This document shows, piece by piece, positions 1 through 64,000 of a DNA stretch of 64,000 bases. How positions within the stretch are numbered: the first letter of the stretch is position 1; the number at the start of each line of letters is the position of its first letter. The translations under genes were made by a program, and so were the position numbers. The notes under the pieces are model-generated. The model saw only the letters and a list, made by a program, of their open reading frames with translations. It did no database searches and was not told the DNA's origin. This DNA is from Girardia tigrina (taxonomy: Eukaryota): contig MQRK01193570.1 of NCBI GenBank assembly GCA_001938485.1, positions 1-64,000 on the forward strand, given 5' to 3'.

Positions 1-119
1 GTAAAGTCGCCCGCGGTAAAGTCGCCCGCGGTAAAGTCGTCCGCGGTAAAGTCGTCCGCGGTAAAGTCGCCGCGGTAAAGTCGTCCGCGGTAAAGTCGCC
101 GCGGTAATGTCGCCTCACC
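1..119. repeat. GC-rich tandem array of 14-15 bp units (GTAAAGTCGYCCGCG), about 8 copies, cut by the window edge; probably a DNA-transposon subterminal repeat
   Basis: Units visible directly; array ends in GTAATGTCGCCTCACC, then abrupt AT-rich sequence. Confidence 0.85.
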
Positions 120-916
120 AAATATTTCATATTATAACTCTACAAGACATGATTTTATAAAAACGTTTCAAACTATGTCGCAAATAATAAGAAAGACATT
201 AAAATGAATTTTTGTTTTTCGTTTTCGACAAAAATGATCGCAAAAAAGTAAACAAATTGAGCAAACCCAGTTTTCTATAATTCGTAACTTGTTGATGAAG
301 AGCAAATATTAGAAATGAGAAAATCGTCTGTCAGCAAAGAGTGAGTATGTGGAAAATATCAGTTGCATAGAAGAACGTTAGAGAAACATAAATCGTTTCA
401 TATACCTTATTAATGAAAGAATTTGGTATGTGTAATAAAATGATTTCAACGACAATGGGGCGATTTGTTCCAATTACGGAGACATTTATATTTTAACATT
501 ATACATTTTTGATAAATAATGTATCAAAATATATTAAATATTAAACAAAATTAACCTTTAGTAGTAAATTTTTCGTAAAGAAAAGTACTTATTGAATGTC
601 TAACTCGCTCCTTCTTCACGAGAAGAACATTATTATTATTATTATTATATTTCTTACAAATTTACTTCGTCATATATTTAAAATGAAAATAGGTTTCTTA
701 TTTCCACAAATAAATTATATGACTAAACAAAGTGAAACATAATATCCTTTTTAATAATATATAAAGCATAATTTAAGATGATTTCTACGTATTGGTTCCT
801 ACCACATCGTTCCTGCCGAATCGTTACCAAAACTTTAAACTTGAGTAAATATCTTTTCGTAATCTCATCTACTTAATGATTAATAAATCTTAATATTTTT
901 TAAACTCCTCAAAAAC

Positions 917-1216
917 ATGAAGAAGACATTACGTGAAGAACCTTTGCTACATAGATATAACAACGATTTTGATTTTATACTAGCTGCAAGAACAATACCC
1001 TCTCTCGCATTGCTTACTTTAGACTTAATAGATAGTGATTTCGAAGTACTATCGGACAAAACTTCTAAAGATTCAAATATAAATTACATTTGTTCGAAAA
1101 AAATTATTTGGTACATTCGTACAGGATTTCTGAAACAAACATTATTAATTGCCAAAATTCAGAATGTCTATGATAGCCATTACCCGTACAAGAATAATAT
1201 GACCCATTGTCTTTGA
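917..1216 (+). pseudogene. Decayed MULE/Mutator-like transposase C-terminal fragment
   Basis: YNNDFDFILAARTIPSLAL...QNVYDSHYPYKNN loosely resembles the MULE pattern Y..D..F.L..R...ALAF...WNVY...PRTNN. Confidence 0.4.
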
Positions 1217-3191
1217 TGAAACAATGAATTCTGTGCGTTATTGTGGCATCTTCGATCATTTTTATGCTCAATTAAGTGACTATGAGAATCGTAACTGTTT
1301 ATTCAACAGGATTTTGCAACGACTAACACAAGGTGCAAGTCCTTATATCAATTGATAATGCATAAATTTGAGTCTCAATTGGAAAGGGGACAAACACCCT
1401 GATTGTGATAAACTTGTTAGGGGTCCATAAGAAAGTATTTTAATTTGTATAAACTCTAAACACAAAATACTAGAAACGAAAATTTTTTACACTAATAATA
1501 ATTCAATTCTTTTTGTTCTTACATTTATTTCAAACATTACATCAGAATTAGTGCTCATTTAGTTGTAATTATATGAAATTAAAAAGTAACAGTCAATTAT
1601 CCTAAATTTTGTTTGTGAGGTAAGAAGCATATTTATGGTCAATGTAATTATTTAATGGATAAAACAAACATTATATTTGGAGCAACTTTTTTTGCTTAAA
1701 AAGACAGCTTGGTGATTGGTATAGGCAGAATTATTTTGCATATAAGATAGGTCTATTCAATAGATTTGGTTTCATTCAAAATACGAAAGTATATAAATAA
1801 TTCTAATATCAATTAAAATTCTTTAATTGAAATTGAAAAGTACAAATTTAGCACTATGAAATATTAAAACGTGATACATTCGGATGCGGTGAACGTTACA
1901 TCAAAGAAGAATGAAGAGTACACACCATTTCATAAAACTAACACTCTCATCAAAAGATTGTTGATATAAAACTGTAATAATCTTTTCAGGTAACTCAATT
2001 TCATGACTTTTTTAATTATTAATGCTTATTGTCAGTAAATACTTTTATCAGTGCATATAAGTTGAATGGTTTTATGAATCTATTCAGGGTTAGGTTATAA
2101 AGATGTAATCAAATAAACTAATAAAGAATCTAAAATAAATTTCTTATGAAAATATCAAAAATTCATGAACTTATGACAAATATAAAAATGCAAATTTGAA
2201 TGTATTTTGTTTTCTATTTTATTTATAAATATGGATAATTAGGAGCAATCGAAAATTTGTTTTTTTTCCAAAAAACGGACTTATTAATCATTTAGATTAT
2301 ATTTTTTAATCGATTCATGTATGAGAAATAAAATCATAATTTTAGTTCAATTTGATCATCAGAAGTGGGCGAAAAAACGGTTAACAAATTTGTGGGACGC
2401 ACAAACATCCCCATATATATTGTTAGGAGACAAGATTCCACACTAATATATATTTTTTAAAACTAACACACATACATCGTATATATTATAAATGAAAGGA
2501 GAGTCAAAGGTTAACTCTGTTCTTGACCCTGCAATAGTTTTGAAACACAAATTTAGAAATTTTCTAAATTTGTTGATTATGTAATATTTCATTTAATTAA
2601 TTTTATTTAATTTTGTAATATCTCACATATATAAAGGAAGCGAGTTAATATAAGCATCTTATATTGATAACATTTTATACGTTACATATTTATGACATGC
2701 ATAATGTATTATCATGTACTTATTTGTTTTGTTTTTAAAAACTTAGCATGGCTTCTTACAAAGATACAAAAAATGACAAAATCATTTTACTTATATTTAT
2801 TTGCTACAAATTTGCCAGTTTCAGCATTCGTCGTTATAATTGTTCAGATTATAAATCCCAAAATTTTGAAGCAAATTTTTTTTTAAATTATAAAATTTCG
2901 AAAATCATTAATCATCTTCTTTAAATTAAGAACGTATTAAAATAAAACAATTGAAAGATAACACAACGAAAATCCTTCATTTTATAAAATAATTAGATGT
3001 TTTTAATCTGCTTAGATTTCTCGATTCTTTTTGGTTAATCCTTTCTGACAATAAAATCAAAATATACTCAAAATTCAAGCAGAAATTCCATTTTTAGGAT
3101 TAAATCGATGCTTAAGAAATGTTAGAAGGGGAACTCAAGTATCAAGACTTTGAAAAATTATACCATATAACATTGTCAATTATCAATACTT

Positions 3192-3905
3192 ATTTGTATA
3201 AATATTTAAAAAATGACGATAAACTATTTTTAAAAAACAAGAACGTTCGTCAGAATTTACTGTGATTAATTTCGGCGGATCAACCGTCATCATCAGACTA
3301 AAATTAACAATAATATACTCGCGTTTATATATCAAAGTAACGTTTATGCAATCATTATTTAATTTAAATCATGAAAATACTTTCAATAAAGTTGAAGAGG
3401 ATGGTGTTTGGACATTGATTTTAGGATTAAAGGATTTGATCAACAATGCTCCACTCATCTCCCTCTTCCAGTAATTATCAAATTGTAAACACAAAATCTT
3501 TAAAAAAATGTTATAAAAATGAGTACAAAAATATTTTAATAGTTTTAGTCATATAATTAAATGAAATCTTTTGCTATCGAAAAATGACTTGAAAATACTT
3601 TCAATAAAGTTGAAGAGAATGGTATTTCATCACACTCTCCCAGTAATTATCAAACTGTGAACACAAAATCTTAAAATTACTTACATCAACTTTATTATTC
3701 AAGAAATTCTTCTTATGTTGAGCAATATTGCTATCACTTTCCTTACGAATATGTTCATGAATCCGTTTACAGAGATGACGATAAGTCTTTCCAATGTATA
3801 TGGTGTCACACCCATTACATGTATATTGATAAACTAAATTGGAACATAAACCAGTTGGAGTGATAGATTTTATACTAAATAAATTTCCTATTTTACATGA
3901 TCTAT
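3192..3905 (-). mobile_element. Penelope-like retroelement 3' fragments in partial tandem (GIY-YIG endonuclease plus 3' repeat with hammerhead)
   Basis: Minus translation VYQYTCNGCDTIYIGKTYRHLCKRIHEH; reverse complement aligns with about 56650-57182. Confidence 0.85.
3254..3305 (-). ncRNA. Minimal type-I hammerhead ribozyme
   Basis: Minus strand: aattttagt CTGATGA T GACGG ttgat CCGCC GAAA ttaa TC^ ac agt aaatt; intact core, palindromic loop III. Confidence 0.8.
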
Positions 3906-4369
3906 ATTAGGGTAAATTAGTAAAATAGAAATTTTTAAATTTATCAAGAAATGAAGAAAATAAAAATTCTTTATCAATAAGTGTCTAAGAAAATGTTATT
4001 CTCAAAAAAAAGAAAAACAACTAAAATCAATAAATTATAAAATTAATAATTAAAGAAAATACAAAGTCCAAGTTTATCATTAACCGAAAAGTTCTTCAGA
4101 AAATTGTGTATGAATTAAATTAAAAAAAACAATCAAGAAAAATTAATTATTAAAAAAATATGTTGTTTGAATAATCCCTAATTTTTGAGATCGAGCGTGA
4201 CTGTAATTTAAATGTGAAATTGAATCCACGAATATTTCTCAATAAATCTTATTATCGAATTTATTCTTTGTTATGAATTGATTATTGGTAAATTTTATTA
4301 TTGTGGGTTAACAACTATTCGGATCGATGGATTCCAATTCTTCACCGGCGATGGAGGACTTGAGATATT

Positions 4370-4490
4370 TTAACAATCTAGATACAATATTTAAATTTAT
4401 AAAATTATTTTCATCATGTTTTATAAGAGTTTTTGAATTTTCTGAAACCCTCAGATTAGGGAACTGTCAAAACAAAATCAATATTCTCAT
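4370..4490 (-). mobile_element. Further fragment of the same Penelope-like family (RT-endonuclease linker)
   Basis: Reverse complement matches about 56550-56655 (gattttgttttgac.gttccct..tctgagggtttcag). Confidence 0.75.
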
Positions 4491-4798
4491 ATATTTGTAT
4501 AAATATTTAATTTTTTTTTAATATATCTCATGATAAATTATTGTTAATTTCCCTAATTAATAATACATTTTAATTTTGGAGTGAAACGAAATAAATAATA
4601 CAAGTCATAAATAATTAATAACATAAATTTCTTGTTAACAAAGAAAGATATTTTATATTCTGTCAATAAGAAATAAGTACTTAAAAGGCTTATAAGTTAA
4701 AATGATTGGTAATGTTTTTATAATATTGATTTTATTCTAAATAGGTGATATTAGTAGCTTTTTTGAGTTCATAAAATTTTCGAATTTGAAATCTAATC

Positions 4799-5342
4799 TA
4801 TGAAGGGTTAATTAAAATTTTTATCTCGCCTGAATAATTTTATTATTTTTTAATTTAAAGGGTAAAATATTTTTATGTTAAAATGCTTATTTAATATTTT
4901 TAAATTAAAAATGATATAATAAAACAACTATTAAAAAATCAAAAACGTTTTTAAAAATAAAATATTTTTTAATGTTTTTAAATATTTTAAAAAAATTGAA
5001 AATGATATAATAAAAGAAAATCATAAAAAATAAAATATCTATTTAAAAAAATATCTTTAATGTATCTATTAAATATCTTAAAATTAAAAATGTCAAGAAA
5101 ACAAAAATATTAAATATTTATTTATAAATAAAAATATTTTTAATAAGTAATTTAAAAAAAACTTTGAAATAAATNNNNNNNNNNNNNNNNNNNNNNNNNN
5201 NNNNNNNNNNNNNNNNNNNNNNNNTTGGGTCGAGATAATTAAATTAACAGGAAAATTTGTTTTAAAGATGTGAATTGTTATATAAATAAATTTTGGTGTT
5301 AAAAAATGAATCCTGATATTGAGGTTGCAACCACTTCTCACA
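4799..5342 (-). mobile_element. Solo-LTR-like insert, family B (TGTGAGAAG...CCTTCATA), spans an N-gap
   Basis: 5-bp TSD TAATC at 4794-4798 and 5343-5347; homologous to 44852-45375. Confidence 0.8.
5175..5224. other. Assembly gap (50 N)
   Basis: Run of N. Confidence 1.
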
Positions 5343-6372
5343 TAATCAATTTAATAATTCAATATTTTACATTTCTATTTACAGATTAGGTTAAAATGAG
5401 ATTTTTATAAAATAACGTAAAAAAGTAATTTATATAAAATTAAAGTTTAATGTGAACATAAAACCAATAAATAGATTTATTAATAAAGTGAATTGTAATT
5501 TTATGAAACATAACATATAATTTTTGAGAAATAATAAATAAACTAGAAAACTATTTGGTAACTTTTGATATTAATTCATAAAATTTAAATCAAAATATAA
5601 TTTTCAATTTTTTAAGAAATATAACTTTTATTTTAAAAATTATATTGTCACCAAAATGCGAAGGTAATTTAAAAGTTGTTTAATTAAACTAAAAACGTAA
5701 CGTAACGTAAACTAACTAACTAAAACGTAAACTATTTTATCTAAAAAAGGGGTAATTTAAAAGTTGTTAAATCAAACGAAAATTTCGCTTTTAATTTTAT
5801 TTTTAAAAACGTATTGTACTAAATCGAAAAATAAAAAATAATTGCAATTTTATTTTTAAAACGTTATGTTACCGAATCTAAAAAAATAATACTTAAATGA
5901 TTATGAAAATGTTGTGTTATAGAATGGGGATATGTAATTGAGAAACGATTAAATTTATGAAAATATAATAAAAGATGCAACAAAAACGTTGTGACAAATT
6001 TTAATAACTTTATAATTTTAACAAAAAAAGTATAACTTTGAATTCCTAAGAAATGAAATAACCATACCTATATTTATATTTATTTTTATTTATAATTGTT
6101 TGTGTAAAAAAGAAAGTTCGAAAGTTCCTCGAAAATATTTGCTTAAAAAACTTGAATTGTGTTCGAAATAAAGTTTTGCGTTAATGACATCTTTTTTTGA
6201 TCAAGAACCCAATACGGCCCAAAGGTACAAAAAAATAATAAACATCCATATAAAATTTTATAAAAAAATTTATCCATATAAAAATTTATTTTGTTATCCT
6301 TTGAAAATGTTAACCATTAAATTTATTAATATTTAATAGACTAATATAATTAAAATTTATAAAATGACTAAC

Positions 6373-7035
6373 TGTTCCATCTGCTAACGTAATTCCATAA
6401 CTTTCACTGGGAGATTTTGAGAGAGTCACTTCGATTTGTTTATCCTCATCGATTTCCAAAAGAGCATCTGAACTTTTACTTTTCAATCGGTTAGTTAAGC
6501 CAGAGGCCGATAAACCAACAGACATTTCATCATCATCATCTTCAAAGCCATTTTCGATAGATGGAGATAAGGACTTGTTTACATGTAAGGCAGAATTTTT
6601 CAAACACCTTTCCATATGATCAATACTTTGATCTACGTCATCAATACATGAACTGTTGTCTGAATCTATATCTATAACACACGGCGGTGACATATCACTG
6701 ACATTCGATTCTGATCGTCCTATTCGACCAGAGCAACTTTTATTTCCAAAACTTTCTCTTGATTTAGAACCATCTGTAGATAAATAGCAACTTTTGATTT
6801 CAGATTCCTTAGATTTATTCAAATTAGAAAAAGATCCTTGATTTTTCTTTCGTCTCGGTGGTTTAGGTAAATTATCAGTTTCGTTAAGAGAAACCATAGA
6901 TTTGGAATGATTGTTCATAGTACCTTTTAAATGAAGATATCTGGCGATCAATTTTTTACTGGGCGTTTGAGCATCCGTTTTAGTTGAAATAGATGAATAG
7001 TCACTATCTGTTTGGAACTTTTTTGTAAATGGCTT
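6373..7035 (-). CDS. RADIL: RADIL-like exon 8 (low-complexity linker and first PDZ strands)
   Basis: Acceptor ttttAG at 7037-7036, donor GTtagt at 6372; 663 nt open, in frame with ORF 6310-6951. Confidence 0.85.
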
Positions 7036-10000
7036 CTAAAATTAAGATATTATTAATACATATATGGAATATAATTAAAAGATTAAACTAATAAACGAAG
7101 CTTAGTTTATACTAGACTTAATTAGGTAAACAAACTTATTCTTCTAAAATTTTCTGTTAAACTATCAGCCAGATCATAAGATAATAAAAATGATAAATAA
7201 AAAGTGTTCAGGATAAATTTGAAAATTTTCTTTTTAAAGAAAAAGTCAATTTCTAAGTAAAAAATTGTTGAAAACATACTGTTATGAGAACTTATTCATT
7301 ATAATTTTGTAATATACACAATTTCGATCATCCTTACAACAACCCATAGTTGAGACTTTAGTCGTTGACATCGAAAAGAATAGATTCAAAAATTTTTATA
7401 AAAATATTTAAACGAATTTGAATCATAAATAAACCCTCTTTAAAATATTTACCACGAATTTTATTGGTTAAAATTAAAATAATTATTAAATACGAATAAA
7501 AATTAGAATTATTTATTTAAATTATTTGTTTAAAAATTCAAAATAAAATTAATCATAATCAAAATTTTGCAATGTCTCTAAATTAACTAGTAAATCAAAA
7601 AATTTAATTTTTTATATCCATTCTTTATGCAGACCGAATTTTTCTTTGCTAACAAAGTTTTTAAAATTTAAAAATTTTTTATTAAAAAACACAATAAAAA
7701 TTAATATAAATTACTTGTAATTTATAAGTATATATCTTGCAATTAATATTGTTCGGGAACTCCGAATTTTCCATTTTTTCCCATTTTGGGATCTTAAAAA
7801 GTTTTTTTTCGATCAAATTTTTACATAATCATTTATTGTCATCGAAAATAAGTAAGTGTGCAAAATTTGAAGGAAATTGATGGAGTAGAAGGCCTTCAAA
7901 AATAGGTTTATAAATTACATGGATACACACGCACATATATATATATATATATATTAAAATGATAAAGGACATGAAAGGACATTCAACTAAGTATTGAAAG
8001 TTCCACATAATAAATGTTTTGTTAAAAATTGGATCTTTTTCTGAAAAAATAAGGGAGATGAACAGACTTATGAATCATACTGTACATGTCTGATTTGAAT
8101 TCGATTAAACTTAAGATTTAATGTTTAAATCTTAAGTTTAATCGAATTCAAATCAGACATGTACAGTATGATTCATAAGTCTGTTCACCTCCCTTATTTT
8201 TTCAGAAAAAGATCCAATTTTTAACAAAACATTTATTATGTGGAACTTTCAATACTTAGTTGAATGTCCTTTCATGTCCTTTATCATTTTAATCGCCTAG
8301 GAATGGATTCAACAAGACTTTTACAATAGTCTTTTGATAGTTCGTACCATATTTTTTGAAAAACCACCCACAGGTGTTCTGACGATGTGCACATTATCGT
8401 CTGTAATTTCCTTTTTAAAAGTCCCCATACATTTTCGATAGGATTTGCGTCTGGTGAATTGCCTGGCTATGGTAAAAGGTCGACTTCATTCTTTTTTAAG
8501 AAATTAAATGTCGACAGTGCACGGTGTGGTGGTGCAAGATCTTGCTGAAAATGAATTGTTGCTTTGGAAATGCCAAGCACTTTCCAATAATATCAATGTC
8601 ATGTATTATAGTTTCTTGGTACATTTGAGCATCCATTGAACCTCCTACTTTTCTAAGAAGACCTACCCCGTTTGCCGAAAAGCACCCGCAGACATGAACT
8701 TTGGCTCCGTGGCTCATGGTTTCATGGATGTTTCCGAGTTTGAGCCTTTCATTTCTAGTTCGTCTGATCCAACGTCTACCACGATGATTATAACATTGGA
8801 AAATGCATTTATCGCTAAATATAACAGAATACCAAGTTTCTTTATCCCAATTTTGATATAATGAAGCCCCCTGCATTCTTTTTTGTCTCTGTTTAGCGGT
8901 AAGGAAAGGTTTCTTTACAGCTTTGAATGCCCGTATTCCATATTTCTGTAAAATCCTTTCGATTGTCGACTTACTTTTGGCTATTGAGGAAGAAGAATTA
9001 AATATCCTTGTAATATTTAACGTGGAAATATCATTGTTTAAACGACTTATGCGTTTAATCACTCTTTCTGATCTGGCGCTTAGTTTATGAGGTCTACCTC
9101 CACGTAGCTGATCTTTCACTTCTCCTGTTTTTAAATACTTCGCCCATATTTTTTTGCATTCCACGTTTTGAAATATTTCTATTATATCTTGTAAATAGTT
9201 CGACCTTTATTTGATTCCATGTACTTCCTGCACTTTTAAGTGCATCAATCATTCCACGCTCAAATTCACTAAATACTCTTGACATTTAATGTATCTAAAA
9301 TTTAAAAAAATAAGTCATTAATGAAAATTTCAATATTTAACATATAAGTTCAAATGTGTAGCATAAAAAACTATATATAAACAAATATTCAAAATTAATA
9401 TGATGTCCAATTTTTAGTAAGAAAATAAGTAATCAAAATATGAAGGGATTAACAGACTTATGAATCATACTGTAAATATTATTTACACATACAAAAGTAG
9501 AATGTTCGAAAATAATCACTCAAAGGAATGATTATTATAATCAATGACAGTCTAACACAAGTATATATTACGATAGCATTATCAATCAATTGTTCCTTTT
9601 GCATCACAATCAGTGCTGATTGTATCTTTCTCATTCACATCCCTAACATTATGATTCCCAATAATTCAATTAGGACAGTAAGGGAACCAAACATCGAGGC
9701 TGAATATGTAAATTCTCAGACAACCATTAAAGAGTCATAGTTGAAGTGGGTCTTGGTCCTGAATACGACTTTATATCACTCTACAAAACCAAGACTGTCT
9801 TCAGAAACTCAATACAACCAATCGATTGAATCTGTGATCATGTTTAAACCGGAACTGTTTAATAGGATCCAAAAACAAATACAGTTAGGTGAAACTTCAA
9901 CTTGTGACATGGAAAAACTTACTTTCATATGATAAAATAAATATAGAAGAGAACAACCGGATTATAGCTGAATCAACAGGGTGTTTCACTTTATTCAAAA

Positions 10001-13000
10001 TTTCTTTGCTTTAGTCAAACTGTTTTGCCGAGCCTTTCCTGAATGAATTTGATCTTTATGCCTCTTTGTATGAGTGATAGCGGAGGCCCTTATTCAAAGT
10101 TTGTTTTAAAGTGAAAGCTGGAATTTCAATTTCCTACGCTAAAACTCGTAATACCATGCCATAGATTTAAATTACTTTCTCTATTTGTTAGATGAATTTT
10201 AATGTAGAGACTTAGAATGTCTAGTGTGATCTTTTAAACAAGCAACGGTTTCGTAGTTTCCGTTAAAGTTCTTTGTTTCATGTCTAATAATCTGATTGTA
10301 TTCAAAAAGCATTAAACAGCTATAATCATAAATGAATAATGATGGCCTACAAATCTTCATGATCTAAATTTCCCTTTTTCAATATTCCAGTATCTTTGGC
10401 TTTGTTAATTTTGACACTCACAAACTATAGTTTCACAATCTGAAAATAAAAATAATAAAATTGTTATCAAGAGTAATTTATTAGAAGGGTAATTAGGATT
10501 TTGAAAAATTTATACCGAACACCCTGTATAATTAACAGTGATTAAGTTTGAAATATGATTATTGAAGTAGAAAATTTCTACTGAAATTTCACTAAATATT
10601 TAATTTTACTTTGTATATTCCAGTGATTTTTTATTTTATTTTTGCAATGTTTTAGCGTAAAGAGAAACTAGTACTAATAACAACATCAAGATGTTTTTAA
10701 GACATTTATTAATATTATAATAAAAAATATCTTTGAAGATAATTTCATCACTTTCACTAAGCATCACTTTCATTAAGTGAAATCTTTCTTGAAAAATGTA
10801 CATCTTCCTAAATATCTGAATCGAAATTTGAAATTTTGAAGTGGCTTTTTTCTTAACTAAGTGTTAAGAAAAGATTTAAAAATATGTAAGTATCAAATGA
10901 TATTTGTTGATATACATAAAGTAAAGAGAGCACAAATTACCCCATTAGCTAAGATAGATGATCTATTTTTGTTGTCTACTGAATATCTAGAGTAGTTTTC
11001 ATCACCCATTGACTGACGTAGTTCAGCCCATCTACTATTTTTAAAGTTAACAAGACTTTGTGGTTTCGGTAAAGACATCCATTGAAAATTTTCACCCATG
11101 CCTAGATAAATATTAAAGCATTACTAAAATTTATGATGACTAACCTATTAATTCACTGTCTAAAACAGTACAATGAGCAATAAAATTCACAGATTGAATA
11201 AGTTTGTCCATGGGTAAACAATCTGTCTGCAAAATAATTCCCGGTTGAAAAAGTGTGAAAGTATCCGCCGATTGCAAGTACTGTCTCAAAACGTCAACAA
11301 CTGTTAATAAATTATTACAATTATTATTTAAACATTTTTGATATATTTTTATTTTTAAGATCTTTATTTCTATATCTATTATATAACAATAAATCATTAT
11401 TTGTTTCCCGTTTACGAAGCTCTTAAGATACAAAAATTTTATGATTTTAAATATCGCATAATGTTTACCAATCGGTACTTGAAACAAATTAATAAAATGA
11501 AATCTAGAAATTAAACTTTCTAATCTATAAATTGAAAGAAATAAATTGAAAAAAGAAATAAATCGGAATTTAAAATAAAAAATATGATTTGTTAATGTTT
11601 GTGAGGATTTTCGGAAGCTTTTCAATTAAACCTAAAAAAAGAAAGACATTTTAAATTAATTTATTTAAAGTATATTTTAAAAGTATATTTGGAGGTTTAT
11701 TTTTGAAATATATTTTAAAGTATAAGTAAATATTAAAATAGAAATGTTTAGATTTTTAAAAAAAGTATTAAATTAAATAGATTTAAAAACGAATTAAATT
11801 TAAAGCAGTTGTTAAATAAATATTTTGGAAAACAAAATTAAATCTTAAGATCAGTTAAATAGAATTTAATAAAGTTTTAGAAAGTAAACACAATAAGAAG
11901 AATAATAAATATCACAATAAATATTAAAATTAACGAAATTTAATAAAATATTCATTTAAAAGAAAAAACAATATTTAAAAACGAAGTTAATATATAAACT
12001 ACAGTAAGTATTGCCTAAATGTAATTCGTCTATATCATGGGTGGGCACACTTGAACGTTGTAAGATCGACTAAAATTTTGATTACTTAACTGCGATCGAC
12101 TAAAACTTTTAATATTTAACAACGATCGACTCTTTCAGAAATGAGAAAACATAAACATATGTTTATTAATTTTATTATAATGTAAATGTAATAAATGTGA
12201 AAATGTCTTCTTCTCGCGTCGTACCTTTCATCGGAAGAATTGGTAAAAATTCCTCTTTTGTCAAAATATCGGAGAAAAACATTATTATAAATATAATTAA
12301 TCGTGTAGTATCAATGTCATCTGTTGATTTGTCAGACTGTAATGAAAAGAAGCTGCAGTTTTGTATGTGATCTTCCAATTGTTAAGTTACATTAACACTC
12401 ATGTATTCATTACGTCGAGTTATAGTTCGGAAAGAAAGTTTCAAATATTTAATTACATTAAGTATTTTGTTTTTATTTTTAAAGTTGTTAAATAATTTTT
12501 CCTTCACGATAATACTTTTTATGTTTACCCAAAACATAAGAGATCACATAGAATTCTTCATTGGCTAACTTAGATTATCTCGAAGACTTTCGAAGTATAA
12601 GATGCTGAGCGGTTAATTTTAATACACGAATCAACACCAAATTTTGGAATATTCAAACAAAATTCAATATCATTTTAATTACTATTAATTTAAACTTTAA
12701 ATATATTTTAATTTTAAACGTTGAGTCTTAATTTAAAATCTTAATGAAAATTTTTGTATTTCCATGTTATTTTTACGATTCTTTTTACTCAGATAAATCT
12801 AGTTTTAAATATTTAAAATTTATCTGAAAAAACGTCTGCGATCTACTATCACACAGCTCGCGATCGACCGTTTGGTCACCCCTGGTCTATATGCAATTAT
12901 TGTATACATGCAACTTTTCCTGAAGCATACAGACGAATTGCACATAGGCAATACGTTCTGTAAAGATTTGCATATATGCAAGTTTTTTTGCGGCACCAAG

Positions 13001-16000
13001 CGACTTGTATATAGACAATATCTACTGTATTTGAAAATAATTTGTTTTTATAATTAAAATAATTTTTAAATTTAAAAATTTTATAAAATTAAAAATAATA
13101 CAAAATTTCGAAAATAATAAATCTGCATATTTATATTTACAATTATTTTAATTTTATTGGTTTATGCAAGAAAAATTTAAAAATTGTTCTTCAGAAAATT
13201 AATTAGGAAAACTTGTTTGAATAATGTTTATATTGTTGTTAAATAAAAGTTTCAAAAATGTCTGAACTGTCATCTGAAAATAATACCAACCCTTAATTTT
13301 TAAACTTCATTTTTAACACGCTAATATCGACTGACTTCGTATGTTTGTTAATTTCTTTACTTTTAACAAATTAAGCATATGATTTTTTCCGATTTTCCAC
13401 GGTTCGATTGAGCTGAAAGTTTGCACAATTGTGTAATTCCGATGACAACACAAATCAATTAAAAAATTTCCTATCTAATATTTAGATAGTAAATTTTTAG
13501 TATTTTTTTCGTACTATATATATTTTTTGATTCCTTACTAATTATAGTTTATTTGAGTACATCATTTTAATGAGAAATTAGAAAAAAATATTTATCCCAT
13601 AATTTAACCGTGAGAAAAACAACTTATTGCAGTTTCAGATGCTGAAAAAGTGCACTAAATAAAGATCTATTCGAATCAAAAATCAACCTCGAACTATTCA
13701 GTCGAAAATTTTGAGCGGAAACGAATAGTTCGGGATTAAACAGTTTCCAACAGTTGGACTACACTGCAATACTTATCCTTAACCCATCACTTTATTTTGC
13801 TACCCCAACCACCTTGATCAGGCAATTCGTCCGAGTTTTGGACCCGAAAACTAAACTGTGAATCGATCAAATTTTTTTAAAATCTCGATCGATTCAATGT
13901 AAAACTTCAGAAATAGGCACAGTTCCTAATATAATCTACCAACCAGATAAAATTTTACATATTCTAGTAATTTAGAGGTGTTTTGATGAGTTTGTTTCTC
14001 ACAAAATTTTGTCCAAATGATAGAAAATTGTAATCAGTGGGAGGGGTTAGATGAGTATGGTGAGTGAGCTAAAGTTTCTGAGACAAATTCGTCCAAGTTT
14101 GGCAGGGTCATTTGTGATAAGGTAAGATGTTGCCATGCAGAAGAATAGGGTCTTTTCTGTTGGAGAATGGTGGACATCGATGTTACAAATTTTTATAATT
14201 TTTCATCAATTTTAATTCTCTGATGTTATAAACTACTTTCTTGGATACCTTCAGTAACAATCAGCTACCTTCCGAACTTGCTGACAAAGTAACTTCATTT
14301 CACTCCTATGTACTGAAGCAAAGAAAGCTGCATGACTTTGAACTTTCATAGATTGGGAAAATGGATAAAACCCCGCTGTGTTTTGATTTTCTTGGTAGGA
14401 GAATAGTTGAGTCTAAGGGAAGCAGAACTGTCTAAATCAGAACAACTGGATATGAAAAGACACAGTTCGTCACAGTCCTGACCTGCATGACACGGAACTA
14501 AGCTCAAGCCCATATTGATTTTTAAAAGCAAGACAGTTCCAAAGGAGAAATTTCCAGCTGGCATGGTGATGCATGTGCATCCTAAAGGATGGATTAATGA
14601 CGAAGGAATCGTGCTGTGGCTCAATCAAGTTTGAAATAACAGGCCTGGAGCTCTCTTGAAGAAGAAATCCCTTTAGTGTGGGATCAGTTAAGAGTACACA
14701 TGACTGACAAAGTGAAGGGAAAATGTGCTTCTCTTAAAACCACCCAAGCAATGATTCCTGGTGGCTTGACATCTGTCCTGAACAATTCATTCAAGGACAA
14801 AATGAGGCAAAATTGGATGGCTTGGATGGCCTCTGATAAGCAAGAACAATCCAAGAGTGGGAACTTCAAGAGGCCTAACTTGTCTCTAGTTTCTACTTGG
14901 GCCAAAGAAGCGTTGGATGATATTCCGTCTCAGATGGTTGTCAAAAGTTTCCTGAAGACTGGAATCTCAAACAGATTGGATGGCACAAAAGATGATCAGC
15001 TCTGAAAAGAAGGCGCAGAAGAAAAAACTGAAGATGAAGAACAAGCTGAATCCAACTGGTATACAGATGAAAGACTGATTCCGGAAGTTTCATAAACTTT
15101 TTGGTGACAGAGATCATGATGACTTTGATGGATTCTGATTGAAATAAGAATATGTAATTTTAAGGCTAACCACATAGATAAATAGAATAGAAAATTGGTA
15201 ATTAATTATTAATTGGTAAAGTTATTAATAAAATTTGAAGAGTAATTACCATCTCTGTTTGCTTCTCTTACGTCGTTTGATGAGGGCATCCATGACGTTG
15301 AATTATTTGTATTCGATGCTAATCTGGACAGGAATTGGCTTAGCACGCTCACGGGAACTTTGCTAAAATTCTTCCTCAATCTCTTCCAGTTCATCTAAAT
15401 GATAACAAGATGATAAAAATTGGGTTGAAAATGAGAATAGTAACAAACATAACTTAATATTTTATAATACTTTTATAGTGATAGAAAAGCTATTAAAAAG
15501 AAACGAAGCACAAATAACATTTTAAGATTTATCAATTTCTCTTTAATTTAAATTGTAAAGACCTGCTACTTATTTTCCGTCAACTCGATTCTGCGTTATG
15601 ATTCAACCTTGTTGTATGTAATCTGTTCGGTCTCACCTACAACATTCACCATTTTGCAGCAACACTCAGACTGCAACTCGATGGATTGTGAACCGGATGC
15701 TCCTTTTCATAGTCGCACATTCAAGAGCAAAGTGCTCGCTTACACCGCAACTGTAGCATTTTGGACCCGCCGCACATGGTAATGAGTTAAATCATTCATC
15801 GTCCGTACGGCAGCCGCAATCATTCAAAAATGTACACGTTCCGCTTGAACATGTACCCAAGCCAGTCGTACTAATAATCTAAATCTTTTCACAGTCCCTC
15901 AGCCGTCACATTTGTCATAACCACATCTGGCAACCCGATAATAAAGGTTTGAACCACGAAAGCCTTGCCGCCGTCTTCGTTACGGCAAATAACGACTGCC

Positions 16001-19000
16001 GACCACTTCAAATTGAACATGAAGTCTCGCACGGCACAAGCTAACCAGTAGCGAAGTTCAAACATGAAAGCCTCATTGGGCGCTCTTCTCGAAATTCTTC
16101 CATGTCGACTCGTCAAACCCTCTAAAAGTGATCGATGCATTTCTCATAATGCAACTGACAGCATCAGCTGCATATCTTCGTGGAGCGAGTACACGCTTTC
16201 CTGATATCACTCAATCAAACTCCCGAAATCTCATAGACCGCCGTACGCTGATACAATCTTCAGGGTCTTCATTGTATATTTTACGCGGTGATAGCTTTTA
16301 GCGAAAAAAGAACGATGGGAAATATTTTATTATTTGTAATGACAACAATGTGTTTTCAGAATGAAGCTCACAAGTGGTCAGTATAAAAATTCTGACAATT
16401 TCATGTTCTTATATTATCTTATGATGCTAAACAACACTAAAGATTTTTTAAACACAACTCCAAAAAAGTTTTAAATTATGATACAGATTAATATTCATTA
16501 ATTGCATCATTCGATCAAAACGATGTCAAACAACTCACATGATACTTAACAATAATAACTTCATATTCTATAAATAAAATATGTTTCGTATCAATTTGAA
16601 ATAAACTTTTAGTTTATGAGTAAGATTTAATTTCAATAATAAATTTTTATAATGTTTATCTGAAAAACATTCCCAGATGAAATTAACAATTTGAGTACAT
16701 ATATTACAATAAATTATATCATGGGTCATTCTTCCTTTTCTAGTTATGTAGGATCATCCGGAATTAACCAAACAATGTGATATACTTAAATCACTCATTG
16801 AATGCGACATACGTCACACAAAAAAATTTTAATACTCTCAACTCTATATGGTCAACCATCAGAGAACACCAACAGATAATTGTGAAAAGAAGAGTAGTTA
16901 CACTAATGATTTTTTTATTTTCGAACAATTAAAAAAATATAAATAAATACTTTGTAATGTTTTATTAATCTAATAAATGTTATCCATTCTTGAAGCGGAT
17001 TGATAGGACTATCACTTGTGAGGTCACTATACAAGCAATTAAGTCAAGAATGAATAAAATATAAAATGTTATAAGTTTGATGAGAATGTATTTTAATAAT
17101 CCAAAGAAGAAGACATACTCCAATAAATAAGAGCCTAATTACGTTCAGCATAATGGCCATTAACCTAATGGTATGAAAATTCCCCACGAACGTTCCAAAT
17201 GAAGATTTAACAACCACATTATGAAAAATCTTTTGCATACTAAATTATCTTTTATAACTCTTATTTTTATGGCTCAATAGTAATAAAGTAGATGAATAAA
17301 AAAAGTTCATCGATATAAATAACAATAATAATAAGTTTGTATTTATATTATCAATGATTGTGCCTTGAGGTTGCAAAACCATTTCTATATAATAAGATGG
17401 TGTTTTACCATTGTATTATATAATTATTAATCTATTTCCTGTGATAACCAATAATTTAAAAAATCAAAATTTTTAAATGTTTAAATTATATTTGACCATA
17501 CCTCTTTAAGTAAAGACACTCTTGTAGAGATTAACTTGGAGAAGTCCTTAAGAAATCCATCTTTCTCATAAATATTCATAATGTCTTCTTTTATTAACCA
17601 ATTCTCAAATTTTTCAACTTGTGAGGAAATTTGAACACCTTTTTGCCAGTTAAATGTTTTCATATCTGAAAACAAAAATTAATTATAAATTATTAAATAT
17701 TATATAAGTATATATAATTACAAATTATGGAAACAAACGTTCTACGGGCATACAGTTAATGTAGATAATGCATTTGAAGATATGAGGTACTTAAAACTCG
17801 ACGAAAAAAATCTTAAATTTAAAAAAAAACTTTAAGTGGTTAACTAAAATCGTCAAAAAGGAGGCTTATGTATTTATATTCATTATTCTTCATTTTCATT
17901 TAATTTATTACTTTCTGATTTTGATATAAAATCAAAGATTTTATTAATTAACCAAACTTTAACCCCTTAACGCATAGTGGATAATATATGATCCAAAATA
18001 ATTTTTCATAATTTTATTACCCTAACTGCTTAGCTTACTACATATGGACCAAACTGTTTTTGGATATTCTTCTACATGAAAAAATCATTTTTTTAAAATT
18101 AATAAATAAGTATCTCTTCATTTCTCTTTTCCTATATTAAATATTTTTTATTAAAATAAAAAAGTTATACAGTAATGGGTTAATATCTTAATAAATACAA
18201 TTTAACATATCAAAGTAATAAAGTAATTAATGTCGTTAAATTATAATTATTTGAAAGTCAACAAGTTGAGCAATGTTTACAGAACATTTACTGGTCAAAT
18301 GTTGCTAGATATTTAATTTTGACAAGAACTTTTGAAATGTGGAAATGAAGAAATCAAGCCTGTTTCATTTACATTTTTTGAACTAGAGAAGATTTCGGAA
18401 TTTATTTTTTATTCCCACAATCAGCAAAGAAAAAGAAATCCAACACAAAGATTAAGATACAACCTCAAACAATTGATAAAGATCAAAATGCATTAGGTAC
18501 ATATAAAAATTGTAAATCTTAAGATCTAATATTCAAATTTAAATATTTAATCAAACAATATTTTTACAGCAATGTCAATGAATTGTACAAACCATTTTTG
18601 TATAGCATCAATACATGATTATTTCTTTACGGCTCTTTTCCGGCAGTTGTTTATTACACATTTTATCTTACCATAATTATTTTATTCTTAATCTATATTA
18701 TAAAAAAATTTCTTATGTAGTTTTTTTTTATTAAACATTTTAAAATTGAAATTTCTTATTAGGAAAAATATTCAGATAATTACACAGTTCTTTAACTTTT
18801 AATTATAAAATTTAAAAGTGGATTTGATCTTAAAATACAAAAAAAATAAATAATATTTTCGACTGTTAAAAACTAAAAAAAGAATTCTAGGAATGTTTTA
18901 ATTTGTGTTCGTTTCTAATTTGAATTTTTATTACTAATTTCCCAATGAAATTTTTGTTCTCATTTACTTTATGGAACACTCAGAAATTATTGTTTGAAAT

Positions 19001-22000
19001 TGTTTATACGTACTAAAATTTTATTACAAAATTAAAAAGAAACGGAAAACCGTACGACTAATTCATAAAATAAAATATTTACTTTTCTTTGTTGTAAAAT
19101 AGAGCGAAACAATTTGTAGAGCAAATTAATACAAATTTATTCTATATGCTGTGTTTTGTGACATCCATGATATCATAAAACTGGATTTCGACGACAAAAC
19201 AGTTCAATTTAATATAACCAACTGTCTCACTCATTGCTGAAAACCAATCACTGCGTAGAAAACCAAGAAGCTCTTACATGGAGAAGTAGCGTATGGTTGT
19301 TAGTTGTTTGCTGTGATACTTAAATATAGCGACTTGAGTACATATAGCTTCCCTAAGTTACTTAACCAAGTTACTTAACTTCGATGTTGTGCAATTCGAG
19401 TTATTCTTAATTAATGTTTTGATCACAGTGTTCATGATCAATAAGGCAACAATAACCATCTATAAACTTTGCGAAACATTTTCATATAGTTCTACCAGTT
19501 AAAGCATATCCACCGCATAAAACATAAATTTTTGCTGTTGAAGAAGTATCTTTGATTTTAAGGTAATAAAAAAGCATCAAATTATAAAATCCACGTTATA
19601 ATCTTTCAGTGCTACAAAAAATGCAAAATTGATATCTAGTAAGTAATTTTAAACTTTCTTTAGAGATAGTTTAAGTATATGATCTTATCGGAAATGTAAG
19701 CAGATTATATCTGTTCATAAAAATCAAATTACGGTTTTATTCATAATTCAGAACGTAATTACATTTACCATAGAAAAAATAATGATACAGAAATCTTAAT
19801 ATATTTATTAATTCAATAAAAGGCGTTTATTATTTAATGTCATCTATTGAATCCGATTCATTATCATAATCATGTGCTGACAGACAATAGCACTTGTGAA
19901 CCGATCAGGTTTATTATTTTTATTTTGTTACTTATGTATGATTGTGAGAATATCCATGACGGACGACACATTTAGAGGACAAAATGTGAAATTATTAAAT
20001 GTCAGAAGTAATTAGACAACTAGGTCCCATGGGACCTAATTACAATACTGAAGGGCTTTTGTCGTAAAACAAATTCGATGTTTATCATCTGTAACAAAAA
20101 AATGAAAATTCGAATGACCACATTTTCAAGTTATATGTAAAGTTTTATTCCATTATTTTAACACTATTCAACATAGTTATGCTGAACGCCCACTTGTGTA
20201 TTGTTGTGACGTTTCTAATTTTATAAATGTATTGGCACAATATTTCTCGTAAAAAAAGTAACATAAAACACTATTTCTTCTGAGTAAACGAAAATTCAAA
20301 AAAATAGCTTCATAAAGTAAAACTGTTTACAGTATAGGTATAAATTTCATTTTTTGTCTTACAAGATTAGTAGAATGGTTTATAATTCCTTTAGAGTTCC
20401 ACCAAACGAACAGCAAAACAATCCTGGCTGTTAGTCCTGATTTTGTCACTGAGAGTGTTCATCGCAATTCGAACGCGAACATCTTCGTACAATATCGTAT
20501 GTAACTTATTTTCACTTCAAGTCTCCATCGATTTGAGAAATTTGTCGATTTCGTTCCGTTTAGCTTCGGAGATGGAAATACGATCCAGCTTATTTTTTTC
20601 TTCAAAATGTGACATTCAAGTATAAAGCTACTTTTCGAATCCCACTTTAAGAAGATAATTTAAAATACTTTAAGCTCCAGGGTGATGCTACAGTTGGTAA
20701 GATACTGGTCTGCTTAGACCATTTTAATGTTTTTCTTGATGAATCTATTTATAAAAGGTAATATAATTTGAGAACTAATATTTAGTTCTCTTTCATAAAT
20801 ACAAAAAGTATATGAGAAAGTACAGATGTAAGAGTACACAACACTGTTTAGAAAAACATTTTAACTTAAAAACATCGCATTAACAATGGTAGATGGTTTG
20901 AACACTTATGAGTGTCGTAAATACTAAATAGTTCATATTTTTTTCTATGCCAGGTATTAACTTAAGAATTTCACTCAGTCATTTCTCTTTTGAATTATGT
21001 TAATTTAATTATATCCAGATTACGAAAAAATAATTGTAGTTTTAAGGAATATTATATTTTCCTTGAAATTTTGAAAAAAAATATATCAGATGAAATTTTT
21101 GAAATATTATATTCTCCTTTCAAATAAGCTTTATTAATCCAAAGAAAAACAATTTGAATATAAACCTTCTTTTCACCAACGATAGACATGTTTGTTTATT
21201 CCGATTGCGTAACATTCTGGAGTTTTAGAGACAATTAATTCAATTAAAGGCATTTTAAGTTGGATCATGATATTTTAAGATCGTTTCTAGCAAAATATTG
21301 TTCAAATGATTAAAAATGGTGATTAGATGGTGACAATTCGGGCGACTATGGTTGGTAAGGTAGACTTTCTTAGACCAATTTGTTCAATTTTTGCAGCGTC
21401 ATTTATGAGACATGTATCCGGGCCTTTTCGTGCAAAAGAATATGGTCTTTTCTGTTGAACAAAAGTGGAGACTGAGATCACAATTTTTGATAAATTTCAT
21501 CAATTAGGTGATATTACTTCTCTGTGGTTATGGTTTTGACCATATTTAAGAAGGTTAAGTAAGTCAATCATGCTGTAGACCCACCAAGCAGTGAACATGA
21601 AAGTTTGATGATGCAATTCTTGTTTTTGGATTTGCTTTGATGTTTCATCTTGATTCAAACCTTGATTCAAATTTTTCTAGCGACAACTCTTATTATTTTT
21701 ACATTTTGAGAGTTTAGTATTGAATTAGGTGTATACTTTTAAATGGTTTCTGGTCAAGAAATTAAGAAGTCAAAAAAACTTTACAATTGGGAGACACACA
21801 AATTCAACAAAAATAAAACATTAACCCTTTCATTGTGACATTTGATGAAAAATGGATTCTGTACGACAACCGAAAACGTCGAGCAAAACAATCCCTCAAA
21901 TTATTTTTTTTATTGTTTCTTTAATATTTTAAAGGATTTTTATATAATAGGTAGGAAAAATTATTTTTATAAATAATTAAATCGAAACCCGTGTTTAAAA

Positions 22001-25000
22001 GGATATACAACAACATAATTAAAAAAAAATATTATTTGAAAAATCAATAATTAAAAATGTAAATCATCAAAACCGCCATTATTTTTTAAAACCCAATTAA
22101 TTTAAAAAATACCGAAAATTAATAAAATGAATAAATTTTGAATGTAGAAAAGTTTTTCAGGAAAAGATAGATAAAACTAGGTTTACCTGAGAGAGTTTGC
22201 ATCACAGTTGGTTCTGTGATACTAATAACAATTTTTGGTGTAAACACGCTTTTATAAACTTCACTCATTCTGTCACAATCGATTTTGGAAATCACTTTGT
22301 ATGTTTCATTTAGAAAATTCAAAAATTTGTCTATTGTGTAAATATCATCATCTGTTTCATCGTTGTTCATCAGCAAAGGGTTTTCTTCCCAGAAACAGAC
22401 ACAATGATTTTGAGCAGACTGAAAAATAATAAAAATATATTCTTCTATTTCATAGCATCGCATCAATTGTATTAAAAATTTATTTAAATCATAAAATATT
22501 TTTTTGATAAAATACAATAAAATGTGGAAAATAATTGCCCATTTTTTAATAAAATTTAATCATTAAAAGAAAATAGTCAATTTGTTATGTAGTAAATTCT
22601 ATAACTCTCCATCCCCCTCATAATTGATCATGACAAAATTTCTGACCCCTCTTCTCTATATAATGTAATGTGTTAAACGAACGATCCTAATTCTGAAATA
22701 TTGAAAACTTTGGTAACTTCATGACGCTAAAGATGAGCGAACGTACAGCTGTGGTAAAACGCTTATGACATTTATCGATTATTTGATATTAAGAGTTCCT
22801 TTTTAACCTAAAACAAATGTCAATTCAATTTGTCACATCTATTGTGATAATTATATGAATCTGGCATTACACAAAACAGTGCTTAATAATAATTATTAAA
22901 GTGCAACTCGTTTAAATAAGTGTATAATATTTGTCGAAGGTATAATTCGAATTACACATATTGCTGGATATAAATCAATTCAAATTTATTTTGTAATAAT
23001 ATAAAGTAAAATATAAAAATATATTCGATATGTATTTGATCTTTTATTTTAAAAATTTGTGAGACTGTACTAGTAAGGATCTGTATCTCGCTTATTGTTG
23101 CGAAATAAAACCAACCAAAATATAACTAAAACTAAATCTACTGTTTGAACAATATTTGATTTATTGATTCTTTACATCTTCTAAGTATTTATGCTCTCAT
23201 TCATTTCTTATATTAACTTAATACAAAATTAATGTTATGATTAAACTATAAAAATTATAAGAGTATAAACTATAAAAATTATAAATGCTGATATGATTAT
23301 TTTGGGAGCCTTAAAATATATATTTTCTTTACAAATTTATGTGCGACAAATGATGAAGCCATTAATCAGTTTAAATGATGTTAGAAATGTTATGGAAAAA
23401 ATGAAAAGATGCTGTTGAATCTTGATATTTTGTTAAAATGTAATAAAAAAGACTGATGCTAACTTTCATTAGAGATTTCTGAGATTGTCAGAAAAAATAA
23501 ATTTTCAGTTCTATACAAAGATCTTTAACAGAAAAAAATTGAATGAAAACCTAAGAGATAGAATTACATGATGAAAGAATGTCTTCCAATAAGTAAAAAT
23601 TGCTTGATTTAGATTCAGTTTATTGAAATTATTTGATACATTAGAAATTAAAATATTCTTGATAATACACTCTTATTCATTTCTATATAGAAAATATTCG
23701 TTTTTATATAGAAATTATTAATGATTTATATATAAAACGAATATTTTAAACATAAAAACTAAAAATTTATATATAAAAACTAGTTTTATCTATAAATTAT
23801 CATTTTTCATAGAGAAATTGACTTTTTTTACAAAACAGGTAACTGTAAACTTATGTATAAAAAACATTAATTTTATACTTAACACTAACGCTTTTTTAAA
23901 AGTTATAAAAGTATGTTTTAGGAAAACTTTGCGAGTTTCGTTTAAAGAGAATAATCTATAAATTTGAATTTATTTTTTGTAAAACTTTTTATACTATAAA
24001 TGATTTGAGTAACTAAATATTTCAATTTTATCAAATACCTCCAATAATTAAATTATTCAATTATTAATAGTAGCATCTGAAATTAGAATAATTTTTCTTT
24101 TAAAGTATAATTCTGTACATAAAGACTAAATTTTTTTGAATATATTAACATGTAGTATTAGAAATTTAGATAAAAAAAATTTTATTTTATATATTGTTTA
24201 TTTTGATATTTTTTGGTTTCCAAGTTTTTAATATTAAAGATAATATTCTAAAATTTTTTTTAATATTAATTAGAATAATTAAAAAATAAATTTAGCTAAA
24301 ATATAGTATTTTATTAAAAATTAATAATTTCTATATAAAAACGAATATTTTCTATATATAACCGAATAAGAGTGTAATAATGATAAAAGAAATGATAATA
24401 ATAACAATAATCATTATTTTTTAGTAAACAAAGAAAAAATATCACTACAATAATCATTTATTAGATTAAATACATGTAGAATTAATAATATATTAATAAT
24501 GATTGTGAGAAGTATTTGTGACATCAATTTCCGAAATCATTTTAACTCAATTTATGCATTTATCAATAACAATTTTCAAACAAAATTTCCAATTATTTTC
24601 TAAATTTGTTATCAATCCGCCGATCTCTATTTTCCAAAAAAATTTAAATTATTTTAAATTGCAATCAAAATAATATTTAATTTTTAAATTTAAAATTTTT
24701 AAAACAAATTTATGAAAATTATTAATTTACGTATATTTAGTTTTTAATGGAAATATTAATTTTTTTAAATTTGCTGTTTATTTTAACCTTTTATAATGTT
24801 TGTAAAATTTTGTCTTTCAAAGGAAATTTTATATGTTGTTTTTTTTAATTTTGCATTTTTTTATAAAATGTGAGATAAATTAATAATTGTAAATATTAAA
24901 TGTAAACTAACTTAATAATTATTTTATATGGTTCAAAACATTCAAATAATTAACTATCCAATGTAAATAAATATGATTTATTAAAATGCTAATTGTTTAA

Positions 25001-28000
25001 ATAATTGGATTATCACGTGTATATTTTGAATAATTAAATATATTTTTAGAATATAATTTTGCGTTATTATTTGTGCTAATATAAAAAAAACATTTTATAA
25101 TTTTTTTTAGTATTTTCGTATTTTTTTGAAAATACGTTATTTAATATTCAATTTTTTTATGTTTAAAATATTTAATTTTTTAATCATATCCTTAATTGAT
25201 TTTAAAATTGGAAAAATAAATTTTACAATTTTTAATAAAATTATTATAAAATATACTGTTTTATCTTTTATCTGTTTTAATCCACTCATTTTTCTAGTAA
25301 AATAATATTTTCAATCAAATAAATTAATAAAGAATATTTTCAAATTCAAATTTAAAATATATAATTATCATGCTACTTAATTTTTAAAATTTTCAATTTG
25401 ATTTAAATCAAAATAATTTTTAAAGCCATTTAAATTTTGATCAGCGATTTAAATTACCTCATCGTAATGATGATAATAATAAATCAGCACCAGAGAGCAG
25501 AAATGATTGATGGAAATAATAAAAACATGAATTTCATCCTTTGCCGTTGAGTAGTATAAATTATCGTATTATCATGCAGATAAGACGCGACCTATCTGAG
25601 AAAAAAAATGAAATTTATAAAGAAACAAAAGTAGTTGCGACTTATACGACCCATATCATAAAATTCTTCTTGGTTGACACTTTATCAAAAAAAATAATAA
25701 TAATAAATTAACACAAAGAAAATTTTGGATTAGAAACCATTAACACTTCTTTGTTCTTTCTCCATTCTCGGATAAGCTTCTCATCAATCTTAAAGAAACG
25801 ACTAGCTGCCTTTTTACAAAAAAGGCATACTTCTCAATAACTATATATAGTTATATCGTGCATAAAAGCCGCAGTTTATCTGTCAAAAAAGTCCATTTCT
25901 TTAAAAAAAATCATGTGCGACTTATGCGTGCTTGCTACTCATCTGCGCGTTAATACGGCATTAAATTATTTAGTGAAACGAAAATTAATAGATTAGGATT
26001 AGTGAATATATGAAATGTCTTGGAAACTATTAAGACGACCAAAAGTTCATATAACTGCTTATTAACATGTTTCTAAAACTATCGATGGCTTTTTGAAAAT
26101 TCTGGCATCAGATGAGGTCTAAAAAGAAATAAATGGATTTATTCAGAAGAAATAGACTTTTCGGTTATGAAAAATTTGTAAATATTTTCTTTGCATTTTT
26201 AGAAAAGTTCTACTAAAAACCCCTTTTGAGTTTCATGAACGAAAACATAAATTTCATAATTGAACCTGGTTTTAATAATGAACTCTTCTTCCTTGATGTT
26301 CTGGTTAAAAGAGTATATGGTAATTATTAGACGTATATCTACAGAAAATTGATGGACACATGATTACATTAACAAATCTTTTTATTTGGAATAATTAAAT
26401 TATCATCCAACAATTAAGATGTAATTATATTCAGAGGTTTAGTCAGTCTCTATATAATAATTTAATATCACAACTAAGACCGTTCATTTTCGATTCTTAT
26501 CATTTAAACACAATTTATTTTCGATATTTTTGATATTTAATACGATTTTTCATTATTTTTCTCTTAATATCATTTGAATTGATTAAATTGAATATGTGCC
26601 GATTTTGTGACACAGATTTTCATTATAAATATTGAATCAAACAAAATTAAATTTGATGAATAATTGAGCAATTATTGACACACAAAACCAAATGAAACAA
26701 ATGATTATTGCTATCTTTATTAAATAAATAAATATATTGTGTCAGTTACAAATAATTAATACCTCGCATATGTAACTGCTCAAATGCTCAAAACTTTCTC
26801 GTGTGAATGATTCAAGAAAATCGAGCCAATTTTGGTTTTCTTCGGTCGCTTCAAAATAGTTTTCATTTCGGTAAACCAACCACATTTGAAATGTAAATGC
26901 AATTAACTTTAGGTTGCCCAGTAAGTAGCAGTCGTTATCTAAGGCCATCTAAATTATAAGTATACAATTATCTAAGTTAGAAACAACATTTATAAAAATA
27001 TTTATAGATCACCAGAATTGTGAATAAATTATTTCATTTAATAAAATTTCGTCAAAAATTTGTTTTAGACGATTTACTGAAATCAAAGGTAGACATAGTC
27101 CATAGATACTAAAAATATTGTTTACTTAAATAAAATAAATAAATAATAATGCAAATAGAAAGATTCATCTTATTGATGACAATGTAGCGTTGCTCGAAAA
27201 GCAAACTTTATGTTCTTTATGGTATGAAATTTAATTCTAAAGCATGAGGAAAGTTGTTCATAAAGTCAAAATTGCTTCCAAAAATCGTCTTCTTGTGATG
27301 TTTTTAATAAAAAATAAACCAAAACACAAGAAATTTTTAGCTCGGTACTTGAAAAACAAATACTTGGTATAACAAACAAGAAGATATAATTTAAACAGAC
27401 GAAAAAAAACCTATGAAAATATATTGTATATATACATGGTTTTAATATAAAAATAATTGATGAAAAATTTCTTTCGAATCAATGAATTTCAGTTCAAACC
27501 AACACTCATATGTAAATACGTATTAAATCTGAATCTTTATATTCATAAAAAATAAGCCATAAAAAATCCAGATATGTTCAAAAACTTCATTTTGCAAAAA
27601 GTACAGTCAAATAACATCATGTTTAATAGTACTTATAAGTAATATTGGATCATCTACACGGTAAAATGCTAAAATACTGTGTAGTTTCTCTGAATAATTT
27701 ATTGTAAACCTGCTATGAAGCCCCTATTAATATAAGAATTAATTACATTCGATTCTGATGATCCGAATAAGGCGATTTATATATAAATTAAAAATTAGTT
27801 CATGCGTTTTCTGATATCATTTCGATTAAATGTCTAATAATAATTATTGACCAAACTGATAGATTTTTCTTATCAGAAAAATATCTATGACATATGACAT
27901 CATTCTAAAAACACGGGTACTTGAAAAACAAATACTTGGTATAACAAACAAGAAGACATAATTTAACCAGACGAAATAAGTTATATTTTAAATTTAACTC

Positions 28001-31000
28001 TGTAAATTTAACAAAATAAAAAATGAAAAAAACAAAAACAGAAAATTTTTGGTGCTCGTATTACCTAAAATATGAGATTAAATTTTTTTGCCAATTTATG
28101 AATCATTCATTAACGTTTCGGTAGTAAATATATACCATAGAATAAGATTTCATGAAAGTATTTCAATTTTTATAATACGTACTGTTATAATTCTTTATAT
28201 TTTAAATGATAAAATGTGTATATCTTTTTAGAACTCACCAAACAATTGGAAGTTTGTGCAATGTGTACAGTTGTTTTTTTTGACAATTAATTGGCAAAAA
28301 AACGATACCAATATCTTGACAACCCGAATAATTAGTGAAGCTGAAACTACAGTTTTGAAATTTATAACTTTCAACGCTTAGATATAACGATATCACGTTT
28401 GGGTATTAAAATTTTAATTAATCTTAAATCTGAAGTAATCAATTGTGAAAAAGAATTAAACAGGAAGTTATTAATATATGTTATCTGTAAAATAATATAA
28501 AAGTATAAATTATCTAGAAAAAAATACTATAAACGGCGCATTTTGTGTATTTTATAATTCATTTTGAAGTATATTTACGCAATATGCATCTGTTTATTTA
28601 TTTGAAATACAGCAAAACTTAATTTTGAAGATGAGTAAAATAATCGAGTATTTAATTATATAGTAACAATTTGTTACCATATGAAACAAAATAATTATTT
28701 TATTCGCTCATTGGTGATAATAACCATTTAAGGATGAAGATCTTTTGAGACGCTTTTGGATTATTATTTCCATATTCAAAAGACTAATCCCTGCAAGCAT
28801 CCGCATGAATCTCTTCATTAGAAATTCCTGACTTGTTCTTGTTTATATGCACTGAGTGAAAGAAAGAAAGATTTGATTGTGTAATGGATAAATTCAGAAT
28901 TAAAGTAAGATAAGAGAAATAGTTTTTTAATTTACTTCTCAGAAAAAAATAATTTACATTTTCAAAAAGAATAATTTTATTTATGAAAAAGCAATATTTT
29001 ATAAGATTTTATTTTTCAAATAACATTTATGGTTAAAAAAGAAAATAAGATTTAAACAAATAATCATGTATTATATTCTTAGTTAACAAACAATGGAAAA
29101 AAATATTCTTTCAACTAAGACTAATTATTATTTTAAAGAAATACAATAAACATTGAATTAACAAAATAAAAATGTAATGTTGCTAACTATAATTATTTAA
29201 AAATTGCAGATTCAAAACTTTATCCTCATGATTGATTTATTGTGGAAAAAAGGTTGCTCTACTGATAACAGTAAAATGCATAGACAATTACTTTCAGAAT
29301 AAGTGAGTTTCGTTCCGTAAAACTCTTGTTGTTTAAAAGTATAATTTAGCAAGGCTACTACTATTTTACGTTGCTTATAGGAACAGTAGTTGGTAGTTTT
29401 CGTCTCTTTTGAATGTATCAATGTAACACAATAAATCACACCAAGATCATAATTTGAATTTTATAAAATTAAAATTATTTTTCCTCTTCAACTTTAATCA
29501 AGATATGAAATACATTTAAAGTTATTTGATTTATATCAAAATGCATAAATATTTAAGTTAAAAAATTAAATTACAAATTATATATGCACATTCCAGTTGA
29601 TTAGAGACAATGCTACGTAGTAATCCATAAGTTTAAAATATAAAGCCGCTGCTGTCATAATAAATAAGATGTGAAATAATTACGTACAACAAATTATCCT
29701 TTTAAGGTATGACATTATTGTGAAATAAAATGTTGAAATATATTTTTTCTTAATTTTGTACTCAAGAATTCAGGATTTATGAAAACATTAATTTAACTGT
29801 TAGTTAGAGGGACTAAAAGCATCAAAACTTCAGTTTTACTGTTTTTTATTATGAAAAATGAGCAAATAAATTAAAATTTAGCTTGTCAAGAACTTTCAAA
29901 ATTTTTATTCAAACAAAAAATTTTAACTAATTGTTAACATTATTACATTTTAAATATATTCGATGGTATTTTAAATACGATGGTATATTACATTCGGATA
30001 ACTAAAACGTAATCAACCATCAGATTTAGGATAAAACAACACCAAGTAAAATATGTTCAACACACCATATAAAATATTACTCCATACTTATTGCTGAATG
30101 TCGTATATATCTCTTAAATCAAAAAGCTTCTCATCTCGTACTGTTTTTGAATTCATTACAAATATAAATAACTTTAACAATTTTTATTCCTGTGTTTGAT
30201 CAGGTCTTGTAACCATTATTATTTATGTGAAAATTAAATAGTGTACATATAATTTATTAGAAAAAAATAAAAATTGTGAAATCTCGCCAACATTCGAGTA
30301 CTACGAGAAAAGACAATATCGACGATGATTATACACAAGGGCAGAAGTTATTAAAACTATGATTCATTGAGTATCAAATGTGTTACGTGCCGAAAAAGCG
30401 ACATAATTCACTGAAACTTATTAAACCAGATAAAATTTAACAAATGTTTTAATAAAGAATCATAAATTATTATCGCAGTTTTCATCTCATCAAAAATACG
30501 TTTCTTTATTCTTATTTTTAGAATGTCTCGTGTATACAGACACGGGTCTGTATGTACGATAGTAACTCCGATGGATTCAGAAAAAAATATTCATATTGTT
30601 TCGTGAAATGACTTGAAAAAAGGATTTCTTTAAAGAGAACATTTTCTAAATAATTTTACTTCTAAAGCATTATGTTTGAACTAAAAGCAGATATTATTTT
30701 TTGTAATATAATATGTGTATACTTGAATATGATAAAAAGTATAAAATAGAATCTTACGTAATAAAATTGTGAACACTTTTTAAATTATTTTTCTACCTCT
30801 TCCTATTTTATCTGTACTTCTTTCTACAAATGTAATTCTGCTTTAGATTTTTAAAAATTTTTTGTACTTATATACTTGAGTTGAATGAATAAGATTTCTA
30901 TTGCTTTTTACAAATGTATTCTTAAAAGATCTAATATCATTTGGTTACAAAAACTAAGTCGTCAAATTAAAAATTCTAACTTGTTCCTTCTAAAGCAAGG

Positions 31001-33708
31001 CTTTTTCAAGATTTTTTTTCTAGGAATAAAATAAATTAAAAAAACCCAAAGTTGAGTTACGCCTTTTTTTAACATATTAAGTTGATAAATGTGAATCTAT
31101 GTAACTCTTTAATATGAGATCATAATAAACCATAATTTAATAAAATCAGATAATTATCTAGACAACTATTAGGATGATGCATAATTATTACGATTTTTCG
31201 CAATGTTCAAAATTGGTGCTTTGTTTATTTTCTTTATTAAAATAATTTATTTCTTACAGTTACTTAAAAAGTGTATTGAAAATTATATCATTCATACTAT
31301 ATTGTGCCCTACCACATCGAGAAACTTTGAAATGCAGCCCATTCATTTCACGATTTTAAGTAATTTTTGGTGAAGGAACAGTAAATAAAAGCTTATTTGA
31401 TAAGCATCAAGAAATTCAAATAGCTCGATAGAAATCTTTCAGAAAAAAAGCAAGAGATCAATTATAAATTTTCAATGACCGGGCAGCTTAAAAAGGAAAA
31501 TGATAGCCAAATATTTCAAGGTAGTACTATCGTTTGTCGTTTCAAAAACAATAAAGACGAATGTTTTATATTATTCCCCGATTTATTATATTAGAACAAG
31601 TAAACTCCGTTCCTTTCCATAATGAAAGGAGTTTACTGTAAGAAGGCAATGTGGTGGTTTTGGTCGGATAGAAGTAGAATTATTATTGGAAAATTATCTC
31701 AAATGTTTTTTTTTATTTGTTGAATCACGAAGGTAAAATTCGACAGTGGTCGATTTCGAACAAAAACGGCAATTAAATATCGTTATGGATGTCTATTCTA
31801 ACTAAACTTCACAATATTTACTCTATAATCGAAATGGAAAGATCTCGTAAAAAGAACCATTTCATCTTGTGTCACAAGAATGTATATCAACAAAATTGAG
31901 GGTCCTATTTGAAAATCTATCACTAATAAAGTTTTGATACTGCTTTTTTAAATGGAATTATCTCATAGAAACAGGTACAGCTGGCGAACAAAGCTTACGA
32001 AAACTTACATCAATTAGTGACCACTGTCAAAACGTATATAGCATCAAAGAAAAGGAACATTAGGAAACAGTAATTGAAATAAAAATGGTGAATATGCCCC
32101 ATACAGGCGCGTACGCAGAAAAAATATTTTGGGGGGGATACAATATTGCATAATACTTGTTTTCTTTTTCAAGTTTTTATTTTTACAGTTAAAAAAATTA
32201 AATTCATTATTATTAAAATAATTAAATTTATAATACCATCGAAATACTACTAGAACAATGTTTTATGTTTTGAAGAAGAAAAATTTCTATACTCTACAAA
32301 ACTTTAGGTAATTAAGATCATAATTTAAATTTTTCGGGGGTGGATTTTCTTAAATTTGCAAAATATTAATTATTTTGGATAGTTCAAATTTTAAAATGTT
32401 TAACATTTTAGCGTATTCTTACGCAATTAACATCATAATTCAAACTTGTCGGGGGGGGGGTTTATCCCCTTAATCCCCCTGTGTACGCGCCTGGCTCCAG
32501 AGTAGGTAGGTGAAACATCGAACTATGCGCGAAACACTACAACCAACACCTACTATATATCTCTGAAGAAGAAATTCAAAGAGATGGCACTGCCGAACAT
32601 CAGGCAGGCAACAGCACCTAGTTGACTCTCTTGGAGAGCCCAACTCTTTGCCGTCAGCGCGACAAAGGCAGATTTAAAATCGCTGAAATATGGAGCCCTT
32701 TCTGATTTCGATTGGAAATGCGCTTGCATTTAATTTGAATTGCACCTGAGACGTGTGTTTAAATTTTAAAAAAAAAAGTAAAAAATTTGTCAAATAAATG
32801 CCACAATATAATTATTCCTAAAGGTTTGAAAAGTAATGAACTAAAAATCTTTATAATTAATACGTTTATAATTCAATATAAACATGAGTTTTGTAGAACC
32901 TTCTAAACCCATGATAGAAAATAACAATATTATCTCTCTACATGATTACATGCTATATATACATGGTTTACACCTTAATTTAATCTCGTTAAACTTTAAT
33001 TTAATCCACCTATTAAAATATTTTAGGTATTTTGAAAATATTAAAAATATATTTTTCTATCAAAATTCTGCTCTTTGAATACCTTTAACAGCAAATAGTT
33101 TCATATGCCAGAAATAATTTTTCATATCTTTTTCTGTCATTGTAAGAGAAGTGCGATTGATTGCAAGCATTAATTCTCCTCTGTTGCTACAATTATGGTT
33201 TTTAATATTATTTTTCCAATCGGAAAACACTTCAATGGAATTTAATTGCGGACTATAAGAGGGTAAAAATAACAGCTCATGTCCATACCCAGAAACCAAA
33301 TCTTTTACAACATCCCCTTTGTATATGGCACAATTATCTAAAATAATTTTATAATTTGAGATACCGCTATCATGCAACATCAAGCATAATAGATTCAAAT
33401 AAATGAGAAAACTTTCTGTTATAAGACTCTCTTTAATTTCAAAATACCAAATTTTTGTTTTGGAAATTGCTGCCAAAACAGAAAAAAATTAAATCTTATG
33501 GTTCTTATATTTTTTATTGGAACAGATCCGAGTATACTCCAACTATGTAAATAACAAAAAAATCTACAATTTATAGTATAGATTTTTAAATACACACATT
33601 TTAAAGCAAAATAAATTAAACTTTAAAGTGGATTAAATTAAAGTTTAATGAGATCAAATTAAGGTGTAAACCCTGTAAATTTTTATAAGAATAATTTTAT
33701 GACTGATA

Positions 33709-33747
<39 letters not shown>

Positions 33748-34022
33748 GCCGATTTCGTGAATTAGGAAAGATATTTTGCTGAATTCACTAACTATATGAA
33801 AACTTTTCAATGAAAAACGAAAGATTATATATGTAATCTGAACATTTCTCAATTAAAATTAAAAAATTATCAATTCAATATGAAAAAATAACAATTTAAT
33901 ATGAAAAATATATTATTATCATAATTTTTTCATTTTAAATGCAGAATTTTTAAAATTAATTTCACAATTGATTTAAAACATATTTTTGTTTAGTTCATGA
34001 ATTCGGCAATTCCAAAGATTCG

Positions 34023-34062
<40 letters not shown>

Positions 34063-35536
34063 ATAAGCAAAATAAATACTTATTGATAAAAATTACTTCT
34101 AATGATTTACAAAACCGCTTTCTCATTCTGTCTTGCATTTTTTCCAAAGAAAATGAGCACCTTGTGCCTTCACGACAAAACCGTATTAAATATAATCCAA
34201 AAGTCACTGCGTTTGTTAAATCCATTCTCTCATCAAAATAATGTATTAAAACTTGATTAAGAGCCATATCGAAACAAGCCAAACTAATTCCATGAAGATC
34301 TATCGACACTTTCTTTCTCAACTTCCCAACTCGCGAACCGGAATTATTCATATCACTACAACTACTGATACTACTCGATGTCACTCCGTGATCCGACCCA
34401 TCAAACCCATGGTTATTAGTCAGTCTCGATATTTTCAACGGTCTATTTGTCGACGAATTCAGAAAATGTTTAATTTTAATATCCTGATTAGAATTCATTG
34501 ACAAATCTTTATAAAAATACGAATAATAATCTCCAATACTAATAATATCGCCCGACCGTAACGGAACCCGATCGGACACTTCAATGCCATTCACAGTCAC
34601 CAATAAATCGGGAATCTGACAAACGTTCTCAACAAACACCACACCCGATTCCTCGCTATCGAGTCCGGTTTTCGAGAAAACACAGATATTCTGATCGGGA
34701 TATTGATGATATTCTTGTAAAATGATCGCCGAATTCGATCCCGGTGATCCGAATTCGAGTACAGAATTAATAACCAACATTAAATTCTGATCATCGGATT
34801 CGTCACCTTTCAGAGTCAATAAATGAGGAGTTTTTGGAGTTTTAATCGACATTCGTCGTCTCGGCACGACAGGAGGAGCGGCTTGTGTTTCAGTCTGAGT
34901 GGATTTCGAGTCGCAATCGTTGTTACTTTTTTGGGAAATCGTCGACGACGAATCGTGATTATTGTAGAGCGGGAGAAACAAATCGGAATCCGTGTTAATC
35001 GAATCACACGACGACATTTGATGATTCTTCTCGACAAGACACAACTCGAATCGCCGACAAAATCCGACCATCGGTTTCCAATAATTCAAAACCGTCAACA
35101 GATAATCGGCATTCATCAACGTTCGGCGATTTTGTTCGATAAAAATCGATGGTTGTCCTCGAGTAGCGAGTTTTTTCGTCGTACTTCCGTCTTTGGCTAG
35201 TAAAATACACCGTCCGATTGCCTCAACCAACACCAATTGATCGACGGATTTATTCAATCGGAGAATTTTGATCATTTTATCGATCGTCTGAAGAACCGTC
35301 GTCCGGGAACAAAATTCCATCGATTTATAATTGACCATCGGGTCGATTGATTGGCAGAAAATTCTGACGAGTTTCTTATTGAACGGATCGATAGACAATT
35401 CGACATTGGCGCTTCCTTTACTGTGAAGAAAATCAATTTGCGAAGCATTCCAATAGTGAGACGCCGATTGGAACATTGGTGATTTATCTTTCTTTTTAAA
35501 ACCAAATTTGAAGGGTTTTTTAGTTTCATTCATCAT
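6373..35536 (-). CDS. RADIL: RADIL/RASIP1-family Rap effector (RA, FHA, DIL, start of PDZ); join of 34097-35536, 26763-26948, 22187-22418, 17502-17665, 15250-15394, 11145-11300, 10941-11101, 6373-7035; 3' end missing
   Basis: All 7 internal junctions GT-AG with matching phases (0,0,1,0,1,1,0); 3147 nt open; RA motif NYKS...WKPMVGFCRRFEL, PHLLTLKG, DIL motif FNWQKGVQISSQVEKFENW, PDZ start IEVTLSKSPSESYGITLADG. Confidence 0.85.
7935..7953. repeat. (AT)n microsatellite next to the large palindrome
   Basis: Visible. Confidence 0.9.
7953..8293. repeat. Near-perfect palindrome: 169-bp arms, 3-nt loop (8122-8124)
   Basis: Arms pair base for base except one mismatch (gagat/gaggt); contains the Tc1 left end and its flank. 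Confidence 0.95.
8164..9472 (-). mobile_element. Full-length Tc1 (DD34E) element, inactive
   Basis: TIRs CAGTATGATTCATAAGTCTGTT, TA TSDs; transposase 9285 to about 8280 with frameshifts; GRP, VIFSD, QDLAPPH...NSPDANPIE with 34-residue spacing and an in-frame stop. Confidence 0.95.
9480..10400 (-). mobile_element. Heavily decayed LTR-retrotransposon (Gypsy-like) pol remnant
   Basis: Coding-like composition with faint RT/RNase H-like stretches; many stops. Confidence 0.3.
10941..11101 (-). CDS. RADIL: RADIL-like exon 7
   Basis: ctAG acceptor 11103-11102, GTaatt donor 10940; GMGENFQWMSLPKPQ...ILANG. Confidence 0.8.
11145..11300 (-). CDS. RADIL: RADIL-like exon 6
   Basis: acAG acceptor 11302-11301, GTtagt donor 11144; VVDVLRQYLQSADTFTL...SELI. 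Confidence 0.8.
12002..13027. mobile_element. pogo/Tigger-type MITE (CAGTA...TACTG, TA TSD) interrupted by a hAT element
   Basis: Imperfect TIRs cagtaagtattgcctaaat / atatagacaatatctactg flanked by TA. Confidence 0.6.
12036..12884 (-). mobile_element. Internally deleted hAT (Buster/Charlie-type) element
   Basis: Perfect 8-bp TSD GTCTATAT (12028-12035, 12885-12892); ends CATGGGTGGGCA / TGGTCACCCCTG; transposase piece FSLQSDKSTDDIDTTRL...KEEFLPILPMKGTTREEDIF. Confidence 0.9.
14235..15140 (+). mobile_element. pogo/Tc2-type DDE_1 transposase pseudogene
   Basis: IGKMDKTPLCFD, RTTGYEK, KLKPILIFK, KGWINDE, VWDQLRVH, IPGGLTSVL; stops and frameshifts. Confidence 0.85.
15250..15394 (-). CDS. RADIL: RADIL-like exon 5 (end of DIL domain)
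   Basis: ttAG acceptor 15396-15395, GTaatt donor 15249; MNWKRLRKNFSKVPVSVLSQFL. Confidence 0.85.
15570..16290 (-). mobile_element. Gypsy-like gag remnant with a CCHC zinc knuckle
   Basis: Minus translation KCYSCGVSEHFALEC (C-X2-C-X4-H-X4-C) at 15717-15758 inside a GC-richer block. Confidence 0.65.
17502..17665 (-). CDS. RADIL: RADIL-like exon 4 (DIL domain)
   Basis: ttcAG acceptor 17667-17666, GTatgg donor 17501; DMKTFNWQKGVQISSQVEKFENW. Confidence 0.9.
17963..18179. mobile_element. piggyBac-type MITE
   Basis: TTAA-CCC...GGG-TTAA with about 10/14 matching terminal inverted bases. Confidence 0.5.
20380..20720 (-). mobile_element. Decayed mariner transposase fragment
   Basis: LDRISISE..KRNEIDKFLK and LLFVWWNSKGII, spread over frames. 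Confidence 0.55.
21165..21680 (-). mobile_element. Decayed mariner transposase fragment
   Basis: LHEKARIH (HDNARPH-like) and P*SPELSPSNHH (YSPDLAPSDYH-like). Confidence 0.6.
21690..21885 (+). mobile_element. Decayed mariner transposase fragment, opposite strand to its neighbour
   Basis: [16 protein letters not shown]. Confidence 0.65.
22187..22418 (-). CDS. RADIL: RADIL-like exon 3
   Basis: ttcAG acceptor 22420-22419, GTaaac donor 22186; SAQNHCVCFWEENPLL...VMQTLS. Confidence 0.85.
23668..24374. mobile_element. MITE with about 55-bp TIRs (CACTCTTATTC...) and TA TSD
   Basis: tacactcttattc...gaaaatattcgtttttatatagaaattattaa is inverted at 24321-24376. Confidence 0.8.
24504..25466 (+). mobile_element. 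Solo-LTR-like insert related to family B (TGTGAGAAGT...CCTCATCGTA)
   Basis: 5-bp TSD ATGAT at 24499-24503 and 25467-25471; both ends resemble family B. Confidence 0.7.
25564..25958. mobile_element. Tc2/pogo-type MITE
   Basis: Imperfect TIRs tcgtattatcatgcagataag / ctcatctgcgcgttaatacgg; internal tgcgacttat repeats. Confidence 0.6.
26200..26360 (+). mobile_element. Penelope-like RT fragment
   Basis: NINFIIEPGFNNELFFLDVLVKR...TYIYRK matches the PLE pattern FT.E.E.N..LPFLDV...T.VYRK. Confidence 0.7.
26763..26948 (-). CDS. RADIL: RADIL-like exon 2
   Basis: tttAG acceptor 26950-26949, GTatta donor 26762; 186 nt, phase 0-0. Confidence 0.8.
27344..27975. repeat. About 60-bp direct repeat (27344-27404 and 27916-27975)
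   Basis: ggtacttgaaaaacaaatacttggtataacaaacaagaaga.ataatttaa.cagacgaaa occurs twice. Confidence 0.85.
32104..32493. mobile_element. hAT-type MITE
   Basis: TIRs CAGGCGCGTACGCAG / CTGTGTACGCGCCTG; degenerate 8-bp TSD GCCCCATA/GCTCCAGA. Confidence 0.8.
32962..33675 (-). mobile_element. Deleted IS630/Tc1-type (DDE_3) element
   Basis: About 48-bp TIRs with TA TSD; ORF 33060-33476 IILDNCAIYK...FLPSYSPQLNSIE. Confidence 0.85.
33710..33744. repeat. (TA)n microsatellite
   Basis: Visible. Confidence 0.95.
34027..34058. repeat. (TA)n microsatellite at the start of RADIL-like intron 1
   Basis: Visible; explains the IYIYIY tail of the 513-aa ORF. Confidence 0.95.
34097..35536 (-). CDS. RADIL: RADIL-like exon 1 (RA and FHA domains, 480 codons)
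   Basis: ORF 33995-35536 up to donor GAA|GTaatt at 34096; FHA-like VTVNGIEVSDRVPLRSGDIISIGDYY. Confidence 0.9.
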
Positions 35537-36051
35537 ATGATTATCTTTGTAATTTGAGAATTATGAAATTCGTTCAAATTTGAAAAAGTTTTTGTTTTAA
35601 TCCATTAATGCGCATACATACAGTAATTTTAACAGTACACACAATCAATTTGTAACACACGTAACAGTGTAAGACACAACAATCGATATCATCTGATAAT
35701 GTTGAGTTTGTATATTGTCTTAATCTCTCCATTAATCATATTACGAGAACAAAAACTAACATACACACAAACTCACTAACTAAATATAGAATATCAATCG
35801 TAATCAATACTTTTTAAATTATAACTCTATCAACATTTTCAAATTTGAAATTAATTTTCTTATAAATTTAATTTCAAATTCGATAATAATTTTTATCAAA
35901 AAAACTACTATTAATTTGTGCAATTATGCAAATAATTTTTTTTTACTTAAACTTAAATAAATTAGTAAGAAAAAAATAATTTTGTTTTAATATTCATTTT
36001 TGGTGGAAATTTAAAATCGTATTATTGTTGAAAATAAATTTTCACAAACAA
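35537..36051. promoter_or_regulatory. Probable bidirectional promoter and 5' UTRs shared by RADIL-like and MED7
   Basis: Divergent ATGs about 515 bp apart with no recognisable transposon between them. Confidence 0.6.
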
Positions 36052-36306
36052 ATGATGCAACAATTTCCCGGCAATTTCAGTCAACAAGATTGTCAAAATG
36101 CTCCACAACGAACACCGTTTCCTCTGCCACCGATGTCATATGTGATGAAATACTCCAATGCGGCTGTGTCCAATGGAACGGCACCGGCACCACCGCCAAT
36201 TCCCACACAATCGTCGGTGATTGTCACTTTCGGGGAGCCGTGTTTAAAGGACGAGCATATAATACGATCGCTAGAAAGTCAAGGACAACATCGATTATAT
36301 CCACAA
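36052..36306 (+). CDS. MED7: MED7 exon 1
   Basis: ATG 36052, donor CAA|GTaaat at 36307. Confidence 0.9.
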
Positions 36307-39300
36307 GTAAATTTTGTTCAAAGGAAAGATTTTATTTTAATGACGAAATATCAAAAAAATAGTTTGGTCGTGAAAATGAAAATTTTAAGATATAAAAATA
36401 TGACCTTATTATACCATTTTTTCATTTCAAAACGTTTTTTTAGGATTGAACTTGGTAATTTTTAAAAATATTTTTTAATTCAATAATGTAATTAATATGA
36501 AAAAAATATCAAAAATTATGAAATTAATAATAAAAATTCTGCATTTAATTTTTAAAATTTGTAACAGTTGTGAACAACATCCCAAAATATATTTATTAGA
36601 TCTTGAATTACATTATTCATTTAGATATCGAGAAGTTAAACATATGAAAATTATGTAGAAATTCTTTAAAAAAAACATTCTTTTATTCTATAATGTCCAT
36701 TTAACAATAAAAAAATTCGTATTTTTTTCATAAATTTTTCAATTAATCAAAATATTTTATTAAAAAATTAATAAAAATAAATAAATATTTTTAAAAATTG
36801 AATTTTTGTTTTTTTTAAATTAAAAAAAGTTCGACACTAAAAATTATTTCAAAAATATCATAAATCTTATTATTAAGAACACCAATTTGACTTTTTATAT
36901 TTTTATTTAAACAACAATTTTGATTGTCCTCAAGACAATCTTTGTCAAAGCTTTCGTACGAGTGCATTCTAAACAAAATTGATTAATGAATTAATTCTCA
37001 TTATTTTTTAGCAAATGGGGAAATAAATATTTTAATAAAATATTCACTCAAAACTTATTGGATAATAATTAAAATGAATATTAATTATTTAAAAAATATT
37101 AATTTGATTTATTTATTAAAAATTGTAAAAACTAATTAACTTATTTAAAATTGTAAAATTATTTGAAATTAAAAATAAATTTAAACATTATATATTTTTA
37201 GATAATAAGAATTCACATATTGATCATCCATTTGGGTAGGAGAGACACAATTCCAAATCAACATACAACATTCAAACATCAAACATTCAAAATATTCCTC
37301 ACACTTATAATAATAAATATGAAGCATAATTTAAATAATTTAATGGAAAAATATAAAAGTATAAAAAATCAACTTTTTTATTTTTAAAATTGTTTATTTC
37401 CATAATTTCAATATCCATTTTTATTAGCAAATGAATACATAATATTAACGAATGGAAAATAAAATTGTCTCTCAATTATTCTTTAAAATTTTAATATTAG
37501 TTTGGCAAATATGAAGCGGGCGTTGAATGAAAGTAAAAAACGTAAAGCGCTAATTTAAATATTATTTATTTTATTCAATTGAAATAATTACCATGTGCAT
37601 CTGCGACTTTTTGCCAAACTGGGCAAATCATATATACCTTTTTGAAAAAAATCCTTATTTTTTGAGTTAATAAACAACTCAATGTCTTTTATAATTATTC
37701 ACAACATCAATATGAGTTTTGCAACATTTATTATTATCACAAGCGCATTCACTATTTGACATCTCTCTTGATCAATATTTTTCTGAGTTCACACTAATTA
37801 TTTTCAATAAATGAAAATCTGTTAATAAACATTATTAATTATAAAGAATCTAATTGGTTGAAATCAAATCTAAACATTTTTAAAAAAGAACTTATTAAAT
37901 TAATATAATAAAGTTTTAAATTATTTAAATTATAATAAAAATTAAATAATACATTCAAAAATTATTTTAAATCTTTTTACTTTAAAATTAAATTAAATTA
38001 TTTTTAATTTTTCCTCATAATAATATCATTTTGATTATTGTATTTTTATTTCTCTTAAAAATAATTCATAATTTCGAAAAAGGCAGTAATCGGTCGGTGA
38101 AATATCAGGTGAATATGTAGGATGTAGTAAAATTTCATATTGTAGAGAATTTAATTTGTCAACAGTAATCGAAGCTTTGTGGGGTCTTGCGTTATCGTGC
38201 AATAAAATGGGGCCGTACCGATTGAGCAATGCTGGTTGTTTTTTTAAGTTTCTCATGCATGACATCAATTTCATGACAATAAGACATCGCTGTTATAGTT
38301 TCTCCTGGTTGTAGAAAGGAATAATGGATCACTCCTTGGACATTCCACCATATGGTGACCATAATTTTTTTATGAAATTTCGATTTCGGGATATGTCCTG
38401 GGTGTGTATTCTTATCTACCAATTGGCTTGATCGTTTTCGATTGTCATACAAAATCCACTTTTCATCACAAGTGATGATTTGGTGTAAAAATGGCAACCG
38501 AGTATTTCGAAGTAACAAAGATGCGCACTTGCTTTTTCGATCGATCATCTGCAGTTCCGTCAATTCGTGTGGCACATATGAATCCATTTTTTTACTTTAT
38601 TTATTGCACGCAAATGTTTTTACACAGCTGTATGACTAGTTCCTAGTTTGGACCCAAGTTCTCGAATTGTTGTGTGTGGATCGGATTCCAAAGTTGTTCT
38701 TAATTCCTCATGATCAATATGGGTCTGTGGTCTACCTCGAGGCTCATTAAAGATACTCAAATTCCCAGAATGAAATTTTTGGAACCAATATCGAGCATTT
38801 TTTTCATTGGTTGATCCATCTCCGAATGCCTGATTAATATTTCTTGAAGCTTGAGCTGCTGTATGATTTAATTTAAACTCGTACAAAAAGTGTAGATGCA
38901 AATCGCGTTTTGTTTCCATTTGGTTTAGGATAAAAATAAAATAAAAATGGGCTACCAACACAAAAAAAACTTTACAAAATGAGTAAGAAAAATACCTTTA
39001 AGCTTCATAAATAAAAATATTGAAATATCACAGATGAACACAGATTAAACAAAAAACGCCCGTTTCATAGTTTCCAACTTAATATATTTAAATCAACAAA
39101 TGTTGAAAAAAATACTAATAGGGTAAATTTAGCCCGGTTTTAGACATCTTTTTGATGTTCTTGTCGTGATGGGATTACACCTTAGATGTGTGATTAAATT
39201 AAATTAAACTAAAGTAAAAAATCTAAAATTAAAACACAAAACCTATCACGTAGTATGTTAAAACGTCATGTCTATTATAAAATGTATGTTGCTGTATCTC

Positions 39301-42300
39301 TATTATCTCTTTCAATCAGAAAATCGGTCAGCCTTACATTAAAAATTATATTTTTCGTTTTTCGGGTGTAATTGATTATGAGTTGCTGTCGGTTTGAGAA
39401 TTTGTACATTATTCATAAAAAAACATCGATAAAACAAGAAACGTGTCGATAACGTCTAAAGTGAAAATCTTCTCGGTTAAATCGAAATCAAACACTAAAT
39501 TAAATTGAAATCGAACACTGGAGAGACACCATCATCTCAAAACCCGGATTAGTGAACATTCGTAACCGAGTCGATTGATTAAAGTGCTTGATCACTGCAT
39601 ATGTTGTAAGGATAGACGCTCACCGATTTTGAAAGATGAGTTATCCATTTTACAAACAAAATATGTATCACACTACAAACGGCAGTTTTGTGAATCACTG
39701 TTGATCAGACACTGTAACATTTAAAATGGACAAAGTAAAGCCTCCTCAATTTTATTATCCTTAATTAATTTTAAATTTTGACCAATAAACTCTTTTTAAA
39801 ATATACTTAATTTTTATTTTTTTATGCTTTAATCAAATTAGTTGTATACAAAATCAAACTAGGCTTCACGAGATTAACTTTGTTCAAAAATAATTTTAAA
39901 CATTTTAATACTTTTATTTCTTTTTTAAATAATTAAAAAAAATATTTAACCAATTATTTCAATTTAATTTAAAAAAATTTTCAATATTTTATTTAAGTAA
40001 AAAAATAATAATAAGTTAAATAATTCAAAAATATTCTTTTAGTTTATTTCGAAAAATTACGTTTTTAATTATTTTTTTTAATTCTCATTCGAATAATCAA
40101 TAAGTTATAATAAGAGAAAATTAATATTCATTCACAGTTGTAGTTAAATTATTTACTTTGATTTATACTCATAACCAAGTACACCAACAATTTCTAATTT
40201 TCTTCAAATATTTGGGCATTTAGGCCGTTTAAAGATTGTATATAATTCTCTGGTTGTTGGTACATCCCCTGGTCAAGTGTTAATAGGAAAAACCAAATTT
40301 TAACTCAATAGAAACTGGGTTAGTAGAATATTGTTAAGATCACAAAGGTAGTTTCGAAAACATCGATTTCTGTGATGTTTTTTTGATGTTCTAAGTCCAA
40401 AATTGAATGTGATTTCATTAACAGCAAGTCCGGGTCGACACATTCCAATTTTCAGTAGACCTATGGTCATTGTATATATCTAATTTATTTTTGTTTATAA
40501 CGGCCAACATTTAATTCTGCTATAAATACCTCTTTTGCCTATTATTATTTTTGAATGCTTTTAGTTGTAAATACATTTTATATATTATTTAGTTTTCAAA
40601 TGATATATAAAACAATGTTTCATGAAATATCTGTTTCAAAAATATGTTTGTGCTCTTGACACAGAAGTATATTTAGCTCTTCGACCACAAAAAAGAACTG
40701 AAGAAGCTCAATATCTCGACAATAGCCAATTTTCTCGATCTCTTACAGATTATCAGTCAGGAGCCAAGCTCTCCTAAACGAGTTGAGAAATTGGATCATA
40801 TAAGCACGATATTCATCAACATGCACCATTTGTTGAATGAATATCGTCCGCATCAAGCAAGAGACACGCTGCGAGAGATCCTCAAGAGCCAGGTTTGTTT
40901 ATTTTTTTATTTTATCTGTCTGTTGTAATGAGCCAAAATGATATTTTTTAATCATATTTCAAACGTTTTTCATAATTTTTTTTACCTAAATCCATTATTG
41001 TTTTAACGCATTTTTATAAAAATTATATCTAATGTGTGATAAGTAATTTTATTAATTTTATTTAGCTGTTATTTTCAAGAAAAATAATTTTGTAAACTAA
41101 AATGAATGTTTATATTTTCATTACAATTTTAAATAAATGGTGATAAATTATTTGGATTGGTTTAATTATTTTATAAATGCAAAAAAATCGTGCAATATAT
41201 ATTTTAATTTGATAAATAAATCATTTTTTCATTGGAGATCTTTTAAAACTTTTAACTTTACAAAATGTAAGAAATATGCAACCGGTGAAGCGCTACAGTA
41301 TGTTCGTTATGAGCGGCATGGGGTAGGAGTCGGGTACGGGGACTTTGTTTATTCCACGGTAGTCAACACAAATCCTGAGCGTTCCATCCTTCTTCCGGAC
41401 TATCTGCAGTGGGGCGGCCCATGGAGAGAACGACCGCCGAATGATCCTTGTACCTTTCTGAATTCCTCCGCAGTTTACATTCGAATATTCTGTGACAGTA
41501 CTCTGCACCGTTGATGTACCGGAGCACAGTCAATGGTGGCAGTTACGTGAGCGGACACGCAGGTTGTAGGTTTGCCGATGCTTGTGTCATCGAGTAAACT
41601 GGAAATTTGTTTACAAGGTCTTCACGATAATTTTATAAATTTTTGAATGCATTATTACCATTAAGAACATTGGACAGAAAACGGTAGTAATCGCCTTTCA
41701 TTTCAATTCGCCGGTCATTTTAGCGACATCTCTCATCGCATCAACCATTTTATCATATCTTTCAGCCTGTTCAGCTAATTTAGCTCTATACACTTTCGTT
41801 TCTCTATTGGCCATTTCGTTTATCAATCTACTTCCTCGCGTTCGTTCGATTAAAATTATTTTTGAAAAAAAGTCAAAACACGAAACTTTTTTAATTGAAC
41901 TTGAAATTGGCTGAAACAAATTGAAAATTGTTAATTGTGACAGATATTCAAACACTTTTACACACACACTTTAACACACACGCACAAACCAATCATATTA
42001 AAAAAATGCACATTCATATTCACACAACATACATACAACGTCCGTCCTTGTTTTTGGCTTCCAACTACATCGAATTTTTGCTGAGTCTTTTTCTGAAAAA
42101 TTTGATTTTCTATTTGTTTGAAATTGTCGTTGTAATGTTGGAATAAAGAGATTTCTATTTGGCTTTATTTGCGAGAGAGAATTGTTGGTTAAAATTGCAT
42201 AACGAATAAACAACAAATATTTTTTTTATTTAATTATTTATTTATTTAATTTATTAATTTTAATTAATTTATTTAATTATTTTAATTTTATTAATTTAAT

Positions 42301-45300
42301 TATATATTTTATTTATATTCACTAATACTGGCAAAAATAAATGTCCGGTCAAATTGGCAATTCTCCGCTCCAAACATTGATCGGGATTCGAACATTTGAA
42401 TTATTATATTTTAAATTAAATTATTATCGTTATTTATATTATCAAAAGAAAATCGAATCAAATTGAAAAGAAAGTTGAGCCTTTGACATTTACTTGAAAA
42501 AACAATTTTTCGTTTTATTTTTAAATAAAATTTTGGTTTTTGTATCAAAAGAATTATGACCTTGGGTTTTGTTTTACTGAAGTGATTAAATCATTTTATG
42601 TGATCCATACGCGATCACTCTCTCTCTACCATACGTATCCTTCTGTGATAATACTGCCCCGATTGTATCGAAGCTTGCATCTGTATCCAGTATAAACTCC
42701 TCAAAATCAGGATACGCCAGTATCGGGGTCATTTCATTTTTTCTTTCAATTTTCGAAAAGCTTCCTCGCATTCTTCAGTCCATATTATTTTCTTGTCTTT
42801 ATTCTTACCACACAAACCCTCCAATACTTTTGAGCATTTTGCGTAATCTTTTAAAAATTTTCTGTAGTAATTTGTTAGACCCAAGAAACTTCTCAGATGT
42901 TTGATACATGATGGGTTCTGAAATTTTTTAATGGCTTCAATCTTTGATCAGTTTCTATACCATTCTTACTGACAATATATCCTAAATTTTTTAATATTTT
43001 ATTTCAGTAAAAAGATAATAATAAGTTAAATAATTCAAAAATATTCTTTTTATGCATTTTATCTACATTTGGCATAGGAAACGCTGACCTGACGGTAATT
43101 CTATTCAACTGGCGGAAGTCTGCACATTTATTTGAAAATAATTAGTAATTAAAGTATTTATTTTCTACAGATTTTCTAGGATTAAATAAACAAAAGAATT
43201 AATCCAATAATTTACATAAATTAGGTAATCTGAAAATGTGACAAATAATTTAGAGATAATAATTTATTATTAATGGTCAGTACTTTTTTATTAATAATTT
43301 ATTTTAATAATTTATTTTTAATAATTTTTTTTATTAACTTTTTAAATTAGAATATTTATTGTTAATATTATTCTGAAATTACACGCATCCCTCGGTCTAC
43401 GTGATTAATGTGCTTTAATCCTGTTTCAGAAAAAAGTGTAAATCTGGATGAAAGTTTTAAATAAATTAACAATTTTATTTATTTTATATTTTATTTTATT
43501 TCCTTAAATATTAAACTTAATTTTAATTGTTAATTTACAAAATATAAACTTTTCAAATTATTACTTTAATTATGTTTGAATATGCGATCACTTTAAATTT
43601 AATAAAAAATACCAATTTCCATCTGGATGGGAGAATCACCATTCTAAGTTCAACATACTCTAATCAGCATACATCATCAATACATTCACACATTCTGACA
43701 ATTTAAAATATTCCTCACAATTACTCTCGAAATAAAAATAGAGATAATAATTTATAATATAATTTATTATTATAAAAAATTATTATTATTATAATAAATT
43801 ATTATGATAATAATTTATTGTTAATGGTCATTACTTTTTTTATTAATATTTCACTTTTTAAATTTTAAATTTATTCATTAAATTCACTTTTTAAATTTAT
43901 TTATTGTTAATATTATTCTGAAATTACACCCATCCCTCGGTATACTCGGCTAATACGTTTCCATAAAATCGCATAAATCGTAACACAGAGCCATTACAAG
44001 AAATTAAAATTTGTTATCGGAAACTAAAAGCCGCTTAAATCGATACTTGGAGCTCATTGAAAACAGAATATGCGTTCAAAAATCCACTTAAAGTGAAACC
44101 GCCAGCACATGCATAATAGAAAGGAGTTTTTTAAGATTTTAAAGACAGTAAATATACATTTTATTTGCATATCTTTACCGATTACTACGAGCATGAATTT
44201 CTAATGATAACGTGCATAAAATACTAATCTTTAATTAATAAAATAGATTACTGTCGCTTTTAACTCCAGGAGCAACTAACATGTACTTCCTTGCTGTTTC
44301 TACACCAGTGTAACTTATAATTTTTTGATCACTTTCAACTTCATTTCTGTTTATAGCTCCTGCTGTCTTAAATGTTAAGCCTGTAATAGATCACTGTTTT
44401 TTATTTTGATTAATTCTTTTAAATTTTCTTCACAATGAACACAAGAGTTATTAGTATTTCATTGAAATTTAACAGCGCGTTCAACATTTGAATTATAAAT
44501 TTTCTAGTAAATTGAAGGGCCTCCTTGAGTACTTTTAATAAGTATCGCATAGACTAAATCCGCGAAAAATGAAACCCAGAGTTCGTACCAAATCAGTGGA
44601 TTTGTTCGCTTAAAAAATAAAAATTGCATTAAACCTAACCCGCCTAAAGTAAATTCCTCGTAAATCGAGGAATGGGTGTACTTATATTTTATGTTGACAA
44701 AAATTTTCCTTTGAAATTATAATTAAAAAATTATATTTTTGTAATTTTTTAATATTAGAATTGATACATATAAGTAAAATGATGCTCTTATTGAAGTTTT
44801 TTATTAGTTTCAGGAGGATATATTTACTTTTGGTTATTAATTTTAGGTGTGTATGAGGGGTTAATTTAAATTTTCATTTCGCCAGAATAATTTATTATTT
44901 TTTTAACTTAAAATGTAAAATATTTTAATGTTAATATGCTTTTTAAATATTTTAAAATTAAAAATGATATAATAAAAGAAAATCATAAAAAAATAAATAT
45001 CCATTTAAAAATAAAAAATATATTTTTTTAATGTATCTATAAATATCTTAAAATTAAAAATGATAAGAAAACCATTAAATATTAAATATTTATTTATAAA
45101 TAAAAATATTTTTATAGTCATAACAATTTATATATTTTTATAAGTTATGAAACAATTTTAAATAAATTTTAAAATAATTTTTTAGTTTTAATGTGAAATG
45201 TATTTAATAAATTTGCAAGATTTTAAAAATTGAATCGAAAAGAATTTAATAGATTAATTTGTGGCGAGATAATTAAATTAACAGAAAAAATTGTTTAAAT

Positions 45301-46042
45301 ATGTGAATTGTTATATTAATAAATTTTGGTGTTAAAAAATGAATTCAGATATTGATGTTGCAACCACTTCTCACAGTGTATAAATAAGAAAAATAAATGT
45401 TCTAATTTATCTTAAAAGGATATAATAAAATATTACTTTTTTCAAAGACAAATATGGACCGCTTTATTTTAGGTGTATACATCATTGTCATATTTGGATT
45501 GCTTGTACCTGTAAGTTTTAGGAAATACTTTCCTAGGAAGAGTTAAATTTATTTTATTCATCAAAAGTGATAAATGTAGTAAAATGCATTGTCTTGGACT
45601 CAATTTTGTAATGTTGTATTGTTCTGAATGTATTTTGTCATTTTCGTTTTGATAGAATAAGTAGTGATTTATTAATAAATTTGTTTAGATTGATTCAGCA
45701 AAGAAAACTAACGAAAAAGCCAAAGAATATAATGAAAAGTCAAATGATTTACTGAATAAATTGAAAAAGGAATTAAACGATTATTTCTCCACCCAAAAGC
45801 CAGTATCTTTTATCTTGAAAGAATGTGAACTAAGCGATGTTGTCGTTGAGCAGTCAGAGAATGAACCTAAAAAATCGTCGAAGCGAAAGATGGAAAGTCC
45901 GATTTTCCCCGACAACAGTGGCAATATTAAAGTCAAAAAAGAAGCTGCAATTTCATCAAGTTATCCTAAAAAGAATATCATCATTTCAGAGAATGCACGA
46001 AACACGGAACTGTGGCAGCAATTGTTCGAGGATCTTGAATAA
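36052..46042 (+). CDS. MED7: Mediator subunit 7; join of 36052-36306, 40677-40892, 45689-46042 (274 aa)
   Basis: [13 protein letters not shown]...APAPPP...[14 protein letters not shown]|[12 protein letters not shown]...NFLDLL...[18 protein letters not shown]; both introns phase 0, GT-AG. Confidence 0.95.
36871..37303 (-). mobile_element. Solo-LTR-like insert, family A (TGTGAGGAAT...CTTAATA), 433 bp
   Basis: 5-bp TSD CTTAT (36866-36870, 37304-37308); close inverted copy at 46218-46650. Confidence 0.9.
37497..39082 (-). mobile_element. Mariner (DD34D, cecropia/Hsmar1-like), inactive, with a 324-bp insert
   Basis: TIRs ttagtttggcaaatatgaagcgggcgtt / aacgcccgtttcatagtttccaacttaa, TA TSD; [24 protein letters not shown]. 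Confidence 0.95.
37696..38019 (-). mobile_element. Family-A-like insert inside the mariner transposase
   Basis: ATAAT on both sides; removing it restores [23 protein letters not shown]; ends resemble family A. Confidence 0.55.
39500..39760 (+). mobile_element. Penelope-like GIY-YIG fragment, second family
   Basis: [15 protein letters not shown]...FCESLLIR; shares sequence with 60818-60880. Confidence 0.65.
40677..40892 (+). CDS. MED7: MED7 exon 2 (absent from the ORF track)
   Basis: tttAG|CTC...CAG|GTttg; [24 protein letters not shown]...[18 protein letters not shown]. Confidence 0.95.
41293..41630 (-). mobile_element. Gypsy RT N-terminal fragment
   Basis: [34 protein letters not shown]...DSYPMPLI. 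Confidence 0.9.
41659..41814 (-). pseudogene. Internally deleted 14-3-3 pseudogene inside MED7 intron 2
   Basis: [37 protein letters not shown] joined out of frame to [10 protein letters not shown]. Confidence 0.9.
42586..42985 (-). mobile_element. Gypsy RT/RNase H fragment
   Basis: [40 protein letters not shown]...IGAVLSQ...ERVIAYGS. Confidence 0.9.
43420..43719 (-). mobile_element. Truncated family-A solo-LTR-like fragment
   Basis: Same terminal block (tccatctgg.tgggagaa...aaaatattcctcaca); other end and TSD not found, so the left boundary is approximate. Confidence 0.55.
43927..44678. mobile_element. Tigger/pogo-type non-autonomous element
   Basis: TIRs CACCCATCCCTCGGTATAC / GTAAATCGAGGAATGGGTG, TA TSD. 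Confidence 0.8.
44852..45375 (-). mobile_element. Solo-LTR-like insert, family B, 524 bp
   Basis: Homologous to 4799-5342; flanks GTGTG/GTGTA (4 of 5). Confidence 0.8.
45689..46042 (+). CDS. MED7: MED7 exon 3
   Basis: tttAG acceptor 45687-45688, in frame with ORF 45761-46042; coiled-coil-like start and [14 protein letters not shown] end. Confidence 0.8.
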   Translation: MDSAKKTNEKAKEYNEKSNDLLNKLKKELNDYFSTQKPVSFILKECELSDVVVEQSENEPKKSSKRKMESPIFPDNSGNIKVKKEAAISSSYPKKNIIISENARNTELWQQLFEDLE

Positions 46043-46217
46043 TTATGTTTTCAACTGTATACATTTACTTATAATATATTTATTTGTTTTTGCAATCTCC
46101 TTTTCTATTTAGTCGTTGTGACATAAAATTATCAAATGAATCAGCAATTGTTTTCCTCTGAGGATGTAAAATTAAAGAAAAGATTTTATCTGTATGAAAT
46201 TTATAAAGATTTGTGTA

Positions 46218-46650
46218 TGTGAGGAATATTTTGAATGTTTGGTGTTTGAATGTTGTATGTTGATTTGGAATTATGTCTCTCCTACCCAGATGGATGATCA
46301 ATATGTGAATTCTTATTATCTAAAAATATATAATGTTTAAATTTATTTTTAATTTCAAATAATTTTACAATTTTAAATAAGTTAATTAGTTTTTACAATT
46401 TTTATTAAATAAATCAAATTAATATTTTTTTTAAATAATTAACAATCATTTTAATTATTATCCAATAAGTTTTGAGTAAATATTTTATTAAAATATTTAT
46501 TTCTCCATTTACTAAAAAAATAATAAGAATTAATTCATTAATCAATTTAGTTTAGAATGCAATCGTACGAAAGCTTTGACAAAGATTGTCTTAAGGAAAA
46601 TCAAAATTGTTTAAATAAAAATATGAAAACTCAAATTGGTGTTCTTAATA
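46218..46650 (+). mobile_element. Solo-LTR-like insert, family A, 433 bp
   Basis: 5-bp TSD GTGTA (46213-46217, 46651-46655); TGTGAGG...CTTAATA. Confidence 0.9.
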
Positions 46651-47342
46651 GTGTACAAATAAAATATATTAAAATTCCGGTTTAATAATTTCTCATTAAT
46701 GTTAAAACAGGTGATTCTTACCTGATTCATGCATGTACTTGTCAAATTAAACATCTGACCCGTCCGACTCCTAACAAATACGATGTATTACGTGTATATT
46801 GATGGGCCGTTGTCATACAGAAAACAAAAAATGAGGCTGCGATATCTTTTAATTTGAGGAATATTTTAGAGAACCTGCCTCATCATTTTGTCTTATAATT
46901 ATTTGAAAATTTTATTTCCAGTATCACGTGAAATGTCTAATGCATAATAACTTTAAATAAATAATAATTTTTATTGTGGCTTTTTTTACTGTACGGATAA
47001 CTGCGTAGAAGCATTGAAAAACAGTATTGAACCATATACTCTGTTCGAGGGAAAACATTGATTCAAAATATGTTTTAATAAAACCGTTAGTCACATTTGA
47101 AAGACCACTAGTTATTCAGTCTTCCTTGATTTAGCCGTCCTTTTGATGAATTCTAGTACTGGTGGAAAAATTAACATGGACAGTTTTATTTTCAAAATTC
47201 TTGGGACAAAAACTAAGTTCAGAATTAATTGATATGATATTTACAATTCAGTTTTAATTATCTTTTAATTAAATATTAAATTCAGTAAAATGTTTAAAAT
47301 ATATTTTGGAAATTAGATTTTCTTTACTTTTTACATAATATA

Positions 47343-48819
47343 TGGGCCGTCTAATAAGTTCCCGGAATTGTTTAAAAAAACTGACTTCTATGAAAAATTC
47401 CAAACAATTCTATATTATATTTAAACTACATAATTTCCATGATTATGACTAGTTTGCAATGTCCATACAATAATAACAATTCTTGACGAAACTTCTCTTC
47501 AGGGAGACCGCGGAGCACCTGCACCGCTCTTCCTTTCACCTCATCACCGTCCACGAATTTCTACCCTCGAAATGAATGCTTCAGGTGCTTGAATACCCAT
47601 CGATCACACTGATTCATGTCAGGGCTATATGGACTTTGTTTGATGAGTGTCACTCCACGATGATGAATGAATTCCATTGTTTCTTTTGATGTGTGAGGGC
47701 GTGCGTTATCGTGTTGCCACAACAATTCCGTGAGCTTTTTGAAATGTCTGCGAACATGTCACCATTTTTCCCCAGTTGAACGAACAAATTCCACATAACG
47801 CTCTGAGTTCACAGTCTCTCCAGGAGAGCAAATGTCAGTACTTATCTTTTGATCACCAGTAAATGCCAGCATGAGAAGAGTTTTCTTGTTTGTCAGCTTC
47901 GGGCGGACAACAGTGAGTTTTGGTTTTGTGGGATGACGCCATGCCTGATTCTGCTGTTTCTTCAGTGCTGTTTCATACATATTAACAACATCACAATTTG
48001 AATGCAAACATTTATTTACAACACAAACAGATTCTTCACAACAATTTTCAGAGGTCATCTTTCTTTGATTAATATAGTTTTTGATTAACAATTTAAATAT
48101 GAAAAAATAATAAATGGTAAATTTTAATATTACATTTTAATTCCTCATAATTTTATTGGATAAAAAGATATTATGTAATTTTTTAAATAAACATTAATTT
48201 TTAAAATATATTAAATTTAGTAAGTTAAAATCGTTTACTGAAAATATTATTAAAATTCATAATTATCAAACTTTAATTAATTAGTACTTAAAATTAATAT
48301 CATTAAATTAATTTCATTGGATTCAAATAATCAATCAAATAACATATCAATCCCATCTAAGTAGGAGAGTCACAAATCTAAACAGCATACAAACAACAAA
48401 CTTACAGCATTCCAAATTATCCCTCACAATACAGAAACCAACTCTCATCCTCTGTCGCCCAATGGTGTAACAGATAATCGATGGAATGGTTTTCAAATAA
48501 TTGGATGATGCTTTGTGCACACAAAATCCTGTCCCGTTTGTTTGCTTCTGAGACAACGTATTAGACATGGATTCCAATCCATGTCGAACAAATCTTTCGC
48601 AATTCAAGCTGATTTGTGAAAATCTGTCTAACAGTATCTTTAGACAGGCCAGTCGATTCACTCACTGCTCTAAGAGATGTCCTTGGTTCTTCATCCACAA
48701 TCGCTTTGATAATCTGCACATTTTGATTGGTGGCTTCATTCTAATACAATATTTACGTGTATACATATATGCATGTGTGTGTGCATGACATATTCCGGGA
48801 ACGTATTAGACAGCCTAAG
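47343..48819 (-). mobile_element. Mariner (DD34D) element split by a solo-LTR-like insert
   Basis: TIRs tgggccgtctaataagttcccggaat / attccgggaacgtattagacagcctaag; WATEDESWF, QHDNARPH, SPYSPDMNQCD. Confidence 0.9.
47980..48428 (-). mobile_element. Solo-LTR-like insert, family A relative, 449 bp
   Basis: 5-bp TSD ATACA (47975-47979, 48429-48433); cleanly interrupts the mariner ORF; TGTGAGG...GTTAATA. Confidence 0.85.
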
Positions 48820-49199
48820 TATTTAATGGAAAAATTAAATTGGACACTTGTAATATTAATTATTATTTTGACAAATTTTCGAAATTTTAGTTTTCTTTTC
48901 AAAATGTTTTCCGATGATATCAAAAACGAAGTGAAAAGATTATCGAATCCTGATATTCCAGAAAAATGGCAATCAAAATGAGTATTCTTAAATCTAGTGT
49001 CGAATTTATATTGATCCATAAATATAAGAATATTAACATTAAACAGGGCCCAAAGAAGATTATCAACAAGAGGTTACATTTACGAATTAAAAAACATGTG
49101 GCAAAATCCAATATTGAAGGAAGAAAAATTAACTGTCAGCCAGAAATCAGAGATTTTACTCTAAAAGCCCAACTCAAACTGAAAAATAATGTATGATCT

Positions 49200-49870
49200 T
49201 TGGTTGCAACTTGGAATTCTTTTTTAATATATTTGCAGAAACAGAATCTGGTCATTTACAGACTGAATCAAAGTCGAACGTAATTTCCAAAAACAATAAA
49301 CAGTCATGAACTGTTTTCTGGTCGGTTTTCTAGATGAATCTTGCCGCATTAGCAGAAATCCTGTATAATTCATTGACTTATTTTCAGGAAGAATGACAAA
49401 ACAAATATAGGGGATAATCGAAACGAAATCTATTCCAGTTCAAAATCCATTCACAAATCGATCAAAACTAAAGTTCTTTGGCATTTTATGTATTGTGATA
49501 TCATACGGTTGTATAAATGTTGTTATCTGTGTCAATCTATGAAGGTTATGAGACAAACCAAATATCCAATTCAATCTTTCTAAATTTAAGGCAATTTGTA
49601 TGGATATTGTTGACTCGTAACCATCCTTTTAGCTACATACTTACTATCTTCAATCGTAATACTACTCGCCCAAAGCATTTGAAATGAGAAACATATTACA
49701 GAAATAATTTTTAACATTTTCATCAACAATTGGATAGCTCGTTTCAGAATTCTGAAAATAATCATTACAAATCAAGGATGCAATCCGAATCCAAATAATT
49801 CAAAGAACTTCTCAAAAGCCTTGAACTGCAAACAGATACAACCTAAAGACAATGCACAATTCAAGAAATC
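49200..49870 (+). mobile_element. Decayed Gypsy integrase remnant
   Basis: KIIITNQG...FKELLKSL pattern of the integrase core; many lesions. Confidence 0.45.
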
Positions 49871-50229
49871 CATGATTTTGTTGAATTAACTTTATATATG
49901 CTATGAACAAGTTGATTACTTGTAACCACTTTATTTTATATATTCTTTACATATTCTATTTATATGTTATGCCGAATTCGTGAATTAGGCAAAAAAATTA
50001 CCGAATTCGTGAAATCGGCAACAGTCTGCTAAATAGTGTAATTGCCGAATTTATGAACTAGTCAATTTTTGCTGAATTAACTAACTATATGAAAAATTTT
50101 CATTTTAAAATGAAAATTTCTCAATTTAAAGTGAAAGATTATGTACTTATTATGAAAAAATATCAATTTTATATGAAAAAAATCAATTTTCTATGAAAAA
50201 TATGAATTTCATTTGAAAATGGGTATTTA

Positions 50230-51522
50230 TGTGGTGCGATATATAAGTCCTTAGACTCGACAAGAAAGCAAAGTCCAATCAACTTATTTTTTTTCAGAAT
50301 CAGTACATGACATCAAAGTAAATTATTTCTCAATGTATGAGCCGTGTACATCAACAGACTTGCGACAGCGAGTAAAAAGCTCAGAGAACGCTTTTTTGTA
50401 AAAATTGGGAGGCAAAGAATTAAGAATATCAAGGACTTTCTCCTTGAGGACATTAACTGAATGAAAGTGGACACATTTCAAATGTTTCTTTAGGTGTTTA
50501 AACAACGCAAAATCACTTGGAGCTAGGTCAGGACTATAGGGGGGTGGGAAACCAACTGAAAGCCACAGTCATCCACAGCAGTCAAAGTTGCTCGCGAAGT
50601 GTGAATGGGTGCATTGTCTTGAAGGAGCCACAATGAGATCCCTCTTGGCTTCCTACGAGACTTTCTCACATCGCGAAGTAATTCAACATAATACTCACTA
50701 TTCATTGTCAGTCCTCAAGGAAATCAATTTTAATAATGCCATGGGAATCCCAGAACACAGTCAGCATTGCTGCTCACTTGTGCGAGGTGCCGCTTCGAAG
50801 TTTTCGGGGAGCACTTTCACAGGGGAAGCACCACTCAGAAGATTGGCGCTTGCTCTCAGGCACATACAAGCTCCCCGAGGTTTCATCTTTTGTAACGATG
50901 TTGTTGATGAAGCGATCACCATGAATGCGAAGCAACTCCAAATTGGCAGTGCAACACTGCAAACGTTTGTCGTACATTTCACTGGATAGGAATCGGGGAA
51001 CAAAACGTGAACGCAGTTAGCGAATGCCAAATGATTGCAGAATATCATATGTAGAATTGTAGTTGATGGATAGACGCTGTGCAAGTTCACGGATGCTTAT
51101 TTTTCTCTCTTCCGACACGATCTTCATGCAAAAATCACGTTTCCCGGGTAAAATTTCACACGGTCGTCCTGATCTCTCTCCATCAAAAACGGATTTTCGG
51201 CCATGTTTAAAGTCTGATCCAATTATACACTGTTGCACGTGATGGGCAGTGGTCACCGTAAGCTTCCTGCAACTGCTGCAAAATATCGCAGCTTTTAGTA
51301 TTGCGCAGGAGCCGAAATTTTATTATGCTGCGATATTTGACGTTACTGTACATGTCTACAGTAAAAAGTGAAATAATGGCTGTACGCACCACTCACACAC
51401 ACAGGTTGGGTATGGTGAGTCATATTTGTAACCAATGATAACTCATCTATTTATAGTATCAACGGCATATACGTCATAATCTTATTTATCAACGAGTCTA
51501 GGGACTTATGGATCGCACCACG
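50230..51522 (-). mobile_element. Full-length mariner (DD34D), inactive
   Basis: 30-bp TIRs, TA TSD, 1293 bp; ERSGRP, IVTKDET, QDNAPIH, YSPDLAPSDF across frameshifts. Confidence 0.95.
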
Positions 51523-52503
51523 TAATATGAATTAATATTAATTTTACATGAAAAAAAATCAATATTATTTGAAAAAATATAAATTTAATATGAAAAATTC
51601 TGGATTTAATATGACAAAAATATGAGTTTATCATGAAAAATCATCAATTTAATATGAAAAAATATAAATTAAATATGAAAATATTCTTAATTTGTTATGC
51701 AAAATAGACTCCAAATGTTAAATTTTATTTATGGTTAATTAAATTTCTTCCTTCATAGCAAGTTGAATTGCAAACGTTTGTATTTTACAAGTGTTTTTCA
51801 TATTAAATTGATATTTTTTTCGTTTTAAACTGAATTTTCTTATTAAATCGATATTTGTTCAAATTAAATTGATTTTTTCATATTAAACTGATATTTTTCA
51901 AATTAAATACAAAATTTTTCATATAAAATACATATTTTTTCAAATTAAATTTTCAAGTTGATGCAGCTCTTAAACAGTCCACAGGAACTACAAACTGTTG
52001 AGGAAGATATCTCAGCGCAACGGATTCTTTATTTTTATATAGTCATCGTGATGTATGGTTCTTATTAGATAGTTTTTGAAGAGTTTTGACTTGCCTTAAA
52101 TTTATGTTGTGTAATATTCAATCCGGTCAGATCGAAGGTAGAAAAGAAAATATGCATTACTATATTCCTTTTGTAGCGCATATGTTAAAAAAGTGTAAAA
52201 TTCATATTTTAGCAAAATTAGCAATAATAAAATATTCAGTATAATTTGTTTTTTATTTAATTTGTAAAACTTAATATTTCTTTTTGTGTAATTTTTATAC
52301 TTCCCTTTGCTTATTAGGACCAAATACCTTATACTTTAATCGAAATAGTTCAATAATTACTATTTCTTTTTATTAAATGTAATTTAACGGACAATTTATA
52401 AAATTTTTTTATTGTTTTTTATTGGATTTATTGAATGTAAAAGTCTAGAACAAGATGTTTTTGTAAAGAATGAAGTTTGGTTAGATAAAAAAATATTTAG
52501 GAT

Positions 52504-52964
52504 TATTAAGAGCACTATTATGATTTCCAATACTTTTATTGATATCACAGCTCGAATTTGTCTCCAGGACAATTCTCCATAAAACTTTCGTAGTTAGATA
52601 TCGTTCTTGACTGATAATTTTTTCTTCTATTTCTAAACCTCTAATTATTTCGATTTCTTTTTAAAAATATTTAAAATTATTTTCAAAAATATTTTTAATT
52701 CATTTTACATATACTATTTATTATTAAATAAATCTTTATGCTATAATTACTTTCAAATAGATTTCAAATATTTTAATTAAGATATTTTATATATTTATTG
52801 ATTAAAATATATTAATTTATTTTTAAAGTTGTTATTTACATTTCAAAATTGTCTGAATAATCCGACGATTCCAAGTATTTAAAATATCAATCTTCCATCT
52901 GGGTTGGAGAAACACAATCATAAAAACAACATCCAATAAACACCATTCGAAAATATTTCTCACA
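52504..52964 (-). mobile_element. Solo-LTR-like insert, family A relative, 461 bp
   Basis: Ends TGTGAGAAAT...CTCTTAATA; flanks AGGAT/AGGAC. Confidence 0.7.
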
Positions 52965-54612
52965 AGGACCGTAAAGGATTTTTCGGGTCACCAGTTTCTT
53001 ATATAAATGAAATCATTTTTGTTATTAATTTATTGAGTTCTAATATAAAAAAAATAAAAGCACTGTTTTTTATTAACATAGATATATTCAAGGAATATAG
53101 CCATGAAATTTATAATTGGACCTCTCACAACCTAGAGTCGGCCCTGATTATATTGTCAAGTTTATTTATTGTTTTATTAAATATTATGATAAGTTTAGAA
53201 AATATTAATTATTTGTTAAAAGATTAATTTGCAATATGTTTTATATTATTAATTAGTCGCAAAAGTTTGTGACCCTGCGATCTGTCCGTAGAATAACAAT
53301 TTGTATAATTTTAAGTATTATAATGAAAAATAATATTATATTATAATTTTTTATCATAGAATAACTTCAGAGAATATTATTTTAGTTTTAGGAATTTTCT
53401 GGTATAAGTTATAATTGCTAACAAAAAAAGCTTTTAAGTTTTTCTTATTACAATTTTATAAAATATCTTTTGTATTAATTAAAATTAATTATTGATATGA
53501 ACTTTTATAAACTATTAATATTAATTTTCCTGGATTATCTGAAAATGAAGATTGTACTTATCATGAATAATAAGAAAATGTTTGAATGACACTTCCTAAA
53601 ATAATTTATCAGATCTTATTTTAAAGAGGGAGAAAGTCGAATGTTATTAGTACAAATTGCCCCTTCGTATATTGCATATAAGATTTATAAATAAATAAAT
53701 AAATAAAGTGTACTGTAAAGACCACTTAGTCGTCTAGATTTTATTTGTACCGAAATTTCGATAATTTCTTCAGAAAAAGAATAAAATTTACAGAAATCAG
53801 GAATGAGTTTTTCATCTAAGATGTTTTTTCAAAGTGCCAAATAATATTTAAATTTCTTTTATTATTATTATTTTTCAAAAAATGATCATATTTATTATTA
53901 CTAATTCCAATGAAGTATGAAATGAATGCCTCATAATCTTAATTTGTTACGTGGTACAAAATTCTGTTTCATTTGACATTATTTTAAAATAAAAAAAGAA
54001 AAAAATATTTCTATTTACGTGATAACGAGAAAATTTCCGTAGGCTACCTCCCTAAAAAGTGTACAATGAAAGCCAAAAGTATGTATTTCTCAGGCATGTC
54101 ATAGAGGTTATCGGAACAAGCTACTTTACCACATAGCCTCCATCATTCTCAGCGCAAACATTCCACCATCTAATTATGTGGAAGAAGGCTCTTTTATACC
54201 AGTCAGTGGGCTTTTTGATAAGGAATGAGGTCACTGTTTGCATAACTTCTTCTTTATCTGCAGACCGTTTAACTTTTAGATGCTTCTTCAGGTGGTAGAA
54301 CATGAAGAAATCGCTTATAATAAGACCTAGATTGTATGGAAAATGAGAAAGCTCCACGAATTAACTTCACTGAACAGCAGTCTTGGTCAAATGGACTTGT
54401 GCACGGGTGAGGTTGTCATACAGGTGTCTTCTACAACACGCATGTAGTATACGCCTTTGATTTTGGTGGCTTTGTCATTGAAATCAGTGTCAACAACACA
54501 ACTTGAATTTCAAAAATCGTCCTCATTGCTTCTTGCCACTGAGAGAATCTAATCCGTAATTTTCTCCTGGCAGTTTTCATTCACTTGTAAATTTTCCATC
54601 TTCTTAAATGTA

Positions 54613-55839
54613 CAGGGTGGGCCAGAAGTTCCTACGACTTTTGGCAAACATCAACAAGTCAACAAATAACAAGACTTTTATTCAACAACTGTTCAACGAC
54701 CAAATGGATCAACTTGTTGTCCATTATGGTCAATACATAATTGCATGCGTCTGAATGTGCGATCATGAATAGCTTGCAATGTTGACGTGTTAATGTGATT
54801 AATTTCCTGTGTGATGATGTCTTTGAGTTCTTCCTTTGTGCGAAATTTTGCTGACACGACATTCGGCTTTAGCATTCCCCACATGGCGTTGTCGCAGGAG
54901 CTTAAGTCTGGGCTTCTTGCAGGCCAGGAAATTGATCCATACTTTCCCACCTACCGATCGAAAATTTGGCATTGAGGAAATCTCGGGTAGCAGTCGCGGT
55001 ATGAGCTGGAGCTCCGTCTTGTTGAAAGTGACAGGATTAAAGCAGGTGTCGTTCTTCTAATGCTGGTAAAAATTCCGTACTCAGCATTTCAATGTAAGCA
55101 TTGGCCGTTACCGAGCCGTTGATGTAGAAGGGTCCAATGATGTACTTAGCATTCATTACAACCCATGCCATTGCAGATATAGGATGCTGGGCAACTTGCT
55201 CATAAAAGTAGGGATTTTCTTTGCTCCAGAAGATCGAATTGATGTGTTTACCATCCCCATAAAAGACACATTCATCTGTGAAAAACAAATTTTCACGCTT
55301 TCGGGGATTGTTGTATTTATGAAGGATGGCTTTTCAACACTGGAATCGGTTTTCTCTGTCAGCCTCTCTGAGAAATTGCACTTGGAATGGTTTCCAGGCC
55401 CGTAAACACAAATCATCTTTCAATATTCGCCGCAGACTTGTTCATGGAATACTCGTTTCTTCTACTCTTTTCCTGGTAGACATTTGATGATCATCATTGA
55501 CGGATTGTTCGACAACTTGCACAGAATCTCCACACTCGGTAGGGCGATCTGCTCGTGGATTATCTAACACGGAACCCGTCCCGAACAACTTCTCCATCCA
55601 CGGGGTAATGATTCTTCCATCGGGCGGTTCACAATCATAACATTCTCTCAGCTTTGCTTTAACTGCTCGCATAGCCTTGTTCGACTTGTCCGATTCGTAC
55701 AGCCATGCTGCTGCTTGCACTCGAAATGGAATTGAATAGGGGCNNNNNNNNNNNNNNNNNNNNNNNNNNNNNNNNNNNNNNNNNNNNNNNNNNNNNNNNN
55801 NNNNNNNNNNNNNNNNNNNNNNNNNNNNNNNNNNNNNNN

Positions 55840-55880
<41 letters not shown>

Positions 55881-55921
55881 TGATGTTTGCCAAAATTCGT
55901 AGGAACTTCTGGCCCACCCTG
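54613..55921 (-). mobile_element. Tc1/mariner DD41D (rosa/Visitor-type) element, inactive
   Basis: 43-bp TIRs CAGGGTGGGCCAGAAGTTCCTACGA..., TA TSD; FFTDEC, FQQDGAPAH...WPARSPDLSSCD with 41-residue spacing after correcting one frameshift. Confidence 0.92.
55744..55839. other. Assembly gap (96 N) next to a (TA)n tract (55840-55876)
   Basis: Run of N. Confidence 1.
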
Positions 55922-55999
55922 TAGTGTGGGAGTGATGTTTCAGCCTCTGTTTCCAAATTATACATGAATAGAGCACCAGTTTCAGAATTAACGTTGAGG

Positions 56000-56183
56000 A
56001 GTAGGGGGAAAATGCGAGTTCGGTCTCAATCGATAATTTTTCGATCTCAATCGATAATCTTGATTACCATGGAAACGGACCACGGTAACCAATGAAATTG
56101 CTCGGTTTCTATGGAAATCGGTACAGTAACCAATGAAAACGCGTCTGTAACCATAGTTAAATGATAGTTATGTATTAACGACC
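56000..56183 (+). repeat. Polinton left TIR (the part matched on the right)
   Basis: Inverted match to 59614-59805, roughly 90% identical with a 9-bp indel. Confidence 0.95.
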
Positions 56184-56387
56184 TCACCCTCCCGGGAGGT
56201 GGTCGAAATCTCATAACGTTGCGATGGGTTACCAGTTGCCATAGCAACGGATATAGTTTACGCAACGTGGTGAGGTCTATTTCAAGGTCGCGATTACCAT
56301 AGCAACGGTCCAGATCACCTTATCCTAGGCAAAAACGGTAGCCAAGGTCGTAATCACCATAGCAACAGTTTTGGTTACCTTAGCAAC
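56063..56387. promoter_or_regulatory. Array of RFX X-box-like 14-mers in the Polinton left arm
   Basis: GTTGCCATAGCAAC 56235, GTTACCTTAGCAAC 56374, ATTACCATAGCAAC 56293, ATCACCATAGCAAC 56353, ATTACCATGGAAAC 56063, GTTTCTATGGAAAT 56105. Confidence 0.5.
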
Positions 56388-56390
56388 GGT

Positions 56391-57182
56391 TTATTTATTC
56401 CATAAAGATGGATATTCCAAATCGATAGTTGAAAAATTAACTTGTGAAACTGTCGATAAATTAATTAAATCGGAAAATGAAAATGAAAAATCAAATACAA
56501 TAAATAGCGAAAAAATCAAAAATTAGATAAATAATAATTATGATAATATTGATTTTGTTTTGACTGTTCCCTATTCTGAGGGTTTCAGGAAATTCAAAAC
56601 CTCTATTTTGAAACATGATGAAAATAAATCATTAAATTTAAAAATTGTATCTAGGTCATGTAAGATAAGAAGTTTGTTAGTAGTAAATTTATCACACCAA
56701 CTGGGTTATGTTCCAATTTAGTTTATCAATATAAATGTAATGGGTATGATGTCATATACATCCGAGAGACTTTTCGTCATCTCTGTAAACGGATTCAGGA
56801 ACATAATCGCAGGGAAAGTGATAGCAATATTGCTCAATATAAGAAGAACTGTTTGAATAGTAAAGTTGATGTAAGTAATTTTAAGATTTTATGTTCACAA
56901 TTTGATAATTATTGGGAGATAATTATTGTGAAGCATTGTTGATCAAATCTTTTGATCCTAAAATCAATGTCCAAACACAATCCTCTTCAACTTTGTTGAA
57001 AGTATTTTCATGATTTAAATGACACAATGATTACATAAACATTACTTTGATATATAAACGCGAGTATATCATTGTTAATTCAGTCTGATGATGATCCGTC
57101 GAAATTAATAACAATATATTTTGACGAAAATTTTTGTTTTTTAAAAATTCCTTGTCGTCATTTTTTAAATATTTATATAAAT
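56391..57182 (+). mobile_element. 5'-truncated Penelope-like element inserted in the Polinton
   Basis: DGYSKSIV...LTVPYSEG...LVYQYKCNGYDVIYIRETFRHLCKRIQEH...EALLIKSFDPKINVQ; homology to the 3192-3905 copy stops near 57182. Confidence 0.88.
57077..57120 (+). ncRNA. Degenerate minimal hammerhead (7-nt deletion in stem II)
   Basis: agt CTGATGA tgatccgtc GAAA ttaa TA^ac; same family as 3254-3305. Confidence 0.65.
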
Positions 57183-57871
57183 CAAATCATGTTTTTATTG
57201 CTTCATTCAAAAATGATAAGGAAGCTCAAGAATGGGGTTTCATTACGGAACATAATTATACGAAAACTAGAGAAAAGGAATTTATAGTAAAATCCTCTAA
57301 TGAACTTTTAGAAAAAGATGTTTTGAATACAACGGTTTCCATAAAATTTAATATCGTTAATGGTCTCAATTGGGAAACATTTGTATTTAAAGAGGATATA
57401 AATCAAAACAGTTGTGAGAAAGTTGAAAGTCATCTCAAAACTTCAAAAAGTATTCAAAACCATCAAATTGGAAGAAAATAATATCCTATCATTTACATTC
57501 CAAAATTGTGTACAGAAAGCTGTTTTTGATAAACATTTGGTTTTATGTTTTACAAAAACCGAATTCAATCTCAAAGATGATAAAGGCATATTCCCAATAA
57601 AATTAAATAATCCCTTCAATCAGATATACATCTATTCTAGTATTGTAGAGATCGAGTACCTCTTTTAAAATGTGTTTGGATAGATTTTTCATAACATAAG
57701 CATGGAGAGCCAGTATATTTTGCACCAGCTGTTCCCATGTATTTATCTATTTCATCCACATGTTTAAACAAAATTGAAGTTAATATTCGTGATGATAGTG
57801 GGAGACCTTTTGAGATTAGTTTTGGAGCAAAAACTATATTAACTTTACATTTCAAGAAAATACATGATTGA
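57183..57871 (+). pseudogene. Polinton minor capsid protein (penton/PX), 5'-truncated and frameshifted
   Basis: IYIYSSIVE...PLLKCV...PMYLSI...KIEVNIRDDSGRPFEISFGAKTILTLHFKK matches the Maverick minor-capsid C-terminus. Confidence 0.8.
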
Positions 57872-58253
57872 TAGAGATATTGTACAATTGTATTGTGTTC
57901 CTCTACAGGGTGGTAATCTTCCACACTTTAGAGGTAAACAATATGGAGGTAATTGGAAGGCTACATTAGGCAGATATGCAATTCCTATAATGAGGAAATT
58001 TGGTATACCTGTAGCAAAGATTGCTGGTAAAGCAATATTAAGTGCTGGTGAAAATATTTTGAATCGTACTAAAAAGCTTGTTGAAGCATTGAAGGAAGCT
58101 GCTGCGGAGATATTACCAGAAATGAAGTCAAATGCTAAAGGTACTTTTCGTGAGGCCGTTTCCATAATGGATCAAGGTGGAGGAGGAAGGAAAAGGAAAA
58201 GTTTAGATATAAACAAAGAAACAAAACGTATGAAAACGATATTCTCAGAATGA
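57864..58253 (+). CDS. Intact Polinton virion core/membrane-lytic-type protein (129 aa) with adenain-type cleavage sites
   Basis: LQGG^N and QYGG^N, then a basic amphipathic segment, then QGGGG-RKRK; lies between minor and major capsid genes. Confidence 0.7.
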   Translation: MIDRDIVQLYCVPLQGGNLPHFRGKQYGGNWKATLGRYAIPIMRKFGIPVAKIAGKAILSAGENILNRTKKLVEALKEAAAEILPEMKSNAKGTFREAVSIMDQGGGGRKRKSLDINKETKRMKTIFSE

Positions 58254-59357
58254 GTGCTTCATCAGAATTGGACATATTTAGTCCAGCTCCGCCACAAGCT
58301 TTTATAGAATTATATACTTTTGAAGATATTTACCCCAAGGATAGTATTAGTGGGTATAATAAATCTCATATAGAGTTAAATATTATCGGTAGTGAAGATC
58401 AATACATTGATATGAATCATATAATGGTTAGCATTAAAATAAAAGCAGTCGATGAATCAGGAAAATAAATAACTGTTGACATTGCAAAATTAACACCGAG
58501 TAATTACCTATTTCATTGCTTATTTAAAGATATGACCTTGTTTCTCAATAATACAAAGATTGAGGACACTAATGATAGTTATTATCAAAAAGCTATCATT
58601 GAAACTACATTAAATTTAAGTTCATATACGAAGAATACGTTTCTCAAGTCCATGGGGTATGGTGAGGCAACTGAAAGAGTCAAATGGTTGCAGAAATCAG
58701 CCTTGATGACATTACGTGGACCGTTAAATCTGGACTTTTTTGAGCAGCCTAAATATCTCATATCAAATATATATTGAGAGTGCAAAGTTATTAATACGAC
58801 GTTTTCGTACAACAGAATCAGTAAGATTGGCTCATATTATGGGTCTTGATAATCAAAATGCTATATATCCCATTCGAAAAGCAAGAATGTTTCAGTTTTC
58901 AATTCCTAAAGGATCACATGGTGAATACAAGGACAATCTGTTCAGTGATGTACGTTTACAAAAATTTGTATTGGTAACATTTCAAGATAGTAACAAAGTT
59001 AGTGGAGATTACACATCATATTGCTCGGCATTTGACAACTGTAATATTAGCTCCCTAACCCTATCTCGAAGAATTGATTATAGAGATTCACATATAATTA
59101 ACTTTGAAAAGAATGATTTTACTGAAGCATACTACAAGTCTATAATATTGAACATGATACTCGTGAATAAAAATATGAATAATGGAATCACTATGGATGA
59201 TTTCAAAACAAAATACCCCTACTTTACATTTTTCTTGGCACCTGATTTTGATGTTGATCAAATACAAATGCCACGAACAGGCAATTTGAAATTGGATTTA
59301 AGATTCCATAAGGCATTAGATAACGCAATAATAAACAGGAATTACAAACAGCAATAA
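58250..59357 (+). pseudogene. Polinton major capsid protein (double jelly-roll, PY/hexon-like)
   Basis: SELDIFSPAPPQ, IELNIIGSEDQYIDM, PSNYLFHCLF, GPLNLDFFEQPKYL, LAH..GL...NAIYPI, GNLKLDLRF; in-frame stop at 58466 and frameshift/deletion near 58775. Confidence 0.9.
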
Positions 59358-59398
59358 TATATGAAGTAAGTTTTATTTAAACCTTTGGTAATTTTATA

Positions 59399-59613
59399 AT
59401 ATATAGTACATATCAGATTGAAAAAGCACTGAAAAGATATCCTGGATTCCATGGAGTATATTCGTTGGATAAAGTTCCAGATTATCTATTTGATGGAGGA
59501 TATATAATTAATACTCAGACTGCTAATTTACTAGGAGAACACTGGATTGCAGGACATGTGACTTCAGATTTTATTCGAGTATTCGATCCACTTGGGATGT
59601 ATTACCCATCACG
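59399..59613 (+). pseudogene. Polinton adenain/Ulp1-like cysteine protease, C-terminally truncated
   Basis: FHGVYSLDKVP...YIINTQTANLLGEHWIA...VFDPLG; His and Asp present, catalytic Cys segment replaced by the TIR. Confidence 0.88.
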
Positions 59614-59805
59614 GTCGGTGACACATAACTATCCTTTAACTATGGTTACACACATATTTTCATTAGTTTCTGTACCAATTTCCATAGTAACCGAGCAATT
59701 CCCTTGGTTACCGTGGTCAGTTGCCATGGTTTCTATGGTAATCAAGATTATCGATTGCGATCGAAAATTTATCGATTGAGACCGAACCCGCATTTTCCCC
59801 CTACT
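59614..59805 (-). repeat. Polinton right TIR
   Basis: Inverted match to 56000-56183. Confidence 0.95.
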
Positions 59806-60679
59806 TTGAGGGTCTTTCCCTGCACTAGAAATAGCTTCTTAATCATATCCGCTTTGAGAAAGTAATATACGAACCACGACCATAATTCTCTTAGTCCCAG
59901 AGAAGGAAACATGCTATTCAATGTTCTATAGTTGTTTTTGAATACATTTTCAAGTTTTATAATTTCGTTAATTTTGTATGAAATTTTCCAATTATCTCCA
60001 AGAATTTGTCGTCCTCTCCCGTACTTTTCTTCATTGTATAATTTTGTTCCACTGCACTGAAATTCTTTAATCCACTTGTAAGTTAAAGTTCAAGAAAAAG
60101 ACTTTTTACCATAGGGCTCGCTTAGCTCCCACATTATTTCAAAAGGTTCAAATTTGTTTTGAAGCAAAATCTTAGTTACACTGCTCTTTTCAACGTCAGA
60201 TATTATGTTAAATTGAATAATCGCTAAATCTGTCTGACGAAATAGGCAAATGTTAAATCTGTTATAAATTTTTTTTCACATAAAAATTCAGGTTCCTGCG
60301 TTATTAATTAAGCTACCAGTCTACAGACATTGTGAGGCCTCTACTTTATCATAGGAAAATGTAAACTTCGCCGATATTGAAGATCTTTTCAAAATCTTTG
60401 AACAGTGTTTAATTATTACATTTTAAATGTGTGATTTGATGTATTAAACTTTATCTTTTTAAATATAAAATGTTTACAAAATTATAACATCAATTATAAT
60501 TGATCTATAAATGATAGTAATAGGAAAAAAACGTGAACTTAAAACTGTAATATTTTTATAGTATGTAATAAATATCTAATAATTCTCTAACTTTAGACAT
60601 GGAAAAATATTTTTAGGGGTCTCGCTATTAGAATGAAATAAAAAAAAACAAAGTAAAAGATATTCAAATACTGATTCAT

Positions 60680-61035
60680 TGCTCCAATATTTTTGTAAAA
60701 TATGCAGTCAGTGTTAAGTAATGCCTGTAGAAACAAAGAGAGGAAAAATTAAACAAGATATTTAGCATTAAGAAAGAGTTAGATGGATTCACATGGTAGA
60801 AAAATTAATACTCGTACATCGGAGAGACAAATCGTCATCTCAAAACACGGATTAGTGAACACTCACATTCAAGTAGATTGAGTATGATTCTTGAAATAAA
60901 AATGTGAGGAGAACTTCTGATAACAACAATGGCATAAACGTGACTAAGAAAAAAAAATAAAAATCAAATAATCAACACAAATAAAGTTACTGAAGATGAT
61001 CAAAGATTGTGATCAAAACATGTCCAACGTTAATT
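60680..61035 (+). mobile_element. Penelope-like GIY-YIG fragment and 3' repeat, second family
   Basis: LQYFCKIC...[16 protein letters not shown] followed by a hammerhead motif. Confidence 0.75.
60984..61031 (+). ncRNA. Minimal hammerhead with a G12-to-A core mutation
   Basis: gtta CTGAAGA T GATCA aagattg TGATC aAAA catg TC^ caac. Confidence 0.65.
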
Positions 61036-61159
61036 TTGAAAAAATACTTTAACACATATATTCTAAATAATTTCAAAATATTGTTCATTAAACTATTAAT
61101 AAAATCTACATACGAATCTATTATTATACGAATCAATATTTATAAGTGATTAAAATTTA

Positions 61160-64000
61160 TGGGATCGGATATATGACGTCCGTATGGATACATATCTTCA
61201 CCCTCTCGATGCGTCCTCGCCGCGATCCTGGATACCCAACTAAATTCAAGAGGGGGTGCTCTCAGCTAGGTCTAGCAATCCATGAGTAGGCACTTAATCA
61301 ATGATGTTACTAAACAAATAGACAGCACAAAGAATACTGGGATTGCTCGTAAAAGAATAGGATCTCAGTCTAAGTGGGGACCGGACTGGTATTCCCCTAG
61401 GCGGGACTGGTGGTTGGGTTTGAAGAAGGTTTGTACATGGAATGTTCGGGGGTTCGACGATCAGAAAGTCTTGAGTGTTACTGACGTTCTAGAAAAGCTA
61501 AATGTAGATGTAGCCATCCTGACGGAAACACAAAAATTGGACGTCGTGACTGAGAATTATGAAAAGTGGACCTTTTACAACACTGGGCCACAAATGGGAC
61601 CAATTAGGGAAAGAGGAGTTGGTTTATTAACCAGACTACCTAAAGGTGATATCGAGTTTGAGGCATTTTCGGATCGAATTTTCAGAGTGAACATCATTTC
61701 CTTCAGAATAATTATCGTAGGAATGTACTCTCCTACTGACTGTGGATACAGTGACAGCTAGAAAACCACATTCAATGACTCTCTAAACACCGTGGTTGGA
61801 AAAGCAGAGGCAGAAGCTAGGCACCCCGGGTGCATGTAGGTTGTGGTAGGAGACTTCAATTGTCACATACACTTTGACGGAGAAAACCAAGTACCCAGCG
61901 TCGGAAAGTATGCACACATGTCTGATAATGGGGAAAGGTTAGTATTACTAGCTGAAGAGAAAGGTATGAATGTAGTAAACTCCTTTTTTTGCCATAATGA
62001 GTTAAAAAGCACCAGCTGGATCCACCCGGCGACGAAGAGGAGGGAGCTATTGGATTTCTTTCTTGTGTGTTCAGAAAATATGAACATAATCAAAGATGTA
62101 CAATCTAAGCATCTTTATGACTGTGGATCCGATCACGATTGCGTAGTCTTATATATAAAAACAAAAAGATATAAGACAGCTAGTACGAAATGGAAGCCGA
62201 AAAAAGAATTGCCTAAAAGCATTCAGAGAGATCTTGTAACTCGTGACCGCGAATATTTGTCGTTCAAGCTTCAGCGAACTATTTGGGAAGCAGGACCAGG
62301 ATGGGAAAACACAGTGAAAGTTAATACAACACTACTGGACAAGTACCGGAAGGTCATAAGGACACGTCTAAAGGGAAACTGGTTACATAGTCACACAACT
62401 AAACTAAGTCATCTCATAAACGAAAAGAGTCACCACAGAAAGAAATGGATATTGCACCCTTCCATAGAAAATCTGCAGTGCTGGAGAACCGCAGGAAACA
62501 AGGTAACCTATTCCATTTGTAGATGGAAGCGAGAAAGATTGATCAATCTCAGTAATGAGATTGAACAAAGTTTAAATGTTGGAAACTTCAAGAAGAAAGG
62601 TGTGGCTTACCTAGAATTGCGTATGCTGGGGAATCCAGAAACGAAAATACATACGCTTTCTACGCCTGTGCCATCAGTCTCTAATAGTCAGACGGAAAGT
62701 CATTATCAGAAGTTCTTCGAAGCACACACACTTATTGAGTGCGTGGATATGATTCGATTCCCTGAGGAAATTTGTATCGGTATAGATCCACCAAACACAG
62801 AAGAGGTAATGGGAAGGCACCCGGCTCAAATGGGGTTATTGCGGATGTTTTAAAATGGGGCGGACAACCCCTCATTGACAAACTGAAGCTCGATTTTGAG
62901 ATGATTTGGAACGGGGATGATCATCAGTTCCCAAAGGCTTGGAGGAGTGCAAAAGGGGTAACACTCTTCAAGGGAAAGGATGCAAGGTCTGATCCGAATA
63001 ATTATAGAGGGATATTCCTCTTGTGGAAGTCACCGGCAAAGGTTTTGCACGAATAATTGTAAATAGAATGACGCCGGCGATGGAAGAAAGGTTAGACCCT
63101 TGACAGTTTGGTTTTCGACCGAAAAGAGGTACTATGCAACTATAAAGATACTCAGGCGGATACAGGAAGAAGGTCGATATAAGAACCAGAAGGTATTTGT
63201 GATATTCATCGATTTGGAAAAGGCATTTGATAGTGTCCCACCTGAAGTTCTGTGGACCTGCCTGAAAAGATTCGGCTTGAACGATAAAATTCTCTATCTG
63301 ATCAAGAAATTCCATCAGAGCTCTATTGTCTTTGTGGGGGATTGTGAGTTTCTCATGGAAAGATGTGTCAGACAGGGATGTGTGATGGACCTTGTCTTTT
63401 TAACTTGGACTTCAATGAAGTTATCAAAACGGTGATACTGAAAGGATTCGGGAGAGGAATTACATGAATCGACCATCATAATGACGAATTTCAAGTCAAT
63501 AGACTTGCTTATGTGGATTATCTATGTATTGACATTGATCGTGAGAGTAAAACCCTGGATAAACTTAGAAGTACATTTTCAGAATTCGGGTTGACTATTA
63601 GTGCATCTAAGACGACAGTCATGTGCCTAACTGATGACTCGGGGACTGAAATATCGCTAGTGATGTGTGGTGACAAAATCATAAAATGGGTGAGCGAGTT
63701 TTGTTACCTCGGTAGTATACGGACCGCATGTGGTAGCTGCAGTTGAGATATCGATCAGCAGTTGCGTTTTGGAATGATTAATTTACGATAATTGCAGCCT
63801 GCAATTCAAAGTAACAGAGTTCCTATAGCACTGATAAGAGCACTAAGCTAATCAAGCATTTTTCCAGCAGTGTATTATGGGAGTGAGTACTGGGCAACAC
63901 CTGAAAAAGAGGTAGCCCGGCTACAAAATTTTCATAATACCTGCACATGCACTGCTCTTGGTAAAACTAAACTTGACAGAATACGTAATACGGTTATGTC
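61160..64000 (+). mobile_element. RTE-like LINE (APE endonuclease and RT), inactive, runs off the window end
   Basis: TWNVRG, LTETQ, GVGLL, VGDFN, CGSDH, KAPGSNG, NYRGI, FIDLEKAFDSV, VRQGC, LAYVD, FCYLGS; several stops and frameshifts; 5' boundary approximate. Confidence 0.92.

Follow-up and report, generated by a model that had tools for sequence, protein, structure and literature searches.

A 3.8-kb Polinton-like copy in Girardia tigrina (positions 56,000 to 59,805 of the window, the 64,000-nucleotide stretch of contig MQRK01193570.1 that was analysed) is, by its junctions and gene content, a deleted and dead copy of a 9-kb element, type A, that decayed in place. Type A encodes virion proteins, an ATPase and an integrase without a polymerase. 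It likely spread with a protein-primed polymerase (pPolB) provided in trans, most likely from type B, a 9-kb element with the same ends that carries pPolB only and that likely used the integrase and capsids of A. The 3.8-kb copy itself represents ordinary decay; the surprise is its parent family.

The copy starts with AGTAG at 56000, ends with the reverse complement of AGTAG at 59805, and is flanked by an exact 6-bp target-site duplication (TSD), TTGAGG (Table 1). The arms of its terminal inverted repeats (TIRs) align over 184 of 193 bases with 85.5% identity and one 9-base gap, and are about 90% alike when only substitutions are counted. The initial annotation, which described this TSD and AGTAG-ended TIRs about 10% diverged, was thus accurate as to the duplication, the ends and the substitutions, but both TIRs are partial, with 391 bases on the left and 193 on the right of a family TIR of about 1 kb or more. 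The left TIR belongs to a variant that has an additional outer segment and is shared by A and B copies. TIR divergence was dropped as an insertion date, because parts of the two arms within individual family members agree at anywhere from 76% to 99%. The insert that had been proposed as Penelope-type is real and probably of that type: it belongs to a high-copy repeat (at least 40 copies scored, 91-93% identity), a longer copy of which encodes a GIY-YIG-like domain (Pfam E 0.0016, below the cut-off). Four transposase-like frames nearby gave zero Pfam matches.

Table 1 Features of the 3.8-kb copy and its flanks (window positions)
Feature	Position	Strand	Basis
Left target-site duplication TTGAGG	55994..55999		Comparison of ends and TSD
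Left TIR, outer 391 bases, AGTAG end	56000..56391	+	Arm alignment, family TIR comparison
Probable Penelope-type retroelement, 5'-truncated, GIY-YIG-like end	56393..57178	+	High-copy repeat, domain of a longer copy
Likely minor capsid gene, 5' part missing, three short deletions	57174..57871	+	Gene order
Likely core protein, open 136-codon frame	57843..58253	+	Basic C-terminus, position between minor and major capsid; putative function
Double jelly-roll major capsid gene, dead	58250..59329	+	Fold of family copy
Adenain-type protease gene, C-terminal third cut off by right deletion	59332..59623	+	Pfam matches of homologues
Right TIR, outer 193 bases; microhomology of about 11 bases to protease	59613..59805	-	Arm alignment, family TIR comparison
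Right target-site duplication TTGAGG	59806..59811		Comparison of ends and TSD

Genes for minor capsid, core, major capsid and protease all lie on the forward strand in one orientation, with 89-96% identity to the virion block of a full family copy (L068). A Pfam search of 12 window frames returned nothing below E 0.01, a sequence search among solved structures gave no significant match for the capsid or the protease, and no relative of the element was found in a viral contig collection. The capsid fold predicted from a single sequence was unreliable (pLDDT 30.8). Folded with 114 homologues, the major capsid protein of L068 is a double jelly-roll (pLDDT 94.8), and Foldseek matched this model to the capsids of iridovirus, PBCV-1, Sputnik and mavirus (best E 2.2e-16). 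The window gene is 92-96% identical to that family gene and is interrupted by a stop codon in frame near 58466 and by deletions near 58765 and near 59330. The family's own protease protein had zero Pfam matches, and the window gene is cut short; among six protease homologues scanned, one had Peptidase_C5 above the cut-off, with P0159 (46% identity) matching at E 1.2e-7 and three more giving weaker matches. His-Trp and Cys columns are conserved across the homologues. Pfam searches gave no family match for the minor capsid or the core frame, and these identities are likely ones, based on gene order and, for the minor capsid, a single jelly-roll protein in Polintons, on an Atlas lead to a Sputnik V18/19 cluster at 0.95, flagged weak, which fits the gene position. 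The initial annotation had described a dead Polinton with a co-oriented virion block, and had proposed structure prediction as a check. Its Polinton identity is upheld by the ends, TSD, double jelly-roll capsid and adenain-type protease, and the death of the copy by the capsid stop and deletions and the three short deletions in the minor capsid gene. It also recognised no PolB, integrase or ATPase in the 3.8 kb, and none is present there.

Type A elements are about 9.0 kb long and encode ATPase, integrase, capsids and protease. The full copy L068 spans 9045 bases with one 50-base gap, and its flanks agree at 5 of 6 positions. The lineage A integrase matches rve at E 7.6e-13 and the ATPase matches Pox_A32 at E 2.2e-6. 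On the outer side of the first ORF, 24 of 30 A loci have TIR-derived DNA, and 26 of 30 have it beyond the last ORF. At these 30 loci PolB directly adjoined the A ORF block at 0 of 60 junctions, in surveys made with A and B queries and the best 40 matches, which missed lineage M (below) entirely and could miss other joined forms. Contigs with both A and PolB DNA (L059, L174/L334) were rejected as joined elements and read as nested or adjacent insertions, as a TIR end lies between the two. On the evidence of its junctions, lineage A lacked PolB while amplifying.

Type B elements are also about 9.0 kb long, consist of pPolB between TIRs of 1.7 kb or longer, and integrate with exact TSDs. One copy (L252) runs for 8992 bases between host flanks, with no gap and an exact TSD, and another (L255) is 7749 bases with an exact TSD. 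The 3.8-kb copy and the A and B copies alike have AGTAG-type ends, and among ten both-ended elements of these kinds the TSD was exact in six, matched at 5/6 positions in three and at 4/6 in one. A genes were present beyond the PolB flanks at 1 of 90 loci. In one locus, L281, B is joined to a fragment of an A ATPase. Some B copies have an o2-like relic beside PolB (78% over 116 bases). It was rejected as a record of a head-to-head ancestor on two grounds: in M, PolB follows the capsid block in the same orientation, and the relic may flank PolB on one side or the other. Neither the 3.8-kb copy nor A or B was found to carry pPolB and integrase on one element.

The gene sets of A and B are complementary and their termini match, with the outer ~1 kb of the TIR in common at 77-85% identity. 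They form separate star-like clades of similar age, with mean pairwise identities of 0.93-0.94 in A and 0.90-0.95 in B, where many counted copies are partial and the A or B label is by sequence clade. Third codon positions are enriched among shared variants relative to singletons in A genes (120/247 versus 617/1928, nominal p 5e-7) and in the PolB of B (201/302 versus 344/959, nominal p 1e-20), p-values being nominal as copies are not independent. No such enrichment was seen in a TIR control, and none was significant for the ATPase, minor capsid or last ORF taken singly.

A third lineage, M, has the capsid block joined to PolB and the same ends as A and B. The last A-type ORF runs into the PolB 5' region in 32 of 40 scored contigs, and three scaffolds tie M to the same termini across gaps. 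M is set apart in a tree of 41 non-M and 16 M rows (split support 100/100) and in a PolB tree (3 M rows versus 32 others, 100/99). It is abundant in the assembly, surviving only as 1-2-kb fragments, and no M integrase was seen on a fragment with PolB and the capsid block. Mean pairwise identity is 0.97, and the M copies that can be seen mostly postdate A and B. An older M-like copy (L370) is 90% identical to L335, indicating that M-type elements predate the young M burst. These joined contigs suggest that M is a monopartite-type sister that may be a helper to either half.

We propose that one monopartite ancestor gave rise to A and B, which would have complemented each other through shared terminal origins and integration sites. 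That both are 9 kb, B being filled out by its long TIRs, would be explained by packaging into a common capsid. The split is probably facultative, since M has the same termini and may have acted as helper to A or to B. A further step, tentative and somewhat short of an even chance, is that A and B make up the bipartite genome of an integrating double jelly-roll dsDNA polintovirus, A as the virion/integration segment and B as the replication segment, both padded to about 9 kb, with an unsplit sister preserved alongside. A strict two-part virus is weakened because M, as L335 and the PolB-joined contigs revealed, joins the capsid block to PolB with the same ends.

A and B could instead be two independent defective families, each mobilised by M or its ancestors and complementary only on paper, which is possible though the less favoured account. 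The termini, abundance and older copy of M are consistent with such a mobiliser, deletion derivatives are common in this Polinton family, and B could in principle replicate itself as a linear-plasmid-like replicon needing only integrase in trans. However, A and B are exact complements of near equal size (9045 versus 8992 bases) and age with TIR variants in common, and most visible M copies are younger than both. A also kept selection on its capsid, core, protease and integrase genes, for which a pure parasite of M would have no use.

With respect to the 3.8-kb copy, the initial annotation had offered in-place decay or spread in trans of the capsid-only form. The left deletion, which reached from the remainder of the TIR through two small ORFs, ATPase, a further ORF and integrase into the start of the minor capsid gene, is bounded by the Penelope ends (0-5 bases from both breakpoints, no duplication), and the right joint between protease and TIR sits on the microhomology. 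None of the 40 scored candidates spans the protease/TIR junction in a second copy, and exact and 3-mismatch patterns of it matched only this locus. Decay in place follows from this unique microhomology junction and from the left deletion ending at the Penelope ends. An A copy would have integrated at TTGAGG, after which the left deletion would have been caused by, or replaced with, the Penelope insertion; the right part would have gone by microhomology-mediated deletion, and both events would have happened in place. That the 3.8-kb form was itself copied and inserted in trans, for instance as a defective genome that arose in replication, is very unlikely and largely refuted, although a one-off right deletion may have preceded integration. 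The copy does keep both termini and an exact TSD, and short both-ended derivatives exist elsewhere (L056, 3832 bases, exact TSD, same TIR variant; L055, 569 bases, gene-less). But its junction is unique to one locus, a host retroelement bounds its left deletion, L056 and other derivatives have different breakpoints, and the same internal junction was not found at several loci with different TSDs. The sole shared deletion (L006-L009) lies on contigs 100% identical over 3450 bases, probably assembly redundancy. Simple deletion had been expected to go with a unique junction and full-length relatives; the junction is unique, but the relatives are not all full length. The 13 other internal A deletions found differ from this copy in their breakpoints. 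The trans idea holds one level up, for the 9-kb parent, because lineage A amplified without PolB and the genome also has both a PolB-only B with matching ends and the monopartite M.

The least probable explanation is that A and B are short-read artefacts of full-length Polintons broken or collapsed at long repeats, as the fragmented assembly (255,254 contigs, many gaps) and the 1-2-kb M pieces might suggest, but L252 has no gap and sits in host DNA with an exact TSD, the A and B junctions are repeated across dozens of contigs that differ by 5-10%, and the A and B clades, distinct from M, are not pieces of M.

Internally deleted, non-autonomous or MITE-like Polinton derivatives keep both ends. 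Unlike these, the 3.8-kb copy is not amplified, and the amplified A, in contrast to gene-less non-autonomous elements, retains virion and integrase genes that seem to be under selection. The family shares with Polintons/Mavericks (polintoviruses, animal adintoviruses) long TIRs, a 6-bp TSD, an rve integrase with chromodomain, an A32-like ATPase, a double jelly-roll capsid, an adenain-type protease and a pPolB with an Endonuclease VII/HNH-type insert. It differs in that PolB and integrase are on separate 9-kb elements, B TIRs reach 1.7 kb or more, and the 3.8-kb copy has neither gene. Polintons are reported as 13-25 kb with TIRs of 100-1500 bp (10.1101/2023.08.22.554363), and those of vertebrates as 12.7-24.6 kb (PMC8097293).

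Matching termini are described for the VD1/VD2 segments of the bidnavirus Bombyx mori bidensovirus (PMC8502044), bidnavirus segments of 6.5 and 6 kb are described as packed separately (PMC4061559), and up to twelve segments with similar terminal repeats are given for Drosophila Vesanto virus (PMC8363768). The elements here resemble bidnaviruses in matching-end segments and a polinton-derived PolB. Bidnaviridae have an ssDNA genome, a parvovirus-type capsid and a superfamily 3 helicase, whereas here the capsid is a double jelly-roll in a set with protease and A32-like NTPase, both halves integrate and are flanked by 6-bp TSDs, and PolB has a segment to itself. A bidnavirus-like state would also lack a monopartite form, and here an M-type lineage with the same ends is present. 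Type A was also present in four public sequencing runs, whose depths were taken neither as copy number nor as expression; 16 further runs listed as having it were left out. The killer/helper linear plasmids of Kluyveromyces lactis each have their own PolB and are not known to integrate. They are further different in being cytosolic and having no capsid. The pair is described as two protein-primed replicons of 9 kb and 13 kb, one aiding the other (PMC13348850).

Our literature search for a split Polinton found none. PolB and integrase together are given as the definition of a Polinton (PMC5499653), and a published search filter called for five proteins within 20 kb (10.1101/2023.08.22.554363). 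With all core genes, or these two, sought on one element, split families would escape notice or be recorded as debris. Polinton particles are reported as not observed (PMC8097293), and the amplification of a polymerase-less lineage with selection on capsid, core and protease is indirect evidence that virion genes work during spread. The presence of split and unsplit sisters in one genome allows sequence-based tests of how segmented DNA viruses originated. If true, a bipartite polintovirus would record how a lineage of dsDNA viruses first came to have a segmented genome, in parallel with the route proposed for bidnaviruses.

The 3.8-kb Polinton-like element in the window (the window copy) carries AGTAG-type ends and the same six bases on either side, confirming the initial annotation's reading of a virus-like element with both termini and a target-site duplication (TSD). 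Its terminal inverted repeat (TIR) arms are 85.5% alike over 193 aligned columns, with a single 9-base gap. Since Pfam searches of the window's own frames gave no useful match, gene identities were checked in the natural open frames of other copies. The major capsid protein of L068, a copy of the parent lineage (type A), has 3767 relatives at E <= 0.001. Folded with 114 relatives it reached a pLDDT of 94.8, and structure comparison matched the model to the double jelly-roll capsids of an iridovirus, PBCV-1, Sputnik, and mavirus. Peptidase_C5 matches occur among the protease homologues, above the cut-off in one of six; the double jelly-roll and adenain-type identities are borne out in the family. 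The minor capsid and core assignments are putative, following gene order and one weak lead from the Atlas. The internal repeat is likely a Penelope insert, based on 40 scored copies at 91-93% and a sub-threshold GIY-YIG match in a longer copy. The window copy is dead, as had been proposed: a stop and two deletions interrupt the capsid gene, three short deletions the minor capsid gene, and the last third of the protease gene is missing. Its left-hand neighbour, Tc1/mariner-like in appearance, gave no Pfam match for its transposase-like frames.

Positions and contents of family elements and of other features in the window
Locus	Position	Feature
Window	50227-51525	Second element; 33-base inverted ends, mariner-like frames; flanking 21-base AT-rich tandem repeat
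Window	54611-55923	Element with inverted ends of 45 bases (98%) and transposase-like frames; ends ~70 bases left of the Polinton copy
Window	~55744-55839	N gap inside the preceding element
Window	56000-59805	Window copy, AGTAG-type ends, TTGAGG on either side; left TIR (391 bases), repeat, four co-oriented virus-like genes, right TIR (193 bases)
Window	56393-57178	Repeat in the window copy, likely Penelope
Window	60815-60861	Fragment with 77% similarity to the Penelope-type insert
Window	61276-63746	Disrupted LINE; has endonuclease and reverse transcriptase domains
L068		TIR, two small ORFs, A32-like ATPase, ORF, rve integrase with chromodomain, minor capsid, core, major capsid, protease, last ORF, TIR
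L056	2023-5854	Both-ended type A deletion derivative, own breakpoints
L298	3184-9839	As L056
L301	293-5314	As L056
L305	5359-9567	As L056
L055	672-1240	Gene-less 569-base element: two family TIR ends and exact TSD
L078	3-6255	Tandemly duplicated minor capsid region
L252	6900-7650	Module of unknown 187-codon frame and relic of A's second ORF
L281	2750-3406	Chimeric or nested A/B locus

The 3.8-kb form had been read either as a lineage mobilised in trans or as a product of decay in place. Spread in trans is contradicted by its protease/TIR junction: a 201-base query across it retrieved 39 other contigs among 40 scored, all ending on the protease side, and searches with an exact gapped pattern and with one allowing 3 mismatches matched the window locus alone. 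About 11 similar bases are present at the joint in the protease and TIR of other copies, so the right deletion is consistent with a microhomology-mediated event. On the left, TIR base 391 adjoins the insert start and the insert end meets the minor capsid gene midway, with no duplication. Because the insert abuts both breakpoints, the simplest reading is a single event for deletion and insertion, or recombination between two inserts. The unique junction, the microhomology, and the insert-bounded left deletion make decay in place very probable; the window copy is real, but an ordinary case of decay. Among A-type loci, 13 further internal deletions (from a list in which paired entries overlap at one place) all have different breakpoints. 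One deletion found in four contigs, 100% identical over 3450 bases, was not taken as evidence of spread. The family decays mainly through large internal deletions.

The window copy was assigned to type A by its similarity to L068 (89-96%, versus 77-91% to L335 of the sister lineage M). L068 is 9045 bases long, with one internal 50-base gap and flanks alike at five of six bases, and has no PolB. Each survey of type A ends covered 30 of the 40 best-scored contigs, the query's own locus among them. Outward of the left end, 24 of 30 loci have TIR-derived DNA, five have less than 300 bases of flank, and one has other DNA (right end: 26, two, and two of 30). PolB directly adjoined A ends in none of these 30 left-end and 30 right-end loci; the PolB piece in L174 sits outward of A's own TIR end. 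The minor capsid duplication recurs as joints in public runs X1, X3, and X10. In X3, a high-depth contig runs from integrase straight into core, skipping the minor capsid gene. The entire A interior is covered in runs X1, X3, X9, and X10, which bear the labels of three different organisms and a freshwater metagenome, with a variant ~86-90% alike in each.

Pfam searching of the genome yielded 93 pPolB matches, several of them next to the type A TIR. These include a polymerase-only lineage (type B), represented by L252 (8992 bases, gap-free, TIRs of ~1.7 kb) and L255 (7749 bases), both with pPolB and exact TSDs; sister copies have an Endonuclease VII-type insert. B inner repeat or TIR follows the PolB 3' end in 29 of 30 loci and precedes the 5' end in 28/30 and 18/30 loci of two B subtypes, while A genes occur in one (L281) of these 90 loci. 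A and B have 77-85% similarity over the outer 1 kb of the TIR, and both carry the TIR variant of the window copy. As B has no integrase yet exact TSDs, it was presumably integrated in trans, unless every exact-TSD copy is a later deletion, which the repeated junctions argue against. The module listed for L252 (also L289, L291, L294, L331) is found on either side of PolB, upstream or downstream depending on the B copy, and B TIR length varies, as if through copy-back or inversion. Further chimeric or nested A/B loci are L334, L059, and L297, and two A copies with B-type inner TIRs (L180, L185) hint at exchange between types.

Lineage M (L335; L336-L370), of monopartite type and seen in small fragments only, none of them covering its left half, has the capsid block, a ~300-base spacer, and then PolB, co-oriented. 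L335, on public metagenome contig JACCDN010195927.1, is 84% alike to A, and its last ORF runs on into the PolB 5' region. In the Girardia tigrina genome itself, 32 of the 40 contigs scored span this junction, which the surveys of A and B missed because they ranked by similarity. Three scaffolds link M to the same termini across gaps, and M copies are ~97% alike over the last ORF. In the last-ORF tree 16 M rows stand apart from 41 others (support 100/100), as do three from 32 in the PolB-piece tree (100/99). From this separation, A and B are lineages of their own and not separate deletions of M. B and M are candidates for the suggested partner with the same TIR; M's integrase and ATPase were found on no piece that carries PolB. 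A high-depth variant in public runs, 86-90% alike and covering both genes, fits a complete M without proving it. At least one other Polinton family, without similarity to A genes at the DNA level, carries capsid-like or ATPase genes next to pPolB on a single piece (L117/L118, L122, L124, L125).

Averaged over pairs of copies, identity is 0.93-0.94 in A genes, 0.90-0.95 in B PolB, and 0.97 in the M last ORF. Single-copy variants are spread evenly over codon positions, as neutral decay predicts. Variants in at least three copies fall more often on third positions, in A (seven stretches; 120/247 versus 617/1928 single-copy) and in B (four stretches; 201/302 versus 344/959). Taken one by one, major capsid (p 0.015), integrase (0.006), core (0.0002), and protease (0.03) are enriched, as are three of the four PolB stretches; ATPase, minor capsid, last ORF, and the TIR control show no enrichment. 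The p-values are nominal because copies are related. Similarity also served to assign partial copies. The bias among shared variants suggests that the source elements of A and B had working genes after the split.

Polymerases of the pPolB type, as described in PMC11071308 and PMC4061559, have a fused terminal protein and prime at TIR ends. B would supply polymerase for any molecule with these ends, and A would supply integrase, ATPase, capsids, and protease, both integrating with 6-bp TSDs. The near-equal sizes of A and B, the latter largely repeat, would fit a packaging size preference, with the caveat that M would be several kb longer. We consider the whole account, a decayed A copy and A/B complementation, likely. 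The presence of M limits the two-part claim, and a genuine two-segment virus made up of A and B, as opposed to two elements that both depend on M, is put forward tentatively.

A, B, and the window copy have Polinton parts but not the defining pairing of PolB with integrase. The A/B organisation resembles that of bidnaviruses, whose two separately packed segments have matching termini (PMC8502044 and PMC4061559), and that of Vesanto virus (PMC8363768), but those are ssDNA viruses. No split or polymerase-less amplified Polinton was found in the full-text literature searched; family annotations in Repbase and most subscription journals, outside this scope, could anticipate A or B. An anole study reports no non-autonomous Polintons (PMC3014272), and a Dugesia study a Maverick expansion without structural detail (10.64898/2025.12.11.693146). 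Behind the window copy stands a Polinton family whose three lineages, one polymerase-less, one polymerase-only, and one joined, have their ends in common.
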